Below are positions 1 to 64,000 of a stretch of 64,000 bases of DNA, piece by piece. Position numbers and translations under genes: made by a program. The stretch's first letter is position 1, and the number at the start of each line of letters is the position of its first letter. The notes under the pieces were generated by a model that saw nothing but the letters and a program-made list of their open reading frames with translations, had not been told where the DNA came from and made no database searches. Source of the stretch: Narcine bancroftii (taxonomy: Eukaryota); contig NC_091470.1 in the NCBI RefSeq assembly GCF_036971445.1, forward strand, positions 341,620,001 through 341,684,000. Reading direction: 5' to 3'.

Positions 1-263
1 TCACAATCAGGATTTATTGTCATGAACACATCTCCTCCCTCATCACCTTGCAGAGCCCCAAACAGAACCAGAATCAGATTCACAATCAGGATTTATTGTC
101 ATGAACACATCTCCTCCCTCATCACCTTGCAGAACCCCAAACAGAACCAGAATCAGATTCACAATCAGGATTTATTGTCATGAATACATCTCCTCCCTCA
201 TCACCTTGCAGAGCCCCAAACAGAACCAGAATCAGATTCACAATCAGGATTTATTGTCATGAA
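1..263. repeat. 79-bp tandem repeat, at least 3.3 near-identical copies (runs off the window start)
   Basis: Unit starting TCACAATCAGGATTTATTGTCATGAA recurs at 1, 80, 159 and 238 with single substitutions; it includes the 3' tail of the adjacent Rex1 LINE. Confidence 0.95.
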
Positions 264-3087
264 ATTCAACATTTTGCAGCAGGATCACAGCAAACATGCA
301 TATTATAACCATCCTACAATACTACCATAAAAAAAAACAAAATAAAATAATAATAAAAATAATAGGGCATGAAAAGTAAGGCAGTGTCTTTGGTTCATTG
401 ATTATTCAGGAATCTGATGGCAGCGGGGAAGAAGCTGCCCTTGTGTCACTGAGGGCTCGTATTTAGGCTCCTCTCTAGAGTTTATTATTGTCCTGCAAGT
501 TGGTGCCTACATACCAAACAGTGATGCAATCACCCAGAAGGCTCTCCACAGTACATCTGTTTTTCAAAAATCTTCAGTGACATACTGAACTTCCTCAGAC
601 ACCTCACAACGTATAGCCACTGGTGAGCCATCTTTGAGATTGTATCAACATGGAGGCTCCAGAACAGATCCTCAAAGACGTTGACACCCAGGAATCTGAA
701 GTTCTTGACCCTCTCCACTACTCAACCCTGAGATGAGGACTGAGATGTGTTTTCTGGACTTCCTCCTGAAGTCCACAATCATCTTCCTGGTTTTGCTAAC
801 ATTGAGCGAAAGGTTGTTGGTGTGACACCATCCAAAGAGCTGATCCATCTCCCTCCTGTGCACTTCCTCATTGCTATTTGTGATTCTGCCAATAACTGTG
901 ATGTCATCGGCATATTTGTAGATGGCATTGGAATTGTGCCTGGCCACACAGTCGTGAGTGGATAACGAGTAGAGCAGTGGGCTAAGCATGCATCCTTGGG
1001 GTGTGCCTGTGTTGATAATCAGTGAGGAGGAGACATTGCTTCCAATTCGTACTGACTGGTCTTTGATGAGAAAGTCAAGGATCCAGTTGCAGAGGGGTTA
1101 CAGAGGCCAAGAGTTTGTAGATTCTTGACCAACACTGAGGAAATAATGGTATTGAAGGCCAAGCTGTAGTCTATGAAGAGCAGCCGTATGTTTGAATTGT
1201 TGGTTTTGAGGTGATCGAGAGCTGAGTGGAGAGCCGACATTATTGCATCTACCATGGAACAATGGTGATGATCGGCAAATTGCAGTGCATCCACATCTTT
1301 ACTTAGGTACTGACCATGACCAGTCTTTCAAAGCATCCATCACAGTAGAAGTGCTTCTGGGTGGATAGTCATTGAAGGAGCCACACTACTCTTCTTGGGT
1401 ACCAGGATGATTGATGCCCTTTTGAAGCAGCTGGGAACCTCTGGCTGCCACAATGAGAGGTTGAAAATGTCCGTGAACACTCCAGCTAGTTGGTTGGTGC
1501 AGATTTTCAGTGCCCTGCCAGGTGCGCTGTCAGGGCCTGATGCCTTGTGAGGGTTCACCCTCTTGAATGATGTTGTGACATTGCCCTCAGAGACAGAGAT
1601 CACAGGATCCTCAGCTTTTTTCAGTGATTCTAGTAGGCACTGTTTGGCTCTTCTCAAAGCTGGCATAGTAAATGTTCAGCTCATTGGGTAGCGAAGCATC
1701 ACAGTGTTCGCCCTCGCTTTGTAGGCTATAATGGACAGCACTCCCTACCATAGTGGGCATGTATCTGACTGTCTCGAGTTTCCTCTGGAATTGCCACTTA
1801 GCTTTGGAGATGGCCTTCCACAGGACATACCTGGGCTTCTTGTAAAGATCTTGATCCCCAGCCTTAAACACCCTTGTTTTCACCCTCAGCAGTTTGCGGA
1901 TTCTCTGGTTCATCCAGGGCTTCTGGTTGGGGAACACCCAGTATTTGCATGTGAGCAGAACTTGATGAAGTTGGTGACACCTGTTGCATATTCATGTAGT
2001 CTATGGATGAGTTCTTGAATATGTTCCATTCCACCAATTCAAAGGAGTCCTGCAGATGCTCCTCTGCCTCCCCCGACCACATCTTCGCCATCTTCACCAC
2101 TGGTGCTGTGGTCTTCAGTCTCTGCTTCTAAATCAAGTGATCAGACTTGCTGACGTGCAGTCATTGTATAGCATGGTATGCATTTTTCATCGTGGTGTAG
2201 CAGTAGTGAAGTGTATTGGTTCCCTTGGTCTTGCATGTGACATGTTGATGGTAGTTTATCAGAGATTTCTTCAGATTGGCCTGATTGAAGTCTCCCACAA
2301 TGATCAGAAAGGCATCTGGATGTGCTGTATTATGGCTGTTTATCACAGTACTCTATCCCTCCACTGCCAGCCTGACATTAGCCTGGGGCAACTAGGATGA
2401 TGGCGGTGAACTCCTTTGGCAGGTAGAATTGGCAAGAACTTTCTAAATTAAAAAGGGATTGGGTGGGTCAAGTTATAGCTTCATCTTTTAATTCTAAAGC
2501 AAGAGGAGTAGCTATATCAATTAAAAAAACTTCACTGGCAGGTAGAATGTGTGACACTTAATCGCCAGATATTCCAGGTCGGGGGAGCCAGGCTGGGACA
2601 TGACCGTCATGTCTACGCACCTTGAGGATACAAAAGCCTCCTCCTCTGGTTTTTCCAAATGCTGGTGTTCGATCAGCGCGATGGAAGGTGTAACCCTTGG
2701 GCTACAGCGCCATGTCTAGAATGTCCACATTTAGCCTTGCTTCCGTAAAAGCACATCATGCAGGAATCCCTGATGTCTCTCTGATGTTGGTCTGGCTTGG
2801 AGTTCATCAATTTTGTTGTACCTGGTTGAGCTGTTTAAAATGCCTGCAGAGTTGTTGTACTTATGTGAACTGTTTAAAAGTCCCTCGGCCTGACAGAGAT
2901 TGCTAATTCTGCTGGTTCCAAGCAATTTTAGGATCTCCATGCTGTCGGGTAAGTTTGATTTTATGTTTCTTATTTTTTGTTTAATTTTTACGAGATCTGA
3001 ATGGGAATATTTGATTATTCCTGTCAGAGCTGTTCATAAAGGCACTATTTTGAAGGTCCTTCCAAGTGAAGCCACATTTCACTTTCA
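222..3087 (-). mobile_element. Rex1/Babar-clade LINE, near full length, frameshifted
   Basis: Collinear minus-strand ORF fragments: endonuclease (IIVGDFNQANLK, 2161-2346), [35 protein letters not shown]...YADD (672-989), FRFLGV; 3' tail TGACAATAAA plus (ATTCTG)-like repeats. Confidence 0.9.
2430..2535 (+). mobile_element. Internal fragment of L1 ORF2 endonuclease inserted in the Rex1, with 13-bp TSD
   Basis: Translates as SKLKRDWVGQVIASSFNSKARGVAISIKK (vertebrate L1 EN-like); flanked by TGGCAGGTAGAAT at 2417-2429 and 2536-2548. Confidence 0.8.
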
Positions 3088-3420
3088 TGCATCCAGTGCT
3101 CCCGTTGTGGTCTCGTCTACATCGGAGAGACTGGACAGAGACTGGGAGATTACTTGTTGAGAACCTCATCTCTCTCTGCCGCTATAGCATGGATCTCCCA
3201 GGGGCCACCCATTTCAATTCTTCATCTCATTCCCTTGCTGACATGTCTGTCTGTGGTCTCAGGCACTGCCAGATTGAGACCACCTGTAACTTGGAGGAAC
3301 AACACCTCATATTTGTCAGGGCACCCTCCAAATGGATGGCATTAATATCAACTTCTCCACTTTCTGTTAAACCCCGCCCATCTTTCCCTTTACAGTGTAT
3401 CTTCTTTCCTCTATCTCTTA
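3088..3420 (+). mobile_element. Penelope-like element fragment, GIY-YIG endonuclease C-terminus
   Basis: CIQCSRCGLVYIGETG...ATHFNSSSHSLADMSVCGL...LEEQHLIF...DGININFS followed by a pyrimidine-rich tail. Confidence 0.85.
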
Positions 3421-4712
3421 ACATAGAACTTGCGTGATTTTTGCATTCTGAAGTGTTTCCCTACCTTCTGGGAGTGACTGTTCACACAGGAATGACAAAA
3501 ACACCAAATATCCATATCACATACAGGGTGGGGTGGGAGGGTCAACTTTTACACGCAATATATGGAAAATACCAGATTTTGGTGCCAGAAATAGGGGATT
3601 GGCTCAGCAACCAAGGGCTTTCCTCCCATTGGATAAGGTGGTTTCAACCCCAGGCTTGATTACTGAAGGTCTCCTGCGATTGGATAAGGTGGTTTTGACT
3701 TTGGATTCAACAACCAAATGGTCCCAACATTGGGCTCAGCAACCAAAGTCCTCCCACCAGGGCGCAGGTGCCAATGACTTCTAGAAGCTTTGAGCAATCA
3801 AGAGGAGGCAGGGACTAGAACTTGGCTTCTGCTGTTTCCTTGATGCTGGACAGCCTGGGGGAATGACAGGAACAAGTAATGGTGATGTTGGGGGTAGCAG
3901 CAGCTACGATGGACACTGGGGAGGTGGGAGAGGCTACATCACAGGACAGAGCAACCTCTCATCACATCTTAAATGAATTTCTTTCTTTATCTTTATTTTT
4001 GAAAGATTGTACTGGAGCGTGGATACTTTTTGCTCCCCTTTAAATGTCACATAAATTAAAACTTTCACTCTATCCTAGTACACGTGATAATCTGTTTTTA
4101 TAAGCTTTTCAATGTGTAACTTCCCAATGCCACCAAGTCACCTCTGAAATTTAGCCCAATGGGATGTTTTAATTCCTGAGCTATGATATCATTTATCTGA
4201 TCAAGCTGTTCAAAATGAGGCTGGTATGGTGTATGTGGAGCTGAACACTTCGTTTAGTGGAGTACAACCATTTAAGACAAAATTCCCTCTGATTTTCCCA
4301 AACAATAATTGCATCTCAGCATTGAACTGTGCCCATTACAATATCACGACCATTTGCCAGGATGATATGCTGTAAGATTGTCAACCCAATGACAATAATA
4401 GATCATTCTGTAAGAAGTGGGAACTGGATTAATTGAAAGCAAGCTCATTTTGCATGGAACAAGCATCCTTCTATTCAGCGTTCAATGTGAAGCAGAGTAC
4501 AGAAGCAATACCTCAAGAACATATGGCACTAAATAAAGCACAAAAGAATTCATTGCGGTTGCTCTAACAGTCTACAAAGAAACATGACCATCTCTATTTG
4601 CATAGGATGTTTATTATGGAAGTAGTTGAGGCACAGACCAGAAATATCTCTATTTGGATTTCAAAACATGCGGATCATATCACTGATACATAGCATCATA
4701 AAAGCCATAGAG

Positions 4713-4951
4713 TGTGATAGTACAGATTCTATCACCAATGTGTCTATGTACAGATGTACAGGTGGTAGTGTACGATGACTGTGATTGGCTGAGAGTGTAG
4801 CCACACCTACTGGAAGGTCTTAAAGGATTGCTCCTAGACAGACCAGGTCATTCTGGACTGGTCGACCTACTTGTGATAGGCTCCAATCTTTTAGTTAATA
4901 AAAGCCTTGGTTTGGATCAACAAGTCTTTGGTTCTTTCGACATGCACTACA
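4713..4951 (+). mobile_element. Solo LTR
   Basis: TG...CA ends, AATAAA near 4897, 5-bp TSD TAGAG (4708-4712 and 4952-4956). Confidence 0.85.
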
Positions 4952-5055
4952 TAGAGTCAACACAGAAGGAGACCCTTTGGCCCACCATATCAATGTTTCC
5001 CATCGAACCTCTCTACACTGAACTCATTTACCTGTATTAGGTCCGTGGTGATTTA

Positions 5056-6135
5056 CCATATATAGGTGTGTAATATTCAAATTTTGTGGACCAAATTTTA
5101 GGGTAAAATTTAGGGGGTCAACTATTGACGATGGTAAGTGCCTATAGCCGCTTTCAGGTGCATCCTCTGCCTTGAGGGCAGCTGCAGGAGCACCTGAAAA
5201 GGCCTGTTTTTCCAGAGACATCTTGTAGGAGGCGGGGCAGATGGTGCCACCCATCATAAATATGCGGGATAGCAATGCCCATTTTCCCTACCCATAATTC
5301 CCCACGCAGGTGGAACCACTCTGCGTTTCCCACACAGTTGCAGCTGCGTGGGAGCTTATGGGTAGGGAAGACCACCATTTCTAAGCCATATTTTGAGCAG
5401 CAGAGAGCAGCCTCGGTACAGGAGTGGCCAGCTGGGCTGTGACAGCCCGCACTGGTCACCCCCTTATGTCCCCTGCTGGCCGCCCCTGCCCTGACATCCC
5501 CCGCTGGCTGCCCATGCCCCACTGCCTGAAGCCCCCTGCCCCACTGCCCAACAGACCCTGCCTGATTGGAAAGGGGAGGTCAATGGTACGTCAGGGGAGT
5601 GCTGGCTGGTGGGGGATGTCGGGGCAGGGGCAGTGGGGAGGGGGGCTATCGGGCAGTGGGGAGAAGGGTCATCAGCCTGCCCCTTAGCAGCCAATTTCAG
5701 GCAGCTGCATTCAGGTGCTTAGGGGGACTACAGTGCTCCGGTGATTATCCCTCCTGGAGGAGGGTTAGAAAGTGTGCCTCGGATGCGCATCCCACTCTTT
5801 CAGGTGGGTACCCTGAGAGCTGCATAGGGGTAGAATATGCAGCTTTACATTGGGGTATTCTGGCCACCTGTAAGAGACTAATGGCTTTTGAAGAAGCAGG
5901 AGGTCTGATTGGCGGGTGGGTGGCCAAGGCCAGTTGAAAAGTTCCCGTTTGAGGCATTGGCAGTTCAGATGGATAGAAGGCCGGGTCCTAGACAAAAGTC
6001 CATAGTCAGGACTTTGTGAGCTCCGGAGAAGAGACAGCTATGATAAAAAATGGGGTGGGGGGTTCAACTTTTACACACGATATATGGAAAATGTCAGACT
6101 TTGGTGCCAAAAATAGGGGGTTGATTTTGTATGAT
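5056..6135. mobile_element. Non-autonomous pogo/Tigger-like DNA transposon hosting a second MITE
   Basis: TA|CCATATATAGGTGTGTAA at the left matches inverted TTACACACGATATATGG (ends 6087); GGGGTCAACT subterminal motifs; a related end fragment lies at ~3525-3598. Confidence 0.55.
5149..5879. mobile_element. GC-rich hairpin MITE, copy A (possibly Harbinger-like)
   Basis: Ends AGCCGCTTTCAGGTG and CACCTGTAAGAGACT are imperfect inverted repeats; internal hairpin 5284-5369; homologous, in opposite orientation, to 47370-48707 and 63295-63993. Confidence 0.6.
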
Positions 6136-6548
6136 ATCACTATCCCCCTTATAGACACACAAGAGACTGCAAATATTGAAAGCAAAACCCACCATGCTGG
6201 AGTTCTGATGAAGAGTTTCAGTTCAAAACATCAACCATTCTTTTGCTCCCATTGATACTGGTCGATCAGCTGAGTTCCTCCAGCAGATTGTGTTCCATTT
6301 ATGATTTTATCAACTACTGTACATCAAATCACTCTAGGGGATCATTCCCTTTCTATCCATTCTTGTAAAGATAAACAAGAAGATTCTGGGATCTACTGCA
6401 GCAAACTAATGTGAGGGAGGAACACAGCAGGTCATGCAGAATCCATGGAAAACAATAGGCAGTCAACGTTTCAGGCCTGAGCCCTTCTTCATGAATGCCA
6501 AAAGGCAGGCAGATGCCTGAATAAGAAGGTGTGGGGACCAAAGTGGTA

Positions 6549-7847
6549 GCAGTTTCCACCTGCTTCAAAAGGGCATCAATCATTCCGATGCCCGAGAAGA
6601 GTAGTTGGGCTGCTTCGATGACTACCACCCAGAAGCACTAACTTCTACCGTGATGAAATGCTTTGAGAGGCTGGTCATGGCCAGAGTTAACATGTACCTA
6701 AGTAAAGATCTGGACACTAGACAATTCACTTATCGTCACAATCGCTCCACAGCAGTTGCAATATCACTGGCTCTCCCTTCAGCTCTGGATCACAGCAATT
6801 CATACATACGACTGCTCAGCCTTTAATACCATTATTTCCTCAGTGCTGGTCAAGAAGCTGCAAACTCTAAGCCTCTATACCCCATTCTGCAATTGGATCC
6901 TTCACTTTCTCATTGGAAGACCACAGTCAGTACGAATTGGAAACAATGTCTCTTCCACACTGATTAACAACATAGGCCCACCCCAAGGATTCCTGCTCAT
7001 TATAAACTAATGACTGTGTGGCCAGGCACAATTCCAATACCATCTACAAATTTGCCGATGATACCACAGTTGTTGGCAGAATCACAAACGGCAATGAGGA
7101 AAGGTACAGGAAGGAGATAGATCAACTGTGTAAGTGGTGTCACAACCTTGCGCTCAATGTTAGCAAAAACAAGGAGATGACTGTGGAATTCAGGAGGAAG
7201 TCAGGGGAACATGACCTAGTCCTCATCAAGGGCTCAGTAGGGAGAGGGTCAGAACTTCAAATTCCTGGGTGTCAACATCTCTGAGGATCTGTCCTGGAGC
7301 CTCCAAGTTGATGCAGTCATGAAGAGGGTCACCAGTGACTATATTTTGTAAAGTGTTTCATGCAATTGGGTATGTTACAGAAGACTCTCGAAACTTCTAC
7401 AGGTGTACCCTGGAGAACATTCTGGCTGGTTACATCACTCCTGGTATGGAGGCATCAATTCACAGGACAAGAATAAACTCCAGAAGGATGTTAACTCGGC
7501 CTGCGACATCACAGGCACCAGACTTCACTCCATCGAGGATGTCTACATGAGGCAGTGTCTTAAAGAAGCAGCCTCTATCCTCAAAGACCCCCACCTCCCA
7601 GGCCACGCCGTCTTCATATTGATACCAGTGGGAAAAGGGTATAGGAGCCTAAAGACAAGTACTCAGTGACACAGGGACAGATTCCTGAATAGTCAATGAA
7701 CCAAAGATACTGCCTTACTTTTCATGCACTGTTATTTTTATATTATTGCTGTAAGAGTTTATAATATGAATGTTTGCACTAACGATGGTGCCGCAAAACA
7801 CTGAATTTTGTGACTTTTTCACAACATTAAATTCTGATTCTGATTCT
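6549..7847 (+). mobile_element. Rex1/Babar LINE, 5'-truncated
   Basis: ALTSTVMKCFERLV, AFNTIIS, IYKFADDTTVVG, ILKDPHLPGH; (ATTCTG)n tail at ~7830-7848. Confidence 0.9.
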
Positions 7848-7943
7848 GAGGAGCACAGATAAGGTGGGGGGAGAGGAGAGAATGGAGCTTAGAGGTGATA
7901 GGGGATGGAGCATAGGGCTGAAAAGGATGTTCTCTGATAGGAG

Positions 7944-8178
7944 AAAAGGTAAAGGTTCTATTATTGTCACATAATGCTACATGTGTAGAATGTAACATAC
8001 ATGAAATTTTTTAACTCTGTCTACCATAAGACAGACAGAGAGTCGTCACTTTGTCCAGCGCCCCTCCCAGAAACCTGAAGCACCTGGTGTTCCTAGGTGG
8101 TCTCCCCTCCATGTACTGACCAGTCCTGAGCCTGCTTACCTTCTAAGATCGGACATCCTCAGACGTATTCAGGCAATT
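7944..8178 (-). mobile_element. 5S rRNA-derived SINE (SINE3 type)
   Basis: Reverse complement of 8071-8175 (CCTGAATACG...GAAGGTAAGCAGGCTCAGGACTGGTCAGTACATGGAGGGGAGACCACCTAGGAACACCAGGTGCTTCAGGTTT) aligns with vertebrate 5S rRNA including boxes A and C; followed by a ~125-bp body ending TGTGACAATAATAGAACCTTTACCTTT. Confidence 0.85.
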
Positions 8179-9079
8179 AAGTGCTGAAATGAAGGGGGGC
8201 AACTGGAAAGCTGAGGGAAAGCAAAAAAATGAGAAGTAGTTGCTGGAAATTGGAGAAGTTGGTATTGATGCCATCTGGTTGGAGGCTACTGAAATGAGAT
8301 ATAAGGTATCGTTGGTCTAATTTATATGTGGCAGTACATGAGGCGATGGATAGACATGTCAGAGCAGTAATGGGTGTAAAATTGGTATGGTTCTGTACTT
8401 GGAGGTCCTTACTGTGGCAGCTTAATGAAACAATCTCTCAGTCTGCTTCCAGTCTCCCTGATGTAGAGGAGATTGCATTAAGGAGAGCCATATGCAGTAT
8501 ATTAGCCCTACAGATTCACAGGTGAAGTGTTGTTTCCCTTGGAAGGACCGTTTGGGACCACAAATGATGGTGAGGGGACAGGTGTAGATGCATGTGTAGC
8601 ATTTATTGTTGTCTCAGGGGTTGGTAGCAGTGAGATGCTTACTGGGAAAAGAAGATGAGAGAGTTGTAGTGAGACAAAAAAACCCTATGGAAAGCAGATG
8701 GAAAGGGGAAGATGTATCTGGTGTGGGATCACATTTTAGGTTGCAGAAATTGCAGAGAATATGTTGGATTTGAAAGTTATAAGAGTTGTAGTTAAGGATG
8801 AGTGGACAGGAGGAACTCTGACATTGTTGCACTTGAGAAGTGCAAGTGAGATCTGAGTCAATGGCAACTGAGGGGAAGCCTCATTTTCGGAAGAAGGAGG
8901 TAAACTTAGATGTCCTGAAATGGAAGGCCTCATGCTAGGAGCAAATGGGGCAGAGAGAAAGGAATAGAATCCTTTCAGGAGGCAGGATTAGAAGAAATGC
9001 AGTCAAGGTAACATGGGAGTCAGTGGGTTTATAGAAGACGTCTGGAGATCTTTAGTCTTTGAAGAAATTTGTTCTGGTC

Positions 9080-10860
9080 AATCTCCTCTGCACCTTTCCT
9101 TGGTAATCACATCCTTTCTATCCTGATGACCAAGCTCCAAGCAAAGTCTATCCAATGATTCATAAAATGGTAACATGACATCCAAGTTATTATATCCATG
9201 CCAAATTGATGAAGACAAACATTCCTTATGTTTTCCTCACCACCTTATCCATCTGCACTGCCACATTCTGGACTTATATCCCTCGAACCCTTTGTTCAGC
9301 AATTTTTCCTTGTTTTCATCCAAAAATACATCATTTTGTACTTGATGGAGTTAAATTTAATTTTCCCTAGCTCTGCCTAGCTTTCCAGCTGATCTATAAT
9401 CATGCTCTAGAATTAGACAACCTTTATCACCTTCTACATCACAATTTTATACCCTCTGGAAACTTGCTGATCATACTCCCTACATTCACATCCAAGTAAG
9501 TCATTAATGCATATCTCAAGCATTAAAGATTCTGGCATTGATTCTTTTGCAACTGCATGGTCACATCATGCAGTAAAGCAGGGGTGTCAAACTCAAATTC
9601 ACAGAGGGCCAAAATTAAAAACTTGGACTAAGTCGTGGGCCAAACTAAATATTTATTGAAAATTTTCAACAACATCTGCATGTTTTCTCTTCTTTCAACA
9701 TATGTAATGTTAAACTTTTTCTTCTTAAAATAAATGTTTAATAATAATTTTGGTTAAATTCTTTCCAGAAGAAGCATTAACAAATGAGAAATAAAATATT
9801 CAATAAATAATATTTCTCTATAGCCTTTAAGCTCCTTTCAAATGTATTTTTTTTCATAAGCCAACAAGTCAAAAAAATAACAACTTGCTTCAATGACAAA
9901 CAGGTTTGTCTTTTAAAATGATGAACATATAGTCTGCCTCCCACCTGTCTTGAAAGCTCCTGTTTTCTGTCTTTCGTTTGGCCATTTTTCGTAAGGGGTT
10001 TATTACACATGAGTTGGGCGACAGGTCACAGATGCTAATGAATGTAAAGAGAGGAGGTGGGGGGTGATTAACGGGCTTACGGGCCGGCGCCAACGCATTT
10101 GCAAAGCATTCTGGGATCTGTAGTATTAGCTGTGCATGCGTTATACTGGCGCGGCGGCCAGCGGGCCAGCTTTAATACATATTTGATATGATCTTTCAGG
10201 CCAAATATAATTATATCACGGGCCAAATTTGGCCCGCGGGCCTGAGTTTGACATGTGTGCAGTAAAGCAACCATAACACCATTTTCTGCCTCATCTTTGC
10301 AAGTTAATTTTGGAATCATTTTCCAGGTTGGCTTGGATCTCATGGCATAGAACGATAGAACACTACAGCATGGAAAACAGGTCTTTCAACCCTTCTAGTC
10401 TGTGCCGAACAATTACTCTACCTAGTCACACTGACCTGCACCAAGACCATCGCCCACCAAACTCCTCCCATCTATGTACCTGTCCAAATTTTTCTTAAAT
10501 GTTAAAATTGAGCCCATATTCACTACCTCAGCTGACAGCTCATTCCATACTCCCCTCCAATGTTTCGCTTAAACTTCTTCCCTTTAATTCTTAACCCATG
10601 TCTTCTGGTTTGTATCTCACCTAACCTCAGTGGAAAAAAAACCTATTTGCATTTCCTCTGTCTATCCCCCTCATAATTTTGTATAACTCTCTCAAATCCC
10701 TCATTCCTTTACACTCCAGGGAATAAAGACCTATCCTGTTTAACCTTCCCCTGTAACTCAGTTGCTGAAGTCCAGCAACATCCTAGTAAATCTTCTCTGC
10801 GCTCTTTCAATCTTATTGCAATCACTCCTGCAGTGAGCTGACCAAAACTTCACACAATTC
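9080..10860 (-). mobile_element. CR1 LINE fragments, one interrupted by the hAT element
   Basis: Typical CR1 RT 3' region and 3' UTR on the minus strand (tail near 10345: CATAGAACGATAGAACACTACAGC). Confidence 0.7.
9579..10259 (-). mobile_element. hAT (Charlie/SPIN/OC1-like) internal-deletion derivative
   Basis: TIRs CAGGGGTGTCAAACTCA and TGAGTTTGACATGTGTG; perfect 8-bp TSD CAGTAAAG (9571-9578, 10260-10267); keeps the transposase N-terminus MAKRKTENRSFQDRWEADYMFIILKDKPVC. Confidence 0.9.
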
Positions 10861-12057
10861 TAACCTTTTGGAAGTGTAGAGCAGATAATTCTCCATGTGT
10901 TAGGGAACAATCCACATTCTTCACTTCAATAATAAAATTACAAGGAGGTTCATAGTGCAGAGATGGAGCATTGGGTTCAACTAATCTGTTCTGGTACCTT
11001 ATGCTGCATTTGCACTTTCAACTCTATCTTATCAGAAAAGCACTTTTTATGCACCTTGTGCCAAATTCTTGCTTTAAACATGCAATGGGTGTGAGAACAC
11101 AATATGGAACTATTTCTCCCCTATGCTTGACTATTTTGGCATCAGTCACCGTTAAGTTTCATGTTGGAAGAATAGTTCATTGGAAGGGACCTCACTGTGC
11201 AATTGCACCTACAACACAGAAAGGGAAAAAGCCAATGAGATTATAAATGCATCGGAGAGAGGGCAATTACACCACTTTATAAATGCAATCTCTTTGGCAC
11301 CCCCATATTACTTGCTATCTTTAAGAAACAACCACAGAAGTAACCAAACAGCTTAATGATTAACCAACCAAGGCCTTGAGTTTAATTTTTGATAATTAGT
11401 TTGCTTTATCTGATTAATGATATCCAACTGTCTGCTAGAACAGTTAAAACCGGTTAATCATTTGTTAGATTGTAGGAAAGAACAAAGATAGAAAACTCAC
11501 TCTCATGTCAAAGTATTTTAATCAATCTTTTTTGAGCATGGTGGATAATGCCAGTGTTTATTGCCCATCCCCAGCTTCCCTTGTGGTCCTGAATCATTTT
11601 CTTTCACCGCCAACCTTCTTCAAGTGGAATAGCTCCCAAAAGGCTTCAGTGAAGGAATTCCAGGATCTACACACACAGCAACAATGAAAGCATGACGACA
11701 TAGTGACAGGAGTGTGTCCAACTTCGAGGGCAAGCTGCAGGTGATTTTCCAATGCACCTGAATCCTCTGTCTTTACAGTGAACTTTCACTTGGATTTGGG
11801 AGGTGGGGTTGGTGTAGTCTTCCCATTGAGCATGACTTCAGTTCCTTTCAAGTTAACAATTAGCCTCTATCCTCAAGGATGGCCACCACCAAGGCAATGT
11901 CCTCTTCACATTGCTACCATCGGGATAAAGGTACAGGAGCCTGAAGGCAAGGACTCAGCAAATAAAGACAGCTTCTTCCCCTCTGCCATCAGATTCCTGA
12001 ATGAACAATGAGGCATAGACAGCACCTTTGTCTTTTCTTTTTTCTTGCATTTTTATT

Positions 12058-13745
12058 TCAAGTCAAATCAAGTCACCTTTATTTGTCTTTCATGTCATGT
12101 ATTGCATGTTAAAGATGAGATAGCATTTTTCCAGGACCATGGAGCAGAGTTACATAAATAAAAGTTAAAATACAAGTTAAACTATTAAGACGTATACAGT
12201 AAAAGTCCACACTATCCACATATGTTCTGGGAATTCAGGAGCCTGATGGCTTGGGGAAAAACCTGTTGCCCAATCTGGATATAGGACCCGAGTGCTAGAT
12301 GGCAGAAGGGAGAAAAGTTTACTTGAGGGGTGTGTGAATGTTTATTGCTTTCCACATGCATCATGTGTTGTAGCTATCTATTATAGTATGAAGAGAGCAC
12401 CCAATGATCTTTTCCGTTGACTTCACTACCCTCTGCAGAGTCTTGCAGTCTGAGGTGGTACAGCTTCCAAACCAGGCAGTGATGCCATTGCTCAGGATGC
12501 TCTCAATGCATCCTCTGCAGAACATAATGAGGTTGGAGGGTGGGAGATGAACTTTCCTCAGCCTTTGCAGGAAGTAGAGGCACTGCTGCACTTTCTTGGC
12601 TACGGAGTTGATGTTTTGTGGAACACGGTTACAGCAAGCATGTCCGGGCATGTCCTCACTGGGCTGGGCAGGCTGGCCCGTCTTCGGTACCTGTAGCCCC
12701 TCTCCATAAGAGCCCTTAATAAAGGCTGAGAGCCCTAGTCTCCTCCTTCATACCTGCCTTGCACGTTAGCCAGCAGCATGTCGAGGCATGTCTGGGTCTT
12801 CCGATCAATAAAGCCTTTGACTCTTGCTTCATGTCTGCGAGTGGTCATTGATCGCACCACATGACGTTAAGACCTTAGGTGAGATTCTCTGCCAAGTGCA
12901 CACCTCAACAGTAGAGCCATTAATGGTCAGCAGAGAGTGATCCCCCCTGGACCCTCCTGAAGTCAACTATCATCTCTTTTGTTAACATCTGGATGTAGGT
13001 TGTTAGCTCTCTACCAGTCTGTTAGTGACTGTACCTCATCTCTGACTCCTCATTCTTAACAATAAGGCCCACCACAGGCATGTCGTCAGCAAACTTAATG
13101 TGCTGTGTTTGGCTGCATGGTCATGGGTCAGCAGAGAATACAGCAGTGGACTAAGCCCTGGGGAGTCCTCATGCTCAGTGTGATGGTCTTGGAAGTGCTA
13201 TTACTGATCTGGACTGCTTGAGGTCTCCCCAACAGGAAGACAAGAATCCAATTGCAGAGTGAGGTGTTTAGACCCAGCAGGCCCAATTTCCCTATCAGGT
13301 ACTTAGGTATGATTGTGTTGAATGCTGAACTGAATAGCATTGGAACATACGTGTCTTTATTTTGCAGGTGGGTGAGGGCTAGGTGGAGGGCGGTGGCAAT
13401 GACATCATCCATAGAGCAGTTGGATCTATATGTGAACTGCAGGGTGGGGGGTCCAGTGATGGGGGCAGCAGGAGCTCAATGTGCCCCATAATGAGCCTCT
13501 CAAAGCGCTTCATGACGGTAGACTTGAGTGCGACAGGGATGTAATCATCGAGGCAGGACACTGGTGACTTCTTTGGCACAGGAACAATGGTGGTGGCTTT
13601 GAAGCCCGTTGGGACCATGGCACTTCTCAGGGAGATGTTAAAGGTGTCGGTGAGAACATTTGCCAACTGAGCTGTACATCCCCTGAGCACTTTGCCGGGA
13701 ATGTTATCCGGTCCAACAGCTTTCCGTGGATTGACCTTGCCGAAT
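12058..13745 (-). mobile_element. Rex1/Babar LINE (second subfamily, TTGAC-type tail) with LTR insertion
   Basis: [52 protein letters not shown]; tail TCAAGTCAAATCAAGTCA on the + strand. Confidence 0.85.
12617..12861 (+). mobile_element. Solo LTR inserted in Rex1
   Basis: TGTGG...CCACA inverted termini, AATAAA near 12807, interrupts the Rex1 coding sequence; TSD imperfect. Confidence 0.75.
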
Positions 13746-15499
13746 ATTCTCCTCCCAGTATGTAAATATTTACACTGTGACGCTACTGCAAACAACAAAT
13801 TTTGTGACATGTTCATGACAGTAAATTCTGATTCTGAACTATGGGGTCCTGTAGTTATAGATGTGATAGGAACAGTGGGAATAGAGGTGGAGGGTTGCAA
13901 GTCAACAAAGATTAACAGTATTTTTAGGGAGGATTATTGCCAGAGAATTATCATGTGGTGCAGGGTGGATGAAAGTAAGGACTTAAAATGGAGCAGTCAC
14001 CTTGATGGGTATACACTGAAGCTCACCAGTCAACATGACCTGGAGGATCAAATATGTAGAGATTGCTCTGTAAAAATACCAAAGCTGTTATTACAGGTGA
14101 TTTCCACTTCCTCAATATTGATTGGGAATCTTATAGTGTAAGTGGATATTCCAAGAGAACCTTCTCTAGCAATACATGGGAAGAGACAACATTGGACCTT
14201 GTACTGGAGAATGAACCTGGTCAGGCAACTGAGTTATCAGTCAGAGAACATTTTAAGACCAGTGACCACAATTCTATTAGCTTTAGAATAGTTCTGGTAA
14301 AGGATAACAATTGTCCCCAAATTACCTTCCTTTAAGAAATACTTGGATAACTATATGGATGGAAGGATGCAGGGTGAAAGCAGGCAAGTGGCTCAGCATG
14401 GACAAATTAAGCCTGTTTTCATGCTGTAAGATGCTATAATTCTAATAGACCACATGGAGCAAAAAAAAATCTGCTCGAGGAACTCATCAGGTCGAGTACC
14501 TTTAATGAGAGAAATGGTCAATGTTTCGGGAATGAATCCTTCATCAAGACCCAAAATGTTAAATATTCTTTGTCTCCCATTGATGTTCCTCAATCCTCTG
14601 CATTTCTCCAGCAATTTTTTTTACTCCAGATTCCAGCTTCTGCAGTCTCTTTTATATCTGAAAGAGAGTGTTCTTGTTGTGAAGGCAGAACCCTATCAGG
14701 TGGCATCATCACAACATACTTGATAATAAACACTGATGTCCCTATGTAGAGTATGTTTTATGTTCTTGCTACTTTCAGTGCCTCTTTCAACTGGCGAGGA
14801 TTGCTAGGGCCATTCCTCCCTGCTAGTGTACTTCTGCATCACTAATCACACAGAGACTGCATTCTTGTGAGGCCAGGACACTCCCAGGAGTTGTGATGAA
14901 TACTGGTAAACTGATTATGTCAGGCTACATGAATCCGAGGAACACTTCTCCCCATATAAACGTCAGACCCCAGATGTTTTTTTGAGAAGAATATTGCAAG
15001 GCCAATTGGACTGTGCGACACTTTACCATTTTTTAATTTGTTCCTTAGGTTGATGCCAGGTAGCACATCTGGTTTTATTCTTTCATTGACTGGGATCATC
15101 AATTAAAACTTACATTTATATTGGGGAATTAACAAGTCGTCACTTGACAGAAATGTGAGTTAACAAATGTAAACATCAACTAAATGAGGAGATACAGCAA
15201 AATTCCAATGATTAGGTTACCTCATTTTTCCGAACCTCTGAAGGTTTGATTCTGGCTCCTAAGATTTGTTTACCATGCTCTCTTCAAGAACAATTGTTTT
15301 CTATATTCCCTAACAACTCATCTGAACCCTGTTCTCCACCCTCCCTGTAAACTCACCGGGTTCACTGAAAAGTTTATAAAAGAGTGGAACATAGAAAAAG
15401 CTGAATAAAAGTTGTGCTGGTGTTTTAGCAAGTGATATTCAAGACTCTGGAAGTTTGGTTAGTCTTGCACCACCAAAATGCTGAGTTTGCAGGATCATA

Positions 15500-16110
15500 A
15501 GCGTTTCACTGCTGGTAAGATTATGATGGGCTTAGATAGAGTGGCCAGCCTTTTTCATGGGCTACAATAGCAAATACCAGATGACATCTGTTTAAGTTGA
15601 ATGGAGGAAAGTTTAATGGAGTCATCCAAGATAGTTTGGTGGTGGGTGTTTAGAATTCATCACCAGAGGTGCTGGTGGAGACTGGTATGATAGGGACTAT
15701 GGTGGTACACCACTGGCCTACTGCAGGGGGAAACCTCTGTACCTGCAGGAGTGTAAGGGGACAGGACAACACCCTAGTCGGGTGTCAATCACCTTCCGGG
15801 ATATAAGCCTGCGCCGGCCGGCCTCCTGAAGCTCACTCAGAGTTACTGCAGCTGCAGCCAGCCTGGCTCCGTGGAAGTCTTTGTGGATTAAAGCCTGTTG
15901 TACAGTCTTTACCTTGTGTGTGTCTGATTCTGGCTAACAGCACACTACAGGGACATTTAAAAGACTGGTAAGGAAGCCAGCACATGGATGAAAAAGAAGT
16001 AAAGGGTTATGGTACAAGGTAGGGAAGGATTAGATTGTTGAGGAGTAGGTCGGCACAGCATTGTGGACTGAAGGGTGAGTACTGTGTTGCAATGTTCTAA
16101 TTTCTATGTG
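15500..16110 (+). mobile_element. CR1 3' fragment interrupted by a solo LTR
   Basis: AAGATTATGA...GATAGAGTGG...GGGACATTTAAAAGAC and CR1 3' UTR motif. Confidence 0.7.
15698..15949 (+). mobile_element. Solo LTR of the same family as the Gypsy at 55167
   Basis: 5-bp TSD GGGAC (15693-15697, 15950-15954); shares AACCTCTGTACCTGCAGGAGTGTAAG and TGTGGATTAAAGCCTGTT...CAGTCTTTACCTTGTGTGTGTCTGATTCTG with 55167-55446. Confidence 0.9.
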
Positions 16111-17729
16111 TATGATAGATCATCAAAAACCTGAGGTAGCAGAAAACAAATGGCTGAAGGAACTCAGCAGGTCAAGCAGCATCTGTGCAGGTAACAAAAG
16201 AGGGTCCTGACTCTGCAGATACAAGGCTTGTATTGGCAGGAACCTCCTTCATGGAATCATTTACTTTGTATGCAACGTGAATGTCATCATAATAGATCCT
16301 GCTCATATTATGAAGGTTCTGCCCAGTGCCAGCCAGAAAAGAGGAATTTTCAAAAGAAATAAAGTGGCAGAAATGTTGGTCTTGCTCCAATAGATAAATA
16401 GGGTTGCTAAGAAGGTGCCCACAATCTCTGACGCTAATGCCTCATCTTCCAGGCTACAGCAGTTCTCAAACACAGTGTTAGATGGGTGATGCAAGACCTA
16501 GGAAACACTTGGCTGCATAGATGCACGCAGAATATAGAAGCTGTGTTTAATCAACATGGAACGCTAACTTTGCTGTTGGCCCCATTTGTGAGAGCTTCAA
16601 GCATTGGTAGCTCAATGTGAATAAACCAATACAAAAGCAGTTTATGTCAAGCTTCCAGTGCTAATGGGCACGGCAAGGTCAAGTGCAGCATGTTCTAACC
16701 AGTGAAGCATTCAGATTTGACATATCTTGTTTACTTTCGGTTGGGTAAGATGCGGTGAGATATTGCAGTAATAATTTCTTGGGGAATGTCCAAGTTTCAG
16801 TGGCAGTAGCTCACCGTTGATCAACACTTGCAACAATTGCAACAATGCCTGGCTATGGTTGACTGAGCAATGTTCTCCACCTCTCTTTTAAGGTTATATG
16901 GAGTCTGCAGAGGATTTGGGAAAGGGATGTTGAGGCTAAGATTTAATTGGGCATGATTTTATTGAATGGTGGCGCTAGTTTAAGGGAATAGTTCACTCGA
17001 CTGCCCCTATTTCTACTTTCCTATCATTCTTCTCCTCTTCTGAAACCAGTGAGGCAATTGGGCCATAATAGTGCCTTCCTGCCTCATCCTACTGTTCATA
17101 TTCCGGATTCCTGATTTAAAAGGCAAAAGCAAATTTCTAAACTCACTATATAATCCACGCAGAGACATAGCCACTTCTTTCTGAGTAATAAGGAGAAATA
17201 AATTAATGATTAAAACAATGACTGTGGTGGCCCTAGGTTTCAAAGGGCAGTGACAAATTGAAGAATACTGAACAAACATCTGCAAAGTCTAATAAGTTAA
17301 AGTCTAATAAGTCATCCAAACTAAAACAGCAGAACATAAACCAAACTAACAACACATATGGGGAAACCAGTAAAATTAGAATGACAAGAGAGCAAAATGA
17401 ATATAAATACAGCTATCCGTACCATGGATCATGGATCTCTTCTCATGAAAGATGAAAGCTGGGAGCTAATCTAACAAGAGTATTTCAAGAAGAACATAAA
17501 CAAAAACTGCTGAAGATACTCCACATTGATCAATGAGGAGATAAATAGTTTTGGGTTCCAGGCCCTGCCTTGGAACTAGGCAAGTGAGCAAACAAGCATC
17601 TTAAAGATGTAGATGGGAAGGATTGGATAGAGGGTCTGTGATAGGGTGCTGACCTGAGTTGTCAAAACAGCAATCAACTTTAAAAGCTAGCAGCAGGTCG
17701 CCTTAGCAATATCTGGGAAATGTAATGCT

Positions 17730-18127
17730 ATAACTTGGAAATCAGATACCGACTTAGGAATGGAGAGATGGAATGCGTAAATTCATAGTTGTATACTTCT
17801 TGAGAAAATTACATATAGCTTAAGGAATAGATACATATATTTTGGAAAATATAGCACCCATATTTGTAGAGTGTTGGAATGAATGTTTAATCATTTCTCT
17901 GGTGACATCAATCCTTGGTTACCTTCTATATTTGATCTCTGGAAAAGGGCTCCCAGGACAATCTCTGGACTTTTTTCTTACATCTTGTATCTTTTTCACT
18001 CTTCTTTCTTTCTTGGGGCTTTAGGGAGAGGGGATGGGGGAGGGTAGATTAGATTATTTTAAAGATTTATATTGTAAATTTTAATTGGCGGTTAAAACTT
18101 ATAAATAAAATTTGTTTAAAAAAAAAA
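17730..18127 (+). mobile_element. L1 3' end (ORF2 C-terminus, 3' UTR, poly-A)
   Basis: WKSDTDLGMERWNA*IHSCILLEKITYS; G-rich UTR tract, AATAAA and A-tail at ~18104-18127. Confidence 0.75.
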
Positions 18128-18952
18128 GCAGCTGGGAATAGAAATAAAAAAAAACAATTGAATCAAAGGTACAACTAAATATGAAAATGGAGAAAAAGAT
18201 TTTTTTAAATGAAGTCATTATCTAAAATTCTTCAATTCATTATGAGGCTTGAGGTTTCAGATAGAAAATGCCACTAGCATAGGGCATTGTGGGAACCATA
18301 TAGGCAAGCAAGAAAATCTGCAGATGGTGGGGTTTAGTGTAGTACACAAAAATGTGCTGGAGAAACTCATCAGGTCGCACTGCATTCATAGGAAGTAAAA
18401 GTCGGTCGACATTTTGGGCCTGAGCTCTTCTTTCTTAGCCCTCTGCCTTCTCCCCTATCACTTCTCCGCTTCTTTCTCTTCTACCCCACTGCCCCACCTG
18501 TATCGAACTATTACCAGTTAGCCTGTGCTTCCCCCTCCCCACCTCCCATCATTTTATTCAGGAGCCTGCCTAAGTTTCAACACACCTGAAGAGCTCAGGC
18601 CCAAAATGTTGACTGCCTTTTACTTCCTATGGATGCTGAGCACATGTTTGTGCACTGCATGGGAAGAATATAAGTGGCTGAAGACAGAGAAGCCACTGCA
18701 GGAGTGCCACGGAGAATTGCCATGACAAACAACTGAAAGCCTAGGGTCTTCTATGAAGCAAACAGTTGTGTTCTATAAAACAATCTTAGTTTAGTTTCTC
18801 CAGTGTTGTAGAGACTATATTGAGTGTCAAATAGAATTGCCAGTGAATCATTGTTTAACCTGGAATTGACATGCTGGATGTTGGAAGGGAAGAGGTAAAA
18901 TGCATCTTTATGGTGGAATCCTTTTGGGAGTGGTGGAAGTTAAGGAGCGTAC

Positions 18953-19126
18953 TGTACTGACAATAACCACACCAGCAGTTCGAGTATAAACTAATATGTA
19001 CACTAAGAGGTCTTGTCTCTCTGCAAGACGAACCTGGAAGGCAAGTCTGTAGCCCTGGACTGCTTTATATACAAGGTCACCAGGGGTCATCCTGGTGACC
19101 TAGTGGTGTAATTACATATCACCGCA
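18953..19126 (-). mobile_element. Short solo LTR (174 bp)
   Basis: TG...CA ends, 5-bp TSD CGTAC (18948-18952, 19127-19131); TATATAAAG on the minus strand. Confidence 0.8.
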
Positions 19127-19949
19127 CGTACGTTTTGAATATGAAGGCTGGTGGAGTGGAAGGTGAGGAAAGTGGGAATGCTATCATGGCTGGCCAGAGA
19201 AAGGGTGAGAGCAGATGAAAAGGAAAGAGAGAAAATCCAGTTGAGAGCCCGATCAACAATGGGAAAGAAAAGGCCATAGTTAAGGAAAATGAAAATTATT
19301 TTTAAAGCACTGATGTGGAAAATCTGACCATTGGAGCAGATTTTATGGAGACAGAGAAAATAGGGTGACTGAAATGGAGCACATGCAGGATGAGCTAGCT
19401 GTGAAAGTCATGGACAGATGCCAGTTTTCTCCTCCAATATTTAAAACAGAAAATGCTTTATAACATACAAATAGTTGGTTAGATCAGAACTAGGAGAAAG
19501 AAATGTTGTCATTGATAAATTGAATGAAGAATTTAAGGGGAACCCTTTCTACCCAGAAAGGATCAGAGTACTAGAGCAAGCTAGAATCCCAGATGAACCT
19601 CACAAATACTACTGGTGTGAAAGAAAGGCAAGACAGGATGCCTCAATGACTACCTATCGTGGGCTACAAAGCAGTCAGAAAGAATGATAGGCAAAAACAT
19701 CTTCCGCCCTGTCTGCTTTGAGCAGAACAGATAGTCAACATCACCTACCTCAACCGCCAAGGCCACCACTGCAGACATCAGATCAGCCTTCCTGACAGTG
19801 AACCCGTGAAATGCAACTCATCCACACGGAGTTCCTGCCCATGCCCTGAGAGTTTGCGCAACCCAGCTAGCAGGACTAATCCTGCTTTAAGAAGGTCCAA
19901 TATTAGCATATACTGATTTTAGAAATGTGTTTTCAGGAGCTTACGGGGA

Positions 19950-22905
19950 GGTGAAACTGGAAGTTCCCAACCTTTTTATGTACAATGCTCACGCTTTGTT
20001 TTCCATCCCCAAGGCACATTTCTCTTCACTTAATATGACAAGGCAGAAGGCAAAATTTGGTTTACTCCCAGAAAGCATTGTCTGTAAGGAGGAGGAGGAT
20101 GTTCTGATTAATCTAGGTGAAGATGCCCTAAAGGCTGCTATTTTAGAGTGAATGCAGCCATCCCAAGAGACTCGCGTTGCAGAGTCTACTACAATCTCAG
20201 CAACAGGAAGCCATCGCAGATGCTCAAAAAATGGCGCAAGCTGCCTGATGAAGATGTCATTGATGGAGATGTTTGGAAGCAATAATTTCTCCATTGTCTT
20301 CCCAAAATCAAGGATAATTGTTAGGAGTCTTTTGGATGTCCACTTTGGATCAATTAGCGATGCATGCTGATTTCACGATGGCCACAACCTCTGCAATGCA
20401 ACAGGAGGCTTCAGCAGCTGCCCCCATCAGTAAGCAGCATGAAAGCAATACCAATTCAACAGGGGCAAGCAGAGCTCGAACAGCAAATGGTGGCCCTCAC
20501 TGAGCAGGTCCGAGCTTTATCAACACAACATTCTCCTCTTTTCCAGCCTAATTGGAATCGTGCAGGTCGAGGACCAAGTGGAGGCAATGGATGGCGTATT
20601 TGTTGAAGGCACCGGAGATTTGGTGCTGCGGCTTGGTCGAGCTAGGTACATTGGGACTTCTATAAATGGCTCCCTGGAAACAAGGAGGCCAGCAGTAGAG
20701 GTGGCTACTGCTCATGGGCACCCCTCCTCGTACATTTAAAGAATAGCTGTGTAGTGGACTGCTGTTCTTTTTTGCAAGTGAGCTGCATTTCTCCTCCATC
20801 AAAGGTCATCACGCATCTCACAGATCTCCTACCTTCTACCTACCCATTTCAGAGATTGTTCGAGTGTTTCACTTGTTTGGTAACCCCATCATAACAGCAT
20901 GGATATATAAAACACGCATTTACCCACCATATAGAAAGTGGTCACCCAGTTTCAGCACGTGTGCATAGATTGCCCTCGGACCACTTCAGGTTAGCAAAGG
21001 CAAAGTTTGATCATATGCAGGAGCTGAGAATTGCTCATAAGTCCAATAGCTGCTTGGCATTGCCACTGCAGATGGTTCTAAAGAGGTCTCTGGGAGATTG
21101 GTGACTTTGTGGTGATTATCATGCGCTCAATAATGCCACCATCCCTGACTGGAACAATATTCCAAATTTGTAAGATTTCTCAGCCAACCTGCATGATAAA
21201 TGGATATTCACTAAAATAGAGCTTACTATCAGAATCTGGTGGAACCTTCGGATATTTCCAAGACAGCGGAGATTACTCCTTTTGGGACATTCAAATTTCT
21301 CGGAATGCTGTTTGAGTCACGTATGTTTCAGCGACTGAAGGATCATGTCATCTCCGGTTGTGATTTTCTGTTTACCTTCATTGATGACATCCTCATGGCA
21401 AGTGTCAATGAACAGGAACGCAAGGACCATCCTCTGAAACTATTCCAGAGACTCAATGAGTTTGGTACCATTATCAATCCGTCCAAGTGCATTTTTGGGG
21501 CCCCTGAGCTTTTGATTTTAGGGCACAAGGTTACAAAATATGGCAGCTTGCCAGAGGAAACAAAGGTACAGGAGATTTGAGATTTTCCTACACCCATTAC
21601 GTTTGGCCAGTTGTGGCAGTTTCTAGGTATGGTTAATTTCTACAGCCAGTTCTTACCTAAAGTGGTTGTGTCTCTTTCTCTCTTGAGCAACCTGATAAGG
21701 CAGTCTGATAAAGCGGTTTCTAAAAGACCATCACATTTGGGTGAGAAGGCCATTCCAATGAGGCACAAACTGGCCTGGTGGAAGCTATGAAGCCGGTGCG
21801 TCGGAAGGCCAGTGATGTCCTTGCTCTCACCACAGACACTTCTGAGAGTGCAGTTGGAGCTGCTTTAGAGCAAAAAATTGGTAGGATATTGAAAACACTG
21901 GCATTCTTTTCAGCCAAATTTTCACCTGCTAAGTCAAAATCCAGTACTTTTGGGCGCAAGCTCCTGGTGATCTATCTTGCAGTGCAGCATTTCCGTTTCC
22001 GGAAGGATACGTGTTGGAAGGACACGTTTTTACCACTTACACTGACCACCAACCTCTTGCATATACTGCACGTATGAGCAGACACCACTCTTCACCCCAT
22101 GAGGTAAGGCATTTGCAATCTGCATCGGACATCAGGCACCTCAGAGAGAAAGCAAATTCGGTGTCCGATACCCTGTCCAGCTGAGACATTGATGCCTGAC
22201 ATATGACAGTGGTCATTGATTTTACAAAAATAGCTCGGTTGCAGCACAATGATCCTGATCTCATTCAATTCCAACAGACCAACACAGGTTTGAGTCTAAA
22301 AGACGTATGCCTAGACAATTCTGGCAAGACATTAGCAAGTGAATTTTCCACATATCAACCAAGGCCTCTTATACCTGTGATAATGTGGTGGGAAGTTTTC
22401 ATGGCCCTCCATAACATGTCCAACCCAGGCATAAAAGCATCAATAAGGTTAATTATGGATTGCTTTACTTGGCCTCATTCAAACAGGATGTTAGAATATG
22501 GGCAAGGACACGTTTGCCATGTCAGCATTGAAAAATCTCAAGCCTTACGTAGTCCAGGCTTGGTGGTTTTTCTATTCCAGATACTCGTTTCACTCATGTG
22601 CTCTGGGTTGGTCCACTCCTTCCATCCGGGGATTCACTTATGATCTCATGTGCAAGGACCAAGCTACCAGATGGCAGGAGGGCCATTCCTATCACCGATG
22701 TCTCTATGGAGACTGTGGCTTTGGCTTTTGTTGATCATTGGTGTCCCCGATGCTATTACCATGGATTGAGGGGCTCAGTTTGAATCGGCGTTGTTTCAAG
22801 CTCTAACAGATTTGTTGGGTACCACCCATATTCTTACTGCTGCCTACTAGCTGCAATTCAACGGCCTCATGGAGCATTTCCACTGACAGTTGAAGGCTGC
22901 ACTAC
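19950..22905 (+). mobile_element. Degraded Gypsy retrotransposon internal region (CsRN1-like): gag-RT-RH-IN
   Basis: CGDYHALNNATIPD, KTAEITPFGTF, FTFIDDILMAS, LTTDTSESAVGAALEQ, STFGRKLLVIYLAVQHFR, ALHNMSNPGIKAS, NGLMEHFH. Confidence 0.85.
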
Positions 22906-22983
22906 CAGTAGGGGGCGATGAATAAACCAATGGATAGGCAAGGTGAGTGGCGTGAGGTTCATGCTGGGAGGAAGAAAGAAGAC

Positions 22984-23611
22984 TGTTAGAAATGGTTGGA
23001 AGAGTGAATTAAAGGAAGGCTGAAGCCCATTTTATCCGATATTAAAACTTGAGAGTGTTTGCTTTATTTTTGGATAAATGATTTAAATGACACTCCTACA
23101 GGTCTTCTGGGTGTCATTGTTAGATCTGTGCACAAGTAAGGCTGCTGCGTGATTGGTCCAGGCAGGTCACGTGAACGGGCCTTTGCATTGAAAAGCTACA
23201 TGTGGAGCCTGCTCATCTTTTTTTGCTACCTTGAGACCATCCCTGTAGTCCAGGCTGCCAGCCACAGGCGGGGACCGGAGAGCCTATTAAAATGGGCCCG
23301 CCCCAGATCCTGAGCCATGGTTGATGCTGGAAACCAGGTTAATTTGATATACTTGATAGTTGTAATTAATTTACTGTTCATTAGTTTGCTGTGCCTGTGG
23401 GTGGATGGACATTGTGTGTTTAACACTTGCATCCCCAATCAGGAGAATGTTTAGCAATGATTTATCTGCTCTTGATGTGTATTGTGTTTTGTTGCTGTGT
23501 ATGTGCCTTTTGTGAGTTCCCCTGTGCATAAATAAAGACCACTTGTTTGAGAATAACACATGTCCAGTCTTGATTCTCTTTGAATATGTCAAATCTATTC
23601 TAAACACAACA
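22984..23611 (+). mobile_element. Probable 3' LTR
   Basis: Preceded by purine tract GGGAGGAAGAAAGAAGAC; TGTTAGAA...TTCTAAACA(CAACA) termini; AATAAA near 23531; no matching 5' LTR found. Confidence 0.55.
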
Positions 23612-24384
23612 GGGGAATCGTGCCTAGAGACAGAGGAGGTATGGATGGGTTCTTAATGAATACTTTATTTCAGCGTTCACTGGGGAGAGGAACCTTGATA
23701 GACATGTAGTTAATGTAGATCAGGCAGATATACTAGAGCATGTCTTAGAACAGAACATAGAACATTACTACACAGTATAGTCAAGGTTAAGAAAGAGTTA
23801 AACAAGAAAATTTGCTGATGCTGGGATCTAGTGCAATGCACAAATATTCTGGAGAAATTCAATAGGTCACACAGCACCCATAGGAAGTAAAAGGCAATCA
23901 ATATTTCAGGCCTGGCCTTCGAAATACAAATTGAGGTCAGCACTTTTGTATTCAGAAAGGGGCAGTGTTGGAGCTTCTGAAAAAAACTTGGGTACATAAA
24001 TTCCCAGGACAGAATGGGGAATGGCCCAGATTAGTACAGGAAGTGAAGGAAGAGATAACTGGGTCACTGACAGTGATCTTTACATCCTCTATGGCCTCAG
24101 GAGTGGTAGCAGAGGATTGAAGAGTGGCAACTGTAGTTTCCTCCTTCAAGAAAGGTAACAGGGTGATATAGACAGGATGTAAATTTGAGTGGAGATGTTG
24201 CATATGGAGTTAATCCAGAAAAGTGTGAAGTGATATGCCTTGAAAGGTCAAATAATGAAGTTGGAAGTTCATAGTTAATAGCATGATTCTTAGCACTGTG
24301 GAAGACCAGGGGTCCAAATCCATAGATCCCTCAAGATTGCCACACAAGGTTTAGAAGGCATATGGTATATTAACCTGAAGCAAG

Positions 24385-25548
24385 GCTGTGTTCTCGCACC
24401 AACCCTCTTTTCAATCTTCTTCAGCATGATGCTGAACCAAGCCATGAAAGACCTCAACAATGAAGACGCTGTTTACGTCCGGTACCGCACGGATGGCAGT
24501 CTCTTCAATCTGAGGCGCCTGCAAGCTCACACCAAGACACAAGAGTAACTTGTCCGTGAACCATTCTTTGCAGACGATGCCGCTTTAGTTGCCCATTCAG
24601 AGCCAGCTCTTCAGCGCTTGATGTCCTGTTTTGCGGAAACTGCCAAAATGTTTGGCCTGGAAGTCAGCCTGAAGAAAACTGAGGTCCTCCATCAGCCAGC
24701 TCCCCACCATGACTACCAGCCCACCCACATCTCCATCGGGCACACAAAACTCAAAACGGTCAACCAGTTTACCTATCTCGGCTGCCCCATTTCATCAGAT
24801 GCAAGGATCGACAACGAGATAGACAACAGACTCGCCAAGGCAAATAGCGCCTTTGGAAGACTACACAAAAGAGTCTGGAAAAACAACCAACTGAAAAACC
24901 TCACAAAGATAAGCGTATACAGAGCCGTTGTCATACCCACACTCCTGTTCGGCTCCGAATCATGGGTCCTCTACCGGCACCACCTACGGCACCTAGAACG
25001 CTTCCACCAGCGTTGTCTCCGCTCCATCCTCAACATTAATTGGAGCGCTTTCATCCCTAACGTCGAAGTACTCGAGATGGCAGAGGTCGACAGCATCGAG
25101 TCCACACTGCTGGAGATCCAGCTGCGCTGGGTGGGTCACGTCTCCAGAATGGAGGACCATCGCCTTCCCAAGATCATGTTATATGGCCACCGTGACAGAG
25201 GTGCACCAAAGAAAAGGTACAAGGACTGCCTAAAGAAATCTCTTGGTGCCTGCCACATTGACCACTGCCAGTGGGCTGATATCGCCTCAAACCGTGCATG
25301 TTGGCGCCTCACAGTTTGGCGGGCAGCAACCTCCTTTGAAGAAGACTGCAGAGCCCACCTCACTGGCCAAAGGCAAAGGAGGAAAAACCCAACACCCAAC
25401 CCCAACCAACCAATTTTCCCCTGCAACCGCTGCAACCGTGTCTGCCTGTCCCGCATCGGACTTGTCAGCCACAAACGAGCCTGCAGCTGATGTGGACTTT
25501 TACCCCCTCCATAAATCTTCATCCGCGAAGCCAAGCCAAAGAAAAAGA
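24385..25548 (+). mobile_element. RTE-clade LINE, 5'-truncated, young
   Basis: KQGCVLAPTLF, FADDA, 290-aa ORF 24618-25490 (YLG, LRWVGHVSRM, C-terminal CxxC...H); 3' end AAATCTTCATCCGCGAAGCCAAGCCAAAGA. Confidence 0.95.
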
Positions 25549-25795
25549 ATTAGGGGATTGAGTTCTCAAGAGCCACAAGGTAATACTGCAGCTCTATAAA
25601 ACTCTGGTTAGACCACACTTAGGGTATTGTGTTCTCTTTTGGTCACCTCATTATACGAAGGATGTGGAAGCTTTGGAGAGAGTGCACTGGAGATTTACCA
25701 GGATGTGGCCTAGACTGGAGAACATGTCTTACGAGGAAAGGTTGAGCAAGCTCGGGCTTTTCTCTTGGAGGCAGTAGAAGGTGAGAGGAGACTTA

Positions 25796-27461
25796 ACTCA
25801 TATTTTGGCATATAAGTATGTCAACCCCCTTTTTCAGCCTCATTTTAAGGGTTTTATGGTATATCTAGCACATAGGTCAACCCCCATTTTCTTACTGCCT
25901 GAGGTGCCCCATTGTCTGGCATATAAATCGACCCCCAAAATTTACGATGCCTGAGATGGGTCATTGTCTGGCGTATATGTTGACCCCCATAGATTGCGTG
26001 GATTTATCTGCTTGGCGTTGGCTGGAAGTGATTGCTATCACAGAGGGTCCATCGACACAACGCAGCACACGACGAAAATATGAAGTGAGCTTTAAGTTGG
26101 AAATGACAGAAATGGCCAAGAAAACCAGCAACTGCAGGAAAATTTGTTGGAGTGATTGGAGGAAGGAAGAAGAGACTTCAAGAAAAATACCAAAAAGGCA
26201 ATGTTCTTTGAGAAAAGGAATCACTTATTGGCCAGAGTCAGAAAATCTCGTTTCAGAATGGGTACACTACATAGTCACCCGAAATAAAATAAAAACATTT
26301 GGGCCAAGTGGGCCAAGTCGCACCCGAACCTGAGTGATGATTTTGAGGCTACATAGGCTGATGCGAATCTGGTATGAGGCAAAAAAAACAAAAATCCTGA
26401 TCATAAAGTTGTACATTTTCATCAGTTTATTATACATAACTGGCAGAAACACCAGTTTGCATTGGCAAATATTGGAAACATAGACGATGAATTTTGACAT
26501 GATAGGCAATAGAACAGTGGAATGGAAAGATGTTAAAACTGGGCAAACCAGAAGTACAGGCCACGAAAGAACAAGGTTTATGGTGGTGTTATTGGGCATC
26601 GCAGACAGGATGAAGACCCATGGTAATCTTCAAACACAAAATTAAACTGAAAATGAAATTCCCTGAAGGTATTTTTGTACATTTTCATGAAAAGGATGGA
26701 TGGATGAAAATGATATAAAACTATGGAGGGACAATGTGTGGAACAGGTGGCCTGGGGTTTACGCAAAGAATGGAGTTTGCTGGTCTGGGATATATTTCGT
26801 AGCTGCTTAACTGAGAATACTAAAAGTAGATTAGCACTACATAATACTTACATGATGGTTATTCCAGGTGGTTTGAAGTCTATATTGCAACCACTCAATG
26901 TCTGGTTGAACAAGCCATTCAAAGACCATGTGCATGAGGAATGGAATACATGGATTTCGAGTGCAGAAGAGTTGTTTACAAAAGGTGGAACAGTACATGC
27001 TGCATCACTAGATGTGCTGTGTAACTTCATGCTCAAGGCATGGGACAAAGTTAAAGTAGAGACTGTATTAAAAATCATTTTAAAAGTGTGATATCTCTTC
27101 TGCAATTGATGGCACGAAAGATGATTTATTGTGGGACACTGAAGACGAAGTTGAAACCACCTCATCAGATACAGACTGGGGCCCATATGATGACTGTTTA
27201 AACAGTGATCAGTTTAAATAGTGAGAGTGATTTTGAAGGGTGCTAATTGTCTTGTTGTTTTCAATAAATATCTCAATGAAAATCTGTCGCAGTAAAGTTT
27301 TTTTTTGGTTTTTCCGGGTCAACTTATAAGCCAGATCAGCGCAGATTGGATTTTGAGCTGAATTTAAGGTCTCAAAAGTATATCTGGCTTATAAGTCAAC
27401 CTCCAGTTTTTGAGAGATTTTTTGGGGTTTCACAACTTGACTTATGTGCGGAAATATACGG
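25796..27461 (+). mobile_element. pogo-family (POGK-like) DNA transposon, frameshifted transposase
   Basis: Inserted at TA; TIRs CTCATATTTTGGCATATAAG and CTTATGTGCGGAAATATACGG; Brinker-like N-terminus RRKYEVSFKL...YWPESE; DDE parts NFDMIGNRTV, STGHERTRF, VIPGGLKSILQPLNVWLNKPFKD. Confidence 0.9.
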
Positions 27462-30400
27462 TAATTGAGGTGTATAAGATTATGATGGAGTGGACAGCCA
27501 GCACTTTTTTTTCCTGGAGTGACAATAAAAAATGGCAGAGGATATCTTTTTAAGATTAGTGGTGGGATGTCAGAGGTAAGCTTTTTACACAGAGGGTGGT
27601 AGGTTCCTGGAATGCATTGCCGGGATGGCGGATGAGTCTGGTAAAATAGGGACATTCAAGACTCTTAGATAAGCACATGAATGTCAGACAAATGAAGATT
27701 TATGGGCTGTGAAAGATGGAAGGGTTGGATTGTTGTGGAAGAGTTTTATATCAGCACAAGATTGTGGGTGATGTTCTGTTCTATGTGCTATGTTTTATGC
27801 TCTACTTCCTCTACAGTGCTCAAATTAATCACTTGGTTTCAACTATCCATAAGTTAAATAGTTTTTTTTTAACCATACTCTTATCTCAGATAATCTTGCC
27901 TTATCTTTCACTCTGACAGAAGCATGGCTTCCATAACTTTTCCCATATCTCTTTTAAAAGCCTCCTACTTTGCAAGTTCCTGTCGAATGCCATCAACATT
28001 TGCCTTTCCCCAATTTAGGACCAAGTTGTGGACCACTCCTATCTATTCTCATAACTATTTTAAAACTAATGGAGTTATGATGACAGGTCCCAGAATTCTT
28101 TCCTACACAAGACACCTTGATGAAGGGCTGAAGCCCAAAACATTGGTTATATATCATACCTTTCCTATGTAAAGTACACTGATCTACTGCATCACTCCAG
28201 CATTGTATTTTCACTTTAATCATGGTGTGTGCAGACTTTTCTGTCTTACTCCTAGCTTTTCTGAAGAGTTAGTCCAGTTTTAAACCCTTGGGCAATATGT
28301 CTGCATATTGTTTAATAATATTCTCTTTGATGCAATGAATACATGTTGTCCTATCTAATTTGTTTGGACTGTGAGAATTAACTATTGGAGATCAGGTCAG
28401 GAATACCAGAACGTTCAGTCACTGTCTTCATGGCTGAATTTTCAGTATTAATTACTGCATTTTAATGTCACCACTGAAATGTATGAAGGAATTGCCACAA
28501 TTCCAGTTTGCTACTCACTGACAAGTTGAATGCTCTGATCACTGGCAAATCAAGATTTAGACATATACATAAAGACTGAACATTTAAACTTTGGACAATA
28601 AGTTATGAAAGAGCTGAACACTAAAATGAGTCCAAGCCTGTAGGCTGGGAAAGAGAAAATGCTAACATAATAAAACTGTGAACCCATTCAACTGTAAATC
28701 ATTATATTGCTTGCTTTCAGCGATTAGCAAAAGTACCTTTGGATCTCAGTCAAATTTCTTTCCATTTGGTTTTAGTCAGATACATTATTCTGTTTGGTTA
28801 TTTTTCAACAAGGAGGCTGACTCTTATCACTTCCAGTTTGTTCTCTCTTAAACAACACTGACAGCAAAGCAAAGGATTTCATTTTGAAAATCTTCACTCA
28901 GCAAAAAGCAGTGAATTCTGTGTGCCATAGACAACTGTTCCTTATGAGTCAGATGGGTTCAGGCAACAGCAGGGCTTCCTCAAGGATAGCAGAATGTAAC
29001 CATGACCAGGAATTTACCTGTAGAAAAAAATGAATAGAATTTTTCAGGGGTGAGGTTCCACATCCAACTGAGACCCTATAAGGAGGACGTAACTGATATT
29101 ATTTGGTAAGAGGAGGTTTATTATATTAATGCATGTTTTCCAGTGCCTAGCTAATGATTTCATCTTGATTAATATGCCAAAGTCAGGGCTTTCAAAAAGA
29201 ACTAAATAAGTCCTTGTCAATGTGTTACGAATTAATAAAATCTTATTAGAACTAACAAAAGAACAGCGATGGAAAATTCACCAGACAATGGTAAATTCAA
29301 AATAATAGTTTTCATTAAATGATTAATAACATAACATTCTTACTTAAATATATCTTAAAACCTCACTATGCACAAATGTAAATGTGTGCGTGTGATGAAA
29401 TTGAAGCCATTACAGTTTAAACATAATTCTGAAAAAGTCAATTTTAAAGTCCAGTTTGAAATATCTTGTTGAACTTGAGGATCCTTTTCAAATCGCAGTT
29501 AAGAAGTAATTATGAAGCATTTTTAAGCATTATATCTTCAGATCTCTTTAAACTCACAAGTCTCTTCATGAACTGTCTTTCAGAGAGATATTCATCAAAC
29601 AGGTGTGACCATCTTCTGGACACAAATGAGGCTGCCTCTCTTCTTAAAAGTTGGAAGTGGTCTTTCTTATTTAAGAGCCACTTATGTTGTGTATCTCCTA
29701 TATTAAGGATAATTCAATGCGGAACAGCATCTCCCTCTCTTTCTAGAGATTACTGTCCAAATCCTGTCTTTCCAGGATGTCAAATTTCTTCAGTCTCCTC
29801 AAATGACTTCTGACCTCATCTCTGTTCCAAGAGGCTTAAGTGGTTTATGATTCTGGGAAGTCTGATGACCACAAACAGAAGCCTGTTTTTGTTTAAACAG
29901 AAGGCCTCCTTCAACAATTCTTTTTGAGTACTTGAATGCTTCACTTTTTAATAAAACAAACACTCCATTGTTCTTCACTTCTATTATGGTTCTGTTTTCC
30001 AGACACCACGACTCCAACTAAACTCTTTCTCTTAATGGAATGGCGTTTCTGCAAATGTGCTGTGAGCTGTGACCTGTGTGTGACTCTGATTCTAGCCCAG
30101 AATTCCATCATTAGAAATATTTTTAAATCTATTTCTTACTTTACTAAGAAATATATATCTTATAGCTAAAAATTTTAACTTTAAAGATTAACACAAATCC
30201 ATTACAAATGACAGGGTGGTACACCAATCATGGACTGTCTACACCACTGCAAATCACTCTTTTTACACTCGCATTACTGTGAATATTTATAATCTATCTT
30301 ATGTACTTAACAGCTTAATTTTTTTTACCTTTAATTCAATTAATTTACTATTATAGTTTTTCACAGATTGTACAAAGTTTATAACAATAAACTCATTATC

Positions 30401-31574
30401 ATTATATCTCAGATCTACACTAACAGACTATTTTGTTTTACATTATCTACTTTTTGTGGACAGGTTTCCTTTTGCTTGAAATTTATCAATGCTGCCTTGC
30501 ACAGAATAGTTGTTATATTTTCTTGCAACCATGAGTTGCCAGAAACGAGAGTTGTGGTTCCCTTTAACATTGAAGGTCATATATTGATCAAGATTTTTAA
30601 TTGTGAGATTGATGGAATATTGTTGATGGATTTCTGTGTGTAAATCTTCACTATTATCAGGTTAAGCACAGGGTTCTCTGTTAATCTATTGCCTGGTTAT
30701 TCAGATGCAATTTCTGCAGTCACCTCTTTTGGGGCATACTGCTACAAACAACCCCCTATTAGTTACAGGGCAATGTTCCTGACAGAGGTTCGTCAAATCA
30801 TGAGAGCCATATATAGGCCAGACAATTAGAATCTTTTTCCCAGGATTAAAATGTCGAATACTAGAGGACATGCATCTAAGATAAGGGAGGGAAGGAGATG
30901 TGCAAGGCAAGACTATCGGCATGGACTAGAGGGGCGAATGGCTTTTTTTCCATTCTGTAGCGTTCTATGATTCTAAGATTTTACAGAGAGTGGTAGGTGC
31001 CTAGTACAGGACAGTGGTGGAAGTAAAAATGATAGTACATAGTATATAAGAGGCTTTTAGATAGACATGAATATGCAGGGAATAAAGGGATATATACAAG
31101 CAGCACAGATTTCGTTTTATTTGGGATCATATTGAGCAGAGACATTGTGGGCTGAAGATCCTATTCCTGTTCTATACTGTTCTATGCTTTATGTTGTTAC
31201 TGAATGAAAGGATGCTGTAATATCTGGAAGGGATGATAGCGTCCTTCCAGTGGGTCCAAAATCACTAGTGAAGAACAGTGCCCTCAAGAGGCATATTGTT
31301 CAAGCACAAAGTCAATGGAGAACCTATGGAGCAATGAGTTTCCAGGAAGACCATGTAAATACATAAGCCTTGTCTATGAATGATTTACTTTTGACATGCT
31401 GGCAATTTCCCGTGCTGGCTTGGTCTTTTTTGTGGAATAAAAGAAAGAGTAAATGCAGTAATTGGTCCTTGAATATGGCAACACGGCGACTGACCTGGAT
31501 CAAAGAGAAGCAATCTGAGACAGGAGATCATAATCTGCAGCTTGGAACTATTTTGAGGCTGCTATTCATTGCCT

Positions 31575-32757
31575 CATTTGCCAAGCTGCTATTCATTGAC
31601 CTGCTCAGCGCTTAATACAATCATTCCCCAGAGGCTGGTGGAGAAGCTGTCTTCGCTGGAACTCAACACCCCTCTCTATAATTGGATCCTAGACATCCTA
31701 ATGGAGAGACTACAGACTGTTCAGGTCAGTGGCAGAAGGTTGAGCACCGTCACACTGAGCACTGGCGCACCTCAGGGCTGTGTGCTCAGACCACACCTCT
31801 TCACCTACTGATCCACCTCCAACAGTGTCATCACCTTTGCAGATAATACAACAGTAGTTGGCCTCATCAGGTAACAATGATGAGTCAATCTACAGAGAAC
31901 AGGTAGAAAATCTTGTGACATTGTATAAGAATAACAACCTGAGACTCAATGTGGACAAGATAAAAGAGATAACTGTGGACTTCAGGAGGACCAGGGACAA
32001 CCACGCTCCACTACACATTAATAGGTCTGTAGCGGAGAGAGTGGAGAGCACCAAGTTTCTCAGAGTCCATTTAACAAGTGACCTATCCTGGACACACAAC
32101 ATCCCCTCACTTGTCAGTAAGGCACAACAGCGACTTCATATCCTGAGAAGACTGAGGCAGACAAGACTATCGGCCACCACTATGTCAACAGGAGCTACCA
32201 TAATTTCTGCAGGAGCTTTATCAAGAGAGTTTTGGCCAGCTGCATCACAATGTGGCACAGTTGCAGCAGAGAAGTGGATTAGAGGTCATTCCACAGGACC
32301 ATAAAAGTGGCAGAGAGGATCACTGGAGTCTCTCACCCCCCCCCCCCCACCCCCCCACCAACGACATGATCTACCAGAATTGTTGTCTGAAGAGGGTGCG
32401 CAAAATCATTGAGGACCCCTTCCACCCTGCCGACAGCATCTTTCAGCTGCTCCCTTCGGACAAGAAACACAGGAAGAGCCAGCACCACCAGGCTGAGGAA
32501 CAGCTTCTTCCCACAGACAGTGAGAATGCTGAACAATCAAGGGAACTGCTCGCACTAACCATCCAAGACTCTCATTTGTACAAAACAATATTTGTTTATT
32601 AATTTGTATCGATAAAGTACTTGTCCTGCATATGTATTGTTTGTCCATATGTGTTTTATTTCTAGTTGTGTGCCTGAATGTTTCTCACCCAGGACCAGAG
32701 AATGCTATGTTGCCAGGTTGTACTTGTACAATCAGATTTCAATAAACTTGACTTACT
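31575..32757 (+). mobile_element. Rex1/Babar LINE, 5'-truncated
   Basis: [41 protein letters not shown]; tail AATAAACTTGACTT. Confidence 0.9.
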
Positions 32758-32759
32758 TT

Positions 32760-33260
32760 GTGAGAAGTTTGAGGAGAATTTGAATGGTACCACAGACTCT
32801 TGAAAATTTCTACAGGTATACTGTTGAGAGCATTCAGACTGATTCCATCACTGTCTGATATAGAGGTGCCAATGCACAGGACAGGAAAATAAATTCAGTA
32901 AGTTTTGAACTCAACCAGTGCCATCATGGGCAACAGTCTTCACTCCATCAAGGACATCTACAAAAGGCAGTCTCAAGAAAGCAGCCTCTATCCTCAGGGA
33001 CTCTCACCACTTAGGCAATGCCCTCTTCACACTGCTACCATTGAGAAAGAGGTGCAGGAATCTGGAAGATGAACACCCAGTGGCATAAGGAAAGCTTCTT
33101 ATACCTTCAGATTAGATTTATGAATGGACGATGAACAACAGACATTACCTAACTTTCTATATTTTGCACTAATATATTTATTTTTTAATTTAAATATATA
33201 ACAATATTAGCATCTGAAATACTACCCAAAATGAAGAATTTTGTGACATTCTAGATCTGA
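32760..33260 (+). mobile_element. Rex1/Babar 3' fragment
   Basis: Similar to 7370-7830 (GAAAATTTCTACAGGT...GCAGCCTCTATCCTCA...). Confidence 0.8.
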
Positions 33261-33409
33261 GTCATGGAAGAAATGTTGTATGGCTGCAATTGTTGTAGGA
33301 GATCACAGTTCTCAGTGGGAACTTAGTCTAGTTTGAATGTTGGCTCTTTAAATAGCACAAGTTTTAATAGAAATTGTTGGGGGAAAATAACTTCGCTGAG
33401 GACAGGAGA

Positions 33410-34760
33410 AATTCAGGAATACTAGAGTATGACAAATATGGTGCCATGATTTAAAAAGGACTGTAAGGATAATCTGGGTAACTACAGACCTGTTAGACTG
33501 GCGTCAATGGTCTGGAAATTGATAAAGAGGATGCTGAGAGATAGAATCCATAAACCTTACGATGGCAAGGGAAAAATTAAGAGGAGCCAACATGGATTTA
33601 TGTGTGGGAAATAACTTCCCATGAACTAGATGGAGTTTTTTTGAAGAGGTGACAATAAGAGCAGACAAGGCCAAGGCAGTTGAAGTTATTTAATAATTAT
33701 AATGATTATGTTTATTGTCAAATACATTGTACAATGTAAATCTACACCAACACTCTGTGGATTTTAGTAAAGCATTGATAAAGGTCACATGATAGGTTCG
33801 TTTGGAAGGTTGGGGCGCACAGGACAGGAGGCAAGTAGCCAACTATCTAAAAATATTGGCCCGGTGACAGGAGTCAGAGAGCAATTGTAGAGGGCAGATT
33901 TTCAGACTGGAGAACCATGACCTCCAGGGAACAGTACTCTGATCCTTCTGTGTTTTTTAATGTATGTAAATGATTTGGACAAGGACGATGGTGGCAAAGT
34001 GAGTAAGTTTGCCTGCTGACATGAAAATACTATATGTGGCCATGGTGGACAGTGAAGAAGGTTCTCTGGGTTTGTAATAAGGTCAAGAGCAGATGGAGAC
34101 CTGGACTAAGGAATGGCAGATGCAGTTCAACTCAGAAAGTGCAATGGGGTAAATCAAACCAGAGCAGGACACATTCTGTTAACAGCAGTGCCCTCAAGGC
34201 TATGGAGCTGAGGAACCCAGGGTGCAGGTCTTTGAAGATGGCAGCACAGGTAGACAGTAATGAAGAGAACATTTTGGACATTTGCCTTCATCAGACCCTA
34301 CTCTTAGTTACAAGCTAATAAAAGTGTTTGTTCTTCCTCCAGTCATGAGAGCTTTTATTCATGCTACTATCAGCCCCTCAATGCCCAGTGATAGAAGGAC
34401 TCCAGGAATCTTTTATTACAGTCCATAAAGTCATGGTGTTTAGATAAGGTTAATAGTGGCTGTTTAGTATACCCGGAGAATCTAAGTTGAGAGGGCAAAA
34501 CTATAAGGTGAGGAGACAGGATTTAGAATGAAAGTGTGAGGACAGTTCTTCACTCAGAGGGTGGTGGGCATATGGAATAAGCTGCCAAACAAAGTGGTAG
34601 AGGCAAGTACATCAGCTTCCTTTAAGAAACACTTGGCTAATTACATGGATTGGAGAGGCGTGGGCGCACTGTGGGAAAGTGGGACTATAGCATGAGAACA
34701 CGTTGCTTGACCTGGACACGTTGGGACTGTCAGCCAGTTTCCATGCTGTAAGGCTCTTAC
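33410..34760 (+). mobile_element. CR1 LINE fragment, degraded
   Basis: GNYRPVRL, SQHGF, DFSKA, VSKFA and CR1 3' region (TTCTTCACTCAGAGGGTGGTG). Confidence 0.8.
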
Positions 34761-35213
34761 TCAATTTGTCTAAAACTGATTTTCAGACCAGTAAGTTTGA
34801 CAATCTCATTGAAAACCTATTTTGCATGTGGCACTATTTGGTTCATATCACGTGCAACAAATTTTGGTGGGAGAATGAATGTGCTAAACTAAACAGAAAT
34901 ATTGCCAAAATGTCAGGAATTTCATAAGACACTTGGAAATGTGTGCAAGGTTGGTCTGTTCTCGGTTGCCAATTTCTAAATGCTAAGGATTTTTTTATCT
35001 TGAGTTATTCAAAAGAATTTTTAGGCCAAATTCTGCACTGTCTCCCAACTCCACACTATTTGCTGATAATTCTTTGTGGAAGCTCCTCCTGCCATTCTTC
35101 ACCCTTTCTTGCTCATACCTTTGAAGGACTCAGGCACAAAACTTCGGTAATATATCTTCCAATGGATGCTGTGAGACCAGCTGAGTTCCTCCAGCATTTC
35201 TGTGTTCTTTAGT

Positions 35214-37424
35214 TCATAAAGTTGGCTTTCTTCTTTTCCTTGGACAACCCTTTAGATTTGGATGACTTCCTTCCTCTCTATTTCTGTGGGTTATGAAGTA
35301 CTGATGAGGGATTTTCAATTTCTGGCACAGGAGTGGCAGAAGATGCTTCACAGAATGGTTTGAAGGTAGTAAGTTTCTTCCATTGTTTCTTTTGGCCTTC
35401 TGTATGATCCTACAGGTGCTCAGTGCCACTGCAGACAAATTAGGTGCAGGAGAATTCCTTTCTGCCCATTGAGTCAATCTTGATCACAGTTGAATGTGCA
35501 CAGTCTTGAACTTGCTTCCTCCAATTTTAACTGCCAAAATCCTGATGATGCATCTAACTTTATGAAAATATTTGCATTTGCAAACTGTCATATCATTTCT
35601 TCATGCATTGGAAGCTTAAAGTGTACTCTCTTTATTGCTCTATTTAGATTTCTTGGATCCAGGCAAATTCTAAGCTTTCCATTCTTTTTGTCCACAACAA
35701 TGAGTGAACTCACCCACTCCATTGGCTCATCTATCTTCTGAACCATGTTCAGGCTTTCCAACCTGTCCAACTCTGCCTTTAGTTGCTTTTGAAGTGCAAA
35801 TGGAACTTTTCTGCATGGATGTATTATCGGTGGCACACGTTTATTCACTCTGATTGTGTGTTCCCCTGGAAGGCAGCCTAAACCCTGAAATAGGTCATTG
35901 TACTCTTTCATGAGTTCATCATAGACTGTCTCTCCTTCACTTTCCACAATGAGGACTCTTTTTACCAGGTTCAGTTTCTCATAGGCTGTTAAATCTAGTA
36001 TGGCCTGTACATCCTTTGGTACCATGATTAATGTTAGTATGTGCTCTTTGTCCTTGTGTTTCACTTTGAATATGCATTCTCCTTGCACTGGTATATCAGT
36101 ACCTGAATATCCTGTCACCTTCACTTTTTTTCCATAAATCTTTGGTCTCTGATATTACATTAATTTGTGTTCCAGTATTCAATTTAACTGAAGTGTATAT
36201 GTCATTCACTTTTAATCTCAACATCCATTCTCTGTTTTCTTTCTGGCTTTCAGTCATAACATCTACATAGAATTCCTTTATCTCCCTTTCATCTACTGCA
36301 TGAACCTTGCTTTGTTGCACTTGGTTCCTATAGCAACGGGTATAATGGTTGCTTTTGTGGCACTTATAGCATGTTTTACCATATGCTGGACACTTTTTTG
36401 GAAGGTGCTGTGTACCACTTTCAATTGTCCCTTTCATTTTTGTTCACTGGCCATGCCTCTCTTTCCACTTAGGCGCTCTTTTTGTTAAATGGTTTATGTC
36501 TATTCTTGCTCATTGCATCCATGTTACAGCTAGTTTCACCGAACAGCCCTTTTGCTTGCAATTTTACAGTTTATGCAGCTCTACAGAGGGCTATGGCTTT
36601 TTCTAGGTCTAAATTTTGCTCTCTTAGCAGTCTTTCCCTTACACTATTATCTGGATAGACACAAGTCTGTCTTTTATTAGTGAGCTGGTCAGTCTACCAA
36701 ATTCATATGTTTTGCTTCTGTTTCTCAATTCAGTCACATACTGATCAATACTTTCTTCTGTTTTCTGTATACATGTGAAAAATCTGTGCCTCTCAAACGT
36801 CACATTATGTTTAGGTATGCAGTATGCCTCAAACTTTTCCATTATTTTTTCCAGTTTCATTTTGTCTCCTTCAGCAACAAATGTGAAATTATTATACACC
36901 TCCAGGGCTTCATCACCCACAATATATAAGAAACTGGCACTTTCATTTTATCACTTTTCTTGTCAGCTCCAAATGCCATTAAATACAATCAAAATTTCTG
37001 TTTAAATCTTTTCCAATTTTCAGCCACATTACCTGTCAACTAAAGTTTCACTGATGGATTTAATCCTTGCATTTTTCTCTTTGTTAGCTTCTCTTCACTG
37101 ATCAGTTGCTGACTTTACATTTTACCTTTTAAAGTATTTCCTTTTAATTTCCTTCATCCCACTTCTAACACCATGTTTCATCTTCTATTCGTACGTGTGA
37201 GTTCTTAGTCAACGCATGGATGAAGGAAAAGGTACTTTACTCTAAAGTTATTGTAAACAGCACCATGAGGCATGCCATGAGGCTGCAAGCCTCCATTGCA
37301 GCTCAAACATGCTTCAGTCTCCTGCTCTCCATCAGCCTCCTGCTGGCAGTCAAGTCTAATCAAACGGGAGCTATAATCAGGCCTTGCTAGTAGCCATGCA
37401 AGCATGATCACTATCATTACAACA
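35214..37424 (-). mobile_element. Gypsy retrotransposon (Mag-like): 5' LTR, gag, protease, RT N-half, internally deleted
   Basis: LTR ~37424-37174 (TGTTG...AAACA); gag NVTFERHRFF, zinc knuckle CPAYGKTCYKCHKSNH, protease KLNTG, RT GKLRICLDPRNLN and KLDASSGFWQ; then jumps to an integrase C-tail-like segment. Confidence 0.9.
37156..37173 (-). promoter_or_regulatory. Primer-binding site, tRNA-Leu type
   Basis: TGGTGTTAGAAGTGGGAT directly after the LTR; one mismatch to the tRNA-Leu(CAG) 3' complement TGGTGTCAGAAGTGGGAT. Confidence 0.85.
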
Positions 37425-37499
37425 AACCGCCAGATTCTAACCCAATCACTGGTGCTGTAATAGCGTTGCATGAACCCCCTACACTAACCATGCCACCTC

Positions 37500-38500
37500 A
37501 AATTATTTGCATAACTCAGGGGCTCCATCTGCTTGCTGTTGTCCATCACTTGCTATATCTTGCCAACAAGCAAAGGACCCACTTATTCCTACTCTCAATT
37601 CCTGTCAATCTTCTCTTTATGCCAATGTGTCACCTCCTAAGCATGAGCTTTTATGTTCTGCAATAACATTTGGATATTGCACCTCATCAAATAACTTCTG
37701 TAAACCCATGTACATATTTATTCAAAGCATGTTACTTCTTCAAAGAACTGCATTAGATTGTTCAAACATGATTTGGATTCACAAAACCATGTTGACTTTG
37801 CCTGATCACCTTGAATGTTTCTAAGTGGCCTGTTTCAACATCTATAGCAATAATAGCTTCTAATGTTTTTTGCTCTGACAGATGTTAAACTAACTAGTCT
37901 ATTGTTTCCTGCTTTCTGCCTCCGTTTCATTTTAAATGAAAGAATTACATTTGCCTTTTTCCAATCTGATGAAACCTTCCTCAAGTCTAGGGAATTTCAT
38001 AAAATTGTACCCAAAGCAACGACTACCTCGGTGACCACTTTGTTTAATGCACTCAGATCATCAAAATTTGTCGGCTCTCAGGCTCTTCAACAACTTGAGT
38101 AAAAACACGAAACTCCGCAGACATGGTGGTTAAAGTAAAAAAACAAGGCTGGAGAAACTCAGCAGGTCAAACAGCATTGATTCAGACTTGAGCTGCTGAG
38201 TTTCTCGAGCATTGCTCTCGAATAACTTACTCAGCATCACTTCCAAGTGAATGTAATTACTCCAAGTTCCTCTCTCCTTCCCAAGTCCTGATTTACAGCT
38301 ATTTCTGAGCTGTTGTTTCTTGCAAACCACCTGTTTAATTCATCTATCGTTCCCTTGTTTTCTATTATTAAATTCCCCAGCCTCACTTTCTATCAGATCA
38401 CTGTCACTTTGATAACTCTTTTCCTTTTTAAGTGTGCACAGAACCAATTGCCAACCATGCTATATGACTGGCTGACTTTGTCTCATTCTCTGATTTTCAT
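37500..38500 (-). mobile_element. CR1 LINE fragments
   Basis: GGATTCACAAAACCATGTTGACT and ACAGATGTTAAACTAACTAGTCTATTGTTTCC are the reverse complements of SQHGFV and GNNRLVSLTSV. Confidence 0.7.
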
Positions 38501-38529
38501 TTCCTTATTAATCTTTTACTCATTCTTCT

Positions 38530-39470
38530 TTTTAAAGTATTTTTATTGAAATTTACAATTAGAGAAATTAAGCTGTACAGTTATATTTTATGATACAATT
38601 GCAGAAGAAAAATAAGATTTAAAAAACCATATGGTCAAAACCAAATTTAGCAATGTTATTAAAAAAACCTAACATGTGGATATCAATTGACGACAACTCG
38701 GAAACGGCCAACATGGCATCGAAGTTTAGATCAGTATTAAATCTTTAGATTATGGTAATGGTCTATGAAAGGACCACATGTTTTTAAGAAATTAGTGCTT
38801 GAATCTTTAATGGCATATCTGATTTTTTTTTCTAAACTTAAACAGGACATATAATTTAACCATTGTATATATGTGTAGGTGGAGTATTATCTTTCCATTT
38901 GATCAATATTGCATGTCTGTCTAACAATGAAGTAAGAGACAAAATTCAGCTTTGAGATGAAGTCAATAGAACATCATGATCATCAGATAATCCAAAACAG
39001 AGTAATGAAAGGGCAAGGTTCCAATTTAACCTTAAGAATCACTGATAGTGTGTGAAAAATATCTTTTCAATATTTTTCTAGAGTAAGGCAAAACCAAAAC
39101 ACGTGAACCAAGGAAGCATTTGTCACATAGATTCATGTCAGAATAAAAATTAGCAAATTTAGCTTTAGATAAATATACTCTAAGGACATCTTTAAATTGC
39201 AATAAACAACCTTGTGCACAAAGAAAGGTAGTATTAATCAAATTACAAATGGAATCCCAAACCTCATCAGAAAATTAAAGATTCAAATCCTGTTCCCAAT
39301 CACTTTTGATCTTAACTAATGAGGCTGTTCTTAAATCAAATAAAATATTATAAATAAGAAATAGCAAACCTTTGTGAGAAAGTTGAAAATCCAAAAGTAA
39401 ATCAAGAATATTCACCTCAGAAATTTATGGAAAATTGGGAATCTGAGATTGAACAAAATCTTTTAATCAT
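38530..39470 (-). mobile_element. L1 ORF2 3' fragment
   Basis: Minus-strand LLQFK...YLSKAKFANFYSDMNLCDKC (cysteine-rich domain), MSCLSLEK, then AATAAA and A-rich end. Confidence 0.75.
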
Positions 39471-39979
39471 TCTTTGCTCTTTACATTTTTACCCATCTTC
39501 TGACCAATAGACCCAAAGACACAGGACTACAAATGCTAGATTCTGGAGCTAAAAATAAACTGCTGGCGGAATTCAACAGGTCAAACAGTATCTGTGGAGG
39601 TAAGGGAACGGTCAATGTTTCAGCTCAGGGCCCTGCATCAGGACTAAGAACGTAGAGGGAAGATAGCCAGTGTGTAGAAGTCAGAGGGAGGGGAGAGGCA
39701 GAGGCTGGTAGGTGATGGGTGGAAACATAAAAGAAATGATATTCAAAAATGCTTTTTCTCAACCAGCCAAACACTGCACCAGAAATAACAGGGAATTTCA
39801 TCATTTTGCATCACTACCTTTATTGACTGGTGGATCCTGAGAAGGCAAACATCTTCAAGGTTCTCACTGTGGACCTTTACTAACAGGGCATTGTGTTGTG
39901 CAATGAGGACTGGTTGGTGAAATTCCTATGTTTTATGGATTCTTCTTAAGCATCAGTAAACTACTCAACAATAACTATA

Positions 39980-40365
39980 AGACCAAAAGACATAGGAGCA
40001 GAAATAGGCTATTCAGCCCATTGAGTCTACCCTGCCATTTAATCATATCCCCATTCAGCCCCACTGCCTGACCTTCACCCCATAATCTTTGATGCCCTGG
40101 TTAATCAAGAAGCTATCAATCTGTTTTAAATAGCTACAATGGCATCAAATTCCACCCTCAAGCTGAAAAAAATTCCTACGCATTTATGTTCTGAGCAGAT
40201 GGCCTTCAATCCTGAACTTGTGTCCTCTTGTTCTAGAGCTATGGGAAACAACCTTTCTACATCTACTCTGTCCATGCCCTGTCAATATTTGAAATGTTTC
40301 AATGAAATCCCTCCTCATTCTCCAGGCCAAGAGCTGTCAAACGCTCCTCATATGATAACTTGGAG
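39980..40365 (-). mobile_element. CR1 3' end
   Basis: ATAAGACCAAAAGACATAGGAGCAGAAATAGGCTATTCAGCCC, typical CR1 3' terminus in reverse. Confidence 0.75.
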
Positions 40366-43318
40366 CATGGCCCCTGAATATAAGCATAAGTAGATGATGT
40401 CTGCATACTGCAGCTTCATGACCAATGTTCAAGTGACCTAGATCCTGAGATGGAGATGTCAGAGGCTATGTCGTTTAATATTTGTTTTGTGGATTCACTG
40501 CAAACTAATGAAAGTTTATTTTATATGTAAATTTCTATATTTTGGTAATAGAATTAGAGCAGTAACATTGCTCAAATTAACCCACTGGGGTTTGATATGT
40601 AGGTTTACATGCCTTCATGTAATTATATATTTGCTACAGGAGACATCAGCGACCATGATTTAAGTAGAAGAAAAATCAATATTAAAGTTTGCTGATTAGC
40701 CTCGCTAACATGGAAAAAAACAGCCCACTAAAAGTGCTGAGTCTCGTTCTTTGTAATGCGTTGAAGGGTCACAGACTCAATGATCTCTTTCCACAGAGTT
40801 GCCTCAGTGCTGAAACTTTCCAGCATTTTCTGTTTTGTTTCAGCCAGCATTGAGCTTTGCTTTATTCACATTTGCAGAGGCTACAGATATTTTCAAGGCA
40901 TTTTAAAACTGTTAAACTTTAAAGTTTTGCATTTTTTTTTTAAATTTCTCTTAATCAGTCCTTTCCTCCTTTTCTTCCCTTTATTGTGTCTGCTTTGAAA
41001 ATGAACATCTCACTCCCCTGTACTTCCACTTCTCACACCAGCTTCTTCCATGGTGCACTCATCCACAGGAACTGCTCTTCTGAGTACTCTCTTCAACAGG
41101 ATTTCAACAATCCTAATTCCCTTGCATGTCTCACTTTCACCTGCTCGTAGCCAAAAATTAAGTTGTCCCCAGACCAACTGCAAAATAAACCTTTGATGTT
41201 CCAGCTGCTTGGGGGTTTTGGCACAATGTAAGAGACCTTGCCCCCCCCCCCTCCGCCCCCCCCACCCCATCTTGTGGTCCTTTCCTGCAAGCGCAGAAAT
41301 TAAATTAAATCAGAGAAACACAAGATCAAGATTATTGTCATCTGATTGCACAAGTACAACCCAATGAAACAGTGTTCTCTGGTCCTCAGTGCAAAATACA
41401 TAGACACACATCCAGCATAACGCACATGCAGACAAACAATATATAGGACAAGTAAAAACACAATCCTGGAGAAACTCAGCTGGTCAAACAGTGTACTTAC
41501 ATAGCAAAGATAAAGGACCATGCTTTGGTGAAGGGCCTTCCTGACAAGTGAGGAGATGTGTGTCCTACAGATGGACTATGGATGCTGAAATCTTAGGGAA
41601 TGAGTTTTTAAATATGATTTTATTTGTTATCAAATGCTCAGTACAAGCGAGAAGTGTTCTTTTGTAAACAGACTAACATGTTGTCTCTTTATCTCTAACA
41701 TTCATACAGTCGTTTAAAGAGCACCATTTACAGAGCATTGGAGGAGATGAAGACTCAATGGGTCAGGCATCATCTATGGAGAGAAATGGTCAGTCAATGT
41801 TTCAGGTCCAGTTTAAAGTGGGAAGGGGAATTAGTAAAGCAGAAGAGGGTGGGAAGATAATAGAGGCCCAAGGGGTGATAGGATACTGGACACATGAAGG
41901 TGGGAGTGGTGCAGAGAAGGAGTTCTTGTTTTTCACTCAAACCCACCCAGTGTCTCCTCTTGCCCCTCCCAGACCCCAGCCTTTTCATGCTTGCTATCTC
42001 CCCTTCCCACTCAGCAGGTTAAGCAACATCAGTGGGGGGAAAAAAAGAATGGCTGATACTTTGGGTCAGAAACCTTTCACAAAGACCAGGCTAAAATGAT
42101 GAAGTTCATCTAAAGGTTATGGAAGGCTTGTTCAAAGAAGCAGCACCAGGCATGACAAGCTTCAGTGGTTTAAGACCATCCATAACTTCCCAGAGCAGGC
42201 ACTGTGAGCCCAGGGAGAGCACAAAGACATGAAATGCAACCACAGCTGCCAAAGATGTCGCTTCTGACTCTGCTGCCTGGTCATGGTCAGAACCCAGAGT
42301 CTTATTCCCACCAGTCCACCTCCGACACCTTCTACAACTTGCTCAATTTTTCTAACTCCATCTCAGATAGGTAATTGCAGGTTCACAGATTCCCACTGCA
42401 CCAACACCCAGACAGAAAAAGAATTGTTTTCCGTGTGTTCACCTTCTGTCAAGTTTGATAGGACAATCTCCACTAGTCTCATACCTCCAATGAGTTGCTG
42501 GTACCATTCACACCTTCTTTGATTTTCCCTTTTCAACACTGGTGAGCTTGAGCCCCTTCCCAGAGCACTAATGGGTCTTTTGTTTGGGTGGGAATATTTT
42601 TGACAACTTACTTTGTCGTCAAAGTAAATATGTTTTGCGTATTACTCAGAGATGCTGGAATCTTGAGTAGGCAATAGCAAGACTGCATCCAAGGCTAGAA
42701 ATGACCAGAGGACATTTCAAGGTGGCGACCCCTTATCGAGATAGATTGTTTACTTTACACATTATTTCTTTATTACACCTGAGAAGTTTGTGTTTAGTCC
42801 TTGTACAAGTTCTCCTTGATTCCACTATGTGTCAGAATAAGAATCTGAATTTATTGTCATGAACAAGTCATCAAATTTGGTGTTTGGAGACCACATCAAT
42901 AGTGCAACCATTCATATAAACCACTTAGTCAAGGATAATCACTCCCTTTAAATAAATCTAACAATAAAGAACCCTACTGTTATTAAACTGTTTCCATGAT
43001 AAGAGACCCATTCTGACCATTGTCCTTTCCCAGACCAAGCTCATTGGCTGACCCCTGCACCATCAGACACTGCAACTGGCAGGCCTTTTCTAGAAGTGCT
43101 CAGTACTCTATGCAGCCACCCCTCTAATTGTGTCTTGCAGGAGGTAGATATCCCACACAAAATATTCAAGTCACTCTAACTATTAGGTTTAACGTGACCT
43201 CTAGTATCTACATTTATCCTTGCATCAAATCTCCCATCTATCTGCTTCTGCAGCTAAGCAAAATCTGCTAGAGGATCTCAACGAGACGACAGCATCAGTG
43301 AGAGAAAAAGGAATGGTC

Positions 43319-45544
43319 TGTAGCGGACCGAGCGACCGTGCAGTTAGACGGGCCGATTCACTGCCCCAGTCGGCCGACTGAAGATGGCGTGGGTCTCCAC
43401 TCCCAAGGTGAAGCCTGCAGTTGACGCCATGTGTTGCCCAGGGGAATTCCCCACTTCCAGGTGGCATACCGCCAGCCAGAGACTGACGTCGCAACGCACA
43501 GACATCACTTCCAGAAGCCGGCACAAATGTCACCAGAAGTGAGTGTTCCCTGAGGTGCAGCATGAGGAATTCAAATAGTTACTAGTTCACCCTCACACCG
43601 TGTGGACATCTTTTTATTCTGTAGCACTGCCATAGCAGATGCTACAGTGGTGACCCCGACAGTTCCACTGTTTTGAAACCCCCATCGAGCGTGACGGAAT
43701 CCAGGTTACTGCTACCATTACAGTCACAGAGGCTGTTAGAGGGAAGGATTTTCCCAACCTACACAGATCACAAACCACTCACCTATGCACTCAGCAAGGT
43801 CTCAGACCCATGGTCAGCAAGGCAGCAGCGTCACCTCTCCTACATGTTGGAGTATACCACAGATATTCGTCACGTCACAGGCAAGTCCAACATGGTGGCC
43901 GACGCATCATCCAGACTCACGATTGCCATAACCTCAGGAGGGGCTCGACATCGCCCAGCTGGCCAAGGACCAGGTGGAGGACGCGGATGTCCAGGCCTCC
44001 GGGACTGCCATTACCATCCTGAAGGTCAACAACTTCTGCCCCTCACCAGGAGGCCTGTCCCTACTGTGCGACATATCCACAGGATTCCCCAGACCCGTCC
44101 TACCTACAACTGGTGACGGCGGGTTTTTGACTAGATCCACGGTCTGTCCCACCCCTCCATAAAGTCCACTGTCCGCCTGTTGTCTGATAAGTTTGTGTGG
44201 TATGGCCTCTGCCAAGACATGACCCTGTGGGCTAAAACCTGTTTGTAGTGCCAATGCACCAAGATACACAGACACACCAAAGCTCCACTCCAGACTTTTG
44301 AACCGGCACAGCGCTGGTTTGAGCACGTGCACATAGACATTGTCAGCCCACTCCCCATGAGCCAGGGTACGTGGTATCTGTTCACAACAATTGGCCATTT
44401 TACCCGCTGGCTGGAAGCCATACCCCTACTCACGTGCTACACAGAGACGTGCCCCAGAGCTTTATTATCCAATTGGGTCGCGTGGTTCGGAGTCCCGACC
44501 CACATTATCTTAGACTGAGGGGTGCAGATCACTTCGTGGCTCTGGACGAACCTAACTAGGTTCTGTGGCAGCAAATTACACAACACCACAGCCTATCATC
44601 CTCAGGCAAATGGCCTGGTTGAGCGTTTCCACTGCCACCTTAAGGCAACTCTGAAATCTGACTACAAGTCCCAAACTGAGTGGACGAGCTCCCATGGGTG
44701 CACTTAGACATCTGTACACCACTAAAGGAAGATCTACCAGCTTCTTCCACTGAGATGGTGTACAGTTTCCCACTTACCATCCCAGGGAACATTCACTTCA
44801 ACACCCCCCCCCCCCCGCCCACAGCCCAGCTCCTTGGACATCCTCCAGAGGTTGAGGGTGCAAGCGAGTAAACAGGCATCTCTGCCACAGTCCCGACATG
44901 GCTCTCTAACCTACCACATCCCCGCAGACCTACAGTCCAATGACTACATCTTCTTGCGGAGAGGACAACAAGGAATGCCCCTACAGTGGCACTACAAAGG
45001 CTTATTCAAGGTGCTGCAGAGAAATGGTGTCATGTTTACACTGGGCATTGGCGGCCAACAAGACAGATTCACAATCGACCGCCTCAGGGCAACGCACCTG
45101 GATTCAGACCTTCTGGTCAGGTTAGGCACAGAAGCCGACCACCCAGAGACTCTAAATAACCTCCTCAGCAGGCGGCGGCGATTCGGGGGGAGGAGGCGCG
45201 GTGGTGTAACAGGCTGAGCCACCATGCGGTTAGACGAGCTGAATCGTTGCCCCAGTTGGCAGACTCAAGATGGTGTGGTCCCCCTTCACTCCCGAGGAGA
45301 AGCCCATGATTGACGCCATGTGTTGCCCAGGGGAACTCCCCGCTCTGGGTGGCGTTCTGCTGGCCAGAGAGTGACGCTGCGACATGCCGACGTCACTTCT
45401 GGAATCTGGCGCAGACGTCACCGGACTGGGTGTTCCCTTACGCACAGCGCGAGGAATTCAAATAATAAAGTCAGTTACTGGTTCACCCTCGCACTGTCAA
45501 AGGACCTCTTTTTATTCTGTAGCACTGCCGTAGCAGACACTACA
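43319..45544 (+). mobile_element. Two-LTR Gypsy element (CsRN1-like) lacking gag, protease and RT
   Basis: LTRs 43319-43646 and 45205-45544, 4-bp TSD GGTC, PBS 43648-43660, purine tract 45185-45204; interior holds only RNase H end (YTDHKPL...NMVADA) and integrase (HIDIVSPLP, TTAYHPQANGLVERFH). Confidence 0.92.
43648..43660 (+). promoter_or_regulatory. Primer-binding site, tRNA-Trp type
   Basis: TGGTGACCCCGAC one base after the 5' LTR. Confidence 0.85.
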
Positions 45545-46469
45545 GGTCAACATTTCAGGCTGGGACCCTTCATCGAGGCTTTCTTGGTGAAAGGCTCTGG
45601 CATAAAAATGCAGTTTATTTTTTGTACTACTAATTAGTGGCAATTCTGCTGTGCCCGCAGGGAAAAGGAATCTCAGGGTTGTATGTGATGTCATGTATGT
45701 GCTCTGACAATAAATCTGAAATCTAAAATCTAAAACATTATTCATCTCTGATGATATATTGAGTTCATTGCTGTATGCGTTGAACAATGTACACATGTAC
45801 CAAGATTCTTACTTGTAACTGAATTCTGATGCTGCCCAACCCACTGAGTTCCTCCATCTGATTGTTTTTTTAGCTTCAGATTCCAACATCTGTGGTCTGT
45901 GTGTTTCTGGTTCAGTATATTATTATCTTTGGGACCTTGCAGTGAACAAATTGTCTTTACAGAAGATTTTTCAGCACCCTGAAGTGGGTAAAACTCCTGA
46001 AAAAAAGCAGGAAATACTTCTGCTATTTATTCATGGTCTTCTTATCACAATTTTCAAGCAATGAGAGCTTCCTTCAACCGCAGAACAGATTGTCCTCAGA
46101 CAAAATCATTGAAATTTCCACCTGCCAATGGCTTAAGGGCTCCCCCTATAGTCACAATTCTGTGTATCAGGAGGCATAATGGATTGATGAAAACTGCAAA
46201 GAATCTAAGGAAAATGAGGCTGTGTTGGGGTTGTTTCGTTGGGATACAGAGTGGGGATTTGATTCAGAGTATAAAATTATGAAGGATTAGTCAATTGGAA
46301 GGAGCTATTTCCCTTAGCAGAGGAAACATAAATACAGAAAGAAATTACAATGCATCAGTTCTTTTAATTTTAAAAGAACTGATGTAAAGATTAGAGGAGA
46401 CTGAGAATTTTCATCTGGAAGGAGGTAGGAGTTTGGAACATGCAAACAAGGGTTAAGAAGTAGAAGTCC

Positions 46470-46945
46470 AGGAGATGAACCTCCAGGAAGGTGACCACAA
46501 CAGCAGACCAGCGAGGGGCTCAGTGGCTGAAAGACTCACAGAAGCTGCAGACTGCTGGAGACTGGTTCATGGGAAACAGGATTCAGGATTCGAGAGGGTG
46601 CTGAAGGCAAGATGGGCTCTTGAAGGGTCTCGGGTGCTGAAACCTTCCTGATGATATTGGAACTGGGACTTGGGCTGCCAACGAATTATACAAGTCTTGT
46701 GTGGCTGCAGAGGTTGTGTGAGTGCTGGGGGAGGGGGGGATGAGAGGTTTGAGGGTGATAGGGGAAATCCACCGACACTCAGTGTCTTGAAAGGGACTCT
46801 GTTGTTTCTCCTCTTATTGTTAAGGGTGCTGGGCAATGCTCTTGGCCTTTATGGCAGACAAAAGTTTAAGTATATCATGTATATATAACATTTTTTGTAT
46901 TATTACATGATAATAAAAGGAACCTTTGAACTTTTAACCTTTGAA
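46470..46945 (+). repeat. Unclassified non-autonomous retroelement with Rex1-like 3' tail
   Basis: Ends TATGGCAGACAAAAGTT...ACATGATAATAAAAGGAACCTTTGAACTTTTAACCTTTGAA, resembling the tail of the 5S SINE at 7944. Confidence 0.5.
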
Positions 46946-47369
46946 TTCATAGTCTGAGAGAACAGAAACTCTCATCAGTGGTGGGAAGGGAAGGTGGAGT
47001 GAGGTCAGGGGTTGCAAAGGAGGACTAAACAGAAGAAAATAGCTCCATTTAAGGCAGTAGAGTCGTGTGAGATTTTGGAGATAACCATTGGCGGAGTTTA
47101 TACTTGAAATAATAAACTATTAAACTAAAAATAAATTTTGAAAATGGAGGGAAGACAGATTTGAAAGCAACAAAATAAGAAAAAAACCCAGAAAATTATG
47201 GCAAAACAAAAGAGAAAAAAAGGGATAAGAACATGTAGAAGTTTAGCCTTTTACAGTATTATAGAACATCCAAAGAATTAAGGACTTTGTCGCAGGAGGG
47301 GAAGGCAGAGAATGGAGCAAAAAGTAAAAATGAGTGAGACAATAGGCCTTTCCAAGCAAGGAAAATGCT

Positions 47370-48707
47370 CGACTCTAAAGGTGGAGGTTCTCCTCCCTTA
47401 CGCCTAGAAGCTTACCTTTCTGAATGCACCGTGGCCAGCTCCGAGGAGCCAAATCCAACCCTTCTCGGAGAAGGATAATTGATGGTGCGCTGCGATCTGC
47501 CACCTGGCTTGAATGTAAAGCCACTGCAGTCGGCTGGTTAGGGGTGGGCTGATGACACCTTCAGCCTGTGACCTCTCTCCCCATTCACCCCTCTCCCTTC
47601 ATGATCCCCTCAAGGCAGGGGCAGCAGGCGGGAGTAATCAAGGCAGTGGAGGCTCGTGTGAGCCATCAGGGGGCGGCCGGTGTAGGCTGTGACAGCCTCA
47701 CCAGGCCGCTTTGGCCTTCAGGGCTGCTCTCTGTGGCTCAAAATGCGGCAGAGCAATGGCTGTCTCCCCTACCTCTCATTCCCCAAGCAGCTGGAACTGT
47801 TCTGGGAAACACAGAGTGGTTCCAGCTGCATGGGGGATTATGGGTAGGGAAGACAGCCGTTGCTCTTCCACATATTTATGACGGGTGGCACTACAGCACC
47901 ATTCACCCTGCCTCCATCGGATCCGGAGGGCACTATGAGGTTCCTCTCAACATGAATGCAACACTGGAGCAACCTTACAACCAACTGAAAAACCTCACAA
48001 AGATTAGCATATACAGAGCCGTTGTCATACCCACACTCCTGTTCGGCTCCGAATCATGGGTCCTCTACCGGCATCACGTACGGCTCCTAGAACGCTTCCA
48101 CCAGCGTTGTCTCCGCTCCATCCTCAACATTCATTGGAGCGACTTCATCACCAACATCTCGAGATGGCAGAGGCCGACAGCATTGAATCCACGCTGCTGA
48201 AGATCCAACTGCGCTGGGTAGGTCACGTCTCCAGAATGGAGGACCATCGCCTTCCCAAGATCGTGTTATATGGTGAGCTCTCCACTGACCACCGAGACAG
48301 AGTGCACCAAAGAAGTGGTACAAGGACTGCCTAAAGAAATCTCTTGGTGCCTGCCACATTGACCACCGCCAGTGGGCTGATATCGCCTCAAACCGTGCAT
48401 CTTGGCGCCTCACAGTTCGGCGGGCAGCAACCTCCTTTGAAGAAGACTGCAGAGCTCACCTCACTGACAAAAGACAAAGGAGGAAAAACCCAACATCCAA
48501 CCCCAACCAACCAATTTTCCCTTGCAACCGCTGCAACCGTGTCTGCCTGTCCCGCATCGGACTTGTCAGCCACAAACGAGCCTGCAGCTGATGTGGACAT
48601 TACCCCTCCATAAATCTTCGTCCGCGAAGCCAAGCCAAAGAGGGAAGATAAAAGGCAAATGTTAAGTTTTCCATCCGCACTTGTAGCCAGCCTTCAGGTG
48701 GAGGCCT
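47370..48707. mobile_element. GC-rich hairpin MITE, copy B, split by an RTE
   Basis: Hairpin 47752-47864; right end GTAGCCAGCCTTCAGGTGGAGGCC (~48683-48706) matches the end of copy C. Confidence 0.6.
47975..48642 (+). mobile_element. RTE LINE 3' fragment ~650 bp upstream of the foxh1 start codon
   Basis: Near-identical to 24883-25545. Confidence 0.95.
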
Positions 48708-49292
48708 GGTATGAAATGCCCAAATGATTAATAAAAGAAGAACTAGGAACAGATTCAAGGGGAGTGAAACCACATTTTAATTCCCCCAAATCAAGATAAA
48801 AGATTTAAAAAAGATAAGATTTAAAGGGATGGTCTCTGGAGGAGAGAAAGGTCAAAGAAACAGTAGTTGGGCAACATGTATATTTTTGAGTCAAAGAGGC
48901 GTTCATCATTTTTGTTGGGAATTCATTGTTTTTGGTGAAGCTATTTTTGTGTTTTGTTTATTATTAGAGCAACCTCTCTACCCCTTTAAAATGAGGAAAA
49001 CAAATTTTATCTGAAAATAGTAAAGAATTCTAGTTAACTTATTTAAAGTCATAATTAAGAATGCATTATTTGGTTAAAAAAAGACTGAAGAGGACACAAT
49101 TATGTGAAGCTCATTAACTCTATTAGGTTACCAAACTCTGCTATTCTTTAAGATCCCACTGCTGTATTAATTGACTAATCCCCATGTGTTAAGACTGATA
49201 ACACTTAAGATCATCATGCAAATGTTGATTGTCTTCTAAGAAAACAACTCTGGCAGCAGTCTATTGGTGTGGCTCTCCTAGTATTGATCAGC

Positions 49293-49757
49293 ATGAGAAT
49301 GAGCTGGGAAGCAGACGGATATGGGATGTTTCCAGCCCCGTCTCCAGCATCAGACAGAAACAATGTTCACCCTCCAAAGCAAGAATGGGGCAATACATTG
49401 GCTTTCCCTCTCCCTCCTGCCAAAGCTTCTCTGCTTGACTTCAAGCAACTGTGCTCTCCTAATCAGAGGGATTTTTCATCCCAAAGTCTGCATTTGGAAA
49501 GTCTGACCAACGCTCCAACGATGGAACCATTCTCTGATGCTGCCATCAGTAATATCAATGGCCCTTCAAGTCTGGTGCAGGAGAAAGTGGACACCAACTC
49601 TGCAGAGGACTGTGATGAAGAAAAACTAGGAGATGAGGCTGCACAACCTGTGAAGAAAAAGAACTACCAAAGATACCCTAAACCACCATATACATACCTT
49701 GCTCTCATCACCATTGCGATCCTTAATTCTCCAGAAAAGAGACTGAAGTTATCCCAG
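49293..49757 (+). CDS. foxh1: Forkhead box H1, coding exon 1 (155 codons; start ATG 49293 or 49299)
   Basis: ...[35 protein letters not shown] then donor CAG|GTATGT, phase 0, at the intron position known for vertebrate FoxH1. Confidence 0.92.
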
Positions 49758-49839
49758 GTATGTTTGGAACCACCTCATTTTAATTACTTTAAATACTGAG
49801 GGAATCTGACTAGTTTCTAAATGTGACATTTTTTTACAG

Positions 49840-49944
49840 ATTCTCCATGAAATCAGTGTCATGTTTCCATTTTTCAAAGGGCATTACAAAGGCTGGAAAG
49901 ATTCTGTCAGGCACAACTTGTCTCTAAATGATTGCTTTATCAAA
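49840..49944 (+). CDS. foxh1: Forkhead box H1, coding exon 2 (105 nt)
   Basis: Acceptor TTTTTTTACAG|; [35 protein letters not shown]; donor AAA|GTAAGT; 82-bp intron 1; the FPFF...Y.GWKDS signature is FoxH1-typical. Confidence 0.95.
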
Positions 49945-52754
49945 GTAAGTCTCCTTCTAACTATTTGTGGTGATTGCAGCCATACTGTAAAAGAGGTCTG
50001 AAGCCAGTGATTGATTGAAAGAACTTTGTTTGTCCTTGGTGCATAGAAACAAGGTTGGTTTCATGTTGGTTGTGCTTTTACTGTAAAGGTGTTAAGAGTC
50101 ACTATGTGTGGTCTTTCTCTTCTATGAATATTGGAACTGTGTATAAAAATCAGCATTAGAAATTTCTCTCATGCTTTTTACTTTACAGAGTGGTGAATCT
50201 TGTACAAGAAATTGTCAGTAATGATCAGATGGGGATAATCTTTGGGGAAAGTTTCTGACTTATAGCAGAGACATGAAGATGGATGATAAAATTTCCCTGG
50301 AATTTCTGTCGTTCTGATTTGTGAAAATTGTAGGGCAGCTGATGCACAATTTAAATCTTTAAATAAAGTAGATCTATTGATACCTTCCACATGTTTGCTG
50401 TGCATATTTGGGGAGTGCCATGGGTGGGGAGGGGGGGTAGGTGTGAATTACCATTCTCTGTGTTGTTTCATTAAATTCTTTAATTTTGCAAGTTTTGTAG
50501 ATTTTATTGCATGGGTGAAATCTTTAACTTTATATATTTAATAGAAGATATACTAAGAAAAGTTGGATATTTCTGAATTGGACCTGAAGTTTGCAATTGT
50601 TCTATTCATGATCCTTGCATGAATACACAGTAGTTGGTGCTCAGTACCAGTAGTGTGATTCATTAGTTGCAGTGCATGGTTCGGACTGAGTTTTGAGTGG
50701 ATTCTTGGAATACAAATAACAGATTGATCATCATGAATTATGCATTTGTGGCCCTGGGGTGAAGCAAGAAAGACTGCAGACACTGATTGTAGTTCAAAAA
50801 CAGAAATGCTGGAGGAACTCCTGAGACTAGTTTAATTGTAATTTCAAAATGGGAAATCTGTCCTGGAAAACCCTGTGAGCTTAATCAAATTGAAAACTGT
50901 GGCAACTTCCCTCAGACCACCTCAACATATGTTGATCAGATGCTGAAGCTTGTTCCTTCATCCCTCCCAATAAATTAGATTGCTTTTTCACCTCCCTCTT
51001 ACCATGACCTACCTAATTTTTTTTCTCACATTCCATGTATGTCCTTTTGATCTGCAGGATTTTGCAGTAGCAGGCTTTTGCGAGGGTCGGAGAAAGAGAT
51101 GGCATATTGCTAATGTAATGCACCAAGAATTATGAGCAGCACAAAGTTAGTGCTGGAAGCTGGTTTAAAAAACAAATAAACACATGGACGTTAGAAAAAG
51201 AGAGTTATGGGCATTGAGGTTGGGAAGGGGTAGATTAATATTGGGATATGTTTATACAGACCGGCACCACATTGTGTGAGCCGAAGAACCTGTGCTGCAC
51301 TGTATATGTATGAGGCAAGTTCTTTCCACTGAGTGGTAGGTGCCTGTAACATGCTGCCAGAGCAGATGGTACAGATAGATACAATAGTAATTTTAACAAG
51401 TAACAGACAGACCCATGAACAAACCGGGAATAGAGAAATATAAATATGGACCATGTATGTGTAGGCAGATGGGATTAGTTTGAATTGGCATCATGGTCAG
51501 AAGATCCTGTTCCTGAGCTGACCTGCTCAATGTTCTGTGTTTAAATACTGAGAGATTTCCAAAATTGAGTACAGGTAAGAAAAGCCCCCCCAAAAATGGA
51601 TTGTTAAACATCTGAAAGAGTAAATCATGAAACTCAGGTTGGCCTGAGAAACAGATTTAAATGTTTAAAGTTGATGACATTTCTCACAGCCATTTCTCAG
51701 CAGAATATTCCCAGCGCTTCCTGTATTTGTTTGGTTTGCATGCTTCTTTAGCCCAATTGCATGTACCACTCTAAAAGGATGAAAACCACCTTCTTTATCA
51801 AAAATCTTCAATATATTCCACTTGCATTAACCTACCAATGCAACTACAATTTTCCCTCTGGTGTAAAAAGAAGCCACAGTGCATTTTCTGTCAGGACATA
51901 CCAGTGAAGAAGAGATGGAATTGAATTCAGAATTCTGATATGAAATGGTTTCCTTTGTCCTCTGGTGTAAATTCCTTGTGCACAGCACACACCCGCAGAT
52001 TCCTTGCATTCAAACTTGCTTATAATCATTCATTGTTTAACTTTTAACTTCATGACCCTTAACACTCACAGTCTGTGCTCTTCATTTGAATTCCCCCACA
52101 ATCACTCAACTGCTGATCGGCAGTAACCTTGCCAGAAGTCAGTGTCTGGTTTGTTTAGCAAAAGTCTACGAATTGTTTTTTTTAATTGTATAGCTAGATA
52201 TGGTTTGGTATAATTTTTTTGTTTCATAAAATTTTAATATCCAGTGGATTGAATCGGGTATCATTAATAGCAGTGCCACACAAAATTTGCATAGCACTTT
52301 TAAGTTTGAAGTTGGAGAGAGAGCATGACACTTTGCAGAAGTCTGACTTGAATGCCCTTCCAAGTAAAAGTTAAAGAATGATCTAACTGATCATTTGATG
52401 AATGGTTAATATTCAATCAGTACCGAGTAAAATTGTTATTAACTTGTAAAATGTTTGTTTTCGTTCTTTATTGCATTGCTGAGAGCCTTATTAAATCAGA
52501 AGTTTGTTGTCCAAAGTATTTAACTATTCATGTTGACATTCTAACCAAGCAGGAACTTTGGTGTACAGTACTCCAATCCAGAGCTGCAGTTCCAGATACA
52601 ACTTATTATAGTTACCAACTTTTCTTTCTCTGGGAACATTACATGGGGAATGAGATCACCTTTTTCACAAATGAGGTGTAGAGTTCCTCTGTCAAGAAGT
52701 TCCCAGTCAATTCCAAGGACTTGACCACAAAATTCTACTTCAATTCCCCAGAGC

Positions 52755-53022
52755 AACTCTAAGGGTGTGATGCATTGTTACAGGTGCCTTTTGCTCATTT
52801 CGGGTGCTGGACAGATAGGAGTGAAAGATCCCATGATCCCATTCAAAAATGGGGTAAATTCTCTCTCCTGCTTCACTTAGAATTTTCAATATTAAGTGCA
52901 AATTGACGGATGTTTCCTATGCCAGAGTTGACTGCATTTCAAAAGAACTTAATTGACTGTAAAGAGCTTTGGCATGGCCCGAGGCCTTGAATGGATCTCT
53001 ATAATTGCAAGTCTTTCATTCT
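52755..53022 (+). mobile_element. SacSINE1/DeuSINE-like ancient SINE
   Basis: AAAGATCCCATG...GTGCAAATTGAC...TGTTTCCTA...TTCAAAAGAACTTAATTGACTGTAAAGAGCTTTGG...AATTGCAAGTCTTTC matches the Deu-domain and tail layout as recalled. Confidence 0.65.
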
Positions 53023-53278
53023 TTTCACACAATTTGACTGGGATTTCTGAAACCCTTTCCCCCTCACCCCATGCCCCAGTGGAATTCTCTTCTTGATTTA
53101 CAGATCAGCATGGTATCAAGCCTTTCCAGCCTGCACAGACCAAATACACCCATGTCTCCAATTAACTTCCTAACCTGTGTATCTTGGAATGTGGGATGAA
53201 GCCAGAGCACATGGTGGAACAGGCTAACTGTTCACAGGGAGAATGGGCAATTTAAAACTCAATCCTTGGTTCTGTAAT

Positions 53279-53572
53279 CTTCTTTGGCTTGGCTTCGCGG
53301 ACGAAGATTTATGGAGGGGGTAAAAGTCCATGTCAGCTGCAGGCTCGTTTGTGGCTGACAAGTCCGATGCGGGACAGGCAGACACGGTTGCAGCGGCTGC
53401 AGGGGAAAATTGGTTGGTTGGGGTTGGGTGTTGGGTTTTTCCTCCTTTGCCTTTTGTCAGTGAGGTGGGCTCTGCGGTCTTCTTCAAAGGAGGTTGTTGC
53501 CCGCCAAACTGTGAGGTGCCAAGATGCACGGTTTGAGGCGATATCAGCCCACTGGCGGTGGTCAATGTGGCA
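53279..53572 (-). mobile_element. RTE LINE 3' fragment inserted in an HE1-like SINE (53105-53595)
   Basis: Reverse complement of the RTE 3' end; SINE tail rejoins as CTGTAAT|AGCATTACACTAACC. Confidence 0.9.
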
Positions 53573-54829
53573 AGCATTACACTAACCACAATGGTAAGAA
53601 TGCTGTCATTCAAAATGACTGGAGTTTGGAGCATGTTTATTTTTTCTTTTAAAAATGTGGTCTATGGTATGGCATTATTTTTGTATTGTAGAAAATATTA
53701 TAGAAAATATCATCAACCTTGTATTTACAAGGAACATGGGCATGTTTAGTGATCAAGTTATAGACCACAGAAATGATGTCCATGACACTTACTGTAGCTG
53801 CCTATATCAATCACATTTAGGGGATCTGTTATCTTCTGTGCCTTGCCAATCCAAGTATTTGACGATGCTTGTCAAATATCATGAGACTATCTTTTTTCAC
53901 TACTGAGCAGTGCTTTACAGAATCCAATTACACTGCACAACAAATGTTTTCAAAAGGTTTCTTTCCTGAAAAACAAACAAGGATTATGATAGACAGCTTC
54001 AAGCTGAACACAAGGATCAGTTCAGATTTGCTGTATCTCATAGGAAGTCCGAGAAATATTAAATTAACTTATTAAATTTAGCATGCTTAATTGCATTATT
54101 GATGCTGTCACATTGCGTTAGTTCAACTGGCCTAAAAACCTTTAGCTGCTAATTTTCGTTTGTACTCAGCATCTGGTGCCTCTCGTGTCAGTATCCCAAC
54201 AATATTTGGCCAGTGTTGATGGATTCTAGTTGCCCTGATTCTGCTATTCCATGGTTGCAATGTGCAGGTGAAACCTTTCGTCATGTTCATTACTGTCTGC
54301 ACCGAGAATTGCAAGGGAAAAAGACTATGCAGAAAACAAATTTTCAATAAAACAAATTTTCAATGACATGTTGCACTTTATGGTTTGTATGGTTGAAGCA
54401 TGTTGTCAAGAAAATTCTCAACAACATATTTAAATGTCTTCCATGCATGCCCAGGCCTAAGACAACATTTGCAAAGCACCTACACTGAGTGCATGCCCAG
54501 GCAAGCTTGGACTAGCCAATATATAGTAGATTTAAAATATGACAGGAAATCACAAAAACAGGTAAATGATAGGAAATTTTTAAGGTAATTTTCATGATCA
54601 GTAGCCCAAAATCCAGAAAATACATCCAAAGTGTTCAGGAAGCAAAATCTTTGTGGTTCAGTGTTATTCTCTGGTGAATTCTTGCTCGAAATGCCCTCCA
54701 ACTTCTTACTTTGCACCTTAAATCTATATGACAATACTAATTATTCCCCGCCCCCCCCCCTAATTTTAATTTTATTTGCCTCAAAATACCTGGTACAATG
54801 AGGGGTTCTTCTGCAAACAGACCAACAGG

Positions 54830-55166
54830 CTATATTTAACATTGCATACAGCTGTCTATGGAGCACCAATTTACAGAGTGTAAGATTACAATGTAAAGGG
54901 AAGTTCAATTAGCAGCAGGCAAAGCACCATTTTATTCAGGAGCCTGATGGTTGCAAGGAAGAAACTTTTGTTAGCCAGTTGGTGTGTGCTTTCATAATCT
55001 TCAACCCGATGGGAGGTGGGAAAAGACAGTGTGTCTGGGGTGTGATGGGTCCTTCAATATGTTGTCTGCCTTTCCAAGGCAACAGGGAGGGTAGCTGGAA
55101 TCCATGGAGGGGACAGATGTTCTTGTGTTCTCAGCCGTACTAACTACCTCCTGTCGTTCCTTCCAA
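54830..55166 (-). mobile_element. Rex1/Babar 3' fragment (host of the Gypsy); continues at ~57890-58230
   Basis: ATTCAGGAGCCTGATGGTTGC...AAGAAACT; the RT part (YADD-like ATATGCTGATGACACC on the minus strand) follows the Gypsy. Confidence 0.7.
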
Positions 55167-57882
55167 TCTGGTGGTGCACCACCAGCCTACTTCAGGGGGC
55201 AACCTCTGTACCTGCAGGAGTGTAAGAGGACAGGACAACACCTGGCCGGCCGGGCCAATCAGTCGGCCTGAGTAGATCAAGCCCCACCCGGTCGGGTGTC
55301 AATCACCCTCCGGGGGATACAAGCCTGTGGAGGCCTCACACTGAGTTGCGGCAGCGACAGCAGTGGCTCTTTGAAGGTTTTTGTGGATTAAAGCCTGTTC
55401 AGTCTTTACCTTGTGTGTGTCTGATTCTGTCTAACAGCGCACCACAATTTAATCCACAAAATTTTCCCACGGCTGCCATGGAAAAACTCCTGTACGCAGG
55501 GAGCCTCAAGGTCGAGCCACGCCACCCGGAAGCCCAGACACACTTTGAGATCTGGTAGCACGCGGTCGAGAGATCTGGTAGCACGCGGTCGAGGCAATCA
55601 TCGAGACACACGAGGGCAACATCCTGGACTCTGATCAGAAGAGGTTGGTCCTACTCCGGTCAAAGCTGGGTCCCCAAGCCTTCCAGGTAACCAAAGGCTG
55701 CACCATGTACAAGAGCGCAATGGAAACTCTTGAGAACTTGTACAAGCCCCCCATGAATGTGGTCTGTGCAAGGTACCTCCTCAATACCCAAGCCCAGCAA
55801 CCCGGAGAGATGGCTGAGTCTTACCTGGGACACTTGCGAGAGTTGGCCCAATTGTGTGGCTGAACCCGGGGTAGGTGTAGAGGAGGTCGAGAAGCTGATC
55901 CGGGACACCTTCGTCCGAGGGCTATGCTCAAGGGCCATCCGGCAGAAGATGCTGGAGGACAACATCTATGCCCTAACCAGGAATGTGGAAGTGGTCCAAA
56001 CCCTGGAGGCAGCACCCCTCCATGTCGAAGCCTTCAATTCTGGATTTCCCCAGGCTCCCTCATGGCCCTCTCACACTGCAGCTGCAGCCCCAGGCTGAGC
56101 TGGGGAGGAGAACATGCCTGCGGCAGGCACCCGGTGCCCCTATAAGTATTGTGGGTCAGATCGACGATCACGCCAAAACTACCCACCTAGGAACCTGTAT
56201 TGTTCCCGATGCGGCAAGAAAGGCCACTTTGCAAAAATGTACCTTTCTTAACGTGCCGGCAGCTCAGCGGTCCTCTATGACCTCCCTACCTCCCCCGCGG
56301 ACACCCCCACACGTGTGCGTGCCAGACGGCGCCATTGTCCCCGCGACGACTTCCATCTTCCCTGGCCCTGCCAGCAACCGTTGCACCATGTGCCCCAAGC
56401 ATGTACCAGCCCTCGCTGCTCACTGAGGTCGATTCCGGCTCACGGCGTGATGTCACTGCCGCTGGCCGTGATGACGTTGCTTCCCCTGGCACAGCGGACA
56501 TGCCTGGGGAAGGAGGCCAGCCACACAGTGGCTCCCAATGTGCAGCTGCCATCTTGGGCCAGGCAGCGCCCGACACGGAGGGCCCCTGACGATGTGGAGA
56601 ACAACTTGGTCAACACAGGTGATGACCAGGCCGCTCTACCGATGCTCCCCATGCCTCCAGGTGCCATCAGCTGCCGCACGCCGCACGCACCCAGTGACCA
56701 ATGGCAACATGGTCAACACGGGCGACGACCAGGCCGCCCTATCAACGCTCCCCATCCCTCCGGAGAGCGACGACTCCAACTCTGAGATGGTCCTGGCCGC
56801 CACCACGCTGACCAGGGACATTCCCCACGTTCTTGGGCGCTCGATGATGGACGTGCGAGTCAATGGGCAGTTAATAAAGTGCCTGTTGGACAGTGGCAGC
56901 ACCGAGAGCTTCATTCACCCAAGTGTGGCCCACTCCCTAAGGTTAAAGATCCACCCCACCACCTGCTCGATTGCCCTCGCCACCAAGGATAAGACTGTTG
57001 GTACCCTCGGGCACTGCTCGGTCAATATAATGATGGGAGGGGAGACTTACACGGGATTCAGGCTCCTGGTCATGCCCAAACTCTGTGCACCACTCCTCCT
57101 GGGCCTGGATTTCCAGTACCACCTGCAGAGTGTCACCCTTGCCTTTGGGGGGCCCCAACCTCCACTCACATGGCACAGCACGCCAACCTACCAGCCCCGG
57201 TCAACCTCCGGCTTCTCCGCACTGCGCATCACCCCACCAGTGCTCTTCCCACATCGTGCGCTAATTGCAAGCCGATCGCTGCCAGAAGTAGGCGCTATTG
57301 CGCTGCAGACAGGGACTTCATCAATGAGGAGGTGCGGTGACTCCTGGCGGAAGCGTTATAGAGCCCAGTAACAGCCCTTAGAGAGCCCAAGACCTGTTGG
57401 TCAAAGGGGGAAATAAGCCGAGGATGGTTGTGGATTACAGCCAGACCATTAATTGGTACATCCAGCTGGATGCCTACCCCCTGACGAGGATCGCCAACAT
57501 GGTCAATGAGATTGCCCGCTAATGAATTTTCTCCACGATTGACCTGAAGTTGGCGTATCACCAAATCCATATCCACCCAAAGGACAATCCCTATACCTCC
57601 TTTGAGGTGGACGGGCACCTGTACCAGTTCCGCCGGGTTCCTTTTGGGGTCACGAATGGGGTCTCCATCTTCCAGCAGGAGATGGATCGCATGCAGACCG
57701 GCGTAAGCTAAATGCGACGTTCCCCTATCTGGATAATGTCACTATCTGCAGCCGTGACCAGCAGGACCACGATGCTAACCTGGAAAAATTCCTCCAGATG
57801 GCCGCGGAGCTGAACCTCACAACAAGGAGAAGTGTGTGTTCAGCACCACCCGCCTTGCCGTCCTGGGGTACATCGTGGCCCA
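55167..57882 (+). mobile_element. Gypsy retrotransposon, 3'-truncated: 5' LTR (55167-55446), gag, protease, RT
   Basis: gag ATG 55478 (GCCATGG); ARYLLNTQAQQPGE, CSRCGKKGH knuckle, CLLDSGSTESFI, RMVVDYSQTIN, FSTIDLKLAYHQI, VPFGVTNG, FPYLDNVTIC; several stops and frameshifts. Confidence 0.92.
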
Positions 57883-58499
57883 GATCATTTTATTGGCACT
57901 AAGAAAGAGGTTGTTATCTTGCCACATGCCAGTAGACTCACTAAACTTACAATCTCAGTGTTATTTGATACCCGGCCCACCACCATGGTGTCATCAGCAT
58001 ATTTAAAGGTGCCTTAGCTATAACAGTCATGAGTGTAGAGGGAGTATAGTAGGGAAATGAGTACACACATCCTCGAGAGTGCCAGTTTTGAGTGAGATTG
58101 AAGAGTTGCTTTGCCCTTCTCTGATTGCGGTCTGTTACGAAATCAAAGTTCGAGAGAGGCCAAGATCCAGCAGATTGGGAATGAGTTTGCAAGAGACTAT
58201 GGTACTGAAGGCAAAGCCATAGCCTATGAATAGTAGTGATATTAAATATTGGCGAGGAAATAGATAGCTGACATTTTGGGTCTTGATATATAAATGGTCC
58301 CACCCTGAAATACTGACATTTCTATTCATGAATGCTGCCTGACCTATTGCCAGTTGTGCTTCTCTTTGTTTACGCAGACTATCTGGTCTCCCTGGAAATG
58401 AAATGTTCTCATCCAAGTAACATCAAAATGAATCTTCTCAGCACCTTCTCCAGTCATTTTTCTATAGTCTCATGATCAGAGCTGCAAGCCAGGTGTAGC

Positions 58500-59060
58500 C
58501 TAATTCACAGTTTATAAATAGTAGAGGAGTTGGGATGTGATGGTGAAATTGTAAAAGATATTGATGAAACTAAAATTTGGAGTATTGTCATTTTGTCATC
58601 TAACTGCATTAAAGATACCAATAAGATTGACAGAATACAGAGAAGATTTACAAGGATGTTGCCAGGAGTTGAGTAACTCAGTTACAGGGACATATTAACC
58701 AAGTTATTCCCCATAGCATAGAAGTATGAGGGGAGATTTGATAGAGGTATATAAAATTATGAAGGGTATTCATAGAGTAAATGCCAGCAAGCGTGGTTTA
58801 CTGAGACGAGAACTAGTGGACATGGGTTAGGGTAAAATGTGAGATGATTAAGGGGAACTTCACACAGAGAGTGATGAGTGGAACTAGCTACCTGTTGAAA
58901 TGGTGAATGTGGGCTTGATTTTGACATTCAGGAAAATTTTGGAGAGGTACATGAAAGGGAGGAGAGTGGGAGGGCATGGCACTATGCAGGATAATAGTTT
59001 GCACAGACTAGATGGGCTGAATGATCTGTTTCTGCACTCTACTATTCTTTGGTTCTATAA
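58500..59060 (+). mobile_element. CR1 3' fragment
   Basis: CAGAGAAGATTTACAAGGATGTTGCCAGG...GATTTGATAGAGGTATATAAAATTATG...TTCTATAAATCT. Confidence 0.8.
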
Positions 59061-59324
59061 ATCTGAAACATGGCATTCCAGCTCTTGTATTTTAAGCCAC
59101 AATCAACAAGCATCCCACAGATGTACAGAAGATTGGGTATATCTTCTTTCTTTGGCTTGGCTTCGCGGACGAAGATTTTGTCAAATGGCATGAAAATCTC
59201 AAATGACATTGTCCTGATCAAGTTGTAATATATCCCCATAATCCTCAACTAACTGTCTCTATAATCCCCTTTCACAACTCCAACCCTCCTTGCAAGTGGG
59301 TAAATCTATGTGCATGCTGCACCC

Positions 59325-59800
59325 AGGACCCTTTCACTGTACATGATTTACCTGGTTCCTCGGGATCCTTGGATTTTAAGGAGGGGGGGTCCACCTCCAG
59401 CAGTGGTGTTATGAGTGACGTATTACGTGCTGCACTCTGACAGCCTCACGAACTGCCCAGTTATATTTCACAGCCCGGCCGGCCACACTCTGACATTACT
59501 ATCAGCCGGTTGTCAGAGCAGTCGCCGGGACTGTCAGAGCATGGTCAGCTGGGCTGTGAAATATAACCGTCAGACTGATGCAAGCACTGACATCACTAAT
59601 GGTACCTGGTAAGTCTCTGGCACAGAGTGATTACCCAGTCAAGGCCAGGCTCTGACACTTGCCCCCTACCAAGAGTCTGAACCCAGTTGATTTTGACTCA
59701 TCCTGCCCGGTTGGGACCTTTCACACCACCAGATTACCAGCTACGGACCTACTAAATTGGCCAGTTCAACCAACCCACGTGTACTTGGCTGTGTGAAATA
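59325..59800. repeat. Palindromic MITE-like element
   Basis: 36-bp inverted arms 59460-59495 and 59532-59567; recurrent CCTTTCACA/TGTGAAA motifs. Confidence 0.55.
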
Positions 59801-59929
59801 AAAGTCTGATTCCTTGAGAAGGAGGGTCTTCAAACTGCTGAAGGAACCAGGCTGGTGGTGGGGGGAGGGGGGGGTTAATTGCTGTGAAATTTCCAGTCTC
59901 TGTATTGGGGTTTCAGTCCTCTCTCTGTT

Positions 59930-60242
59930 TTTTTTAAATTTTTTATTTTTCACACCATAAATCACAATAGCCATGATATACACTTTTTCTTTTTCACACA
60001 TTTACAGTGACTTTTTCTCCCCCCCCCCCCTCCCTCCTCCCAAGCCACCCCCCCACCCCCCCCTCTCATCCATTTTAGGTATACAATCTAGGTTGCATTA
60101 ATTCAGTCAGACAATGTTGTCATTCAACAAAAATACACCAGAAATTCTACAGAGTCCATTAGAAAAAATAACATATAGTTTAAGAAATAATATTGAAATA
60201 TTCGAACAAGTATGGGAGCCTTACATTAAATACAATAGCGAA
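59930..60242 (-). mobile_element. 5'-inverted L1 insertion with 15-bp TSD
   Basis: TSD AGTCCTCTCTCTGTT at 59915-59929 and 60243-60257; T-run plus 3' UTR on minus (59930 to ~60157); ORF2 end PLEKITYSLRNNIEIFEQVWEPYIKY on plus (~60156-60242). Confidence 0.85.
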
Positions 60243-60879
60243 AGTCCTCTCTCTGTTGATGCGAGATCTCTACCTGAAATGTTGACCATTCCTTTATTCC
60301 TTTCCCTACCTGAAAATTCCTCAATACCTTGCCTCTCACCCCTATCCCAAGAGATATTGCCCAACCTGCTGAGTTCCTCCAGCAGTTTTTGCTCTATCTT
60401 GTAGGCTTGTTCTTAAACTATTTATTGATGGTGATCTCCTTCCCCCACTAATGTCCTTAGGACTACCTGTCCTTGATCATTTCTTCCATCTATCCCCAAT
60501 CTACAATCCCTGAACAGTTTCCATTCTCTTGGGAGATCACAAAGAAAGCGTTTACACCTGTGTGCATATATAACAATCTGGACCATGCACAAGGGAGAAC
60601 ATTATAGCCCTCAAGGCTTGTACTCCCTACCTGTTGCAATTTTGGGGGGGTAGCATTTGTATTCCAAGCTCATTTCCAAAATAGATTTTCCTATCCGCAG
60701 TATGCCTTTGTGTGCTGTAAAAGCTGTTGGGCAGGAAATTCCAGGACTTTTTTCTGAATGTAATTACATCAGACTGATGCAATCACTAATTAATTATAAA
60801 ATTGCAAGATTGGTATTATAACTTTATGATTTTTTTTATCCTGTCCATTGAAGAAAGCAGCCAACATCAATGAGGAACT

Positions 60880-62000
60880 CAATGCCCTCTTCGCCTGAAT
60901 TGACGACAATAACAGCGAAGAACCATACCCTGAGGAGGCCGTGCATGCTGTCTTCAGAAGAGTGAATCTGAGGAAAGTATCTGGCCCGGACAAGTACCTG
61001 GCCGACAATGATGAAATGTTTTGAAAGGCTGATGTTGACGCACATCAACTTGTGTGAGCAGTGACAGGGATACATTCCAGTTCGCCTATCATAGCCACAC
61101 GTCTATGGCGGATGCCACCTGACTGGCTCCATCCACTCAAGCCCTGGAACACCTGGACAGCAAAGGTGCATTCATCAGGATGCTCTTTATCGACTAAAGT
61201 TCACCATTTAACAGTATCAACCCCTCAAAACTAATCACCAAACTCTTTTAAGACCTGGGACTAAAACCCCACTGTGTAATTGGATCATGGATTTTCTCAC
61301 CACCAGACCATAATCAATGAGGATTGATAAGAACATCTCCTCCACAATCTCAGTCCCTTTCTTAGCTCCATGGTCTACTTACTTTACACCTACAACTCTG
61401 GGGCTCGGTATGACAATAACACAATCTACAAATTTACCGATGATACCACAGTTGTGGGTTGAATAAAGAAAGGAGATGAATCAGCATACAGGCGGGAGAT
61501 TGAAAACTTGGCTGAATGGTACACCAACAGCAACCTTGCATTCAATGTCACCAAAACTAAGGAGCTGATTGTTGACTTCAGGAAGGGAAAGCCATTGGTG
61601 TACAATGCAGTGATCATTGGGGGAACAGAGGTGGAGAGGGTGAGCAAATTTAAGTTATTGGGTGTCACTGTCTCTGAGGAACTTTCCTGGACCAAATGGA
61701 CATCGTGAAGAAAGCATTTCAGTCAATGCCTCTACTTCCTCAGGAGTTTGGAGGTTAGGTATGACACCAGAAACCCTGGCAAATTTCTACAGATGTCTGA
61801 AGGAAAGTGTACTGACCAACTGATAAATGGCTTGTAAAGCTATATAGACATTACCTTTTAAAAATAACGCTTTGTACAATAACAGCTAATTTGTATGGTC
61901 TGGTACGGGTCACCAATACCCCGAGCAATAAGCCCTGCAAATTGTTGTGGAGAACAGCCCAGGACATTGCAGGCAAAATCCTCCCCACTATCAGATGTGG
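60880..62000 (+). mobile_element. Rex1/Babar LINE fragment
   Basis: RVNLRKVSGPD, MMKCFERL, IRMLFID, IYKFTDD, KTKELIVDFRK. Confidence 0.88.
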
Positions 62001-62793
62001 AGAACATCTATATATTTTATATATTGGGAGATCACAAAGAAAAAATGAACCTCTCTGTAATTTAAAAAAATAAGTACTTGTTCATTAGGACAAAAAACCC
62101 ATTATCAACCCCAACTCTGGGACCACCAAAAGAAAAGATCTATCTGCAGTACTGAAACATCACATTTTATTTTGCACTAACCACAACCGTAAATAATTTG
62201 GTCGTTTAATTTATACTTTTGTTTCACAAACAGCTGTGGATTTAAACCTGGTCGCATTGCGCTAACCCTGCCACCCACTTCCTTTGTATTATTTCCCTGT
62301 TGTACCTCTGGGTCATTTGTTTTCACCTGAGAGGTTGATTGGTTAGACTTCTGCCTGGCTATAGGACTTCCTCTGTGCTATAGCCAGGATTCAAAGCCAA
62401 ATGATTAACTTCCATTTGTTGCTTCATTTAACATTGTCAACTTTGATTGCATTTAATTCAGTACAGATTATGTGATTGCAAATGGGATTTTTATAATTTT
62501 CATTACAATTTATAAACAGGAATAAAACCTTGAACTTGTTTTTTCATTTAATTATCTAGTATCTTATTTCTCGTTAGTTTAATAATTCTCTTCAATTTTA
62601 ATTGACGGCATGGTAACAGGCTCTTCCGACCGCCCAAATAGCCCAATTAACCCACAACCCTCATACGTTTTGAAGGGTGGGAGGAAACCAGAGCACCCAG
62701 AGGTAACCCACTCAGATACAGAGAGAGCGTTCAAATTCCTTACAGACAACGCCAGATTTGAACCTGGGTTGCTGGTGCACTAACCACTACACT

Positions 62794-63204
62794 CTTTCTT
62801 CTTTGGCTTGGTTTTGCGGACGAAGATTTATGGAGGGGTAATGTCCACGTCAGCTGCAGGCTCGTTTGTGGCTGACAAGTCTGATGCAGGACAGGCAGAC
62901 GCGGTTGCAAGGGAAAATTGGTTGGTTGGGATTGGGTGTTGGGTTTTTCCTCCTTTGTCTTTTGTCAGTGAGGTGGGCTCTGCAGTCTTCTTCAAAGGAG
63001 GTTGCTGCCCGCAGAACTGTGAGGCGCCAAGATGCACGGTTTGAGGTGATATCAGCCCACTGGCGGTGGTCAATGTGGCAGGCACCAAGAGCTTTCTTTA
63101 GGCAGTCCTTGTACTTCTTTGGTGCACCTCTGTCTCGGTGGCCAGTGGAGTGCTCGCCATATAGCACGATCTTGGGAAGGCGATGGTCCTCCATTCTGGA
63201 GGAC
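62794..63204 (-). mobile_element. RTE LINE 3' fragment with 16-bp TSD, in an HE1-like SINE tail
   Basis: ORF 62850-63194 matches the RTE C-terminus; TSD CACTAACCACTACACT at 62778-62793 and 63205-63220. Confidence 0.95.
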
Positions 63205-63294
63205 CACTAACCACTACACTAACCACTTAATAGCCCTGCTCAAGCAAAACAATTATTTTCCTTGATTTTTACATTTTTCAATTGAGCTGGTCTA

Positions 63295-63993
63295 TAGGCC
63301 ATCTCAATAGCCCAAAACTGGGATGTAAAGGCAGATAAACTCCAAACACATATGCGGAGGTGGTCTCTGAGCCACATAATCCAGGGATAATCTCCGTAGT
63401 ACAGCCCTCCACCAAGCGATCTGAATTGTCAGCTGCGCTAGGCGTGAGGGGCGGGCTGATGGTGCCATCAGCCCATGACCCATCTCCCCATTCACCCCTC
63501 TCCCTCTTAAGTCAGGGAGCCCTCAGCGCAGCAGGAGCTATCAGCGGGGACCGACAGGGCAGCAGGGACCTGCGGGGGCAGCAAGAGTATTCAGGGCAGC
63601 GGGGACTGCCAGGGGGCGGCTGGTGCAGGCTGGGACAGCCACACCGGGCCGCTTTGGCCTTCAGGACTCCTCTCTGCGGGCTCAAAACATGGCAGGGCAA
63701 TGGCCGTCTTCCCTACCCATAATCCTCCACACAGCTGGAACAGTTCTGGGAACCTTAGAGCGGTTTCAGCTGTGTGGGGGCTTATGGGTAGGGAAGATGG
63801 CCATTGCTCTGCTGTGTATTGATGATGGTGGCGCTACACCACCAGTCGGCCCACCTCCACGGGGATCTGGAGGGCGCTATGAGGTGCCTCTCCTTTCAGT
63901 GGGATGCTGGAGCAGCCTTTTTGGGCTGCAGTCAGAATGGTAAATTCCAGATTTCTGATCCACCCCGTAGCTAGTTTCCAGGCGGAGGCCTAA
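63295..63993. mobile_element. GC-rich hairpin MITE, copy C
   Basis: Homologous to copies A and B; 45-bp-stem hairpin at 63697-63807. Confidence 0.65.
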
Positions 63994-64000
63994 ACTGAAA

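Follow-up and report, generated by a model that had tools for sequence, protein, structure and literature searches.

A clade of animal Gypsy elements with LTR-complementary primer binding sites, predicted to prime reverse transcription from their own transcript

The window analysed here, a stretch of 64,000 nucleotides from Narcine bancroftii (NC_091470.1, forward-strand positions 341,620,001 to 341,684,000), carries a decayed Gypsy element at 55167-57882, the features of which are collected in Table 1. Homology stops at 57882 without a 3' LTR, and the 5' LTR of this copy has the termini TC...CA, compared with TG...CA in the family. The LTR boundary placed at 55446 in the original prediction agreed with the solo LTR of the same family, whose flanking 5-bp duplication supports this end, and independently with the 3' LTRs of family copies, which end at the same CA. 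The gag ATG was found 31 nt past the LTR, as had been described. Another Gypsy element of the window (43319-45545, with LTRs at 43319-43646 and 45205-45545) provided a local control; the ordinary TGG primer site claimed for a neighbouring element was located there, at 43648. We take this site to be of the tRNA-Trp type and the integrase of the element to be CsRn1-like. At the start of the window, positions 1-263 form a tandem repeat of 79-nt units that are 98-99% alike.

Table 1. Coordinates of the Gypsy copy and of the related solo LTR within the window.
Feature	Position	Strand	Remark
Solo LTR, same family	15698..15949	+	GGGAC target duplication; primer strand present, partner absent
5' LTR of Gypsy element	55167..55446	+	280 nt in this copy, approximately 290 nt elsewhere in the family
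TATA-like box ATACAAG	55317..55323	+	ATATAAG in 15 of 30 copies
Putative self-primer strand, fully complementary to the site at the primer binding position	55379..55392	+	TTTTGTGGATTAAA; includes ATTAAA
GCCT (conserved RCCT motif), directly 3' of the paired LTR strand	55393..55396	+	
GT-rich stretch, putative downstream poly(A) element	55411..55424	+	
Single spacer base A between LTR end and primer binding position	55447..55447	+	A in 30 of 31 families
Primer binding site position	55448..55461	+	complementary to LTR, not to tRNA
gag, two zinc-knuckle type	55478..56250	+	broken: short tandem duplication, frame changes, stops
Protease plus 5' portion of reverse transcriptase, with YLDNV motif	56832..57882	+	broken

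In place of TGG, the LTR is followed by a single A and then by a site that is the exact 14-nt reverse complement of a segment inside the LTR. Both this arrangement and the presence of ATTAAA within the paired LTR segment (at 55387-55392) were as originally reported, and no extension of the complementarity is possible on either side. With the primer binding site (PBS) held fixed, more than 11 bp was reached by none of 20,000 base-shuffled LTR stretches. The window also holds six further inverted repeats of at least 14 bp with short loops; helix length alone is thus not rare, and the register of the helix is decisive. The sequence upstream of the primer strand (55345-55378) can additionally pair with the leader before the ATG (55462-55477) and lengthen the stem, an observation that, judged by eye, was not general across loci.

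A DNA search of the 3.3-Gb assembly returned 2,584 candidates, 40 of which were scored. When 20 copies were read over 9.9 kb, a second LTR with the same CA end appeared in 14 of them at a distance of 4.2-6.6 kb, and 10 of these 14 were flanked by an exact 5-bp target duplication. The Ty3/Gypsy assignment is based on these family copies, which have TG...CA LTRs, the target duplication and a purine tract (PPT) preceding the 3' LTR; the order gag-PR-RT-RH-IN was read by Pfam in family copies and relatives. Since the LTR pairs are 78-93% alike, the family copies are old. A young sister family in the same genome (L188, L189, L190), with LTR pairs 97.5-100% alike, carries its own compensated helix.

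The first 30 copies had been picked by a query containing the site, and the search was repeated with gag alone. In this gag-picked set of 30, which includes the window copy itself, a site of this kind after the LTR end was found in 29 copies, and one copy was without an LTR end. Between 11 and 14 of the 14 positions pair in 24 of these copies and fewer in two, while four were not anchorable. The prediction had named a deleted TGG site in this copy as a possible artefact, and none of the 30 gag-picked copies has TGG at the PBS position. An exact pattern spanning both strands matched 657 places in the genome. The six other inverted repeats of the window are what could be said for chance, or for a local inverted duplication or loss of a tRNA site in the window copy, as the origin of the complementarity; given that 657 copies share the site and that relatives keep the helix with other letters, we consider this origin extremely improbable, and it was refuted by the gag-picked copies, the genome matches and the motif-anchored covariation presented below.

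Patterns permitting any change on both strands identified 14 places with a double change at helix position 8, all with T:A replacing G:C. These copies belong to one subfamily, its gag being 65-85% alike to that of a typical family member, and the majority have C:G at position 14 as well; they are thus counted as one or two events rather than 14. Single, mismatched changes at position 8 were observed as T:C (5) and G:A (10), which may be later mutations or tolerated intermediates.

Relatives of the family were collected with a protein search using RH-IN, which matched 485 proteins, of which 120 were listed. Among the 120 listed, the closest named proteins came from rays and sharks, the named hosts were cartilaginous fishes (sharks, rays), the sea anemone Nematostella, the nematode Trichuris and an aphid, and most entries were polyproteins of 1,150-1,300 aa with a shared gag start and the RT motif YLDN/YLDD-V/I-T. 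A gag-query search for long proteins found nothing, and two scans of viral contigs found no relatives. Gag alignment searches of two collections contributed 5 loci and 80 loci (80 of 323 confirmed), and the gag of a relative used as query contributed 30 loci of other families from the same genome as the window. In total 114 loci were examined, two of the set of 5 loci having been left out beforehand for want of a gag start; six with less than 100 nt upstream were dropped, and clustering of the remaining 108 by gag DNA at 80% identity produced 46 families. Three of the loci (L051, L052, L054) are clade elements with LTRs on contigs titled as bacterial metagenome bins, which are likely host DNA.

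In 31 of the 46 families and, counted by locus, in 63 of 108, a perfect helix of 11-18 bp begins two bases past a CA (LTR end +2). Helix-bearing families made up 27 of 33 outside this genome (with the window counted) and four of the 13 old families inside it. At 14 loci (L054, L056, L057, L059, L061, L064, L069, L074, L076, L078, L095, L188, L189, L192), the 3' LTRs independently identified this CA as the end of the LTR. Fewer than 11 perfect pairs were found in 15 of the 46 families, nine of them among the 13 old families of this genome; the short helices elsewhere measured 4-5 bp (L091, L094, L101, L106) or 9 bp (L105, L117). Some copies are without the helix even in good families. At three further loci (L079, L102, L108) gag clusters with helix-bearing families, and the upstream DNA contains neither an LTR end nor the helix.

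The 31 family sites comprise 27 different 11-mers, and they pair on average over 14.5 bp with their own LTR versus 4.7 bp with the LTRs of other families; only 10 of 930 LTR swaps reached 11 bp, all of them joining families with nearly the same site. Because selecting families by their helix is circular, both strands were re-anchored by their flanking motifs alone, using the first member of each family, which was feasible for 30 of the 46 families. Watson-Crick pairing at positions 4-13 was 84% in these 30 families, against 48% in shuffles (maximum 59% of 10,000) and 20-35% in slid registers; due to the relatedness of the families, which are not independent, these percentages should not be read as p-values. 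All four pair types occurred at helix positions 5, 8, 9, 11 and 13. Additionally, compared with its sibling copies, L064 carries a G>T change in both LTRs together with the matching C>A change in the site, as is expected if the primer templates the site, in what is a single case. The check for covariation proposed with the original prediction thus returned conserved complementarity with compensatory changes, and we conclude from these comparisons of sequences that the helix is a real, covarying feature of the whole clade.

The prediction had also called for a comparison of the site with host tRNAs. Against 40 host tRNA genes representing 16 anticodons, the window site matched over 5 nt at most and the longest matches of the 31 family sites measured 5-9 nt, and a host tRNA match was rejected for the window element on this basis. 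The TGG site of the neighbouring control element was also unmatched in this sample, which contains no Trp gene. A primer derived from a host tRNA half or another small RNA, with the LTR match being secondary, would have a precedent in the half-tRNA primers of Copia lineages described in the available part of PMC6317226, and the 16 anticodon types mark the breadth of our comparison; it is nevertheless very unlikely, as 27 different sites each match their own LTR.

Altogether, these observations make tRNA-independent self-priming, as originally suggested, very probable when priming in trans is counted in, and the element probably primes reverse transcription in cis, using its own 14-nt LTR stretch instead of a tRNA. 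By analogy with Tf1, the segment 55379-55392 would pair in the RNA with 55448-55461, and the RNase H of the element would cut at 55392/55393 within AAA|GCC (AAA|RCC in general). The new 3'-OH would then be extended over 55447 to 55393, yielding a strong-stop DNA of 55 nt. This DNA would reach the 3' end of the RNA in a jump that uses the short stretch by which cut site and poly(A) site overlap.

The primer is predicted to be internal and to keep a 5' tail, with transcription starting about 40-45 nt upstream in the families of this genome. Of 30 family copies, 15 have a TATA-like box upstream of the predicted cut at a distance of 89 nt and four more have one at 76-94 nt; among 22 anchored loci from other families of this genome, 11 have one at 83-89 nt. 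None was found in five of six LTRs from other hosts, and the TATA-like motifs were chosen after the sequences had been viewed. The usual offset from TATA box to start is 30 nt, which applied to these positions predicts that the primer begins 40-45 nt inside the RNA and, for the window copy, a start near 55345-55350. Four sequencing runs stored as contigs yielded neither start nor end sites for the RNA. Upstream of the paired LTR strand, at about 45 nt or less, six loci in families from other hosts (L052, L098, L109, L117, L119, L128) have a pyrimidine tract followed by CAG, which resembles a splice or trans-splice acceptor and could shape the 5' end of the RNA ahead of the primer.

Priming could likewise be free of tRNA with the primer supplied by the 14-mer at the 3' end of the RNA, by the second RNA of the particle or by a short transcript ended in the 5' LTR. 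Both LTRs contain the segment, whose end coincides with the poly(A) hexamer in 22 of 31 families, and the covariation results fit a primer of this kind equally well. We consider it unlikely, given that no more than 24-72 nt separate the 5' copy from the site (the range of the loop between the strands in the 31 families), that Tf1 sets a precedent in cis, and that the cis helix is itself predicted, with pair probabilities of 0.7-1.0 for the inner 11 pairs. Folding of the 156-nt leader as a whole was only modestly better than that of shuffles (z -1.6).

The original prediction had offered, alternatively or in addition, that the helix hides the poly(A) signal of the 5' LTR. If this were its function and priming took another, unseen route, it would be explained that the partner strand follows only the 5' LTR and that a canonical hexamer (AATAAA/ATTAAA) lies within the paired strand in 22 of the 31 families. 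In the other nine families the paired strand has no such hexamer (two of these strands end in GAAGA or ATAGA), and some families keep AATAAA/ATTAAA unpaired in the loop, so that hiding the signal is not the main task of the helix. Furthermore, the fixed register one base past the LTR end is needed by a primer and not by occlusion, for which reason the helix is read as a primer duplex; no other primer site was found, and occlusion as the sole role appears quite improbable. What stands of that proposal is at most a side effect: under cis self-priming, the helix would bring the 22 families with a hexamer in the paired strand the added benefit of hiding it, and this in the 5' LTR alone.

At its inner end the helix does not vary (A:T in 31 of 31 families), and GCCT or ACCT adjoins the paired LTR strand in 22 of 31. 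RCC follows the inner end in most families, even those without a poly(A) hexamer. Directly after the paired strand, 18 of 30 families have a short RCCT...AGGY hairpin, where 2.9 would be expected and 2,000 shuffles gave at most 9; its strict form is absent from the window copy. At six loci (L057, L068, L070, L109, L119, L128) the gag start codon lies 0-4 nt past the primer site, so that the helix abuts the translation start, which may couple translation and priming.

The description of the element as not chromoviral held for its domains and for its position outside the sampled chromoviruses, while the trees leave chromoviruses as a possible sister group. Neither a chromodomain nor SH3_Tf2-1 nor a Ty3-type capsid was detected in the 120 listed relatives or in nine relatives that were scanned, apart from one sub-threshold Retrotrans_gag match among the nine. 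PF00385 and PF24626 were absent from the same 120 and from nine of nine scanned, and were both present in the control P0141; a sushi-type control carries the chromodomain, SH3_Tf2-1 and the Ty3 capsid. In an RT-RH tree under LG+G4 the clade formed one group with support of 100 (43 of 57 rows), sister to Mag-type elements at 82. Under a mixture model it was again recovered at 100/100 (30 of 57 rows), with the sampled chromoviruses as a separate group at 97/96 that was sister to the clade at 50/70. These trees have no true root and do not include Tf1 and Ty3 themselves; the Gmr1-type rows were labelled by gene order, and the Mag-type and CsRn1-type labels are our own assumption from motifs. By these trees, the clade is not nested in the sampled chromoviruses (sushi elements). 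The same genome also harbors decayed sushi-type chromoviruses and many Gmr1-order elements (L178, L186, L179-L187), and amongst ten elements read, Pfam SH3_Tf2-1 matched mostly those of Gmr1 order.

We tentatively propose, as a combined reading that we hold to be possible though doubtful in its entirety, that a large animal Gypsy clade acquired self-priming independently of Tf1/sushi, with an internal primer overlapping the poly(A) signal and cut at a fixed AAA|RCC junction marked by a stacked hairpin; a single helix would then serve both to initiate reverse transcription and to prevent early polyadenylation, with freedom from tRNA and from tRNA-fragment silencing. The covarying signature gives an exact predicted cut site and the 55-nt strong-stop product, which makes the mechanism testable on a short RNA. 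It is likewise relevant to the frequency with which tRNA priming has been lost, to the means by which LTR elements keep their transcripts from terminating in the 5' LTR, and to annotation tools built around a tRNA site. Self-primed elements would, in addition, offer no target to 3' tRNA fragments.

In the literature covered, which included parts of PMC3601003, PMC5341516, PMC2871265, PMC6238403, PMC8556966 and PMC8220671, no description of priming in this clade was found; subscription journals, Repbase, GyDB and Dfam were outside this scope and could contain a name for the clade or a mention of the site. What appears new here is a variant of known self-priming, in a clade that has neither the domains of chromoviruses nor a place among the sampled ones. 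To our knowledge, self-priming has been demonstrated experimentally only in the yeast element Tf1, and within the accessible portion of the literature self-priming in Gypsy elements is tied to the Tf1/sushi chromoviruses. Like Tf1/Tf2 of Schizosaccharomyces pombe, Tj1, Tosmo1-3 and the Tf1/sushi chromoviruses, the clade has the Gypsy domain order and no tRNA site. As in Tf1, the site just past the 5' LTR complements the element's own LTR. According to the accessible sections of the Tf1 reports (PMC7175516, PMC4600332, PMC10085805), the Tf1 primer measures 11 nt and is cut free by RNase H: the initial 11 bases of the transcript pair with the PBS and the cut follows base 11 (PMC7175516), within a three-helix structure (PMC10085805). 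The clade differs in its helix of 11-18 bp, which overlaps the poly(A) hexamer, in its RT motif, and in a primer predicted to be internal rather than formed by the first nucleotides, for which the cited portions of the Tf1 literature hold no precedent. Unlike the Tf1 'pretzel', it has the short RCCT...AGGY hairpin, and three helices were not detected; in a crude longest-helix test of the 31 families, counterparts of the two flanking Tf1 helices measured 4.5 versus 4.9 bp and 6.3 versus 6.2 bp against shuffled loops.

Outside chromoviruses, the trait has been predicted for the TAR lineage of Copia elements (Houba, Osr-1), as it has for the Tcn1 chromoviruses, from PBS-LTR complementarity alone; these elements are Copia or chromoviral and have plant hosts, and the part of PMC6317226 at hand reports no covariation or poly(A) overlap for them. 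The 'Conserved Hairpin Site' of fungal GalEa Copia elements and bivalve biv-TRIM elements likewise combine a missing tRNA site with a hairpin at the PBS position; in the available text of PMC5445492 and PMC6934838, however, both arms are placed downstream of the LTR, in which the authors detected no partner, whereas here one arm lies in the LTR. Amongst animal elements, the clade shares its hosts and the lack of a chromodomain with Mag A/B/C, CsRn1, Gmr1, Saci2 and MolGy1-16, and we take its two-knuckle gag to resemble that of Mag. Identity with Saci2/lennie was set aside on the 4-bp duplications and tRNA sites described for Saci2 in the accessible part of PMC12471100. The clade could prove identical to a MolGy or LGF clade. 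Unlike in Gmr1, where integrase precedes RT, IN follows RH in the clade, and the Gmr1-order elements of the same genome group apart from it. In both trees, where the non-chromoviral animal Gypsy clades are represented by rows from this genome rather than by named references, the elements described here form a separate, long-branched clade.
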